A DNA stretch of 49,634 bases. It comes from an uncultured Fidelibacterota bacterium. Lineage in GTDB: Bacteria; Fidelibacterota; Marinisomatia; Marinisomatales; UBA1611. Shown in pieces: positions 1 to 49,634 of this stretch. The stretch's first letter is position 1; each line of letters starts with the position of its first letter. The stretch is taken from assembly GCA_902611135.1 (NCBI GenBank), contig CACLYL010000004.1:1-49634 (forward strand), in the 5' to 3' direction. The notes beneath the pieces were generated by a model. The model was not told the DNA's origin. It ran no database searches and saw nothing but the letters and a program-made list of their open reading frames with translations. The position numbers and the translations under genes are program-made.

Positions 1-133
1 TAACACCTTTTTCAGATACTTCATTCTGTGTAGTATGCTTTAACATTTGGTCCTTATTGTCACTAGAGCATCCAGGAATGGTCAAAATAAAAATGAGGAT
101 AGAACAAACATAAATATAATTAGTTACTTTCAT
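1..133 (-). CDS. Partial lipoprotein (N-terminus only, runs off the window start)
   Basis: Manual translation from ATG at 133: MKVTNYIYVCSILIFILTIPGCSSDNKDQMLKHTTQNEVSEKGV, open to the window edge; hydrophobic signal ending in lipobox-like IPG-C. Not in the ORF track. Confidence 0.6.
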   Translation of the reverse strand, partial: MKVTNYIYVCSILIFILTIPGCSSDNKDQMLKHTTQNEVSEKGV

Positions 134-226
134 TTTTCTATTCAGTGGCATTTTAATATAAACAAACTAAAATATTATAGTGTAAATATAGGAAAAAGAT
201 ACCTTTTATTTCAAAAAAAAATAAAC

Positions 227-862
227 CTAATCCCAATCTTCAAATCCGTCTATTGAACATTTTTTTGTGTTTAAAACTTCATGTTCAGCAAAACTTGGAC
301 CAAGATTATTCACAAATGCAACTATACTTAACTCATTTTTATCAAATCCTTCAACGGTAATTAAAAATGTTTCTATGTATTCGCCAGATAAGATCGCCTC
401 AGATGAAATTGGACTACCTTGCGATTCAGTTAATATTAGCCTTAAGGTATGATTATGTGCATATCCTTGTATGGGATCTCCCAATCCAAAAAAGATGGAT
501 GATGTATCTGTATTATAAAAGTTTCGTTGATCAAATCCATAACCAGTTCCTGTTACATTATCTTCAATTAAATATACATTTAATCTTATATCACCTTGTA
601 TCTGTTCATTAAAACCAACATGAACATCAATTTCAGCATTACCATTAGATACATCAGATTTTATAGCTAATCCACAACTAGCAGTTTTTTCCAATTGTAT
701 TGTTGCAATATAATCCCACCATCCCCTATTCATAGAGACGATTGAATTTCCATAATAATCGGTGGTGGCAACAACTCGATCAACCATACCAGATGGGAAA
801 CCGGTATTTTGATATGTATTTATTAAAAAATTAGCATTAAAAGAATTGAATAAAGATTTATC
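227..862 (-). pseudogene. Omp28-related outer membrane protein, 5'-truncated
   Basis: ORF 227..787 has Omp28-like C-terminal motifs (LNVYLIEDNV, Q.NFY, YAHNHTLR, LSIVAFV, EVLN). The frame stays open upstream of ATG787 as DKSLFNSFNANFLINTYQNTGFPSGMVDR (Omp28-like GFPSG..R) and stops at 914-916. The N-terminal signal and CxxC part are missing. Confidence 0.65.
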
Positions 863-1349
863 CAGAGTGGAGGGTGATTTCGATGAGAATGGTGAGAAGG
901 ATGGCGTATGGTCTTACTTTAACAAAAAAGGTATCAAAGAGAAAGAAGTTACTTTTGAAGCTGGCCAAGATTTGGTTCATACATATTTTGACTCGACAGG
1001 TTTGAAAACTAAAGAAGGTAAGATGAAAGATGGAAAAGAAGAAGGTATGTGGTCTTTTTTTGATGAAAAAGGAAATAAAAAAAGAGAAACTGAGCATAAA
1101 GCTGGTAAAGAGGATGGCATTTATTTAATCTATTATGAAAATGGTCAAAAAGAAGCAACAGGTCCCTACACATCAGAGGCAAGAATTGGGAAGTGGACCT
1201 TCTGGCATGACAATGGTAACAAGTGGCAAGAGGGTAGTTATATAAAAGGTTCAAGAGATGGCAAGTGGTCTGTCTGGAAAGTAAACGGAAAGTTGAAGGA
1301 AGATTTAATTTATGATAATGGTGATTTTGTAGAGAGGATTGAGTACTAA
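846..1349 (+). CDS. MORN-variant (YwqK-like) repeat protein, probably 5'-truncated
   Basis: Repeated G.W.(F/Y)..NG.K..EG.Y..G units (KDGVWSYFNKKG, KEEGMWSFFDEKG, RIGKWTFWHDNG, RDGKWSVWKVNG). Starts at TTG mid-repeat with no signal peptide or SD. Confidence 0.75.
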   Translation: MNKDLSRVEGDFDENGEKDGVWSYFNKKGIKEKEVTFEAGQDLVHTYFDSTGLKTKEGKMKDGKEEGMWSFFDEKGNKKRETEHKAGKEDGIYLIYYENGQKEATGPYTSEARIGKWTFWHDNGNKWQEGSYIKGSRDGKWSVWKVNGKLKEDLIYDNGDFVERIEY

Positions 1350-1418
1350 ATCTCATTTTTATATGCAATATAATTAAAGACAGTTCTTAAATTGTTTTTA
1401 GTTTAAAGTTCCTCTATT

Positions 1419-3206
1419 TTGAGATATCGTTTTAATTATATTTACTTTCTTACCGTTATTATGTTGTACTCTCAGCAAGGTAATTATGTTCGTAAGTCAA
1501 TTAGTTCTCCACGAACAATTTTAATATCGACGAATTCAATAAAAAACCTGGATTTTGATTATAAGTCTTTTGAGCGTTTTTTAAATTTTTACATTGAAGT
1601 TCCAAGATTTGATCAAAATAAACTTCCAGAAAAAGTAAACCAAAATTTTGAAAAAAAAGCAAAATTAATAAATAACTATGATTCTATAAATATTTCTAGG
1701 TTACTGAATAAGACCATTATTAGTGAAATATTAGAAATATTAAATGATCCTGATATACAAAAGAGCAGATTAAAAAATTTTCGAAACGAGTCTCAATTTT
1801 ATTCATTTGCAGATACAAAGGGAAAATCTTTAAATCTTAATTCTGAGGAGCTTAAATCAATGATGAATTCTGCATACATTTACATACCTTATATTTCATC
1901 TGCAAGATCTCATACAAATAGGCAAAGAATTGTTACACAAGATACAATTCTAAAATATAGAAAGGGAGTTAAAATAGAAAAGGTAAAATATGATACATTA
2001 GAGGTTGTAAATAAATATTTGGTTGAAATCAATGGTGGTATAATTTGGTATAGACTAAATATTGATGAAAATGGGAAAACGAAAATTAATATGATTGAAA
2101 ATATCACTGCCAGTTCATCTAGCCACTATAATCCTAATGATTACAATTCTAGAAAAAAATATAGGAGATTTTATTTTGGAAATGATTCTTGGAGAACGTC
2201 TCCTGAACAATACATACAGAATGATGCAATGCTCTCTTTTTGTAAAGAATTAGGCTTAAGAACTAAGAAAATTGAAGATTTTCAATTATCAGCTCAGATT
2301 ATAGAAGCGAATAAAAGGACATATGGAATAGATATTGGAAGAGCAGAAGGATTAAATCTTGATGATGGATTTTATATTTATGATCTTGAAGAAGATATAA
2401 ATGGAAATGAAATTGAGCAAAAAATAGGATATGCTAGAGTAATAAAAACCGGCAATAACTTAGAAAATCCAAATGACCTTAGCTATATAAAACAAATTAT
2501 GGGACCGATTGTAGCTGAGGGGTCCTATATTAGAGAACATACAAAGCTCGGACTATCTCTCGATGTCCAAATAGGTAGATCTTCCGATGTATGGATTAAA
2601 CCCAAACATACCTCGCTCACATTTGCCGATATTGATCAAAATATTATAGAAAAGGATGTCAAAAACATTTCAACTTTCGCAATTGGCTTATCTTATAATA
2701 TTGCAGCGATAATAAATTTAACACAGTCATATATTAAATTAGAATTTGGACTTGGATTCCCACATGGGCAAAAAGTCAGTGATGATTTTGGAAATGGAAA
2801 AATGTATATATTATCTCCTTATTTAAATCTTAAAAAGAGATTTGGTAGTAGATTGTTTAACGGAATTCAATTAGGTGCTGGCTTTGATAATTTATTTATC
2901 TCTGATTCAACAGAAATATATGACTATGCCTTTAATATTTTTTCAACAAACTTTAAAGTTGAAAATGAAATTGGATTTTATATAAATCCTGAACTGGTAA
3001 TCATATTCTCATCCCATTATAAAACCAATATCTATCCGCTTTCTGTAAATTTAAGTCTTCATGATAAAAATTATAAAAATAATAATAGTTATCTTTTTAA
3101 CGACTTTTATTTAGGTGGAATTTCTATTAATATTGGGATGATTTATGAAATTAAAAATATTGGAACTAACATTTTTGGTCGATTAGACCCCCTTAAAGTA
3201 TATTAG
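1419..3206 (+). CDS. Secreted hypothetical protein with a central FlgT-C-like domain and a C-terminal beta-strand (barrel-like) region
   Basis: 595-aa ORF with signal peptide; SAQIIEANKRTYGIDIGRAEGLNLDDGFYIYD...IGYARVIKTG resembles the FlgT C-terminal domain; alternating beta-strands in the last ~220 aa. Confidence 0.55.
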   Translation: MRYRFNYIYFLTVIMLYSQQGNYVRKSISSPRTILISTNSIKNLDFDYKSFERFLNFYIEVPRFDQNKLPEKVNQNFEKKAKLINNYDSINISRLLNKTIISEILEILNDPDIQKSRLKNFRNESQFYSFADTKGKSLNLNSEELKSMMNSAYIYIPYISSARSHTNRQRIVTQDTILKYRKGVKIEKVKYDTLEVVNKYLVEINGGIIWYRLNIDENGKTKINMIENITASSSSHYNPNDYNSRKKYRRFYFGNDSWRTSPEQYIQNDAMLSFCKELGLRTKKIEDFQLSAQIIEANKRTYGIDIGRAEGLNLDDGFYIYDLEEDINGNEIEQKIGYARVIKTGNNLENPNDLSYIKQIMGPIVAEGSYIREHTKLGLSLDVQIGRSSDVWIKPKHTSLTFADIDQNIIEKDVKNISTFAIGLSYNIAAIINLTQSYIKLEFGLGFPHGQKVSDDFGNGKMYILSPYLNLKKRFGSRLFNGIQLGAGFDNLFISDSTEIYDYAFNIFSTNFKVENEIGFYINPELVIIFSSHYKTNIYPLSVNLSLHDKNYKNNNSYLFNDFYLGGISINIGMIYEIKNIGTNIFGRLDPLKVY

Positions 3207-3262
3207 TATTATGCGCCTAAAAACTGAAATAGTCAACAATGTAGTTCAAATGAGATTATAAT

Positions 3263-4531
3263 ATGTATAAGTTTTACTGTACATTTTTTTTATCACTAAA
3301 TTTTTTCTTTAGCCAAGAGCCAATTTCAAAACAAGCTACTTTAATCGAAACGATTTCCTCATCCGAAGTAATGGTCGAATCGGTCGGGATATACTATGGA
3401 AAAGGAAAAAAAAATAGACACAAAAGAAAAGATATAAAAAAAAATGGGCTCATAAATGCGTTAGCCGATGCAAGAAAGTCTTGTATTTATTTCATTTTAT
3501 TTGGAAGTAATGATCCTTTATTAGCTTCGGATGAGATTGTCTTAAAGTATAAAAATCATAAAGATTTCTTTTTTAGCTCTTCGAACGTCTCAAGATATAT
3601 TACATATGAAGACTCTAAGATTATTAAAAAGGTCACGATAGATAATGGAACCGGGCTAAAAGTAACCAAACGTTTTAAGGTTAATAAAAAATACCTTTTG
3701 AATGATCTAGAAGAGAAGGAAATCTTAATTAGTAACCAAAAGTTATCAAAAATGTTAGGAAACCCTTTTATTTTAGTTTTACCAAGCGTGAAAAAGGGTC
3801 TCAGTCCCATACTAGCTTTAAGTGCTGACAAGTATCTTAAACATTCAGCTACAGTAATCGAGAGTTATTTAACCTCTAGAAATTTTGATGTTGTTGTTTC
3901 GGAACAAGTTGAAGTTATTGAGAACCTCAACAATGCTCAGGCATCCCTTGGTGATCAAGGTGAGGATCTTGCTTACCAACTTGCTTTATCTATTGGAAGC
4001 GATATCTACTTTCAATTTTCTGGAAAATTTGAAGATGGCAGTTATGGAACCAATAAATATTCAATTACAATTCGAGTTTTTGAGACTACAACAGGCAGAT
4101 TATTGGGTTCAGAAACGGGCTATAGCAAATCACGAAAAGCAGAAAAAATGCTTAATATTGAAGAGGCCATAAATGATGCAATAGATAAGGTAATAACTAA
4201 GGTTATTAATTATTGGAATTTAGATTTACAGAATGGAATTCAGTATAAAACAATTATTCAAATTTCCTCCGAATTTGATAATGAAGAGATTGAAGAAATT
4301 CAATTTAGTCTAATGGATGCAATGGATAACATGGTCAATGAATCAAAAGAAAATATTATAACTGATGAAACAATGGATTACGTTATATGGTGCGATCCCA
4401 TAAAATATAATAAGACTTCAAAGGTATATAGAACTTTAAAAAGTAACTTTAATAAAAAGTCAAATTTAGGTACCTTAAAAAAGATAAATATCAATAGAAA
4501 AATACTTCTTTTAAAAATCGATAATGACTAA
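3263..4531 (+). CDS. DUF6175-like (CsgG/TolB-N-like fold) secreted protein
   Basis: 422 aa with signal peptide; PFILVLP...IESYLTSRNFDVV...LALSIGSDIYF...ITIRVFETTTGRLLGSETG pattern of the CsgG/TolB-N-like alpha/beta domain. Confidence 0.6.
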   Translation: MYKFYCTFFLSLNFFFSQEPISKQATLIETISSSEVMVESVGIYYGKGKKNRHKRKDIKKNGLINALADARKSCIYFILFGSNDPLLASDEIVLKYKNHKDFFFSSSNVSRYITYEDSKIIKKVTIDNGTGLKVTKRFKVNKKYLLNDLEEKEILISNQKLSKMLGNPFILVLPSVKKGLSPILALSADKYLKHSATVIESYLTSRNFDVVVSEQVEVIENLNNAQASLGDQGEDLAYQLALSIGSDIYFQFSGKFEDGSYGTNKYSITIRVFETTTGRLLGSETGYSKSRKAEKMLNIEEAINDAIDKVITKVINYWNLDLQNGIQYKTIIQISSEFDNEEIEEIQFSLMDAMDNMVNESKENIITDETMDYVIWCDPIKYNKTSKVYRTLKSNFNKKSNLGTLKKININRKILLLKIDND

Positions 4532-6158
4532 GTCTACCTTAAAGTTTCTTAACTGTTTTCTTTTTTTTATTTTATCCTCTGATCAAATTTTAGAAGCAGA
4601 TGAGCCTAGTTGGTTCCTTAGTTCCGATATTGAGGGTTATCCAAAGAATGAATTTTACATAGGTGTTGGATCGGGCTTAACCTTAAATAAAGCTTTAGAA
4701 CAAGCACAAAATATAATTGCAACTCAGATTCAAGTTTCAATTGAATCATCAATTGAGACAAGATTAAGATCCATAACTGATGGCGATGATGAGTATTATT
4801 CAGACGCGTATTTTCAAAACATAAAAACCACTACAAATTTATCAATTAACGGAATAGAAATTATTGACAGGGAAAAAAATAAACTAAAACACTACGTCTT
4901 AACTGTCCTTAATAAACAAAGATTTCAAAGTGCTTTAAAAGCTGAGCTTTATGAACTTAATCGAGCTGTGAGGCGTTATCAAAAAATGGCTGAGAGTGCA
5001 TTACTAGAAAATAATATTATAGAGGCAATTATTTATTACAGTAAGGTCAAAGAAATTATACCCCATTTTTTATCAAAAAAAACCTTCTATAATTCTATTG
5101 CATTAAATCCTTTTATGGATTTGGAGAGTAAAACCCTAAATGATGTATCAGATGAGATGCGAAAAGTAATCTCTAAAATAAAGCTAAAAGTCTTAGTTGG
5201 GGATAAACAATATGCATTGGTAGGTAGAATGTTACCTAAAGAAGTGAAGATTCTTGCGTATTACAAAAATGAGAATAGTCCAATACCTGGAATGCCATTG
5301 GTAATAAAAAATAATTCTCGTGGAACTATTCAAGAGGGTTTAACAGATGAAAAGGGGATCTATAGTTCGAGATTTTGGGCAATCTCATATGGAAGCAGTG
5401 AGGAAGTTTTACTTGTTTTTCCAAATCTCTCGGCTTTTACAAAACAATTTGAAGACCTTCCTACTAAAACATCAGTGAAAATTAAATATACGATTATTAA
5501 AAATCCGCCGATGGCTTTTAATTTATCTATACAAAACTCTGAGGGTATAATTCTCCACAAGGTTGAAAATAAAGTATTAAGAAGCCTACAAAAACTTGGT
5601 CACTATTTATCGGAGGATGCTGATCTGAATCTACATGGTAGTGCCAGCGTAGTTGACAAAAAGGAAATTGAAGGAAAAAATGGATTACAATTCCTAGTTA
5701 AATCTGAATTAGATTTGAATTTAACGTTGAATAAAAACGGCTCTAGGTTGGCTAGTTTTACAATTGTTGGCAAAGGTGTATCAAAGAATAGTTATGAAGA
5801 ATCAATTGAAAAATCGTTCAAAAAATTTAAAATTGGGCAAAGGGATCTTGCCAACATAATCGAGAGTTCAAAGGGCAAGATAAATGAACTTCTATTTGAA
5901 AAATCAAAGTTAAATTTTGAAAAAGGAAATAATGCTTTCAAGGAAAAAAACTATTTGGAATCTATGAAATTCTACTCTGAGGTTACGGTTGATCAGATTT
6001 TGGTTGATAAAGCAATTATTCAAATTGCTAAAATCCAGCAGAAATTAAATCTTAAAGAAAAAAAGAAACCAAATAAAAAGCCATCAAATTGGCATAGAAG
6101 TGATTCCATAGATATTTCGAAAGCAAGAGAGAGAGCAATAGATATTATTAAAAACTAA
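4524..6158 (+). CDS. LPP20-domain secreted protein
   Basis: N-terminal EPSW...YPKNEFYIGVGSG...ALEQAQNIIATQIQVSIES matches the LPP20 family; Ig-like segment (PIPGMPL...TDEKG); 8-nt overlap with the upstream gene. Confidence 0.65.
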   Translation: MTKSTLKFLNCFLFFILSSDQILEADEPSWFLSSDIEGYPKNEFYIGVGSGLTLNKALEQAQNIIATQIQVSIESSIETRLRSITDGDDEYYSDAYFQNIKTTTNLSINGIEIIDREKNKLKHYVLTVLNKQRFQSALKAELYELNRAVRRYQKMAESALLENNIIEAIIYYSKVKEIIPHFLSKKTFYNSIALNPFMDLESKTLNDVSDEMRKVISKIKLKVLVGDKQYALVGRMLPKEVKILAYYKNENSPIPGMPLVIKNNSRGTIQEGLTDEKGIYSSRFWAISYGSSEEVLLVFPNLSAFTKQFEDLPTKTSVKIKYTIIKNPPMAFNLSIQNSEGIILHKVENKVLRSLQKLGHYLSEDADLNLHGSASVVDKKEIEGKNGLQFLVKSELDLNLTLNKNGSRLASFTIVGKGVSKNSYEESIEKSFKKFKIGQRDLANIIESSKGKINELLFEKSKLNFEKGNNAFKEKNYLESMKFYSEVTVDQILVDKAIIQIAKIQQKLNLKEKKKPNKKPSNWHRSDSIDISKARERAIDIIKN

Positions 6159-6297
6159 ATTAGTAGAATTTGTTTATATTTATTTTTCTGTTTCTAATAT
6201 ATCTTTTTTGCTTTGATTAATTATTTTAGAAATATTTCTAAGTTTTTTTTCCTTTTATAGAAATGTGGTAACTAAAAGTAACGGAGAAGTTTATACC

Positions 6298-7428
6298 ATG
6301 AATTATTTTTGTCTAATAGCTTTTATTCTTTTCTTGAATAATTGCTCTGTGAAAAAGGATAAACATCTCACAAAGATTGACGCCATCAATTTAGCGAGCA
6401 CCATTTATAAAGAATTCAAACTAGATATAATGAAAAATAAATTAAATTCTATGGAAAAAGGGGTCGTCAAGGTGAATCGAAAATCGATGAAATTTGACTT
6501 TAAGTATTTTGGTGAAAAACCGATAAATGGGTGGAGTATGTATCTGTCTTTGCATGGTGGAGGAGGCGTACCAGACTCTGTAAACGAAAATGCATGGCTA
6601 AGACACAAATCGTTATATGAAGTTAAAGAGGGAATTTATTTAACTCCGAGATCACCATCAAATACATGGAATATGTGGCACCAGGGTCATGTTGACACTT
6701 TAATTGATGAATTAATTAAAAATATGATTGCTATATATGAAGTAAACTCTAACAGAGTTTTTTTAATGGGATATTCAGCAGGCGGTGATGGTGTTTACCA
6801 ACTCGCACCAAGGATGGCAGATAGATTAGCTGGTGCTGCAATGATGGCTGGACATCCAAATGAAGCATCACCACTAGGATTAAGAAATATTGGATTTACA
6901 TTGCATATGGGGGAGCAAGATTCAATGTACAATAGGAATCTGGTTGCTGTCCAATGGGGTAACATGTTAGGTGAGTTACGAAATAAAGATCCATTTGGAT
7001 ATAAACATTTTGTTAAAATTCATAAAAATATGGGGCATTGGATGGGTGGATTAGATACATCTGGTATTCGTTGGATTTCTCAATTTGAACGAAATCCATA
7101 CCCTAAAAAAGTTGCTTGGAGACAAGATGATGTTTTAAATAAACGATATTATTGGTTGAAAAATAACAATCCTAGTGAGGGGGACACACTGATAGTATCT
7201 ATCTTAGAGCAAACCATAACTGTTGAAAAAACAAATATTCCAAATTTTACAGTTTATTTGAATGATGATTTAGTTAATATGGATCAAATTGTCAGTGTAA
7301 GTTATAATAAAAAAGAAATTTATAAAGGACATGTTAAAAGAGATAGTAACATTATTAGAGAATCCACCATAGAGCATGGAGACCCCCAATCAGTGTATTT
7401 TGGAGAAATTGAAATAAATATTAATTGA
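6298..7428 (+). CDS. Alpha/beta hydrolase lipoprotein (esterase/PHB-depolymerase-like)
   Basis: LHGGGG oxyanion motif, GYSAGG nucleophile elbow, MGEQD and MGHW. Start moved from 6265 to ATG6298 (GGAG upstream, signal ending LNN-C). Confidence 0.8.
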   Translation: MNYFCLIAFILFLNNCSVKKDKHLTKIDAINLASTIYKEFKLDIMKNKLNSMEKGVVKVNRKSMKFDFKYFGEKPINGWSMYLSLHGGGGVPDSVNENAWLRHKSLYEVKEGIYLTPRSPSNTWNMWHQGHVDTLIDELIKNMIAIYEVNSNRVFLMGYSAGGDGVYQLAPRMADRLAGAAMMAGHPNEASPLGLRNIGFTLHMGEQDSMYNRNLVAVQWGNMLGELRNKDPFGYKHFVKIHKNMGHWMGGLDTSGIRWISQFERNPYPKKVAWRQDDVLNKRYYWLKNNNPSEGDTLIVSILEQTITVEKTNIPNFTVYLNDDLVNMDQIVSVSYNKKEIYKGHVKRDSNIIRESTIEHGDPQSVYFGEIEININ

Positions 7429-8549
7429 AAATTTTAATGTATTTAATTTCAAATAAATTTTATCTACCTCTCATTTTTTTAATTCTTTTGAATAACTTAT
7501 TTGCGTTTGAGTACAAAGTTAATATAATTCAAAGCAAAATAGTTTATAAAGAAAAGGGTATTTATGCCTGCTTTCCAAATATTTTTACAATCAAAGATAC
7601 TATTATAATTGGTTTTAGTACTCGAATAACATCCTCCCATTATGATAAAGAAGGTGGAGGAAAACGGTACATATCAACGGATAATGGCTCTACATGGTAT
7701 GAAACCAAACAAAATCATATTTATCCAGGTTATAAAAATTTAGAGGGTAACTATACAATAACCGTTCCCAAAAACTGGAGAAAAATTAATAAAGAAGATT
7801 TGCAAAAAAAAAAGAGTGAATCAATTACCATTAAAGTATCAAATGGTTTCTTTTGGGAATCTATAGGTATATATCAAAAAACAATAAATTCCAAAGGCCT
7901 TCAAATCTCTTCAAAAACCATCCAGTTGCCTAAACATTCACTATTGATGGGAACAAATCTATCATCCTATCATAGAAGAGATGATGGAGCAAGACTGATA
8001 GGTCTTTTTGGTAAACTAAGTAATCAACAAAAAGAGAATCAAATTTTTATTTTACAATCTTTCAACGACGGCAAAAAATGGACATTCATTAAACCTTATA
8101 GTGATCCTGGCAAAATTGGTAATATCGGCTTGGGAGAGACAGCATTAATTGAGACTGAAAAAAATGTAATTATTGGAATATCGAGAGGGTCAGATGGATA
8201 TTTGTATAGTTCTCATTCAAAAAATTTCGGATCTAATTGGAGCAATCCAATGAAAATGAATATATGGGGGTATCCTGCAAATCTAATTAAGTTAAATAAA
8301 AAGCTTTTGGTTTGTACTTACGGGTATAGAAAAAGTCCAATTGGAATTAGAGCTTTAATTTTAGATTCTGAAACATTAGAACCTAAGTCCAAAGAGTTCA
8401 TTTTGCGAGATGATGGTAAAGGAAATCCATATGATACTGGATATCCTATGACAATAAATTTAAAAGAAAACACTTTTTTAACTTGCTATTACTTTACATC
8501 TGCGGATAACATTACCCATATTGCAACGACAAAATGGGAAATTATTTAA
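7425..8549 (+). CDS. BNR/Asp-box beta-propeller, sialidase-like glycoside hydrolase
   Basis: Asp-boxes STDNGSTW, SFNDGKKW and SKNFGSNW; ACFP, GET, GYP and DTGYP motifs; signal peptide; TTGA overlap with the upstream gene. Confidence 0.8.
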   Translation: MKILMYLISNKFYLPLIFLILLNNLFAFEYKVNIIQSKIVYKEKGIYACFPNIFTIKDTIIIGFSTRITSSHYDKEGGGKRYISTDNGSTWYETKQNHIYPGYKNLEGNYTITVPKNWRKINKEDLQKKKSESITIKVSNGFFWESIGIYQKTINSKGLQISSKTIQLPKHSLLMGTNLSSYHRRDDGARLIGLFGKLSNQQKENQIFILQSFNDGKKWTFIKPYSDPGKIGNIGLGETALIETEKNVIIGISRGSDGYLYSSHSKNFGSNWSNPMKMNIWGYPANLIKLNKKLLVCTYGYRKSPIGIRALILDSETLEPKSKEFILRDDGKGNPYDTGYPMTINLKENTFLTCYYFTSADNITHIATTKWEII

Positions 8550-8550
8550 C

Positions 8551-9351
8551 ATGGAAATACAATTAATTGGAAAAATATTTACGAATCCCCTGGTCTTTAT
8601 TTTCTCAATTATCATTTTCTTAAGCTTTAAAGCGTCACTTAATGTAAAAATTAAATTCCCTATTTTGATTTTTATCTATCTTTTTTCAATCCCCTTAACC
8701 TCAAACACCCTACTAAACATTTGGTCAAAAGTTGATACAATTAAGAAAAATGAGAAATATTTCTCAGCAATCGTTCTTGCTGGAGGATTGGATTATAATT
8801 GGCATTTTAGGCAAGAAATCGAAAATCCATATAAAATAAATTTTGATAACTTTACAAAATTTAAAAATTCTGAAGAGCGAATATTTGCAGGAATTGGGGT
8901 TGTAAAAAAAGGTATTGCGAATAATTTACTCCATTCAAACTGGGTTCCAAAGCTTAAGCATAAAGGGGAGATTCATAATTATAATGTAAGTTTAAAATTA
9001 AAAAGGTTTGCAGTTGAAAAAGGTCTGCCTAAAAGAAAATTTAAGATTTACGGAAATAAAGTTAAGAGAACTTTGGATGAAGCATCAGAATTAAAAAAGT
9101 ATCTAGGGAAAAATTCAGCAAATAGGTTACTATTAATCACAAGCCAAAGCCATATGAGAAGAGCATTAGCTATTTTCCAAAAGAGAGGTATTTATGTCGA
9201 TTGTATGTCAGTCGAAAAGGTAGACACTATAATGAATTCTATTCAAAGAACTAAGAACTATATACCAAGCGTTGAGGGATTATTTGGTATGAGAACCTTT
9301 TTGTATGAATTTATTGGATATATTGGTTATTGGCTGTTAGACGATATATAA
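8551..9351 (+). CDS. YdcF/ElyC/SanA (DUF218) family protein
   Basis: N-terminal TM helices, AIVLAGG, RTLDEA, LLITSQSHMRRA and LYEFIG motifs. ATG8551 preferred over TTG8521. Confidence 0.85.
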   Translation: MEIQLIGKIFTNPLVFIFSIIIFLSFKASLNVKIKFPILIFIYLFSIPLTSNTLLNIWSKVDTIKKNEKYFSAIVLAGGLDYNWHFRQEIENPYKINFDNFTKFKNSEERIFAGIGVVKKGIANNLLHSNWVPKLKHKGEIHNYNVSLKLKRFAVEKGLPKRKFKIYGNKVKRTLDEASELKKYLGKNSANRLLLITSQSHMRRALAIFQKRGIYVDCMSVEKVDTIMNSIQRTKNYIPSVEGLFGMRTFLYEFIGYIGYWLLDDI

Positions 9352-9358
9352 ATAAACT

Positions 9359-10651
9359 ATGAAGATATTATTTTTGTTCTTTTTGAGTCTCAATATGATT
9401 TACAGTCAATTAGGTCCAACATTTAAAGAATACAATTATACCAATATAATTTTGAGAAATAATATCTATCTAAAAAAATTTAGTGATAAAGTTGTTGATG
9501 GGAGAGTTTATCAAAATATTTTAGATGAATATATATACATGGGTAGAGTCAAAGATGGAAATATAAATGGTTCTTGGATAGAATGGCATGAAAATGGTCA
9601 AAAAAAAATTAAATCTAATTACATAGATGGAAATTTGGATGGCTACTTGACAATTTGGAATGAAAATGGATCTAGGGATTCTAAATCATATTTTTATAAT
9701 GGAAGACTAGATAGTTCATGGACGTATTTCCGAAACGGAAATATCAAAAAGGAAGAAACTTATAAAAATAATATAATCTCAAATATAAAACTTTTTTTTA
9801 AAAACAATTCTCTTTTTTTGAATGGAAAGTTTACAAATGGAGAAAAATATGAAGGCGAGTTTATTGAGAAAAGAAAAAGAATTAGTAATTTAAAAATATT
9901 TGATGATTCTTGTATTGTATCCTATAAAAATAAACGAGAGATTAATATTTCCTACTTTAGGGGAGGCACTTTTAAATATGAATCCAAACCAAAAATTTAT
10001 TTAATTCAAGATTGTCGAGTGGATAGCTGCTATGATGTCCATGAAATCGAGAATGCGTTGATTAATCTAAAAGAACAAGAAAAAGATAAAAATAAAAGAA
10101 AGATAATTAATCAGGTTATTAAGGCTAATGACAGCCTAATAAATTTAAATCCTATGTCACATAATCCATTATCCAAAAAGATAAAGGTTAACATAATTAA
10201 AGAAGAGGTTGAGCAATATATAAATCGAAATAAACGATTAAATGAGTCTTTGATACAGGAAATAAATAAATTAGAACAAAAAATAGAAAAAGTTGAAAAA
10301 GATGATTTGGAAAAAGAAAATAATTTGAAGAGAAGGTTTTTAGAAGGAAAGTTTTTAGAAATAAAAAGATTAGAGCGACAAAAACCAATAACTATCTATG
10401 AAAATAATTTCTTTCGTTTTTCCTATAAAAATCTTGAGAACACCCAAAATAAAAATATAGCAATATTATTTCAAAATAAAAGTTTGGCAGAGCTGTCAAA
10501 GATAAGCTTTTTTGTTGTAATGGAGAGAAACGGAACAGAGGTTTTTAGAGAGGAATTTTCTTTTAGTAACATTATAAGCAATCAGATAAAGCAGTTGGCA
10601 ATAGAAAATTATATAGTATTTAATAAATTAAAAATAATTCCCTTTGATTAA
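9359..10651 (+). CDS. Secreted MORN-variant repeat protein with coiled-coil
   Basis: Signal peptide; GSWIEWHENGQKK, GYLTIWNENG and SSWTYFRNG repeats; charged helical stretch (LIQEINKLEQKIEKVEK). Confidence 0.7.
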   Translation: MKILFLFFLSLNMIYSQLGPTFKEYNYTNIILRNNIYLKKFSDKVVDGRVYQNILDEYIYMGRVKDGNINGSWIEWHENGQKKIKSNYIDGNLDGYLTIWNENGSRDSKSYFYNGRLDSSWTYFRNGNIKKEETYKNNIISNIKLFFKNNSLFLNGKFTNGEKYEGEFIEKRKRISNLKIFDDSCIVSYKNKREINISYFRGGTFKYESKPKIYLIQDCRVDSCYDVHEIENALINLKEQEKDKNKRKIINQVIKANDSLINLNPMSHNPLSKKIKVNIIKEEVEQYINRNKRLNESLIQEINKLEQKIEKVEKDDLEKENNLKRRFLEGKFLEIKRLERQKPITIYENNFFRFSYKNLENTQNKNIAILFQNKSLAELSKISFFVVMERNGTEVFREEFSFSNIISNQIKQLAIENYIVFNKLKIIPFD

Positions 10652-11076
10652 AAGATATCATGCAAATACATGCTATGAGGAAAGATAAAAATATGGATCA
10701 GAAGCCAGAGTAAGCTTATAATTCTTGCTGGAATAACTGTGATTGGATAATATTTTGATATGAGGTAACCAAAAACGGTTATTAATGGATCTGAAATAAA
10801 CCTATTTGCCCAAAACTCCACCCCCTGAAACCAATATTCAACTGATTCTCCTGCTAATCCCGTTTCTAAATAATGTTCTGCAGTCTCCCAAATATATGCT
10901 ATCAGAAGTACCAATATCATATCAAAGTAATAGCCTTTATCCGTATCTATCTTAAATTCATTTTTGATCATTTTTTTGTTAAAGTATATGGAAAAAGAAC
11001 CAATTGAAATACCGCTTAAAAGATGTTCAACGGTCCAAATGTCAAAAAAGGCAACAGTTTTTAAACCCCATATCAT
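10648..11076 (-). CDS. Small integral membrane protein (DUF2585/YjdF-like, putative metal-binding)
   Basis: About 4 TM segments; DIWTVEHLLSG, WETAEH and NRFISD motifs resemble D-W..-H / WE..E / D membrane families. Confidence 0.6.
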   Translation of the reverse strand: MIWGLKTVAFFDIWTVEHLLSGISIGSFSIYFNKKMIKNEFKIDTDKGYYFDMILVLLIAYIWETAEHYLETGLAGESVEYWFQGVEFWANRFISDPLITVFGYLISKYYPITVIPARIISLLWLLIHIFIFPHSMYLHDIF

Positions 11077-11171
11077 ATATTCGTTTCAATCTTCATATTT
11101 TACAACTTAATATCATTATTATAGAATAAACAATATTAATTTAATTGACCTGCCATAAGGGTATTTAGGAC

Positions 11172-12576
11172 TTGAAAAGTTCTATATTAACAACTCTAAT
11201 TTTTTCAATCAGCATTTTCTGTTCAATTTGTTTATCACAAAAAGATATTTATGAGGAACCAACATATTTTCGAAATAAAGTTGATAACAAATTAAAAATA
11301 AAGAGTAAATCCTCATTCCAAAGCTAATTAGAAATTGATGGTAAAGATTTTACTAAATACAAGTTTCAAGGAAAAAGTCATTACTACTTAAATCTTAAAG
11401 AGAGTACTAGAAAATCTATAGCAATAAAGTTAAATAATAAACTTGAATCTAAATTAAAATTTTTTGTTATTGATTTAAATCATAATGGATGGATTGGTCC
11501 TTATCAAAACCTTAACAAATTAAGTTTACCTAAAATAACGGATCGAATTAAGAGCAATTACATTTTATTAGAACTAATCCTAAAAGAGAATGAACAACTA
11601 ATAAATCCTTTTATCGATATTTTATATTTTGATAATTCGTCAAAACGAATTATCAATTCTTTTAAAAACAATAGGTGGAAGACTTTAAAAAGAGACCATC
11701 GTAGGAATATTTTTTTTCGTGAATATTGACCTCCAAGCAATGAGTGCATTCGTCCTTTCAGTCGAAATCAAGAACTAAATCCTGAAGGGTGGATTGGCCA
11801 AAATTGGGAAGGAAGTGGCTTTGATGTGGTATCCTACTTTCCAACCTTTTCTCCGGCAGATTGTAATAATTGTGGACAAGGCAATGGTGATTTACAAGTT
11901 GATTACCAATTAACATATGAAGACTGGTTGAATATCGTTGATTCAATACAGCCAATAGCAATCATAACGTTTAGTAGAGGAAGCATAGATAATACATGGG
12001 AATTTAAATGGAATTATTAAAATAGTATAAATTGGGTAGATGACTTTACACCTCCTTACCAACCAACGCCAGCACCTCCAGATTCTATATTAGAAGCTGT
12101 TTCGGCTAGATTCTCTATTCTTCCAAAGGACTCTATAGTCTCAAAAATTTATTCTTCAAATTTAGATATATATCCTTTTATCGATTATAACTTAGGTGCT
12201 GGTAATTACTTATCAGAGTTTATTGGTTATAATGGGGTTTGGTATAGAGATCTAAATATTAATGATACATTAAACATAAAGTTTATTAGCTGGGCATGTT
12301 CATGTGGAAGGTGTAATTCCTTGGGATACTGCTTTTGAGGGAGCAAAAATTAGTCTATAATCGGTCATTGAAAAACTAAATGATTTATTGCCTATAATAG
12401 GATATAAATATGGATGGAACAATTTCAATATTAGATATAATTCTATAGATTTCATTTTTAAGTGGGGATTACAATTTTAATGAAATTGAAAATCATAATG
12501 CAGATATAAATTTGGCCCTAGGACAGATATTTTTGATTTACTAATTTTATCGGATAATTTGTTGTTAGGCAGATAA
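11172..12576 (+). pseudogene. Degraded secreted pyroglutamyl-peptidase-I (C15)-like protein with C-terminal dockerin
   Basis: Manual reconstruction from TTG11172 (signal peptide). Premature stops at 11325, 11727, 12018, 12358 and 12446; frameshifts near 12285, 12400 and 12515. Reads EY*PPSNE...VDYQ...PIAIITFSRG...GAGNYLSEF...AGHVHV then DINMDGTISILDII...ADIN...DIFDL. Confidence 0.75.
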
Positions 12577-12583
12577 GATAATT

Positions 12584-13072
12584 TTAGTTTAATTTTTCAA
12601 AATATTCTCCACTCTTAATTGTCCCTTCTTTTAAAACTTTGCAGTACCACCCTCTACGATTTTTTAGTGTTTTTATGAAACTACCTATTTTTGATAAACC
12701 TACATAGTTCAAATTTTCTAATTTTTTACAAGGAGCACATACGAATGAGATTTGTAATTCAACATTTCCAATTTTATACTTATTGCCTGGTTTTAGGGAA
12801 TTGTAGTTTACATTATCTAAGGTTAGATTTTCTCCTAAGTCACCAGGCCTTACAGGCCAGCCTTCAAGTTGTAATTTATTTATAACATCCATAGACAATA
12901 TCATTATTGCCATATCAAGTGTATTTTTTTTTTTTAATTTTCTATAATTATTAAAATCTTTTTCGATTCCATCAAAGCTGATGATGCCTTCTGAAACACT
13001 CTCTTTTGGCAAACCGATACCATCTTGAGTATTCGGTTTCACATTTATTTGATATACTTTTGATTTTAACAT
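12584..13072 (-). CDS. MOSC domain protein (YiiM-like)
   Basis: PGDLGENLT, CAPCKKL and RRGWYCKVLKEGTIKSG motifs. Confidence 0.9.
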   Translation of the reverse strand: MLKSKVYQINVKPNTQDGIGLPKESVSEGIISFDGIEKDFNNYRKLKKKNTLDMAIMILSMDVINKLQLEGWPVRPGDLGENLTLDNVNYNSLKPGNKYKIGNVELQISFVCAPCKKLENLNYVGLSKIGSFIKTLKNRRGWYCKVLKEGTIKSGEYFEKLN

Positions 13073-13119
13073 ATAAAAATTTAATTCAATAAACTATAAA
13101 TAAAATTGTAAAATTAATT

Positions 13120-13923
13120 ATGGATTATTTCCTGAAAAAATTAATAAAAAGAGATAATATTCGTCTTTTCATTCTTAAATGTCATTTATTATTAGGATTT
13201 ATTTTTATATTTAATAATATGGTATTTGGAATAAATGGTTTGGGCGTTAATAGTGGCTTTACATACTTTGACGTCAAAACATCTTTAGATTCTAAAATAT
13301 TCAAAAAACAGGAATTGGTAGGATACCTGACAAATCATGGATTTAAAAACGGACTAAATCATGGATGTTATTTCTATTACGAGTATAACAATTATGAATT
13401 TGAAACGGAAATAAACATATTAACCAAGAAATACAGTTTTTCATTTAAAAATCAGCTTCATAACTCAAACACTCAAACAAAAATTTACAATACTAACTTT
13501 AAACTAGAAAATATATTATTAAATGTAGTAAAGCCTTTTACGCTTTTAAATATTAAAAAAGTAATTCAATCTGATTTTTTATTAGGGTTTGGATTAGGAA
13601 TGAGTCGTACAACACCAATCGTCTATAATTTTTTTTTAAATCAATATGATAATTTTTTTATATTTGATGTTAATGGTGATCCTGACCTGTCAAATGGTAC
13701 ATTGTCTTTAAAGACATTAAACAGAAGGTTAAATATATTAAAGACTGAAAATATAGCTTACTCGGTAAATGGTCAGATAGGTTTTAAGGTTAGAATGTTT
13801 AACATAGAAACTTCAAGCTTTTTTAGATACACATTCTTAACGCAGACTACAAATAAAAGAGACTTGATACATGAGCTAAAAGGATTTGGAACATTACTTA
13901 TGAGGTTGGGGATATACTTTTAA
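13120..13923 (+). CDS. Hypothetical outer-membrane beta-barrel-like protein
   Basis: Signal-like N-terminus, amphipathic strands (LLGFGLGMS, VNGQIGFKVR), C-terminal Phe (RLGIYF). Confidence 0.55.
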   Translation: MDYFLKKLIKRDNIRLFILKCHLLLGFIFIFNNMVFGINGLGVNSGFTYFDVKTSLDSKIFKKQELVGYLTNHGFKNGLNHGCYFYYEYNNYEFETEINILTKKYSFSFKNQLHNSNTQTKIYNTNFKLENILLNVVKPFTLLNIKKVIQSDFLLGFGLGMSRTTPIVYNFFLNQYDNFFIFDVNGDPDLSNGTLSLKTLNRRLNILKTENIAYSVNGQIGFKVRMFNIETSSFFRYTFLTQTTNKRDLIHELKGFGTLLMRLGIYF

Positions 13924-14091
13924 TTTTAAAAAATTTGTTACCACTTTAATTAATCTTTGATAAGAGCTACAAACCCTTGTTAAAAAGGTTTTTTCTTTTA
14001 TATATTTAAAAGCTGTTACAAAAAAATTTAAACATTTATGGTTTCTAAAAAATTTGTTAAAATGAAAAAGGAATTAAAATAGAGATAAAAG

Positions 14092-14454
14092 ATGGCAAAA
14101 AAGAAAAAAAATATTATTGAAGAAGAATACGATATCTATGATGATATCAAACTAGCAAAACGGAAAACCATTACTAATGGTGAAAAGTATAACTTTTACA
14201 TATTTGACATGCTTGCAATTGAAAAGGAATTATCCAATGGTAAATATGGTAAAGGAGATACGACTATTAGTATTATGAAAGATTTTAAGCTTATGGATGA
14301 AGAGACTGGTGAGATGCTTGATGTAAAATTGCGTTGCTCCAAGAAAATTAATGATGGGTTAGAATTAGAAATGCCAGAAGCAGAGGAAGTATTTGAAAAA
14401 TGTATTAAAAAGCTTGAAGAAATGGGACTAACCAATACAGCTGAAGGAGAATAA
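14092..14454 (+). CDS. Hypothetical cytoplasmic charged protein
   Basis: 120-aa ATG ORF with protein-like composition and a purine-rich upstream sequence; no motif recognised. Confidence 0.7.
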   Translation: MAKKKKNIIEEEYDIYDDIKLAKRKTITNGEKYNFYIFDMLAIEKELSNGKYGKGDTTISIMKDFKLMDEETGEMLDVKLRCSKKINDGLELEMPEAEEVFEKCIKKLEEMGLTNTAEGE

Positions 14455-14537
14455 TTTTGCAGATACTTTTCTTGGTTTAGAGATACTCAATTAAAAATTT
14501 CATTTTTCATGAGCAAAGTTATACAGTTAATTATTTA

Positions 14538-14747
14538 ATGGCATACATATACATAGTTATCTTATCTTTTTTATTGTATTGTATTTTTTACATTTACAAG
14601 TTTATCATAATAAATAAAAGTGAAGTAAAGTTAATTTTTCAAAGAGCATTTTTTTTTCGCACAAATCCATATATTAGAAAAACAATAATTATCTCGTCAT
14701 TAAAATTATTATTTAGGCTTATTAGAAAGTTTATCATAAAATATTAA
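14538..14747 (+). CDS. Small hypothetical membrane protein
   Basis: 69 aa, N-terminal TM followed by a basic tail; fills the gap before the GNAT gene (17 nt spacing). Very AT-rich, so it could be spurious. Confidence 0.45.
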   Translation: MAYIYIVILSFLLYCIFYIYKFIIINKSEVKLIFQRAFFFRTNPYIRKTIIISSLKLLFRLIRKFIIKY

Positions 14748-14764
14748 ATAAGAAAGATTCATAT

Positions 14765-15253
14765 ATGAATTTTTCATATAGAGATATAAATAATAATGAT
14801 TTTAAAGAAATAATTGCCCTTAACACAAAATTTGAGTCTTATCTTAGTCCTCTAGATAACTCAAAGCTATTATTCCTTTTAAGAGAATCTAGTTTTGCTA
14901 AGTCAATTAGATTTAAACAAAGGTTAATCGGATTTTTGATAACTATTCCTCCTAATTCAGTCTATGATAGTATTTATTATAATTGGTTTAACAAAAAGTA
15001 TAATTCTTTTATCTATATTGATAGAGTATGTATATCAAATGAATTTCAAAGGTATGGATTAGGTCAACATTTTTACAATGAAGTTAAAAGTAACTTTAAA
15101 AAGATGACTAAAAGAATGGTTTGTGAGGTAAACATATTTCCAAAAAACAAAATATCGGAGTCATTTCACATGTGGTATGGATTTAAACAAGTAGGAAAAC
15201 TAAAATCTAAAAATTCTTTAAAAGTAGTTTCATTAAAGTCCTATGAATTTTAA
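14765..15253 (+). CDS. GNAT family N-acetyltransferase
   Basis: FIYIDRVCIS...QRYGLG acetyl-CoA motif A; CEVN..PKNKISESFH..YGF. Confidence 0.9.
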   Translation: MNFSYRDINNNDFKEIIALNTKFESYLSPLDNSKLLFLLRESSFAKSIRFKQRLIGFLITIPPNSVYDSIYYNWFNKKYNSFIYIDRVCISNEFQRYGLGQHFYNEVKSNFKKMTKRMVCEVNIFPKNKISESFHMWYGFKQVGKLKSKNSLKVVSLKSYEF

Positions 15254-15303
15254 AAACATTATTTTTTAAATTAAGCATCTAAAGTTTCTCAAAAAAGATA
15301 GAA

Positions 15304-16020
15304 ATGAACTCTAAGAAAGAAAATCCAATATTTAGTATTACTTTAAATCTTATTTTGCCGGTTATTATCCTAAAAAAAGGAGATAGTTGGATTGGTGCAG
15401 ATATACAATTATTTGGATTAGAATCCTCGATGCTGGTTTTAATAATGGCGTTATTATTTCCCATAATTTATTTTTTAAATGACTTCATCAAGAATTCAAG
15501 AACAAATTTTATATCAATTTTGGGTTTTGTTAATATTCTTCTTACTGGTTTGATTGGTATACTAGGAGAAAAATTTGGTATCTCTAAAAATTGGTTTATA
15601 ATAAAAGAGTCCATTATTCCATTAGCAATAGGTATTTTAATTTTAGTTTCTATGAACTCTAAATCACCACTTGTAAAAACAATAATATTTAATGATTCGG
15701 TTTTTAATATTGCTAAGATAAATCAACACATTAAAGAAGAAAAAATAAGTATTTTTGATGAAATTTTTAGGAATTCTACTTATCTGATAAGTGGTAGCTT
15801 TTTTTTAAGTTCAGTTATTCAATTTTTTTTGGCAAGAATTATCATCACCGTTGATCCAGGACATGCAGACTTTAACGATCAAGTAGGTACAATGACATGG
15901 ATGAGTTATTTTATTGTAATGATCCCCTGTATGTCAATGTTTGGTTACGCAATCTATAAGATCATGAATGGAATAACAGAAATAACTGGATTAAAGCGCG
16001 AAGAAATTCTAAATAGTTAA
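15304..16020 (+). CDS. VC0807-family integral membrane protein
   Basis: NLILPVIIL, NFISILG..NILLTG.IG, WFIIKE..IP, GSFFLS and FNDQVG motifs; about 6 TM segments. Confidence 0.75.
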   Translation: MNSKKENPIFSITLNLILPVIILKKGDSWIGADIQLFGLESSMLVLIMALLFPIIYFLNDFIKNSRTNFISILGFVNILLTGLIGILGEKFGISKNWFIIKESIIPLAIGILILVSMNSKSPLVKTIIFNDSVFNIAKINQHIKEEKISIFDEIFRNSTYLISGSFFLSSVIQFFLARIIITVDPGHADFNDQVGTMTWMSYFIVMIPCMSMFGYAIYKIMNGITEITGLKREEILNS

Positions 16021-16023
16021 ACG

Positions 16024-17121
16024 TTGGTCGATATTTTAGATAAAGTAAAATTTAAAAAAATTATTCATATTGATATGGATGCTTTTTATACCTCAGTTGA
16101 ACAATTAGATGATCAAGGTTTAAAGGGAAAACCTGTTGTTGTTGGTGGAGATTCTGAAAGAGGCGTTATAGCAGCAGCTTCATATGAGGCAAGATCTTTT
16201 GGAATTAAGTCTGCAATGTCTTCAAGCTTGGCAAAAAAGAAGTGTGTCAATTTAATCTTCATAAAACCTAGATTTTATAGATACAAAGAAATTTCAGAAA
16301 AGGTTCGATCCATTTTTTATAAGTATACAAATTTGGTTGAACCATTATCATTAGACGAGGCTTTTTTAGATGTTACCAAAAATAAATTGAACCTTCCTTA
16401 CGCATCCAAAATTGCTCTATTAATTAGAAAAGAGATTCAAACAGATGTTGGTTTAACAGCGTCAGCAGGTATATCCATAAATAAGTTTACTGCTAAGGTA
16501 GCAACTGAAATAAATAAACCAAATGGTCAAAAAACCATTCTTCCTGAAAATGTTGGTCCCTTTTTAGAAAGTCTGCCTATAGAGAAATTTTTTGGCATCG
16601 GAAAAGTCACCTCAAAAAAAATGATAAAGCTAGGTATAATGAATGGTTATGATCTTAAAATGAAATCTTTAGAATTTTTAAAAAAGAACTTTGGAAAACA
16701 AGGTGCATCTTTTTTTAATATTGTCAGGGGTATACAAAACAGTCCTGTTAATCCAAATAGAATTAGAAAATCAATAGGCGCAGAAAGAACATTTTCTAGA
16801 AATCTTTCTTCAATTCAGTACATGCTTGAGAAACTAAATGATATTTCAAATGAATTGGAAAAAAGAATAAAAAGGTTTAATAAAAGGGCAAGAACAATTA
16901 CTCTTAAAATTAAATATAATGATTTTTCCATACAAACTCGGTCAAAAACGGTTGACCGAGGCTTTTCAAATAAATCTGACTTTTTTCCTATAATTGAACA
17001 ATTAATTAATAAAAATAATATACATAAACCCGTAAGATTATTAGGTATATCTGTTAGTAACTTTGAAAACTGGCCGCAAAATAATGATCGAATTAATATT
17101 CAATGTAGTTTTGATTTTTAA
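16024..17121 (+). CDS. dinB: DNA polymerase IV
   Basis: IIHIDMDAFYTSVEQ, AASYEAR, SLDEAFLD, KPNG and RKSIGAERTF motifs. Confidence 0.97.
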   Translation: MVDILDKVKFKKIIHIDMDAFYTSVEQLDDQGLKGKPVVVGGDSERGVIAAASYEARSFGIKSAMSSSLAKKKCVNLIFIKPRFYRYKEISEKVRSIFYKYTNLVEPLSLDEAFLDVTKNKLNLPYASKIALLIRKEIQTDVGLTASAGISINKFTAKVATEINKPNGQKTILPENVGPFLESLPIEKFFGIGKVTSKKMIKLGIMNGYDLKMKSLEFLKKNFGKQGASFFNIVRGIQNSPVNPNRIRKSIGAERTFSRNLSSIQYMLEKLNDISNELEKRIKRFNKRARTITLKIKYNDFSIQTRSKTVDRGFSNKSDFFPIIEQLINKNNIHKPVRLLGISVSNFENWPQNNDRINIQCSFDF

Positions 17122-17153
17122 TTGGTAATATTTAAGGTTCAAATTTTATTTTT

Positions 17154-18587
17154 ATGTATCTAAAACATATTTTAGTTTTTTTATTTTCAGTATGGCTATT
17201 GTTGATAGCTGATGATCATGCTATTAGATTTGATGGAATAAATGATCACATCATAATATCAGATCATCCGGATCTTGACCTTACCTCATCCTACACCCTA
17301 GAGGCCTGGATATTTCCAGAATCATTCTCCTGGCTCTCTGGCATCATATCGAAATATCATACCAGTGGATCAAATGGATACATGCTTCGATTAAGCCAAA
17401 ATGCACCCTATAATGGTATTGGTTTTGATGAACAAGAGACCAGTAACGGTGTTTTAAATGAAAGCCAGTGGTATCACCTAGCTGCAGTTAAAGATGGAAA
17501 TAGCAGAAGATTATATATAAATGGTATAGAAACTAATTTATCGGGTAATGGTTTAAATGTTAATTCAAACAGTGACCCTTTAAGGATTGCTTCCGATTAT
17601 GCAGGTCGCTTTTTTGATGGTAAAATAGATGAAATTAGGATATGGTCTAATGCTCGTAGTGAAGAAGAAGTAAATACCTATATGGACTCATCACTTACGG
17701 GTTCTGAAACTGGACTTGTTGCTTATTATAATTTTAACACTGGAATAGGTGATACACTTTTTGATCTGTCAAATAATGAGCATCATGGAACCTTGATTGG
17801 AGGTCCAGAGTGGGTGGATGGTATCACAATAAATAGTATATTAGGAGATATAAATTTTGATGAGGTCCTTAATATCTATGATGCTGTTCAACTTGTTTCT
17901 ATATTATTGGATAATGCATTAGCAAATGAACAACAGCTTAATGCATGTGATACGAATCAAGATGGTTTAATTGATATTTCAGATGTCATTCATCTGGTTC
18001 AATGGATTTTAAATCTAGACATGAGCAATTACTCCAATCTTCAACAAGTTATTGTTCAACAAGATCAAAATCACGTTGTTATCAGTTCTAGTGGTGATAT
18101 AGCTGGCTTCGTCTTAACCTTTTCCGACGACTTAAAAAGCAATGAATTTATAGAACTACCTGATGGCTGGACGCATAAAATATCAGGGAAAAAATTGGTA
18201 GCATTCAGTATGGATGGAAGTTCATTGCCGCTAAATTATAATATAGAGTTAAAACAACCCTCTATCATCAATAAAGTTATTGCTTCTGGATGGAATGGAG
18301 AAACTCAGTCAGAATTAGTTAGTCCGCATAATTACGCTATTGCCTCCTATCCCAACCCATTCAATAATAGATGTATCATTAGGTATACAAAACCACATGA
18401 CGGAGATACTATCCTGAATATTTTTGATGTGAACGGAAGAGAAGTAGAAAATTACATTCTAGGGTTTCAATACAAAGGTTTGCATGAATTTCATTGGCAA
18501 CCTAACAATATTGGATCTGGTGTATATTTTATTTCTTTAGAAAATGATATAAAAGTCAACGCAATAAAAGTCGTCTTTTTAAAATGA
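17154..18587 (+). CDS. Secreted LamG-like jellyroll + dockerin + T9SS-type C-terminal sorting domain protein
   Basis: FDGINDHI, TLEAWI, WYHLAAV, FDGKIDEIRIW and GLVAYYNF (LamG); GDINFDEVLNIYD...DTNQDGLIDISD (dockerin); YPNPFN...GSGVYFI CTD. Confidence 0.88.
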   Translation: MYLKHILVFLFSVWLLLIADDHAIRFDGINDHIIISDHPDLDLTSSYTLEAWIFPESFSWLSGIISKYHTSGSNGYMLRLSQNAPYNGIGFDEQETSNGVLNESQWYHLAAVKDGNSRRLYINGIETNLSGNGLNVNSNSDPLRIASDYAGRFFDGKIDEIRIWSNARSEEEVNTYMDSSLTGSETGLVAYYNFNTGIGDTLFDLSNNEHHGTLIGGPEWVDGITINSILGDINFDEVLNIYDAVQLVSILLDNALANEQQLNACDTNQDGLIDISDVIHLVQWILNLDMSNYSNLQQVIVQQDQNHVVISSSGDIAGFVLTFSDDLKSNEFIELPDGWTHKISGKKLVAFSMDGSSLPLNYNIELKQPSIINKVIASGWNGETQSELVSPHNYAIASYPNPFNNRCIIRYTKPHDGDTILNIFDVNGREVENYILGFQYKGLHEFHWQPNNIGSGVYFISLENDIKVNAIKVVFLK

Positions 18588-20275
18588 TAAAATACATCAT
18601 TCCATTAATTTTATTCTTTAAGAGTATGATATTTGCCGATACGACTATAATTGTTCTTGAACAGTTTCATCAATTTTTTGGTAATTCAGGAAATATGCGG
18701 ACCTATGTTGATACAATTAATTTTCCTGAAAATAATCTCTCATATTCAGAAATTTTTATGAATGTATCTCTAGATTGTCCTACTGGTGGATGCGATCCAT
18801 GGGACCGTAAGGCAAACATACAAATTAAACAGTTTGGTGAATGGTTTGAAATTGGACGTTATGTAACTCCTTACGGTATTGGCTGCAACTGGGTTTTTGA
18901 TGTAACGGATTACAGATCAATCTTAAAAGGCGAAAAAGAAATTAAATCCTACATAGATACTTGGGTTCAACCTGGGTGGCTTGTTACCATTGAATTTAAC
19001 TTTATTTCAGGTCAACCTTTTACACCAAATACAGTAGTAAGGAATGTATGGAATTATGATTATATGGTTTATGGTGATGAATCAAATCCTCCTAATATTG
19101 AGACGATACATGAATATATTCCAGAGGATGTTCAATTTGCAAAACTTAGAATAACCACCACTGGACATGGTCAAGGAAATACTGAAAATGCAGCTGAATT
19201 TTCTTATAAAATTCATGACATCCTTATTGATGACCAAAACGCTTTTTTGCATGACTTTTGGAGAAATGATTGCGAACTTAATTCTTGTTCTCCTCAATTT
19301 GGAACCTGGCAATTTGATAGAGCAGGATTTTGTCCGGGTGATAAAGTTTTCTGGGATGATTTTAATTTATTGAACTTATACACACCTGGAGAGATGATTT
19401 CATTAGATTATGAACTAGAAGACTATTTAAATGAATGTAGTCCAAACAATAGTGATTGCGTTGATGGTCAAACATGCACTTCATGTGATTATAACAACAA
19501 TGGTCATACTGAACCATTCTATTTTATAAGTTCGCAATTAATATATTACACCGAAGGTTATCATTCAAATGCAGATACGTACCTCTACCTAAATGATCAA
19601 GATAGTTTAAATAATCAAATAAAAATTTATTTTGAAAATTATGTACCTGCTTATGGAATCCAGCTTACACTAGATATAAGTAATCTTGCTGGATCAAATT
19701 TACAGGACATAGAATTTTATTCATCAGCGGGGGGTAGGGGTGAAGATAATGGTTGGACATTTTCAATAAATAACGAGGGTATGTTAATTGGTTTGTCTCA
19801 AGATTTAGGAACCCCACTGTTGCCTGGAGAAGGCCTTCTAACTGTTGTAGAATGGAATGGTAATACTATATCAAATTTAAGTGGTGAAATAGGCATTGTT
19901 GATTCAGAGGTCTCTGGTTACTTTGGATCGACATTATCAAATGAAATTGGACCAGATATTAACCTTGACCAAAACCTAAGTGTACAAGAAGAGAAAGAAT
20001 CCCGTAAAAGAAAGTTGAAATTAAATAATCCCTATCCCAACCCATTCAATCCAACGATAAAAGGTGACTTTTTTATAGATAATAGTATGATAATAAATTT
20101 ATCTATTTATAATCTAAAGGGGGAACTTGTGGATAAAATATTTTCTGGTGAAATGTTTAATTCAGGAAATCATCAGTATTCATGGAATGCTGAAAAAATA
20201 CCAAATGGCGTTTACATTGTAAGATTGGAAACTGACTATGATACTAAGAATAAAAAGATTATTTTACTAAAATAA
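18584..20275 (+). CDS. Peptide-N-glycosidase F-like protein with cohesin-like domain and T9SS-type CTD
   Basis: CDPWDR, EIGRYVTPYG, DVTDY, TGHG...AAEF and GTWQFDRAGFCPG PNGase F motifs; YPNPFNP CTD; ATGA overlap with the upstream gene. Confidence 0.85.
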   Translation: MIKYIIPLILFFKSMIFADTTIIVLEQFHQFFGNSGNMRTYVDTINFPENNLSYSEIFMNVSLDCPTGGCDPWDRKANIQIKQFGEWFEIGRYVTPYGIGCNWVFDVTDYRSILKGEKEIKSYIDTWVQPGWLVTIEFNFISGQPFTPNTVVRNVWNYDYMVYGDESNPPNIETIHEYIPEDVQFAKLRITTTGHGQGNTENAAEFSYKIHDILIDDQNAFLHDFWRNDCELNSCSPQFGTWQFDRAGFCPGDKVFWDDFNLLNLYTPGEMISLDYELEDYLNECSPNNSDCVDGQTCTSCDYNNNGHTEPFYFISSQLIYYTEGYHSNADTYLYLNDQDSLNNQIKIYFENYVPAYGIQLTLDISNLAGSNLQDIEFYSSAGGRGEDNGWTFSINNEGMLIGLSQDLGTPLLPGEGLLTVVEWNGNTISNLSGEIGIVDSEVSGYFGSTLSNEIGPDINLDQNLSVQEEKESRKRKLKLNNPYPNPFNPTIKGDFFIDNSMIINLSIYNLKGELVDKIFSGEMFNSGNHQYSWNAEKIPNGVYIVRLETDYDTKNKKIILLK

Positions 20276-20276
20276 T

Positions 20277-20831
20277 ATGATTAGGGTAGATTATTTATTC
20301 AAGATTTTCATTGTTACTTTCTCATTAACCTTTGGTCAAATCTTTAATCCCGAAACAGGTCAAAAAATTGAACCAACTTTTGATTCAAATACAGGAATTT
20401 TCCTAAAATCGGATAGTTCACAAAATATTTATGTTCCTTTAATAAGCAATATAAGTTTTGATCGAAATTATTTTCAACGAACCATTTACCGTAAAGATGG
20501 CTTTGGGGGACCCTACTATATTGAATATGGAAAGAAAATATCTACACGAAGTCTATTAGGTAGATTTGATACTTATGATGCCTCAAATGAGGTTAATAGA
20601 CAAATAAGAAGAAATAAAAACCTTTCTTTGCTAGGTGGAATATTAATCTTGACGAGCCCATTTTCGGGTTTAGTATTGGATTGGCCAAGTTTGTCTGTAA
20701 TCCAATTTTACGGAGGTACTTTTTTTCTCATAAAAGGATCTATAAATGTAGCTAATTTATTACATAAAGGAATCTGGATATTTAACAGGGAAACAGTAAA
20801 AGAATATTTCCAACATAAAATAAAAAAATAG
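20277..20831 (+). CDS. Hypothetical secreted/membrane protein
   Basis: Signal peptide, FNPETG/FDSNTG micro-repeat, C-terminal hydrophobic hairpin; 1-nt spacing from the upstream stop. Confidence 0.65.
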   Translation: MIRVDYLFKIFIVTFSLTFGQIFNPETGQKIEPTFDSNTGIFLKSDSSQNIYVPLISNISFDRNYFQRTIYRKDGFGGPYYIEYGKKISTRSLLGRFDTYDASNEVNRQIRRNKNLSLLGGILILTSPFSGLVLDWPSLSVIQFYGGTFFLIKGSINVANLLHKGIWIFNRETVKEYFQHKIKK

Positions 20832-20890
20832 ATTTGTATAATTATTGAGCAAATGATATAATTAAATTGTAATTATCATCTTAACAATAA

Positions 20891-24205
<3,315 letters not shown>

Positions 24206-24245
24206 AATATTTTTGCAATTACATACTTTATTTTGATTTAATAGA

Positions 24246-25118
24246 ATGCTTAAAGTATTTAAAAATTATTCTGAACATGAAAAGATAAAAAATTATTTTA
24301 TTTATAAAAAAACGCCCTTTGTGATTAGAAACCTTTTTAAAAGCAATGTCGATTTAAAAATTTTAAGAAGGAAATATTCTGACTATGTTGTAAATAGTCT
24401 CAATAATAATTCCATTAAAGAGAAAATTTCAATTTTTGATCTAATCAATAAGATTAAAAAAGGACAAAAATATATATTGAGAGCAAATACTCTGATAGGA
24501 AATAAAATTTTTAAACATGTTGATACAAGCATCATAGATTATTTTAGAGACAAACAAAGCAACTTCTTAGATTATCTTCTGAGTCATGGAGAAACCTCTA
24601 GGCAAAAAACTCTTTTTCTCAGCACAAAAGGGTGTACATTTTCAAAACATGCTCACGTGATATCAGGAATGATCTTTCAGTTGGAAGGAACAAAAACTTG
24701 GTACATATCAAAGACATTGGATAACTTTTTTTCCATAAGATTTAAATCATTTTTAAATCCGAATCCACTTTATGTTACAGACAAAGATAAATCAAAAGAA
24801 GCTAGAGTCCTATTATACCCTGGTGATTTTCTATACATCCCAGCATATTGGTTTCACTATACTAATTGTAATGAAACCAGTTTAAGTATGAGCTACTTTT
24901 TTACTGAAAAATTAAATTATTACCTCAAAAAAACCCCATTGCTATTCTTATTTCAAGCATTTAGAAATCCAATACAGACCATTTATAAATCATTAAATAA
25001 GGAACCAGAGGATCATATATTTGACAAAATGAATATTTTAAGAAAATGTTATAAAATAAAAAATAAATATCAGAGAAGGGATACAATTGAATTTTTTAGA
25101 AGTAATGATTTTTCATAA
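24246..25118 (+). CDS. JmjC/cupin-like (Cupin_8) oxygenase family protein
   Basis: PFVIRN, FSKHAH...FQLEGTKTW and LYPGDFLYIPAYWFHYT motifs. Confidence 0.8.
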   Translation: MLKVFKNYSEHEKIKNYFIYKKTPFVIRNLFKSNVDLKILRRKYSDYVVNSLNNNSIKEKISIFDLINKIKKGQKYILRANTLIGNKIFKHVDTSIIDYFRDKQSNFLDYLLSHGETSRQKTLFLSTKGCTFSKHAHVISGMIFQLEGTKTWYISKTLDNFFSIRFKSFLNPNPLYVTDKDKSKEARVLLYPGDFLYIPAYWFHYTNCNETSLSMSYFFTEKLNYYLKKTPLLFLFQAFRNPIQTIYKSLNKEPEDHIFDKMNILRKCYKIKNKYQRRDTIEFFRSNDFS

Positions 25119-25169
25119 TCAGGAGACCATTAAAATAATTGATATAAACATAATTAAAATGAGGCAAAC

Positions 25170-25877
25170 ATGAAACAATACTTTACAGGATTTTTTACAG
25201 CTACTTGTTTGGTAAGTAGTATTTTCATTTTTATTGGAGCACAAAATACTGAATTTGGTGATATTAAAGCTCATTCTATAAGTATAATTAATAATGATGG
25301 TAAGGAAACATTATGGCTTGGTAATGGTGAAAATGGAGGCGGTTTCTTGGAAACTTTTAATCGTAAAGGAAATAGAACAAGCTCTCTAGGGTCTAGTCAT
25401 AATCAAAATGGGAGCCTATCCTTATTTAACGTCGAGGGGAAAGCAATTTCTTATTTTTCAGATTACCTTGTTACTTTTAATTCGAATGAAAAACAAACAA
25501 CCTACCTAGGAAATACTAAAAATGGAGGTGGTTATTTAGCTACTTTTAACTCTGATGGGGCTGAGAGCGTATCTCTTGGTGTAGACGATCAAGAAAATTC
25601 AGGACATTTAAAGACATTCAATAAAAATGGAACTAAAACATCTTTTTTGGGATCAAATACTAAAGGAATAGGCCACCTTTTTACTTATGGAGCAGAGGGA
25701 AATAAGACCAATTTTTTGGGAAGTTCATCTGAGGGAAAGGGATATCTTGCCACATATAATTTAAATTCCATAACTGGATACTTTGGGACAGGACCCAACA
25801 GTGAAGGCATAATTGGTTTGCATGACGCAAATAAAAATTTAGGTTGGTCCGCAAGTGGAAAAACAAACAACAATTAA
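25170..25877 (+). CDS. Membrane-anchored/secreted protein with ~23-aa Gly-rich beta repeats
   Basis: GAGG SD; N-terminal hydrophobic segment; repeats of G.L.TFN..G..T..LG. Confidence 0.8.
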   Translation: MKQYFTGFFTATCLVSSIFIFIGAQNTEFGDIKAHSISIINNDGKETLWLGNGENGGGFLETFNRKGNRTSSLGSSHNQNGSLSLFNVEGKAISYFSDYLVTFNSNEKQTTYLGNTKNGGGYLATFNSDGAESVSLGVDDQENSGHLKTFNKNGTKTSFLGSNTKGIGHLFTYGAEGNKTNFLGSSSEGKGYLATYNLNSITGYFGTGPNSEGIIGLHDANKNLGWSASGKTNNN

Positions 25878-25941
25878 AAGTTGTTATGGACAAAGTTCAT
25901 TATTTAATCCTATATTTGCTAAACAAAACTCGGAGATCAGT

Positions 25942-26250
25942 ATGAAATATATAGTTTTAATGCTTTCATTTATGTGTTCAATGTTATTAGCTAAAGAGAA
26001 TACTACCTACCTAAAGGTTGATGGGATGAAATGTAGTTATTCATGCTCTGGAAAAGTAAGTAATATCGTACAGAATATGAAAGGAGTGAAAAAAGTAGAC
26101 GTTGATTTTGAAAAAGGGATTGCAACTGTTAAATATGATGATAAGAAGACTGCCGTCAAAGATATCGTTGATGGATTAAATAACAAGACTTTTTACCAAG
26201 CAACAGAATTAGATCTAGAAAAGAATAAAAAAGAGCTGTCTAAAATCTAA
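25942..26250 (+). CDS. Exported heavy-metal-associated (HMA) domain protein
   Basis: LKVDGMKCSYSC...GVKKVDVDFEKGIATVKYD; GGAG at 25932 supports ATG25942; signal peptide. Confidence 0.85.
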   Translation: MKYIVLMLSFMCSMLLAKENTTYLKVDGMKCSYSCSGKVSNIVQNMKGVKKVDVDFEKGIATVKYDDKKTAVKDIVDGLNNKTFYQATELDLEKNKKELSKI

Positions 26251-26260
26251 AAAAGATCAT

Positions 26261-26297
26261 AGACTGAAGTAGAGCATTCTAGGTTCTACTTCAGTCT
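26261..26297. terminator. Hairpin between the convergent HMA and TerB genes, probable bidirectional terminator
   Basis: agactgaagtagagc-attctag-gttctacttcagtct: 15-bp stem with one G-U pair; includes the TerB stop codon. No clear U-tract. Confidence 0.6.
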
Positions 26298-26722
26298 TCA
26301 TCTAAGTTTATTTTTAAATCTAATTCACGCTCAATAACTTTTGCGATTTCTATTTCTTTTGTCATAATTATACCATCTGACTTTATTAATTCCGATATCT
26401 CATCTGTTAATATTTTTAATTGGTCTCCATCTAATACAACCTTAATTCTCTCGATTACTGCCAGAGTATAATTATCTCTTTCGAAGTCTTGTTTGTCATT
26501 GATAATTTTAAAAGCATCTGTTAAGAAATTATCAGCCCTATCTTCTAAAAAATCAGGAAAAAGCTTTTCGATTAAATTACTCCATGACTGTTTTTCTTCA
26601 TATTCTACCCGACCATCTGCCATTTGAATCAAAGCACATAGATGAGTAACAGATTCAAGCGGACTCATATCCTTTGGGAGATTGATTTTATCTTTTTTTT
26701 TCTTGCTGGTAAACCAAGACAT
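26291..26722 (-). CDS. TerB family (tellurite resistance-like) protein
   Basis: Duplicated motif ALIQMADGRVEYEE ... ELIKSDGIIMTKE. Confidence 0.8.
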   Translation of the reverse strand: MSWFTSKKKKDKINLPKDMSPLESVTHLCALIQMADGRVEYEEKQSWSNLIEKLFPDFLEDRADNFLTDAFKIINDKQDFERDNYTLAVIERIKVVLDGDQLKILTDEISELIKSDGIIMTKEIEIAKVIERELDLKINLDED

Positions 26723-26724
26723 AT

Positions 26725-27027
26725 TTAACTATTTTTCCATTCAGCAGTCGTCAAGGTTTTCATGCTTAAAGCATGAATTTCATGTTTCATTAAATTTCCA
26801 ACGGCCTTGTAAACCATCTTGTGACGCGCGATAAGACTCTTATCTTTGAAGTCATCTGAAACAATGACAGTCTCCAAATGAAAACCTCCATCATTTAGTT
26901 TATGATTTAAATGTCTTCCTGTGAAATCTTTAACTTCAAAATGTTCTATTTTCAAAGAATCTTTTAGTCTTTTTAATAATTCATTGTTTAGAAAATCAGA
27001 GGAGTTATTGTTTGTTTTAGGGTCCAT
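26725..27027 (-). CDS. bolA: BolA family protein
   Basis: GFHLETVIVSDDFKDKSLIARHKMVY...HEIHALSMKTLT. Confidence 0.92.
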   Translation of the reverse strand: MDPKTNNNSSDFLNNELLKRLKDSLKIEHFEVKDFTGRHLNHKLNDGGFHLETVIVSDDFKDKSLIARHKMVYKAVGNLMKHEIHALSMKTLTTAEWKNS

Positions 27028-27065
27028 ATATGATATTTTATGTAAGGAATTAAAGAGTTGAAACT

Positions 27066-27299
27066 TTAAGATTGATCATTATCATTTTTAAGTGGACATT
27101 TCATGTCAGGAAATTCCTCTTCTGAAAATTGATACTGACATTTATGACACCACCAAGGTTTCCCAAAGTAATTAGGTACATCTTCAGCCAACTCCAGATT
27201 ATGATCAAACTTTGGACAATTACGTCCGGAACCAGGTTCTGGCCATTTATAATCAGGCTTATACTTTAGACCATTTTCGTATGTATGATGATCTTTCAT
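27066..27299 (-). CDS. Small zinc-ribbon-like hypothetical protein
   Basis: 77 aa; CPKF...WWCHKCQYQF; co-oriented with its neighbours. Confidence 0.65.
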   Translation of the reverse strand: MKDHHTYENGLKYKPDYKWPEPGSGRNCPKFDHNLELAEDVPNYFGKPWWCHKCQYQFSEEEFPDMKCPLKNDNDQS

Positions 27300-27338
27300 G
27301 ACTGGAAATTACTATTATTTTTCTAAAAGTAACAAAAA

Positions 27339-27764
27339 TTAAAATATAGAAAAGATTACGAATAGAAGTACTCCCACCAAAGATGCACCAACAATGTTCT
27401 GTAATCTAAATTCTGTTTCTAGCTCATCGATTTGGGATAAGTAATGATCATAGAATAAAAAAACTTCCAATGTATCATTTATGGCAACATAAACACGTTT
27501 AATTCCTTCAGATAAATTATCCTTAATCTTCTCATGCTGGATATTTGGTGGAATATAACTAACCTCATGGAAGCCGGGCAAAACAGGAACTGGAGTTTTT
27601 AATGGGTGAGTGCCCACGAAATAACCATCAACAAAAAATGGAACATTCATACTATCTGTTTTTATATCTAAAAATCCAAACTTGTTCATATCATTAATTT
27701 CTTGTGAAAATATAGTAGAACAGTGAGAGATAGTTATCCAAATTAATAGGGATTTAAAAATCAT
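27339..27764 (-). CDS. PEGA-like domain membrane protein
   Basis: GFLDIKTD...FFVDGYFVGTHPL...VLPGFHEV; signal peptide and C-terminal TM. Confidence 0.7.
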   Translation of the reverse strand: MIFKSLLIWITISHCSTIFSQEINDMNKFGFLDIKTDSMNVPFFVDGYFVGTHPLKTPVPVLPGFHEVSYIPPNIQHEKIKDNLSEGIKRVYVAINDTLEVFLFYDHYLSQIDELETEFRLQNIVGASLVGVLLFVIFSIF

Positions 27765-27820
27765 TGATAAGTATAAAATTTTATTGAGACCATTATTCTA
27801 TTTTGTAAATTATAACAGAA

Positions 27821-29548
27821 ATGTTTCCTTATCTACATAAAATATACTTCCTATTCTTATCTATTTTCCTCTTTCTTAAAGGTTGTGCTTATTTTAACAC
27901 CTTTTACAATGCAAAAGTTTATTATCAAGATGCAGAAAAAATTCGAATTCAAAAAGAAGGTGAGAGTATACCTATATCTGCTATTGATAAATATGGAAAA
28001 GTTATCGAGAAGTGTAAAAAGGTATTAAAAGATCATCCTGATTCAAAATATGTTTCAAATGCACATTTACTAATGGCTAAGGCAAGATTTTTTAGGGGAG
28101 ATTATACCTTAGCACTTGAAGATCTTAAAAGAGTTGGAGACATTAAAAAAAGAAAGATTATTGAGGAGGCCCAATACTGGGAGGCATTATGTAATTGGAA
28201 GATTGGAAAATCTAACCTTGCAACAAATCAATTAGAATCCTTACTTGAAATATCGAAATCAAATACTATAAAATCTAAGTGTTATCTATCTCTTTCTGAA
28301 ATATATCGTGAATTTAGTGAGACAGAAAAAATGGTATCTTACTTAAATCAAGCCGCCAAATTTTCATCAGACAGAGCTGAAAAAGCATTAATATATGGTA
28401 GACTTGCTGAAATTGCTTTCAATAAAGAAGATTTTCAAGCATCTCTAGAAGGTTACAGAAACTTAATTAGCTATTCTCTCTCTAAAGATAAAATTGAAGA
28501 TGCAAACCTTCAAATTTTGAAAATCATGAGATTAACGAAAGATTATAACGCTGCTGAAAAAAAGGTAAAATCACTTTTACTTGATGAAAAGTTTAAAGGG
28601 ATTGCAGGTGACCTAGAATTGGAATTAGTTCAACTTTATCGAGCGCAAGGAGATAGCGAAGAAATAGAATCTAGGTTGAATACAATTGTTAATCGATATC
28701 AGAAAACATCTGTATCTGCTGAAGCATATTATCAATTAGGTCAAATATATTCATCTACATTATGGGATTTATCCAAAGCAAAAGAATACTTTTCATTGGT
28801 AAGTAAGGAGTCAAGTAAATCAATTTTTGTTCCAATGGCAAATAGTAGAATCAGTGCAATAGATACTTATAATGATATAAAGAAAGATTTAGAAACTCAT
28901 CAAAGTCTGAAAAAAATTGAGAACGAGTTTGATGACTCAACAAAAACAAATGTATCGGTTGTCCTTCCTGACAAAACAGTCCCTGAATTGTTGTATCATC
29001 TCGGAGATCTTGAAGCATTTACCTTTAAAAGATACAATATTGGAATTGATTATTTCAATATTATTATTGAACAGCATAGAAATTCTATCTTTCATGCTAA
29101 ATCTCATTTTGCACTAATGTTTATTTATGACATAATTGGGGATTCATCATCATATAATTCAACTAAAAATACTCTTCTTACCAACTTCCCAAATTCAGAA
29201 TACAGTAGATATTTAGATAGTGAGCTTATTCTTCAAGAGGATATGAATAGCCTAAATTCGATTTTCAAGAATGCCGAAGCTCAGATTAAAAGTAATCAAA
29301 GTATTGCAATATCTATTTTTAAAGATATTCTATCTGAAAATATTAATGATCCACTTTCACCATATGCGGCAATGAACTTAGCATATATTTATGATGAAGA
29401 GGCTAAAGTAGATAGTGCCATTAAATATTACAATTGGATTATCGATAATCATCCTTCAACCGAGCACTCTATTAAATCACAAAAAAGAATTGGTGAATTA
29501 AATGTAGCTTTATCAAAAATTTTAGAAACTAACAATTCCGAGTATTAG
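27821..29548 (+). CDS. TPR-repeat lipoprotein (PorW/SprE-like N-terminus)
   Basis: Lipobox LKG-C followed by AYFNTFYNAK; multiple TPRs (HPDSKYVSNAHLLMAKA, AEAYYQLGQIY). Confidence 0.8.
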   Translation: MFPYLHKIYFLFLSIFLFLKGCAYFNTFYNAKVYYQDAEKIRIQKEGESIPISAIDKYGKVIEKCKKVLKDHPDSKYVSNAHLLMAKARFFRGDYTLALEDLKRVGDIKKRKIIEEAQYWEALCNWKIGKSNLATNQLESLLEISKSNTIKSKCYLSLSEIYREFSETEKMVSYLNQAAKFSSDRAEKALIYGRLAEIAFNKEDFQASLEGYRNLISYSLSKDKIEDANLQILKIMRLTKDYNAAEKKVKSLLLDEKFKGIAGDLELELVQLYRAQGDSEEIESRLNTIVNRYQKTSVSAEAYYQLGQIYSSTLWDLSKAKEYFSLVSKESSKSIFVPMANSRISAIDTYNDIKKDLETHQSLKKIENEFDDSTKTNVSVVLPDKTVPELLYHLGDLEAFTFKRYNIGIDYFNIIIEQHRNSIFHAKSHFALMFIYDIIGDSSSYNSTKNTLLTNFPNSEYSRYLDSELILQEDMNSLNSIFKNAEAQIKSNQSIAISIFKDILSENINDPLSPYAAMNLAYIYDEEAKVDSAIKYYNWIIDNHPSTEHSIKSQKRIGELNVALSKILETNNSEY

Positions 29549-29549
29549 T

Positions 29550-30608
29550 TTGAGGATTATCTTCTTTAGTTTTTTTTATAAAACTACCAGATTATTAGTT
29601 ACAAAGTTAATCTACCTTACTCAAAGGCTCACTTTTCAAAAAAAGGATTTAGAGCCAGCAATTAAATTTGGTGATTTTTGTTTAACTGCCCTTATTCCAT
29701 TAAAAAGGTTTACATATAATTTTGAGATTCCAAATAATATTCAAGTTGAAATATTTAACTTAAGATTTAGATCGCCTTTGATTGGTTCCTCATTTAAGTC
29801 AAATGAAAAGATTATATCAATTTGGTTGGATATGGGATTAGGTAGTGCAATATTTAAGACAGTAATGAAGAACGAAAGACTTGGAAATAAAAGGCCAAGG
29901 ATTCAAGATACCTATTATAATAATGAAAAAGGAATTGTTAATGCTCTAGGTTTACCTGGATCGGGGACTCATAAATTTTCAAAAAGTTTAAATGATTCTA
30001 TCCTATGGAATTATGATTGTCCAATTGGAATTAGTATTGGTGGAGATTCAAGTTCAGAATATGTAGAAAATATTAAAAAGATAGAAATGAATCAATTTTT
30101 GAAAGAAAAACAGTATTTCTATGAATTAAATATAAGTTGTCCAAATACAACTGATGGACGTACTTTGAACGATTCTCCTGATAATTTCGATAGTGTTTTG
30201 AAAGAAATAAATAAGATAATTAATGTCCCAATATCTATAAAAATTTCTCCTGATTCATCAAATGATATCATAAGAAAAATTGCTGAAATATGTAGTATTC
30301 ATGATCAAGTTATTATCAATGCAGGTAATTCTCAATATAAAAGTAAGTCCGAACTTAATATTCCATCAAATTCATTAACAACCATTGGAGGTGGTTTGTC
30401 AGGAACCAGCCTATTCAACCGCACCTTGGAAGTCGTTAAAATATTAGCGCCTTTTAATATACCGATTATTGCAACAGGAGGAATAAATAATTTTGATCAA
30501 ATTGAAATTCTTAAAAAGGAAGGGGCAGTACTATTCGGCATGGCAACTGCACTAATTTTTAACCCATATTGTATACCTAAAATAAATTCCAATTTGAAAA
30601 ATGTTTAA
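29550..30608 (+). CDS. pyrD: Dihydroorotate dehydrogenase
   Basis: GNKRPRI, VNALGLP, ELNISCPNT, KISPD, GGLSG and PIIATGGI motifs. Confidence 0.88.
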   Translation: MRIIFFSFFYKTTRLLVTKLIYLTQRLTFQKKDLEPAIKFGDFCLTALIPLKRFTYNFEIPNNIQVEIFNLRFRSPLIGSSFKSNEKIISIWLDMGLGSAIFKTVMKNERLGNKRPRIQDTYYNNEKGIVNALGLPGSGTHKFSKSLNDSILWNYDCPIGISIGGDSSSEYVENIKKIEMNQFLKEKQYFYELNISCPNTTDGRTLNDSPDNFDSVLKEINKIINVPISIKISPDSSNDIIRKIAEICSIHDQVIINAGNSQYKSKSELNIPSNSLTTIGGGLSGTSLFNRTLEVVKILAPFNIPIIATGGINNFDQIEILKKEGAVLFGMATALIFNPYCIPKINSNLKNV

Positions 30609-31059
30609 TATTGTTTTGATGGAACCAAAAATACCTCCAAATACTGGATCGACTGGGAGATTATGTGGAGCAACGAATTGCAAGTTGCATGTTGTTGGTA
30701 AATTAGGTTTTGAACTTTCAGATAAAACATTAAAAAGAGCTGGCTTGGATTATTGGGACAATATTTCTTGGAAATATTATAAAAACATTGATTATTATTA
30801 TAAAAAACTTCTCAAAGATAGTAACTTTCATTTACTAACTACTAAATCTCCCTATTCTTACACATCAAAAAAGTTCAGAAAAGGAGATTCGATAGTTTTT
30901 GGAAGTGAAACCAAAGGAATTGATGAACAATTTTTAAGAGCGAATTGGGAAAAAACCTGCACTATTCCGATGATGAATAACAATATCCGAAGTCTAAACC
31001 TTGCTACTAGTGTTGGGATTGTCTTATATGAAGCATTGAGGCAAAATGGAAAAACCTAA
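30601..31059 (+). CDS. trmL: tRNA (cytidine(34)-2'-O)-methyltransferase
   Basis: PKIPPNTG, LKRAGLDYW, FGSETKG and RSLNLA SPOUT motifs. Confidence 0.95.
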   Translation: MFNIVLMEPKIPPNTGSTGRLCGATNCKLHVVGKLGFELSDKTLKRAGLDYWDNISWKYYKNIDYYYKKLLKDSNFHLLTTKSPYSYTSKKFRKGDSIVFGSETKGIDEQFLRANWEKTCTIPMMNNNIRSLNLATSVGIVLYEALRQNGKT

Positions 31060-31579
31060 AAAGATACTTTATATACTCTTTTTGTTTATAATATTTTCTG
31101 GTTGCACTAGTTCTCCAAGGTATTTGACAAATAATACTACATATAAAACCAGAGAAAAAGGAATTAAGAAAAGTAAAAAGAAGAAAAACACTTCTAAAGT
31201 AAAATTTATTGATCCTGCATCAGTAAATACTAATATTAAACACAAAAAGCTAATGAAAGGGGTGAGTTCTTTCTATTCAGAAGATTTCCATGGAAAATTA
31301 ACAGCTAATGGTGAAATATTTGACATGTATGGTCTGACAGCTGCTCATAAAACTTTACCATTGAATACTATTTGTCGGGTTACTAATCTTGACAATAATA
31401 AATCTTTAATTTTAAGGATAAATGATCGTGGCCCGTATGTAGTTGGTCGAATTTTAGATTGCTCATATGGTGCAGCTAAAAAGTTGGGTTTTGTCGATAA
31501 AGGAACTACTGAAGTTAAAATTGAAGTGATAGAATGGGGTGATGGTGAATACATGCACCATAGAAAAAAGAGAGAATGA
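31046..31579 (+). CDS. rlpA: Septal ring lytic transglycosylase RlpA family lipoprotein
   Basis: Lipobox FSG-C; FHGKLTANGE, TAAHKTLP, INDRGPY and RILDCSYGAA motifs. Confidence 0.93.
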   Translation: MEKPKKILYILFLFIIFSGCTSSPRYLTNNTTYKTREKGIKKSKKKKNTSKVKFIDPASVNTNIKHKKLMKGVSSFYSEDFHGKLTANGEIFDMYGLTAAHKTLPLNTICRVTNLDNNKSLILRINDRGPYVVGRILDCSYGAAKKLGFVDKGTTEVKIEVIEWGDGEYMHHRKKRE

Positions 31580-32469
31580 AAAATTTATATATGATCGTAA
31601 ATCCTCATGGTGGATTAAAGAGAGGATTAAATATATTAAAAAAGGTTAAACCTATTTTTAAAGAATCAGATATAAAACTACATATTAAAGAAACAGAATA
31701 TGCAAATCATGCATTTGAATATTCTAATACTCTTGATTTTAAAAACATGGATGGACTCTGTGCTATTGGAGGAGATGGTACAATGCATGAAATCATAAAT
31801 GGGATGTTAAAGAGGGATGATAAAAAAACTTTACCAATAGGATTAATTACTGGAGGAACAGGTAACTCATTTATGCATGACCTCAATTGTTTGGATCCTG
31901 TTCTTGCGGCAAAAAAAATTGTAAAAAATTCATTGAGACCTATCGATATAGCTAAAGTAAAGTATGGCAAGAAAAATAAGATTATTTACTCCTTTAATAT
32001 TGTTGGCTGGGGTGTCGCCACTGATGCAAATGCAAGGGCAGAGAAAATGCGTTGGTTAGGTGAATTTAGATATAATGTTGCTGCAATAATAGAAGTACTA
32101 AAAGGATCGAAAAGGCTAGCAAAGTTTTCATATGATGAAAATACCGAAAAAAATGATTTTGTCTTTATTTTAGCTTGTAATACTATTCACACCGGCAAAG
32201 GAATGAAGGCAGCTCCTTATGCTAAACTCGATGATGGGCTTATTGATTTAGTGATAGTAAAAAAAACTAACAGGCTTAAACTACTTCTACTATTTCCAAA
32301 AATTTTTTCAGGGAAACACATAAACAGTCCATTAGTACAATACCAACAAGTTAACAGTTTTTCTATTTTTCCCGAATTAGATAGTGGTTTAAATATTGAT
32401 GGCGAGTTGATTGGAAATACACCTTTATCCGTAACTGTAAAGGCAGGTCTCATAAAAGTTTTAGTTTAA
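31576..32469 (+). CDS. Diacylglycerol/lipid kinase family protein (YegS/BmrU-like)
   Basis: IVNPHGG, GGDGTMHEIING, GGTGN and NIDGE motifs. Confidence 0.92.
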   Translation: MKNLYMIVNPHGGLKRGLNILKKVKPIFKESDIKLHIKETEYANHAFEYSNTLDFKNMDGLCAIGGDGTMHEIINGMLKRDDKKTLPIGLITGGTGNSFMHDLNCLDPVLAAKKIVKNSLRPIDIAKVKYGKKNKIIYSFNIVGWGVATDANARAEKMRWLGEFRYNVAAIIEVLKGSKRLAKFSYDENTEKNDFVFILACNTIHTGKGMKAAPYAKLDDGLIDLVIVKKTNRLKLLLLFPKIFSGKHINSPLVQYQQVNSFSIFPELDSGLNIDGELIGNTPLSVTVKAGLIKVLV

Positions 32470-32480
32470 GGAGTATTTAA

Positions 32481-33302
32481 ATGTTTACATTATTGAAAGG
32501 GCGCAACTTGATTAATTTTTTAGGTATACCCTTATGGATTTTCCTAATTTTAAAAGGCGATCTTTTCTATGCTGCTTTTATATTGGTCGCATCGATACTG
32601 GGTTTAGGAGAATTTTACAATATAACAACCAAAAAAGGTGCTAAACCCTTAAGGTGGGTTGGTATGGTAACTACCGTTTTTATCATTGATTATTTTTACA
32701 TACAACCAGACCTTAGGGCCGAACAGTATCTTGGTTTTTTAATTTTTTTAGTTCTTATGACTCTCATATGGGAATTGTTTTCTAATCACAAAGAGTCTAC
32801 ATTTAATATACTTGCAACCTTGGGAGGTATTCTTATTATCCCTTTGCAATTAGGCACTTCAATATATATTAGACAATTTGATTCTCTAATGGATACAAAC
32901 CTAACCTTGGTATTAGTTATATCTATCTGGGGATGTGATTCCGCAGCTTTCATCTTTGGCTCCATATTTGGTGAAAGAAAGATTTTTCCAAGAGTAAGTC
33001 CAAATAAAAGCTGGGTTGGCTCATTATCAGGTCTTATAACATCAATCCTGATTTTTCAATTATCCTATTCAAAGGGCTGGCTTGGCGAAATTTTTACATT
33101 GAATGATGCTATAATATTTGGCTTAATATCTGGTTTCTTTGGTCAACTAGGGGATTTTTCTGAATCGCTATTTAAACGGGATGTGAATATTAAAGATAGT
33201 GGTAAAATCTTACAAGGTCATGGAGGAATATTGGATAGATTTGATTCCTTGTTATTCGCATCACCATTTACCTATCTTTACATTCTATTTTTTATCAAAT
33301 AA
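32481..33302 (+). CDS. cdsA: Phosphatidate cytidylyltransferase
   Basis: SPNKSWVG, GDFSESLFKR and KDSG...GHGGILDRFDS motifs; AGGAG SD. Confidence 0.95.
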   Translation: MFTLLKGRNLINFLGIPLWIFLILKGDLFYAAFILVASILGLGEFYNITTKKGAKPLRWVGMVTTVFIIDYFYIQPDLRAEQYLGFLIFLVLMTLIWELFSNHKESTFNILATLGGILIIPLQLGTSIYIRQFDSLMDTNLTLVLVISIWGCDSAAFIFGSIFGERKIFPRVSPNKSWVGSLSGLITSILIFQLSYSKGWLGEIFTLNDAIIFGLISGFFGQLGDFSESLFKRDVNIKDSGKILQGHGGILDRFDSLLFASPFTYLYILFFIK

Positions 33303-33322
33303 CAACTCATTAAATCTTTTTT

Positions 33323-35137
33323 ATGAAATTAAATTCAATATTAGCAACAGATTGTGGCAGTACTACAACAAAGGCAATTTTGATTCAAAGAATTGATGGT
33401 GAGTTTAGGCTAACCCATAGAGGTGAGGCTCCCACTACTGTTGAAGCACCCTTTGAAGATGTGACCCGAGGAGTTTTAAATGCTGTGATGGAGATCGAAG
33501 AATTGGCCTCAAAAAAAATCCTTAATGGGAACAAAATTTTATCGCCACAAAAAGATAATGAAGGAGTTGATATCTTTATATCAACAAGCTCCGCTGGAGG
33601 AGGGCTTCAAATGATGGTTGCGGGAGTAGTTAAATCTATGTCAGGCGAGAGTGCAGAAAGAGCAGCATTAGGAGCAGGTTCAATTGTTATGGATGTGATG
33701 GCCTCAAATGATGGTAGGCTTGGCCATGAAAAAATTAAAAGAATACGAGATTTAAGACCTGATATGATTTTATTATCTGGAGGGATAGATGGAGGGACGA
33801 TTTCTCATGTAGTTGAACTTGCAGAAGTTCTCTCTGCTGCAAATCCGCAACCAAGACTGGGTCAAAGTTATAAATTACCAGTTATTTATGCCGGAAATAA
33901 AAAAGCTAGAAATCAAATTAAAAAGGCTTTAGGGGACAAAGTAGATTTAGATATTGTAGATAATATCCGCCCTGTTTTAGAGCAGGAAAACCTCGAACCA
34001 TCGCGTGATAAAATCCATGATCTTTTTATGGAACATGTTATGCAACAAGCGCCTGGATATAAAAAGTTAATGACATGGACGGATGCTCCAATCATGCCAA
34101 CTCCAGGTGCGGTTGGTTTTTTAATTGAAATGATAGCAGAAAAGGAAAATATATCTGTGGTAGGTGTTGATATTGGCGGAGCAACAACAGATATTTTTTC
34201 AGTATTTCAAAAAAAGTTTAATCGAACAGTAAGTGCAAACTTGGGCATGAGTTATTCTATTTGCAATGTATTAGCTGAAGCGGGTTTGGATAATGTTTTA
34301 AAATGGGTGCCATTTGATATTGACCGACAAGAGTTAACAAATCGTATTGGAAACAAAATGATTCGTCCCACAACGGTTCCTCAATCTCTAGAGGAACTTT
34401 TTATCGAACAAGCTATTGCAAGAGAAGCACTTCGTTTATCATTTAAACAACATAAAGAATTTGCAGTTGGATTAAAAGGCGTTCAAAAGAAAAGAACTAT
34501 ATCAGATGCATTTGATCAATCTAGCTCGGGTGAATCTCTGGTCAATATGATGGATTTAGATCTTCTTGTTGGATCTGGAGGAGTTTTAAGTCATGCTCCG
34601 AGAAGAGAGCAGTCAGCAAAAATGTTGATAGATTCGTTTATGCCAGAAGGCATAACTCAGCTTGCAGTTGACTCAATATTTATGATGCCACAATTAGGTG
34701 TTCTTGCTAATATTGATAAAAAAGATATAAGCGATGAGGCAAGAAATGCTGCTCTGGAGGTTTTTCATAAAGATTGTCTTATCAGGTTAGGCACTTGTAT
34801 TACACCAATTGGTAAAGTAAAAGACAATTCAATAGTATTAAAAGCGAGCATTATATTTCCAAATGGAGAAAAAGTACTGAAAGAGATTAAAAAAAATGAA
34901 TTAATCCGTATTGAGGCTAAATTTGAACCATTGGACGCTGAACTTACACCCCATAAAAGTATGGATATTGGAGCAGGAAAAGGTGAAACAATAAAAACTA
35001 AAATTTTCGGAGGGGTAGTTGGATTAATTTTTGATGGTAGAGAAAGGCCCATTACACTACCCTCAAATAAGGAAAAGAGATTATCTCTTCTAAAAGGTTG
35101 GTCTGATGCCCTCAATGAATATCCAAAAAAGAGTTAG
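33323..35137 (+). CDS. Glutamate mutase L (GlmL/MutL)-family ASKHA ATPase
   Basis: DCGSTTTK (phosphate 1), SSAGGGL, LSGGIDGG, YAGN, PTPGAV, DIGGATTD (phosphate 2) and GSGGVLSH motifs. Confidence 0.88.
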   Translation: MKLNSILATDCGSTTTKAILIQRIDGEFRLTHRGEAPTTVEAPFEDVTRGVLNAVMEIEELASKKILNGNKILSPQKDNEGVDIFISTSSAGGGLQMMVAGVVKSMSGESAERAALGAGSIVMDVMASNDGRLGHEKIKRIRDLRPDMILLSGGIDGGTISHVVELAEVLSAANPQPRLGQSYKLPVIYAGNKKARNQIKKALGDKVDLDIVDNIRPVLEQENLEPSRDKIHDLFMEHVMQQAPGYKKLMTWTDAPIMPTPGAVGFLIEMIAEKENISVVGVDIGGATTDIFSVFQKKFNRTVSANLGMSYSICNVLAEAGLDNVLKWVPFDIDRQELTNRIGNKMIRPTTVPQSLEELFIEQAIAREALRLSFKQHKEFAVGLKGVQKKRTISDAFDQSSSGESLVNMMDLDLLVGSGGVLSHAPRREQSAKMLIDSFMPEGITQLAVDSIFMMPQLGVLANIDKKDISDEARNAALEVFHKDCLIRLGTCITPIGKVKDNSIVLKASIIFPNGEKVLKEIKKNELIRIEAKFEPLDAELTPHKSMDIGAGKGETIKTKIFGGVVGLIFDGRERPITLPSNKEKRLSLLKGWSDALNEYPKKS

Positions 35138-35140
35138 ACT

Positions 35141-36265
35141 ATGGCACATTCATACACACCAGGATTGAAAGTTTTAAAATCATCCATAATTGATAAAAAC
35201 CGTAGATTACCAATAAAGGGCGAAGTAAGAAAAAAAGTTGGAGATAGTGTATCACCTGATGATATTGTAGCTAAAACAAATCTTCCAGGTAATGTTCAAA
35301 TAATCAAAGTGGCTAGTCAATTGAATATTGGTCCTGCTGATATTCTTGAAGCTTTAAAGGTGAGTGAGGGAGAGCAAATCAAAAAGGGTCAGCTATTAGC
35401 ACAAACTGGAGGTTTATTTGGATTATTTAAATCTGAAATATTTAGTCCAATTGATGGAACAATAGAATCTATTTCAGATGTAACAGGTCAAATTATAATG
35501 CGTGAAGCGCCCATTCCTGTGGAAATAGATGCCTATACTTCCGGAATTGTAAGGGATATAATTCCTGAAGAGGGCGTTATTATTGAAACAAAGGCAGCTT
35601 TTATCCAAGGTATTTTTGGAATTGGTGGCGAAGCTCGAGGGATTTTAGAAATTATTGTTCAAGATAGGAACGATGAAATTACACCCGAAATGCTAAACAG
35701 CTCTCAAAAAGGAAAAGTTATAGTAGGCGGAGGATTTATTGGTTTGGAAGCATTTAAAAAAGCAATTTCTTTAAATATATCAGGTATTGTAATAGGTGGT
35801 TTTAATTATTATGACCTCAAAGAAATTTTAGGTTACAACTTAGGCGTTGCAATAACTGGATCAGAAGATATTAATACGTCACTTATAGTTACTGAGGGAT
35901 ATGGACATATAAAAATGAGTAGGGGAACATTTAGTCTTTTAAAAGAAAATGAAAATAATTTTTGTTCTATTAATGGAGCAACTCAAATTAGAGCAGGTGT
36001 CATAAGACCAGAAATTGTCATACCAGTAAAAGAAGATAGCTTAAAATCAGTCAAAGAAAGTAAAATTGGTAAAGGTATAGTGATAGGTAGTTTGGTTCGA
36101 GTGATAAGAGCGCCTTTTTTTGGATTAATGGGTAAAGTGACTGAATTACCATCCAAGCTACAAAAAATGGAATCTGAAACTTTGGTTCGAGTTGCTAAAA
36201 TTAATGTTGACGATCAAGATATAATAATTCCAAGATCTAATTTAGAAATGGTAGAAACAGATTGA
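35141..36265 (+). CDS. Hypothetical protein with barrel-sandwich-hybrid (RnfC-N/NqrA-N-like) repeats and C-terminal KOW motif
   Basis: KKVGDSVSPDDIVA, VSEGEQIKKGQLLA, SPIDGTIESI; IGSLVRVIRAPFFGLMGKV (KOW); 3-nt gap after the GlmL-like gene. Confidence 0.75.
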   Translation: MAHSYTPGLKVLKSSIIDKNRRLPIKGEVRKKVGDSVSPDDIVAKTNLPGNVQIIKVASQLNIGPADILEALKVSEGEQIKKGQLLAQTGGLFGLFKSEIFSPIDGTIESISDVTGQIIMREAPIPVEIDAYTSGIVRDIIPEEGVIIETKAAFIQGIFGIGGEARGILEIIVQDRNDEITPEMLNSSQKGKVIVGGGFIGLEAFKKAISLNISGIVIGGFNYYDLKEILGYNLGVAITGSEDINTSLIVTEGYGHIKMSRGTFSLLKENENNFCSINGATQIRAGVIRPEIVIPVKEDSLKSVKESKIGKGIVIGSLVRVIRAPFFGLMGKVTELPSKLQKMESETLVRVAKINVDDQDIIIPRSNLEMVETD

Positions 36266-36316
36266 TAGATATTTTCCTTTCCTGAGGTTTTAATTTTAAT
36301 TAAGATTTAGTGTAGA

Positions 36317-36634
36317 ATGAAAAAAGATAATTCACAATCACATATAATAGAGCATAGTGATAATGTATTTATTGATCGTATTTCAAATAAAATATATGAT
36401 TCAGGCCTTATCACACCAGCTATTTTCTTCCTTGAGATGACAAAGCCTATCTCTCTTTTGGGAAGTCACTTCCTTATATTTTTGGGACCCGTGGTAAATG
36501 CATTTATCCAGTCAGATGATTATTATCGAGCAGCCCAAGTTTTTGAAGATTCTAAAAATGTAGAGTTATTGATTCAGAAACTAGAAACATTAGAATTAAA
36601 AAATCATAAGAAGAGAGAAGCAATTGAAAGATAA
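36317..36634 (+). CDS. Small hypothetical protein of the GlmL/DUF6754 cluster
   Basis: 105 aa; GLITPAIFFLEMTKPISLLGS amphipathic/hydrophobic core; 11-nt overlap with the next gene. Confidence 0.8.
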   Translation: MKKDNSQSHIIEHSDNVFIDRISNKIYDSGLITPAIFFLEMTKPISLLGSHFLIFLGPVVNAFIQSDDYYRAAQVFEDSKNVELLIQKLETLELKNHKKREAIER

Positions 36635-37496
36635 GAATTTTATTGTCTCATCAATAATTATTTTTTTTGCTTTCACCTATCTACAGCTATTTAAGCCAGA
36701 TCTTTACATTGATGAAAGGGGCTTGCTCCTTTTTTTAATCTTGCTTTTTGGTGGAATACTACAATACTCTACTAGACATGCAATTAGAGGTGGTGATATT
36801 TTTTTAAGGACGATACCGGGAGTAAAAGCAGTTGAAGAGGCAGTAGGAAGATCTACTGAAATGGGTAAACCTGTCCTTTATGTTCCTGGAATTCAAGACA
36901 TGGATCAAGTAGAAACTGTTGCTGGAGTAGTTATTCTTGGACATGTATCAAAAATGACCGCCAGATATGAAACACCCCTGAATGTTCCTGTTGCAAGATC
37001 AATTGTATTAAAAGCCGCACAAGAGGCCTGCAAAGAATCATATTTAATTGAAGGAAAATCAGATATATATAATGAAAATATGGTTCATTATCTCACTGAT
37101 GATCAATTTGCCTATGCCGCAGGTGTAAATGGTATCATGAATAGAGAGAAACCAGCTGCATGTTTGTACATGGGTAAATTTTATGCTGAATCACTTTTAC
37201 TTGCAGAAACAGGAAATTCAATCGGAGCTATTCAAATTGCAGGTACTGCTTCACAATCTCAAATCCCCTTTTTTGTTACAGCCTGTGACTATACTCTTAT
37301 TGGAGAAGAATTTTTTGCTGCCAGTGCATATTTATCACAAAAGCCCGAACTATTAGGAATTGTAAAGGGTCAAGACTATATCAAACTTTGCATAATCATT
37401 ATGATAGTTGGCGGTGTGCTCCTAAGATTTTTGTATGATATAGATCTAATCGATTTTAATGTTCTAGATTTTTTGACTGTTTCAAACTTGAAATAA
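36624..37496 (+). CDS. DUF6754 domain membrane protein
   Basis: IPGVKAVEEAVGRSTEMGKPV, QFAYAAG, AESLLLAETG, QIAGT and CDYTLIGEEFFAASAYLS motifs; N- and C-terminal TMs. Confidence 0.82.
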   Translation: MKDKNFIVSSIIIFFAFTYLQLFKPDLYIDERGLLLFLILLFGGILQYSTRHAIRGGDIFLRTIPGVKAVEEAVGRSTEMGKPVLYVPGIQDMDQVETVAGVVILGHVSKMTARYETPLNVPVARSIVLKAAQEACKESYLIEGKSDIYNENMVHYLTDDQFAYAAGVNGIMNREKPAACLYMGKFYAESLLLAETGNSIGAIQIAGTASQSQIPFFVTACDYTLIGEEFFAASAYLSQKPELLGIVKGQDYIKLCIIIMIVGGVLLRFLYDIDLIDFNVLDFLTVSNLK

Positions 37497-37497
37497 T

Positions 37498-38316
37498 ATG
37501 ATGCTAAAAAGACAAGTTCCCATTTTCATCGTGATGTTTTTTGGATTCCTAACATTATTTGGATGGTTTATTGATCAAAATCAAGTTAAAGATTTCGTTG
37601 ATATTCATGGCTTACAGTGGTACAGTATAATTTCTACATTTGCCATCTTCCTTGGAATTATTACACTAATTAAGCTTCAACTAATAAAAATACTAAAAAA
37701 ACAAAAAGGTTGGCAGTATTCAGTCGTCGCTATTTTGGGCGTTCTATTTTCGTTTACAGCTGGGTTTATTTACAAAGGAAATCCCGATGTAGAATGGGGA
37801 GGACATGTTATAGAAAAAGGAACTCTGTTCAAATGGATTTTCGAGTTCATGTTTACCCCTTTATCAGCTACTATGTTTGCATTACTTGCATTCTTTGTCG
37901 CTTCTGCTTCATATAGAGCATTTAGAATTAGAAATTTTGAAGCAACATTATTACTTATCTCTGGTATGATTATTATGATAGGTAGGGTACCAATTGGAAG
38001 TTCAATTTCAAGCTGGTTTGTCCTTTATCTATTGGTGTTTGTTATTTCGATAATCATAAATAGCATATTTAAAAATAAAACCTATACCATGATTTCTTTT
38101 TCATCAGGATTAATCATCGTTAGTTTGCTGGGTTTTTACATGGGCTGGCCTTTAGATCGTCCAGGTATTTTCTACCTTCCTACATTACAAGAATGGATTT
38201 ATAAATATCCAAATGTTGCAGGTGCCAGGTCAATATCTATTGGTATAGGTCTAGGAATATTTGCAACGTCAATTCGATATATATTAGGATTAGAAAAATC
38301 CTACATTGGAGAATAG
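37498..38316 (+). CDS. Polytopic membrane protein (GlmL/DUF6754 cluster)
   Basis: About 8 hydrophobic segments; PLSATMFALLAFFVASASYRAFRIR, GRVPIG and PNVAGARSISIG motifs. Confidence 0.82.
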   Translation: MMLKRQVPIFIVMFFGFLTLFGWFIDQNQVKDFVDIHGLQWYSIISTFAIFLGIITLIKLQLIKILKKQKGWQYSVVAILGVLFSFTAGFIYKGNPDVEWGGHVIEKGTLFKWIFEFMFTPLSATMFALLAFFVASASYRAFRIRNFEATLLLISGMIIMIGRVPIGSSISSWFVLYLLVFVISIIINSIFKNKTYTMISFSSGLIIVSLLGFYMGWPLDRPGIFYLPTLQEWIYKYPNVAGARSISIGIGLGIFATSIRYILGLEKSYIGE

Positions 38317-38318
38317 GC

Positions 38319-39161
38319 ATGAAGTCTGTTTTAAATTTAATACTAAAACTTAGTAGCATAGATAGAAGATGGATTTTTTTAATTATAGGCTTATCTGTTT
38401 TCCTTCCTCTATTTTTTCCTTTAGGACTTCCAATAAGAGCAACGGATACCACCCAAATTGTATATGATGCCTTTGATTCTTTAGATCCAAATTCGAAAGT
38501 ACTCCTATCTTGTGAGTATGGTCCCAGCACAAAGCCTGAAATACACCCTATGGTTATTGCAGTATTGCATCAACTTTTTAGAAATAATCACAAAGTTTAT
38601 GTGAGCTGCTTGTGGCCTGACGGTCAATTTATGGCAGATGAGGCTCTAAGAAAAGTGGCACCGTTGTATGATAAGACATATGGAGAAGATTATGTAATTT
38701 TAGGTTATAAACCTGGAAATGAAGCAGTTATAAAAGGGATGGTTAGGGATCTAAGGGCAATATTTAGCACTGATGTTAAAGGTAAGAAGGTTGAGGATAT
38801 CCCAATGATGAATAAAATTTTTAAGTTCGAAGACTTTGATTTTTTATTTTCTGCCTCTGCAGGATTTCCTGGATCAATAGAGTGGATGCAATATGCTACA
38901 GATAACACCGATGTAAAAATGAGTACTGGAACTACTTCAATCATGGTAAATGATATAATGCCCTTTGTTGTATCTAAACAAATACAAGGGATACTGGCGG
39001 GTATGCCAGGTGCTGCTGAGTATGAGACCTTAGTTGGTGAACCTGGTATAGGGACTAGTGGTATGGATGCACAGTCTCTTGCTCATTTAGTTATAGTATT
39101 ATTTATTATTTTTGGAAACATTGGCTATTTTATTGAAAGAAATAAAAGAAAAAGATACTAG
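38319..39161 (+). CDS. Membrane-anchored alpha/beta protein (GlmL/DUF6754 cluster)
   Basis: N-terminal TM (DRRWIFL), EYGPST.PE, YGEDYVILGY, GMPGAAEYE and MDAQS.AH followed by a C-terminal TM. Confidence 0.82.
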   Translation: MKSVLNLILKLSSIDRRWIFLIIGLSVFLPLFFPLGLPIRATDTTQIVYDAFDSLDPNSKVLLSCEYGPSTKPEIHPMVIAVLHQLFRNNHKVYVSCLWPDGQFMADEALRKVAPLYDKTYGEDYVILGYKPGNEAVIKGMVRDLRAIFSTDVKGKKVEDIPMMNKIFKFEDFDFLFSASAGFPGSIEWMQYATDNTDVKMSTGTTSIMVNDIMPFVVSKQIQGILAGMPGAAEYETLVGEPGIGTSGMDAQSLAHLVIVLFIIFGNIGYFIERNKRKRY

Positions 39162-39172
39162 GGATTAAATTA

Positions 39173-40000
39173 ATGATTTTTAATGATATTTTTGGAGCAT
39201 GGGTTGCTGTTTTTTTTACTTTAGCAATATTTTCTTTTCTTTATAAAGACAATCCTTTTTATAAGATAGCCGAACATGCTTACATTGGTATTTCAGCAGG
39301 ATATTGGTTATCAATTGGTTTCTGGACGATAATACAGCCAAATTTATTAGGCAGATTGTGGCCTTCAAAAGAATATTCAGAAGAAAGTTTTTGGTATTCT
39401 ATTTATGATTTTCTTAGCTCCATAATTCCTTCAATATTTCCAAACGGGGGTATAGATAAAGGTCATAATATGGATCTTACCTATTTAATTCCGCTTGTTC
39501 TAGGTATTATGATGATTTTAAGTATTTTTAAACAATTTAATTGGATGGCTCGTTGGGGAATTGCATATACTGTTGCAATTGCTGCAGGATTGAGAGCATA
39601 TGGCTACTTAAATTCGTATATTTTGGGCCAAATAAAAGGTACTATTGTGCCATTGGCAAATACAGAGTACCCTATTTTCCATATTTCAGAACCCTCTTTA
39701 TTAAATAATTTGTTGATATTACTCGGTACGGTCACTGGACTTTTATACTTCTTCTTTTCTAGAGAACAATCCGGTTCATTTGGTAAAATAACCCGGTTAG
39801 GAATTTACTTCTTAATGATTTCTTTTGGTGCATCCTTCGGCTTTGCTGTTATGGGTAGAATATCACTTTTAATTGGAAGATTTGTTTCGCTTATCGACTA
39901 TTCAAGCTCTCAATATCATCATGCTACATTGTGGGTTTTTTTTCTAATGATTATATTATTGATTTATTCTGCAATTAACGATCGATCTACATCCAGTTAA
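39173..40000 (+). CDS. Polytopic membrane protein (GlmL/DUF6754 cluster)
   Basis: TLAIFSFLYKDNPFYKIAEHAYIGISAG, LLYFFFS and MISFGASFGFAVMGR motifs; about 7 TM segments. Confidence 0.82.
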   Translation: MIFNDIFGAWVAVFFTLAIFSFLYKDNPFYKIAEHAYIGISAGYWLSIGFWTIIQPNLLGRLWPSKEYSEESFWYSIYDFLSSIIPSIFPNGGIDKGHNMDLTYLIPLVLGIMMILSIFKQFNWMARWGIAYTVAIAAGLRAYGYLNSYILGQIKGTIVPLANTEYPIFHISEPSLLNNLLILLGTVTGLLYFFFSREQSGSFGKITRLGIYFLMISFGASFGFAVMGRISLLIGRFVSLIDYSSSQYHHATLWVFFLMIILLIYSAINDRSTSS

Positions 40001-40019
40001 TTTTAAATAAAGCTTAAAA

Positions 40020-40505
40020 TTGACAACTTTTAATTTTAAGGTCAATTTTGTATTTATTTTTTTTATTTATCTCTCTTGCACTAATATCAGTTCAAGAAAT
40101 GTTATATCAAAAAAAAATGATTTCATCTGTTTTTCAGATTCAGGTATTTTTCAAAAATCGGCAATAAAAATTTTGGAGGCATTTCAGTATCAGGTTAAAA
40201 ATTTTGAAGTTCTTCCGAACAAAAATATTATTGAAACTAATTGGAAAATTCACGATAACAGATCTGATTTTAAATTCCCTAGTTCATATGGAAAGGCAAG
40301 AAGTAGGTTGATTCTCACATCTATTAAAAATATTAAAACAGATACTTATAATAATTTAAATATTATCGAATCCTATTTTAAAATAGAATTTGAGAGGTAT
40401 AATAAAGACGGATGGTATAGTGTACCTGTTTCAGATGAATTAGCTAAAGTGAAAGTTGCCTTTATTCGAGAACTAAAAAAAGAAATAGAAAAACAGAATA
40501 AATGA
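40020..40505 (+). CDS. Hypothetical lipoprotein (weak BamC/NlpB-like)
   Basis: TTG start, lipobox-like YLS-C, IIETNW motif; ATGA overlap with the sirtuin gene. Confidence 0.55.
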   Translation: MTTFNFKVNFVFIFFIYLSCTNISSRNVISKKNDFICFSDSGIFQKSAIKILEAFQYQVKNFEVLPNKNIIETNWKIHDNRSDFKFPSSYGKARSRLILTSIKNIKTDTYNNLNIIESYFKIEFERYNKDGWYSVPVSDELAKVKVAFIRELKKEIEKQNK

Positions 40506-41209
40506 ATTTAAATAAAATAGAAACTGAAAAATTTGATTCCATAATATTTTTTACTGGGGCTGGAATGTCTAAAGAATCAAATATTGATACTTATCGAGGA
40601 GATGGTGGAATCTGGAATACTTATAATTGGAAAGAATTTGCATGCCAAAAAGCCTTTATAAAAAATCCTTTAAAAGTTCAAAAATTCCACGAAGTAAGGC
40701 GTAAAGAAATTTTTGATAAAAAGCCTCATTATGGGTATAAGATTATTTCTAGCCTACAAAAAAAACACAATAACATATATATATTGACACAAAATATTGA
40801 TGGTCTTCACAAAAAATGTAGACAATTAAATGTTATAGAATTACATGGATCTCTCTGGCATTTACGTTGTGAAAAAACCAGAAATATTTTCGAAGACCGC
40901 AAAAGATGGAAATATGAAAGGAGAAAGTGTCGATGTTCAAAATATTTGAGGCCAGATATTATTTGGTTTGAAGATAACTTAAAGAAAAACACCTTATCAA
41001 GTGCAATTAAACTTGCAGAAAAATGTAATTTATTTATTTCTGTTGGTACAAGCGGGCTGGTTTATCCATCAGCATCAATACCATCAATAGCAAAAAAAGC
41101 GGGTGCTTTTTGTATTGAAATTAACCCAGAGGAAACGGAACTATCTTACCTATATGACCATAACTTAAGACAGGTAGCTACTTCTGGATTAAAATCATTA
41201 TTTATTTAA
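40502..41209 (+). CDS. cobB: Sir2-family NAD-dependent protein deacylase
   Basis: TGAGMSKES, TQNIDGLH, ELHGS, RPDIIWF, VGTSGLVYP and EINP motifs. Confidence 0.92.
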   Translation: MNLNKIETEKFDSIIFFTGAGMSKESNIDTYRGDGGIWNTYNWKEFACQKAFIKNPLKVQKFHEVRRKEIFDKKPHYGYKIISSLQKKHNNIYILTQNIDGLHKKCRQLNVIELHGSLWHLRCEKTRNIFEDRKRWKYERRKCRCSKYLRPDIIWFEDNLKKNTLSSAIKLAEKCNLFISVGTSGLVYPSASIPSIAKKAGAFCIEINPEETELSYLYDHNLRQVATSGLKSLFI

Positions 41210-41587
41210 TTAGGCTAATACTTGCTCAATATCGTCGCGAATTAGAACTAAAATAGCAGATTGCGATACAATAAGGTATTTCCTTTTTTCTAGCTCTATT
41301 TCAATGCTTGCTTTCGATAAAAATAAAACATAATCACCAACCTCAGCTTGAGTTGGTATATACTTTACATTGCTCTTTTTTTCTTTCCAAGGTTCATCAA
41401 ATGTAGAATCAGGGGATCCAAGGGGAATTCCAGGTCCAACCTCAACAACCACTCCACCGCGTACATCTTGTTTTTCTATAACGCTTGGAGGCAAATATAA
41501 CCCAGATGGAGACTTCTTTTCTCCGGTGTCAGGCCTAATTAAGATCCTGTCACCAACTACAATTATATTCTTCCCGTTATTTCTCAT
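41210..41587 (-). CDS. GroES/Cpn10-family co-chaperonin paralog with insertion
   Basis: VGDRILIRP, SPSGLYLP, GVVVEVGPG and VGDYVLF; extra loop PLGSPDSTFDEPWKEKKSNVKYIP. ATG41587 preferred because TTG41602 lies in the terminator. Confidence 0.85.
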   Translation of the reverse strand: MRNNGKNIIVVGDRILIRPDTGEKKSPSGLYLPPSVIEKQDVRGGVVVEVGPGIPLGSPDSTFDEPWKEKKSNVKYIPTQAEVGDYVLFLSKASIEIELEKRKYLIVSQSAILVLIRDDIEQVLA

Positions 41588-41592
41588 GCTAG

Positions 41593-41628
41593 AAAAAAGC
41601 AATAAGCCCTGAATTAACAGGGCTTATT
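41593..41628 (-). terminator. Rho-independent terminator
   Basis: Minus strand AATAAGCCCTG-TTAATT-CAGGGCTTATT-GC-TTTTTT: perfect 11-bp stem followed by a U6 tract. Confidence 0.85.
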
Positions 41629-41688
41629 AACACTGCACCGCCGGTTGAAAGGAGGGTCTAGGAGGGTAACTAGCAAATGCAGCATAAA
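41593..41688 (-). ncRNA. Candidate small RNA: long G-U-rich hairpin with two CCCUCCU (anti-SD) loop motifs plus terminator
   Basis: Minus strand UGCUGCAUUUGCUAGUU-[ACCCUCCUAGACCCUCCUUUC]-AACCGGCGGUGCAGUG. The pairing uses five G-U wobbles that exist only on this strand. GC-rich island in an AT-rich genome. Confidence 0.55.
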
Positions 41689-41691
41689 AAT

Positions 41692-42258
41692 TTATTTAGT
41701 ATCTAATTCCTTATCCACTGCGGTTGGGACTTCCTTCTTTGGTTTGGAACCCCAGTAATTTACATTAGAATTCAATAAAAAATAAACATTATCATTGGTT
41801 CTGTAAACATCACTAGAATTATTTGCTCTTACATAGTTATGTTGATAATCTTGTCCTGAATTTCCAAATACATAGTGAACTAACTCTTTTTCTGAGTCAT
41901 CAAATAATTTTAAATGCTTGCCTAAAGAGTCATCTACGCCAAATTTTTCCCATTTAGACTCTTTATTTGTCACTTGAATCTCTTTTTCAACGACAATCAC
42001 TTTATCAAAAAACCTATCAAGCTGGTTTTCTTTGACTACAAGACTATCAGCCTGAACAATCGACCATGTAGAATCATTTTTGATTAATTCTAGTACTTTA
42101 TCTTTTTCTGAGATTTGAATTTTTGATATTAGATCAATATTCCCATCAAAAATTTTACCTGGTTTTATGCTATGTTCGCTTTGCAACCTTTGATTAATAA
42201 AAAATAAAATCAATATAACCAGTAATGCACCAAGTCCTATTTTTATGTTATTAGTCAT
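41692..42258 (-). CDS. DUF4340 domain protein
   Basis: N-terminal TM, WEKFGVD and FGN...NYVR...VYRT motifs; overlaps the gldG-like stop, the usual position for this family. Confidence 0.8.
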   Translation of the reverse strand: MTNNIKIGLGALLVILILFFINQRLQSEHSIKPGKIFDGNIDLISKIQISEKDKVLELIKNDSTWSIVQADSLVVKENQLDRFFDKVIVVEKEIQVTNKESKWEKFGVDDSLGKHLKLFDDSEKELVHYVFGNSGQDYQHNYVRANNSSDVYRTNDNVYFLLNSNVNYWGSKPKKEVPTAVDKELDTK

Positions 42259-43753
42259 ATATTTGCCTCAATATTTCTGCGTTTTGTTTTTGACCTCTCA
42301 ATCTCAGGAAGCCAAAGCCTACTATTAAAATAGATGGAAGCAACATATTTGCAAATTTCCAATTCCTTTTAGTCGAGTCATCCATCTCTTCAAGCGGCCT
42401 ACTTGTAATTTCTCTTGATCTCAAAGCAATTAATTCTTTGTCTCCGGCTAAATAATCAACAGCATTCATCACAAAAACTAAATTATCTTGAATAGACATT
42501 CCACCATCATCAGCAAAGAACTTTGAATCACTTACCAGTATAATTTCAGCACCAGTTGATAATTTAGATAGCGCTGATAATATTTTACCTTTTTGGCCTA
42601 ATATATTCAAAAAAGGATTTTGCTGAGGATCAGGACTTAGCATAAAATTACCTTCCATGATACCGCTATTATTGGATGAAGAAAAAAGAGATAAATTGTT
42701 TATTACCAAATCGTTTGATGTAGTATCAAGTTCAATTTCACTTGGAAAAAAGGTTAAAACTTGTTCTAAATCAGATACGAGAATCTCATCATTATTAAAG
42801 TTTTGAACAACCGGAAAGAAAGGATATTCCATTGGCCTATTCATAAGAAAAATTCCTCTTCTTTCCTGAACTTGTACACTACCACACTTTTTATCTAAAA
42901 CTAAATTTTTCTTAACAGTTAAACCATAATTCTGCAGTAGGGTAAAAATATCAGAATCGATTGGATTTGCTTGTTGTGTTTGTATATCTGTTGTAAGTCC
43001 ACTCTGCGTTATGAAAACTTTCTTCCCAAGATTTATGAAGGTTTCTAAATTAGTTTTAACTTCAGGTTCAAGTGAATCAGAAGCTGCGGTTAAAAGTAAT
43101 ACATCAATTTCAGGGGATATAGCGTTTTTTAAATCTAAAGTGGTAAATGAATAATGCTGATTTAACTGAGCCGACAGATTTTCGGTTTTTATTGGATTCT
43201 CTTTATCTAATTGGGCAATCCCTATAGTTTTTTTATCAATATCTATTAAGGACTTTATTTTAGTACTGATCATATATTCTAGCCCAGCAGTAGTTTGAAT
43301 AACTGGAATTACTTCCTTTTTATTTTCATAAAGTAAAACCATCCCTAGATAAACCTTTTTAATTTCAACTTTGTCATTTTCAATAACCTGCATTTGAACT
43401 GGTTGTATACCATCTTTTCTAGCCTGTTCCTCTAAATCTGTATCAGATTCAGGATTATGAAAGAAAAACCTAACTTCATCGGACCATGCGCCATATTCCT
43501 CAAGGATATCTTGTAAAAATCGTCTAGTGTTTCCTAATTCATTTGGAAGATTATCAGAGAAGTATACTTTCATCGTCAGAAGGTCATCTAAACTTTCAAC
43601 AATCTTTCTACTAGATGAAGATAATGAATACATACTATTGTCTGTTAAATCAAACCTTTTAAAAATATCTCTAGCAATTAGATTGAGGAGAACTAGACCA
43701 ACGACTAGTCCAACAGCGTAGAGGATAAATGAATTTTTATTTTTTGTTAGCAT
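42251..43753 (-). CDS. gldG: GldG-family ABC transporter auxiliary/substrate-binding protein
   Basis: RFDLTDNSMYSLS, VYFS..LP, LEYMIS, NLVFVMNAVDYL and LIALRSR motifs; ATG43753 with GGAG upstream. Confidence 0.88.
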   Translation of the reverse strand: MLTKNKNSFILYAVGLVVGLVLLNLIARDIFKRFDLTDNSMYSLSSSSRKIVESLDDLLTMKVYFSDNLPNELGNTRRFLQDILEEYGAWSDEVRFFFHNPESDTDLEEQARKDGIQPVQMQVIENDKVEIKKVYLGMVLLYENKKEVIPVIQTTAGLEYMISTKIKSLIDIDKKTIGIAQLDKENPIKTENLSAQLNQHYSFTTLDLKNAISPEIDVLLLTAASDSLEPEVKTNLETFINLGKKVFITQSGLTTDIQTQQANPIDSDIFTLLQNYGLTVKKNLVLDKKCGSVQVQERRGIFLMNRPMEYPFFPVVQNFNNDEILVSDLEQVLTFFPSEIELDTTSNDLVINNLSLFSSSNNSGIMEGNFMLSPDPQQNPFLNILGQKGKILSALSKLSTGAEIILVSDSKFFADDGGMSIQDNLVFVMNAVDYLAGDKELIALRSREITSRPLEEMDDSTKRNWKFANMLLPSILIVGFGFLRLRGQKQNAEILRQIYD

Positions 43754-43754
43754 A

Positions 43755-44468
43755 TCAACTCCATTTCCTAGATTCAAGAACACGAGTGGTCATAAATAGA
43801 AAAAATCCAATTATTGATCCAAAATAAATCAGATTCCGAGTATCAATTACACCTCTAGATATATTGCTGAGGTGAAACTCGGTACTCATGTACTGGACAA
43901 TACCTGCTAAAGATGCAGGAACAAAGTACAGTAACTTATCCATTAAAAAGAAAACAAGCACTATAGCTATTCCAACGATGAATGCAATCACCTGATTTTC
44001 TGTTAAACTGCTGGCAAAAACACCAATAGATGTGTAGACTCCAGCAACTAAAGCTAATCCCAAGTAACCTGTGAACACGGCACCATGATCAATTGTAGTT
44101 CCGAACTTTATGAGGGTAAAATAATGAATCACTGTTGAGAAAAGGGATATAATTATCAGAGTTAAACCCGCTAAATATTTTCCCAATACGATGTCTCTTT
44201 CTTTTATGGGGAGAGTACTGATAATTTCAATTGTACCGATTCCTTTTTCCCTTGATATTAGACCCATGGAGACTGCAGGTATGAAAAAAAGGTACACCAT
44301 AGGAACAATTCCAAACAAAGCTCGCATGTCTGATTGGTTATATAAAAAGAAGGTATTTGTGAAGAAATAGCCATTCACTAATGCAAAAATAACTAAAAAT
44401 ATATATGCCATTGGACTTGAAAAAAAAGAGCTCAATTCTTTCTTATAAATTGCGCGAATATTATGCAT
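43755..44468 (-). CDS. gldF: GldF-like ABC-2 permease
   Basis: KKELSSFFSSPMAY, EKGIGTIE, VLGKY, SSLTENQVIA and RGVIDTR motifs. Confidence 0.9.
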   Translation of the reverse strand: MHNIRAIYKKELSSFFSSPMAYIFLVIFALVNGYFFTNTFFLYNQSDMRALFGIVPMVYLFFIPAVSMGLISREKGIGTIEIISTLPIKERDIVLGKYLAGLTLIIISLFSTVIHYFTLIKFGTTIDHGAVFTGYLGLALVAGVYTSIGVFASSLTENQVIAFIVGIAIVLVFFLMDKLLYFVPASLAGIVQYMSTEFHLSNISRGVIDTRNLIYFGSIIGFFLFMTTRVLESRKWS

Positions 44469-45408
44469 CTTCAGGTCCTCCTTGTTTAGTTAAATTTCGA
44501 AAAATATCTTCTAAATTTCGTTTAGTACTGTTCATTTTTATTATTATCCACTTTTTTTCAACTGCATAATTGAATACGTCCTTTCTGGGATCTGATGTGT
44601 TCGCATATTCCAAAGAAACTTGGTGCCTTTTTTCATTTTCAGTTTGTGACTTTATTTTGATACTTGGAATATTTGCCTTCATATTCTTAATGTCATCTTT
44701 TTTAGCATTAAGTAATTCAAGTTCGAGTTGATTTAATCCTTTAGAATCTTTTATCAATTCATCACTCGTACCATCAGCAACAATCTCTCCATTATGAATG
44801 ATTACTATCCGATCGACAGTTGCCTGAATTTCTTGCAATATATGTGAGGACATCAAAACTAATTTTTCTTTCCCAAGTCTTTTGATTAGTTGCCGAATTT
44901 CAACAATTTGATTTGGATCTAACCCAGTTACAGGTTCATCAAGTATTAAAATTTTAGGATCATGAATCATTGAAGCTGCAAGCCCAATTCTTTGCTTATA
45001 ACCTTTAGAACAATTGCTTACAGTTTTATGCACAACTCCCTGTAAACCACATTGAGAAACAACCTTTTCAAGAGATTTATTAAATTTATGCCCTTGTATT
45101 CCTCTTACATCTGCATGAAATTTTAGATAATCAAAAACTTTCATTTCTCCATAAAGTGGATTCAATTCAGGTAAATAGCCAATCATTTTTTGAATTTCGA
45201 TACTGTGGTCGATTATATTTTTATTATCAACAAAAACATTCCCACTAGTAGGTGTAAGATATCCTGTGATCATTTTTAGTGTAGTACTTTTCCCAGCACC
45301 ATTAGCACCTAGAAAGCCTACAATCTGAGAATCTTCTAATTCAAATGATATAGACTTAACAGCCTTTACATCCCCATAATGTTTGGTTAAATTTTCAATT
45401 TTAATCAA
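44461..45408 (-). CDS. gldA: GldA-like ABC transporter ATP-binding protein
   Basis: Walker A GANGAGKST, CSKGYKQR signature, ILDEP Walker B, SSHIL; TTG start with GGAG SD. Confidence 0.92.
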   Translation of the reverse strand: MIKIENLTKHYGDVKAVKSISFELEDSQIVGFLGANGAGKSTTLKMITGYLTPTSGNVFVDNKNIIDHSIEIQKMIGYLPELNPLYGEMKVFDYLKFHADVRGIQGHKFNKSLEKVVSQCGLQGVVHKTVSNCSKGYKQRIGLAASMIHDPKILILDEPVTGLDPNQIVEIRQLIKRLGKEKLVLMSSHILQEIQATVDRIVIIHNGEIVADGTSDELIKDSKGLNQLELELLNAKKDDIKNMKANIPSIKIKSQTENEKRHQVSLEYANTSDPRKDVFNYAVEKKWIIIKMNSTKRNLEDIFRNLTKQGGPEDA

Positions 45409-45563
45409 TTTTTATCTCCATTATTAGTACTATACAAGACAATTATATAGATGCGTTTACAAAAAGTTCCATATTCAATCAGAAATATTAAAAAAAAAAT
45501 ATTAAAATCAATAGAGTTTAAATCATTCTTAATGGTTCAGAGATTGATTTATGTATTTACCAC

Positions 45564-45593
45564 TTGACTTAATAGGATAACATGAAATACATT
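45564..45593 (+). promoter_or_regulatory. Putative sigma70-type promoter for the small cationic protein gene
   Basis: TTGACT-N18-TACATT in the divergent intergenic region, followed by palindrome TGACTAGTCA (45599-45608). Confidence 0.4.
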
Positions 45594-45656
45594 TACCGTG
45601 ACTAGTCAAAGTATTTTGGCAAGTAATGGTATACCAAAACAAAAAAGGAGAGTATA

Positions 45657-45899
45657 ATGACTCGCTTATTAAAAGTAATCGCTTCTACTCTAGTAATGGT
45701 TTCAATGGTTTTCGCAGTTCCAACCGAGACTGTAGAAAATAAATGTTCAGCTGAATATTCCGTTCAACAGGATGGATCTGAAACTATAGTTGCTAGCGCA
45801 GACGTCAAAAAGAAAAAGAAAAAGGGTAAAAAGATCGGAGGATCAAAGGGCAAAAAATCCAAAAAAGGCTTTTTTTCCAAGATCTTTGGTTCTAAGTAA
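45657..45899 (+). CDS. Small secreted Lys-rich protein with C-terminal amphipathic helix
   Basis: AGGAG SD, Sec signal (VFA cleavage), acidic middle region, K-rich tail ending KGFFSKIFGSK, own terminator. Confidence 0.85.
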   Translation: MTRLLKVIASTLVMVSMVFAVPTETVENKCSAEYSVQQDGSETIVASADVKKKKKKGKKIGGSKGKKSKKGFFSKIFGSK

Positions 45900-45922
45900 C
45901 TAAACTTTTCTGAAAAAGTAAT

Positions 45923-45952
45923 AAAAAAGGGTGCGGAAACGTACCCTTTTTT
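45923..45952 (+). terminator. Rho-independent terminator
   Basis: aaaaaagggtgcg-gaaa-cgtaccctttttt: GNRA loop, one G-U pair, U6 tract. Confidence 0.9.
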
Positions 45953-46002
45953 ATTTTAAATATTACTGTTATTTTATGGTAATTAATTCGAGGTTAGTTA
46001 TA

Positions 46003-47106
46003 ATGTTTATTTCAAAGTACTTTGTAATAGCAGTTATTGTATTAGGTAATATTTTTGGTCAAAATGCGGACACAACAAAATCAAGTAATGGAAATCGAGA
46101 AATGTATACTAGTATTGATTTCAGTTACTCGAAAGATGAAGGAAATACAAACTATAGATCCGTTTATTATGGTTTTGACTTTTCGATTTTAGGGGATGTT
46201 GGCCCTTTAAAAGATACTGAATTTTCTATAAACTTTTACAAAACGGATGATGTGTTTGATGGAGAATTATTTGCCAATGACCAATATTTAACCTCTAAAT
46301 TTGACCTATGGGCAAATCAGAGATTGTCACCATTTTTATTTTTTCAAGCTTCGTATGATAGCTTAATTGGTTTAAATCAAAGAATAAACTTTGGTTTAGG
46401 AGCAAAAGCTGAAATTTTTGGTCCTCTTTCATTAAGTTATGCGCTCTTGTGGGAATCTGAAAATTACAAAGAGTTTGATGTTACATTATATGACTCATTG
46501 AATTATGAATGGTATGATTATACTGATTCAGTCTTTGTTGGTTTATACGATTACGACTCTACATTAATTGACCCAAATGATTTTGACGGTGACTATTATT
46601 ATTACTATTATTACGGTAACTGGGATGTTTTATGGCCATCAATAAATGCAGACGGGGATAGCATACTTCAATTTTTTAGGTATGATTCGACCTTAGCAGA
46701 TGGATACTTTTATTACACAGATTCTGTCAGAAATGAAAGTGAGGATTTTTACTACTATTCTGATTCGACAACTGAATCTACTGGGGGAGAAGAACAATTT
46801 TATAGGCATTCAATAAGGCCAAAATTTAAAGTTAAGCTGTTTGATGAGAGTTTAGTATTTGACTATCGCTTATTTTACAAGCCTAGAGTAGACGATTGGG
46901 AGGATTATTTGCTAGAACATTCACTACAAATATCAATCGCCACTTTCTATGACGCGTTAACTTTAAATTTTAATTATTCAGATAAATATAATGCTCGCTA
47001 TGATTTAGAAGCAAACGATGGAATACGAATTATTAATCCTGAAACAGGTGTTTTATTCAAGGAAAGAGATTCAAGTATCAATATTGGGTTTTCATTTATG
47101 TTCTAA
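46003..47106 (+). CDS. DUF481-like outer-membrane beta-barrel with a large Tyr/Asp-rich inserted loop
   Basis: Signal peptide from ATG46003 (GAGG upstream; GTG45931 lies in the terminator); EGNTN, YDSLIGLNQRINFGLG, RHSIRPK motifs and C-terminal Phe. Confidence 0.72.
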   Translation: MFISKYFVIAVIVLGNIFGQNADTTKSSNGNREMYTSIDFSYSKDEGNTNYRSVYYGFDFSILGDVGPLKDTEFSINFYKTDDVFDGELFANDQYLTSKFDLWANQRLSPFLFFQASYDSLIGLNQRINFGLGAKAEIFGPLSLSYALLWESENYKEFDVTLYDSLNYEWYDYTDSVFVGLYDYDSTLIDPNDFDGDYYYYYYYGNWDVLWPSINADGDSILQFFRYDSTLADGYFYYTDSVRNESEDFYYYSDSTTESTGGEEQFYRHSIRPKFKVKLFDESLVFDYRLFYKPRVDDWEDYLLEHSLQISIATFYDALTLNFNYSDKYNARYDLEANDGIRIINPETGVLFKERDSSINIGFSFMF

Positions 47107-47166
47107 CTTTTTTAAATCTACTCTTTAATTATTAGGGACATGAAAGTAATTTCATGTCCCTTTTAT

Positions 47167-49566
47167 ATGAAATATAATCACCTAAAAATAGAACAAAAAT
47201 GGCAACTTATTTGGGAGCAGCAAAATAGTTTCTCAAGTGAGATTGATCCTTCTAAAAAGAAGGTATACGTTTTGGACATGTTTCCATATCCATCTGGAAG
47301 CGGTCTTCATGTTGGACATCCCCTTGGTTATACTGCCACAGATATATATAGCAGATTTAAAAGACTGAAAGGGTACAATGTTTTGCATCCAATGGGATGG
47401 GATGCATTTGGATTGCCTGCAGAACAGTATGCCATTAAAACAGGCACGCATCCAAAAAAGACCACTAGAAAAAACATCGAAAATTTTAAAAGACAAATTA
47501 AAAGCTTAGGTTTCTCCTATGACTGGAAAAGGGAGATAAATACAACCGATGAGAAGTATTACAAGTGGACCCAGTGGATATTTTTACAACTTTATTACAA
47601 GGGACTTGCTTATGAAGCAGAAGTTCCCGTTAATTGGTGTCCCGAGCTAAAAGCAGTATTAGCAAACGAAGAGGTAATAGATGGAAAATCAGATATAGGA
47701 GGCCATCCTGTTATTCGCAAACCCATGAGACAATGGATGTTTAAAATTACTGAATATGCTGAATCATTGCTCGAGGGTTTAAATGATTTAGATTGGCCAG
47801 AGAGCGTTAAAGATCTTCAAAGAAATTGGATTGGAAAATCAAAAGGGTGCAAGGTTGTATTCAAAATTGCATCAAATGAATATAATATTACAGTGTTTAC
47901 CACAAGACCTGATACACTTTTTGGTGCTACTTATTTGGTTCTTGCACCCGAACATCCATTAGTAAATCAATTAACAACAGTTGAAAACAAATCAGCGATT
48001 GATGAATATGTAATAGAATCACAAAAAAAGTCGGATTTTGATAGGGGAGAGGTAAATAAAAATAAAACAGGTGTATTTACTGGCTCATATGCAATAAACC
48101 CTGTCGATAATAACAAGATTCCAATATGGATAGCCGATTATGTTTTAATGAGTTATGGAACTGGCTCAATTATGGCTGTTCCAGCTCATGATGATAGGGA
48201 TTACGAATTTGCCAGCAGATTTAATCTTCCCATCAAAGAAGTAATAAGCGGAGGTAATATTAAATATGAAGCATTTACTTCAAAGGAGGCTACTATTATT
48301 AATTCATCAAATGATAGAGGTTTAAACTTGAATGAATTACCTGTTGAAAAGGGTATTATTATCATAACAAAGTGGTTAGAAGACACATCGAATGGGGAAG
48401 GCACGATTGAATATAAACTTAAGGATTGGTTATTCTCTAGACAAAGGTATTGGGGTGAACCTATTCCCATTATTCATGGCAAAGATAAAGTAATCCCATT
48501 GGACTTTTCTGAACTTCCACTAAAACTTCCTGAAGTTGATAAGTATGAACCTTCGACTTCGGGTGAATCTCCATTAGCAAATATTCCAGAGTGGTTAAAT
48601 ACCGAAAAAGGCAGAAGAGAGACCAATACGATGCCGCAATGGGCAGGATCTTGTTGGTATTATTTAAGATTTATTGACCCAGATAATGATGAAGTTCCAT
48701 GGGACAAAAATAAAGAAAAATATTGGATGCCAGTTGATTTATATGTAGGTGGTGTAGAACACGCTGTTCTTCACCTATTATATTCAAGATTTTGGCACCA
48801 TGTTTTATTTGATTTAGGATTAGTATCAACAAAAGAACCATTCAAAAAGTTATTTAATCAAGGAATGATCCAAGGAGAAGACGGACAAAAGATGAGTAAA
48901 TCAAGAGGGAATGTTATTAATCCTGATGAAGTTGTCAAAGAATTTGGTGCCGATAGTTTTCGTTTGTATGAAATGTTTATGGGACCCCTTGATAAATCAA
49001 AACCATGGAATACAAAGGGTTTACAAGGATGTCATAGGTTTTTAAACAAGGTATGGAATTTGTATAAAAGCAAGGATAAATCTATAAAACAGAATTGCGT
49101 TGATGATAAAACAAGAACCCTTTTTCATATAACTATTAAAAAGGTTACGGAAGATTTAAATAATTTGCGTTTTAACACTGCAGTTTCACAACTAATGATT
49201 TTTACGAATCACCTATCATCCTTAAAAGTACTGGATAAAGAAATTCTAGAGCGTTTTTTAATCATATTAAATCCATTTGCTCCACATATTACAGAAGAAT
49301 TGAATCAAAATTTTGATAATGAACCAATTACTACCATGAATTGGCCAGCTTTTAATGAAGAGTATATTGTTCAAGAAAAAGTCACTATTGCGGTACAATT
49401 TAATGGTAAAACTAGAGGGAAGCTTGAATTGGCACCTGGTTTTAGTCAAGAAAAGACTATGGAATATTTAAAAAAGTCTGCCTTTGGAAAAAAGTATTTA
49501 TCTGCTGGGGAAATTGTTAAGATAATACATATACCTAATAAAATTCTAAATATTGTAATTAAATAG
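47167..49566 (+). CDS. leuS: Leucine--tRNA ligase
   Basis: [37 protein letters not shown] and KMSKS motifs. ATG47167 (MKYN) is likely; the ORF extends to 47140. Confidence 0.98.
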
Positions 49567-49606
49567 TTTTAAATAAAAGATAAAGTAAGAAGTGTAGGAG
49601 CATATT

Positions 49607-49634
49607 ATGAAAAACCCATTACTAAGTTTCTCGA
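49607..49634 (+). CDS. Start of the next gene (partial, MKNPLLSFS...)
   Basis: AGGAG at 49596-49600, 6 nt before the ATG; open to the window end. Confidence 0.5.

Follow-up and report, generated by a model that had tools for sequence, protein, structure and literature searches.

What might an ATPase of the MutL/GlmL family do when its gene is followed by genes for membrane proteins and not accompanied by a B12-dependent mutase? This question is raised by seven genes from an uncultured SAR406/Marinimicrobia (Fidelibacterota) bacterium, which are located in a stretch of 49,634 nucleotides, referred to here as the window. The genes match no studied system, stay together across several bacterial phyla, and probably specify an ATP-using membrane machine of a new type.

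Gene cluster and flanking region

The seven open reading frames, g1 to g7, occupy positions 33323 to 40000 of the window on the plus strand and encode one ATPase with a sugar-kinase/actin (ASKHA) fold, a pair of helper proteins (g2 and g3), and the membrane proteins g4 to g7. The gaps between them are 3, 51, −11, 1, 2, and 11 nt from g1 to g7, and the ORF list agreed exactly with the first-pass annotation of this DNA in these gaps and in the common orientation of the genes.

cdsA (context only), 32481..33302, plus strand: PF01148 at 179.6 bits, neighbor upstream of g1
g1, 33323..35137, plus strand: 604 aa, MutL/GlmL-family ASKHA ATPase, cytoplasmic, family part aa 6 to 467
g2, 35141..36265, plus strand: 374 aa, soluble partner of g1, barrel-sandwich and KOW domains
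g3, 36317..36634, plus strand: 105 aa, small, a conserved hydrophobic hairpin plus a helix at the C terminus
g4, 36624..37496, plus strand: 290 aa, DUF6754 membrane protein
g5, 37498..38316, plus strand: 272 aa, polytopic membrane protein
g6, 38319..39161, plus strand: 280 aa, TM-globular-TM protein
g7, 39173..40000, plus strand: 275 aa, polytopic membrane protein

A gene for a DAG-kinase-like protein and cdsA were found upstream of g1, as had been described for the flank. The operon structure was deduced from the spacing of the genes, and promoter and terminator scans of the cluster gave results at chance level. Short contigs of a seawater metatranscriptome (run X1) with at least 90% likeness were located on g1, g2, g3, g4, g5, and g7 (among the 8 of 16 pieces listed), including one that spans the g1/g2 junction (35069 to 35349), and carry-over of DNA may account for these matches.

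In a hydropathy scan, g4 and g6 each showed a globular part with hydrophobic segments on either side, g5 and g7 had about 6 to 8 such segments, and g3 had one, in line with the earlier description of two TM-globular-TM and two polytopic proteins. There is no detectable paralogy between g4 and g6, and their globular parts appear to face opposite sides of the membrane, judged from charge distribution and domain fusions. None of the proteins g3, g5, g6, and g7 belongs to a Pfam family. The defense models of PADLOC-DB 2.0 matched none of the seven proteins, and the fixed core-genome position beside cdsA likewise speaks against an anti-phage defense system.

The ATPase g1 and the link to B12-dependent mutases

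With 413.5 bits for the Pfam model MutL (PF13941; cut-off, 27), g1 is a member of this family and contains its nucleotide-binding motifs. All three sequences that had been reported as intact were located, DCGSTTTK at aa 10 to 17, DIGGATTD at aa 283 to 290, and GSGG at aa 417 to 420. In an alignment of 26 sequences that included other lineages, the stretches D10 to K17, G281 to D290, and S418 to G420 were invariant, which are the phosphate-1, phosphate-2, and adenosine motifs. Metagenome homologs from other lineages are 57 to 66% identical to g1, and no relative was found among PDB sequences at an E value of ≤0.01.

The bit scores of g1 were below the cut-offs of all three more specific models, with 219.5 versus 475 for the GlmL equivalog NF040745, 213.4 versus 600 for Or-4 (NF040744, a GlmL-related protein of ornithine degradation), and 157.5 versus 204.05 for TIGR01319, a subfamily model of the GlmL family. 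Thus, g1 shares the Pfam family and the ASKHA nucleotide-binding motifs with GlmL/MutL and Or-4 but differs from them by these scores, by a conserved extra C-terminal domain of about 135 aa outside the PF13941 model, and by its co-occurrence with DUF6754 membrane genes when no glmE was found in its own genome or in 151 genomes of the phylum. Close homologs of g1 are named “methylaspartate mutase” or “glutamate mutase L” in databases, and JGI labels them “TIGR01319 family” despite the below-cut-off score of g1.

These names, together with a split methylmalonyl-CoA mutase and two B12-radical-SAM proteins encoded on other contigs of the same genome, would be in favor of g1 as an ordinary accessory protein that serves an adenosylcobalamin enzyme elsewhere, for instance, methylmalonyl-CoA mutase, with the membrane protein genes as incidental neighbors. 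GlmE, however, was found in 0 of the 151 genomes, in a search run without a positive control, since no control genome gave a signal. No GlmE match (PF06368) above the cut-off was present in the genome of origin, which is 57.9% complete, and no B12-binding match on the contig of the window; PF02310 occurred only on contigs C37 and C7 of this genome. Encoding of g1 together with GlmE and GlmS was not observed in these searches. Methylmalonyl-CoA mutase was detected in 139 of the 151 genomes, including 46 of the 55 without the cluster, and was not found in 3 genomes with g1 (70 to 84% complete), whereas the presence of g1 agreed with that of DUF6754 in 146 of the 151. Because the scores of g1 do not reach half of either cut-off (GlmL or Or-4) and GlmE was found in none of the 151 genomes in the search without a positive control, g1 is not a glutamate mutase accessory gene, which agrees with the earlier view of an ATPase without a B12 mutase. 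The broader accessory function is largely refuted and has a nearly negligible probability.

The helper proteins g2 and g3

The sequence of g2 gave matches below the cut-offs only, in Pfam to RnfC_N (23.0 versus 25.6 bits) and Biotin_lipoyl_2 (22.9 versus 29.8 bits) and in NCBIfam to PrdC and rnfC (TIGR01945, 14.6 versus 245.95 bits). Its AF2 model (pLDDT, 87.7) combines beta domains of the barrel-sandwich (biotinyl-carrier-like) type with an alpha/beta domain in the center and a KOW domain at the C terminus. Foldseek matched the model to NusG of Thermotoga maritima (2xhc; E value, 2.7e−6), to SPT5 KOW5 (TMt, 0.84 to 0.85; rmsd, about 2 Å), to BCCP (2d5d; TMt, 0.50), and to RraA (1q5x; TMt, 0.47), so that the proposed barrel-sandwich/KOW architecture was recovered by the structural model, with sequence hits that remained sub-threshold. 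The weak RnfC_N, PrdC, and rnfC hits are what g2 shares with the N-terminal barrel-sandwich subunits RnfC and NqrA, but no RnfC or NqrA chain was among the Foldseek matches listed, which were NusG/SPT5 KOW, BCCP, and RraA, and no Rnf or Nqr membrane family matched g4 to g7. Natural in-frame fusions of g1 and g2 exist in two genomes (G148, 993 aa; G115, 1006 aa).

Invariant residues of g3 are A35, P44, F55, P58, E77, and E90 (19-sequence alignment). In other lineages, g3 precedes g1, with the order g3-g1-g2 in seven loci (L097, L104, L150, L161, L164, L167, and L102).

The membrane proteins and the predicted docking of g1

The membrane protein g4 belongs to the Pfam family DUF6754 (PF20539, 368.3 bits; cut-off, 27), which has no described function and the name of which gave no match in a literature search. 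In its AF2 model (pLDDT, 92; pTM, 0.85), TM helices at the N terminus and one at the C terminus enclose a six-stranded Rossmann-like domain, which is assigned to the cytoplasm and in which many acidic and polar residues are invariant. A profile search of PDB sequences gave no relatives and Foldseek no PDB match at an E value of ≤0.001, with generic Rossmann matches only (TM ≤0.35 over the query). In homologs of g4, a signal peptide and fn3 or PQQ beta-propeller domains come before the TM region, and these periplasmic domains vary.

For the polytopic protein g5, an 82-sequence alignment revealed a conserved arginine-rich loop and, among other invariant residues, R140, S136, and G249. It has no Pfam or NCBIfam family, the lone NCBIfam hit being MAB_1171c (16.4 versus 100 bits), and in the Atlas it appears in unnamed clusters only, from Hydrothermota and Fidelibacterota. 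The invariant residues of g7 are D26, N27, K31, E34, R127, Q153, and R229 (43 sequences); it is likewise without a Pfam or NCBIfam family. In other lineages, g5 and g7 are about 210 aa each, compared to 272 and 275 aa here. Protein g6 is composed of a short Arg-Arg tail, a TM helix, a globular domain of about 200 aa, and a TM helix with an invariant His and Asn, with R16, E74, P77, Q221, G224, E236, H256, and N267 as invariant residues (84 sequences). Its charge distribution suggests that the Arg-Arg tail is cytoplasmic and the globular domain periplasmic. No Pfam or NCBIfam family was assigned to g6; profile searches of PDB sequences yielded only chance-level rows for g6 and no relatives for g5 and g7. 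None of the proteins g4 to g7 matched a characterized transporter family in Pfam, NCBIfam, PADLOC, or PDB sequences, a comparison made at the level of sequence for g5, g6, and g7.

When a complex of g1, g3, and g4 was predicted, g1 as the partner scored 0.52 (0.48 to 0.53 between runs), with 0.00 for the best of three controls and 0.00 when g4 was replaced. At least 53% of the contacts were common to the runs, and the pLDDT of the partner was at least 79. For evaluation of this score, 58 of the 80 solved complexes passed the mark, as did 2 of the 110 mismatched pairs; only 7 of the 80 solved complexes passed with a score of ≤0.60, and both of the passing mismatched pairs scored ≤0.60. Since no chain has a PDB relative, the prediction is not the recall of a solved complex. 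It weakly supports docking of g1 on g4, and g4 is the likely docking site.

Distribution and modularity

Among 151 genomes of the phylum (95 of high quality; the genome of origin is a MAG), PF13941 was above the cut-off in 95 and DUF6754 in 92. Both were present in 91 genomes and neither in 55, so that the expected co-occurrence was observed; four had only the ATPase and one only DUF6754, and these five genomes are 66 to 87% complete. The order g1 to g7 was kept in 86 Marinimicrobia loci to the extent of each contig, and genomes with a size of about 1 Mb retain the cluster (G071, a single contig). The recurrence of this order, and of g4 to g7 in distant metagenome loci, shows that the genes do not lie together by chance.

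In Marinimicrobia loci that reach upstream, cdsA precedes g1 where detected, including the split locus L092. Sixty of the 95 high-quality genomes have both the ATPase and DUF6754, and 35 are without the cluster. In three relatives (G059, G150, and G146), the upstream genes through cdsA are kept and no g1 to g7 follow, indicating loss of the cluster as a block; close relatives without the cluster still possess the DHODH-RlpA-DAGK-CdsA run. A housekeeping role is doubtful because of the 35 high-quality genomes without the cluster, and the housekeeping or lipid-related role once read from the cdsA context is weak, also in view of these relatives and of the 80 metagenome loci from other lineages, where no cdsA was seen among the neighbors.

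In these distant loci, g4-g5-g6-g7 form a fixed quartet, with 58 of 62 testable g4 genes followed by g5-g6-g7 (52 by script and 6 more, masked by ORF overlap, in the gene listing). Tandem quartets of two to three copies were counted by script in 9 of the 80 loci. At least one of g1 and g2 was beside the quartet in 18 of the 80 loci and neither in 62. Of the 8 loci in which the sequence extends 5 kb or more beyond the membrane genes in each direction, only 1 has g1 or g2; outside the phylum, this evidence concerns adjacency within metagenome loci and not co-occurrence in genomes. No neighbor cluster of the distant quartets spans more than five loci. The quartet of L101 is adjoined by HPr, EI, and an SIS isomerase, with homologous neighbors in L105 and L168, and L158 has a galactokinase-like gene nearby. 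Within the phylum, genome G017 splits the cluster into cdsA-g1-g2 and g3 to g7, more than 1 Mb apart, so that g3 remains with g4 to g7. The single seven-gene unit of the first-pass annotation holds with respect to gene order but is built of modules: the soluble pair g1-g2 plus g3 is placed beside a membrane quartet g4 to g7, and this quartet can be located elsewhere in the genome or be repeated two or three times.

Proposed function and alternative explanations

To understand the biological meaning of this arrangement, we tentatively propose, at somewhat less than an even chance, a self-contained conserved system of two modules, in which an ATP-using cytoplasmic g1-g2 pair serves interchangeable membrane quartets. 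The ATPase g1 would be bound to g2, aided by the small hairpin protein g3. In the inner membrane, g4 would expose its Rossmann-like domain between TM helices to the cytoplasm and, in many lineages, N-terminal fn3 or beta-propeller domains to the periplasm; g6 would display its globular domain there, and g5 and g7 would be the polytopic components. Docking of g1-g2 onto the cytoplasmic domain of g4, followed by ATP binding and hydrolysis, may drive conformational work in the quartet, either solute transport through g5/g7 or force transmission to the periplasmic parts, and one ATPase module may serve one to three quartets. The genes with their conservation, co-occurrence, and modularity, the fused g1-g2 forms, and the missing link to glutamate mutase are observations; topology, docking, use of ATP, and substrate are what we infer here. 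Of the earlier idea that the ATPase powers or regulates a membrane complex, the association is borne out by the co-occurrence with DUF6754 membrane genes, whereas powering by ATP hydrolysis is still a conjecture. Searches of Pfam, NCBIfam, PDB, and Foldseek gave no likeness of the five non-ATPase proteins to a known transporter, motor, or enzyme, so that transport or mechanotransmission is deduced from the architecture. Neither a failure of the genes to co-occur, nor strict tracking with B12 mutases, nor a characterized transporter match was observed, the three outcomes named beforehand as contrary to such a system.

Several membrane modules share a single ATPase module in ECF and ABC transporters, and MacB and FtsEX are examples of mechanotransmission. 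The cluster resembles the former in that the genes of one cytoplasmic ATPase module are accompanied by those of one, two, or three alternative membrane modules and the latter in the TM-periplasmic domain-TM layout of g6, but its ATPase has the ASKHA and not the P-loop fold, and no ABC, ECF, or FtsX family matched any subunit. We know of no ASKHA ATPase that energizes a membrane transporter. Also against the two-module machine, the ATPase is often not adjacent outside the phylum and 35 of the 95 high-quality genomes do without the cluster.

Instead of powering a pump, g1-g2 may act as a maintenance chaperone that opens the Rossmann-like domain of g4 by means of ATP and loads, exchanges, or releases a cofactor or ligand, the quartet being a membrane enzyme or receptor. 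The membership of g1 in a family that includes reactivases, the confidently modeled g4 domain with invariant acidic and polar residues suited to a ligand site, the single g1-g2 pair for up to three quartets, and the frequent encoding of the ATPase away from the quartet fit this explanation. We regard it as unlikely: no cofactor motif was recognized in g4, no B12-binding or other cofactor family matched, the Foldseek matches of g4 are the generic Rossmann ones mentioned above, and the source for the reactivase role of GlmL is a figure legend. Alternatively, g1 may bind nucleotides without energizing anything and organize an envelope-spanning assembly. Docking of ASKHA proteins on the cytoplasmic portions of bitopic membrane proteins is well known, with PilM on PilN/O, GspL on GspM, and FtsA on FtsN, where PilM, FtsA, and GspL are mainly scaffolds. 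The pairing of a cytoplasmic ASKHA protein with membrane proteins whose cytoplasmic parts are short and which also possess periplasmic domains, the invariant Arg-Arg tail of g6, the small membrane hairpin g3, and the fn3 and beta-propeller domains of g4 homologs, typical of protein-protein scaffolds, point in this direction. Yet no sequence or family match links the systems, the partner g4 presents an entire Rossmann-like domain, known families of pilus, secretion, or division proteins are encoded neither within nor beside the cluster, and the invariance of all catalytic ASKHA motifs of g1 across lineages argues for retained catalysis. A pure scaffold is quite unlikely.

The ASKHA fold also includes many kinases, and a short stretch of g1 matches Hydantoinase_A (27.7 bits). 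The quartet may be a facilitator, with g1 phosphorylating or ATP-activating the imported substrate as do sugar kinases or hydantoinase-type enzymes of the same fold. Some distant quartets are located near sugar genes (L101, L105, L168, and L158), but such neighborhoods are not common to the loci, and g1 remains 57 to 66% identical despite the variable periplasmic domains of g4, a pattern more in keeping with one shared mechanical partner than with diverse substrates. A transport-coupled kinase is very unlikely.

Returning to the two-module machine, it is possible, if on the unlikely side, that it is at the same time the first membrane machine energized by an ASKHA-fold ATPase and not by a P-loop ATPase or an ion gradient. 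If so, g1-g2 would be a conserved engine to which interchangeable inner-membrane modules of four proteins each are fitted, the periplasmic domains of these modules would set what is moved or gripped, and such an ASKHA-driven machine would be widespread in uncultured phyla of the FCB group and in related ones and kept even in the 1-Mb genomes of SAR406.

Gene cluster and its products

The cluster is composed of seven co-oriented ORFs, g1 to g7, which are separated by gaps of 3, 51, −11, 1, 2, and 11 nt, and this confirmed the description in the first-pass annotation. The positions of the cluster and of the features following it are as follows.

33323-40000, plus strand: g1 to g7, with cdsA as the upstream neighbor of g1
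40020-40505: 161-aa ORF with a hydrophobic N terminus and no Pfam family, found among the related loci in L011 only
40502-41209: Sir2-family gene, the second gene after g7
41210-43783, minus strand: convergent block conserved in the closest relatives only, encoding a 130-aa Cpn10-like protein with an N-terminal extension, a DUF4340 protein, and a GldG-like ABC_transp_aux/DUF7088 protein

The product of g1 (604 aa) matched the Pfam family MutL (PF13941) with 413.5 bits over residues 6 to 467, leaving about 135 C-terminal residues beyond the model. The 290-aa g4 protein matched DUF6754 with 368 bits, and all barrel-sandwich matches of g2 (374 aa) were below the Pfam threshold. Pfam and PADLOC yielded no match for g3, g5, g6, and g7, nor did NCBIfam, except for one chance-level row for g5. 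According to a hydropathy scan, g1 and g2 have no transmembrane (TM) segment, g3 has one hydrophobic stretch, g5 and g7 have multiple segments, and g4 and g6 each have a globular part framed by TM segments. The numbers of promoter-like sites (51, with 48.2 expected) and terminator-like sites (6, with 5.4 expected) were close to expectation, and the window gave no hits when scanned for Rfam families and tRNAs.

The cluster was also searched for in metatranscriptomes. In run X1, from seawater, 16 short contigs matched the stretch, with at least 90% likeness in the 8 listed; these 8 covered cdsA, the g1/g2 junction, g2, g3, g4, g5, and g7, although DNA carry-over is possible and contigs of this kind are unable to show a single transcript. 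Runs X2, X3, and X5 contributed just 7, 2, and 5 matching pieces; the uncovered parts of the cluster carry no meaning.

Distribution within the phylum

Proteins nearly identical to those of the window bear source names that assign the organism to Marinimicrobia/SAR406 (Neomarinimicrobiota or Fidelibacterota). Among 151 genomes of this phylum, PF13941 was found over its cutoff in 95 and DUF6754 in 92.

Occurrence of the g1-type ATPase and of DUF6754 in 151 genomes of the phylum
ATPase and DUF6754: 91 genomes
ATPase only: 4 genomes (G104, G120, G133, and G142; 72 to 87% complete)
DUF6754 only: 1 genome (G139; 66% complete)
Neither: 55 genomes

The order cdsA-g1-g2-g3-g4-g5-g6-g7 was kept in 86 Marinimicrobia loci to the extent of each contig, including that of G071, whose genome is one contig of about 0.97 Mb. 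A cluster of about 6.7 kb is retained in streamlined genomes of about 1 Mb. In genome G017, the cluster is divided into cdsA-g1-g2 and g3-g7, which are more than 1 Mb apart, and close relatives exhibit a matching separation at the contig level. In three relatives lacking the cluster, the genes ahead of it are present up to and including cdsA (DHODH-RlpA-DAGK-CdsA in G059 and G150, RlpA-CdsA in G146) with g1 to g7 absent downstream, indicating that the seven genes were gained or lost as a block. The “housekeeping” role deduced in the first-pass annotation from the position of the cluster was weakened by these data: the ATPase and DUF6754 were both present in 60 of 95 high-quality genomes and the cluster was absent from the other 35, and adjacency to cdsA was confined to the phylum. 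In G126 (C2, 442553-443987), the g1 homologue is in at least four pieces, one of them with stop codons (two TGA and one TAA), possibly a pseudogene or an assembly problem.

Relation to B12-dependent mutases

The g1 protein remained below the NCBIfam cutoffs of the GlmL equivalog (219.5 bits, cutoff 475), of Or-4 (213.4 bits, cutoff 600), and of TIGR01319 (157.5 bits, cutoff 204). No GlmE match over the cutoff was present in the source genome, a metagenome-assembled genome of 1.36 Mb that is 57.9% complete. Its B12-binding domains, those of a split methylmalonyl-CoA mutase and of two B12-radical-SAM proteins, reside on contigs other than that of the window. GlmE was found in none of the 151 phylum genomes in a search without any positive control genome scoring. 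Methylmalonyl-CoA mutase was nearly universal (139 of 151 genomes); comparison of the listings placed it in 46 of the 55 genomes without g1 and did not find it in three incomplete genomes with g1. These scores, together with the distributions of GlmE and methylmalonyl-CoA mutase, indicate that the ATPase does not track a B12 mutase, and the first-pass claim that it has no tie to such an enzyme was borne out by the phylum-wide profile.

An involvement in B12 import was considered by comparing the cluster with FecCD/BtuC-type permeases in five genomes with it (G071, G024, G063, G017, and G029) and five without (G055, G059, G134, G010, and G004). Three of the former (G071, G024, and G063) had none, and G017 and G029 gave 25 and 36 bits; four of the latter had none, and G134 gave 33 bits. 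There was no anti-correlation in this sample, which speaks neither for nor against the idea. Nine of these ten genomes, all except G004, possess methylmalonyl-CoA mutase, and B12-binding proteins were present in all five that were checked.

Occurrence and modularity beyond the phylum

DUF6754 was represented by 2047 clusters at 50% identity (E ≤ 1e-3) in the protein library searched, which has 1.84 billion entries. Source names and Atlas clusters assigned g4 homologues to Marinimicrobia/Fidelibacterota, Eisenbacteria, Latescibacteria, and Planctomycetota, and g5 homologues to Hydrothermota and Fidelibacterota. A single-protein scan of genome contigs returned Marinimicrobia-type loci only, a few of which bear the submitter label Lentisphaeria. 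Many g4 homologues are 400 to 990 aa long. They have a signal peptide, and the TM segment ahead of DUF6754 is itself preceded by an extracytoplasmic domain, which is fn3 in P0126 and P0130 and a PQQ-type beta-propeller in P0139 and P0143.

Hidden Markov models (HMMs) built from Marinimicrobia orthologues were searched against 80 metagenome loci. The downstream sequence was sufficient for 62 g4 genes. Of these, 58 were followed by g5-g6-g7, 52 of them as scored by script and 6 masked by overlapping ORF calls and visible in the locus maps; three of the remaining four were followed by a second g4, and one, in L175, stood alone. Two or three of these g4-g7 quartets in tandem were scored by script in nine loci, and further ones run off contig ends. 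The genes g3-g1-g2 were located ahead of the quartet in L097, L104, L150, L161, L164, and L167, and between two quartets in L102. A g1 or g2 gene was present in only 18 of the 80 loci. Eight loci extend 5 kb or more beyond the membrane genes in each direction, and only one of these has g1 or g2, so that outside the phylum the two modules are often unlinked. Additional conserved partners did not emerge when 227 neighboring ORFs, each no more than three genes away from the module, were clustered, with a maximum of five loci per cluster; the 19 neighbors compared with Pfam had unrelated functions, those listed being PTS EI/HPr, PPDK, a GT2 glycosyltransferase, galactokinase, a Wza-like exporter, radical SAM, PurF-like, and GcvP.

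These loci show a modular system. Its cytoplasmic part is an ATPase pair, fused in some cases, whose genes are accompanied by that for a small hairpin protein; its membrane part is a fixed module of four proteins with variable periplasmic parts, encoded alongside in one to three copies. The fusion of g1 and g2 occurs as a single reading frame of 993 aa in G148 and 1006 aa in G115, with g3 ahead and g4 after it.

Several loci deviate in their details. Four of them (L144, L170, L131, and L139) carry three quartets each, with g4 proteins of about 420, 415, and 290 to 315 aa, and the Marinimicrobia HMMs for g6 and g7 scored highest on the third, short type. The three look like old paralogue types in constant order, and Marinimicrobia appear to keep only the third, short one. 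In L101 (6687-9932), a locus with neither g1 nor g2, a quartet is immediately preceded by genes for HPr, PTS enzyme I, and a bacterial-PGI/SIS protein, and similar ORFs are present in L105 and L168. Inserts among g3, g1, and g2 occur in some lineages (L150, 5043-6173 and 8129-8533; L102, 15844-17246; L173, 5092-5835). Their products include a SIR2_2-like protein and a member of the “8xMP” octameric membrane family (26 bits, below the cutoff), and three further inserted ORFs had no family over the cutoff; the parallel between the SIR2_2-like insert and the Sir2-family gene of the window may be coincidence. On the minus strand of L177 (G115, C14), g4 (7728-8924) and g5 (207-902) are separated by about 6.8 kb, whereas they abut in other loci; this genome also carries one of the g1-g2 fusions.

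Paralogy within the quartet was considered but not detected with hhalign on shallow, Marinimicrobia-only alignments, which gave an E value of 0.054 over 40 columns for g4/g6, 0.34 for g5/g7, and no match for seven other protein pairs.

Conservation, topology, and predicted structures

Homologues of g1 in other lineages share 57 to 66% identity with invariant ASKHA motifs, g4 is 43 to 58% identical across lineages (74 representatives), and g2 is 44 to 52% identical to its non-Marinimicrobia homologues. Judged by the cross-lineage identity of g1 and g4, the core proteins are as conserved as central enzymes. The extracytoplasmic N-terminal domains of g4 homologues and a basic stretch after the TM segment suggest that the DUF6754 domain is cytoplasmic. 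An invariant Arg-Arg ahead of TM1 of g6 and a basic tail after TM2 would place its globular domain in the periplasm. Further conserved residues are His256 and Asn267 in the second TM segment of g6 and D26, N27, K31, and E34 at the first helix of g7, all invariant, and an Arg-rich loop in g5.

In the model of g4 (pLDDT 92, pTM 0.85), a Rossmann-like alpha/beta domain with six strands lies between two N-terminal helices and a long C-terminal one. Foldseek found no PDB match at E ≤ 0.001, the best being 3wdl_C (E 1.3e-3, TMq 0.29), and small Rossmann domains gave TMt values of 0.50 to 0.58; as modeled, the fold is generic and offers no functional lead. The g2 model (pLDDT 87.7) resembled Thermotoga maritima NusG (E 2.7e-6), KOW domains (TMt 0.84 to 0.85), biotinyl-carrier domains, and RraA. 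An assignment of g2 to RnfC or NqrA was not supported, with neither chain among the Foldseek matches listed.

Complex prediction for g1, g3, and g4 with g1 as the partner scored 0.52 (runs 0.48, 0.53, and 0.52). The mark for such predictions was attained by 58 solved complexes out of 80 and by 2 mismatched pairs out of 110; only 7 of these solved complexes, and both of these mismatches, attained it with a score of 0.60 or less. All three controls, including one with g4 replaced, scored 0.00, and the runs had at least 53% of contacts in common with a partner pLDDT of at least 79. Searches against PDB sequences, with profiles for g2, g4, g5, g6, and g7 and a single sequence for g1, returned no significant match; since the chains have no sequence relative in the PDB, the predicted complex is not a recall of a solved one. 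It weakly supports docking of g1 on g4.

A candidate ATP-driven membrane system

The cluster very probably represents a real, conserved ATPase-plus-membrane system that is unrelated to glutamate mutase. How it might work is a more tentative matter. In the mechanism considered most likely, the g1-g2 pair would dock on the cytoplasmic domain of g4 and spend ATP on conformational work in the quartet, either for transport or for transmission of force across the membrane. This statement as a whole is given slightly less than an even chance.

The alternatives differ in what ATP and the quartet would be used for. With g1 in the MutL family, the pair could act in the manner of a reactivase, as a maintenance chaperone of a g4 that binds a ligand, which is considered rather unlikely. 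A scaffold that energizes nothing is unlikely, and a kinase coupled to transport very unlikely. That g1 is an ordinary accessory protein of a B12 mutase is hardly credible for an ATPase that does not follow such enzymes across the phylum.

Of the seven products, g1 alone belongs to a characterized family, whose equivalog tests it fails. A literature search, with subscription journals and supplements outside its reach, found no relevant report and none naming the cluster. Should the ATPase drive the membrane module, the bacterial inner membrane would have a new class of primary energy coupling; should it be a maintenance chaperone, the idea of a reactivase would no longer apply to soluble B12 enzymes alone but would take in membrane proteins as well. 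Either reading corrects a common mis-annotation, “methylaspartate mutase” or “glutamate mutase L,” which could falsely suggest glutamate fermentation in abundant ocean bacteria.
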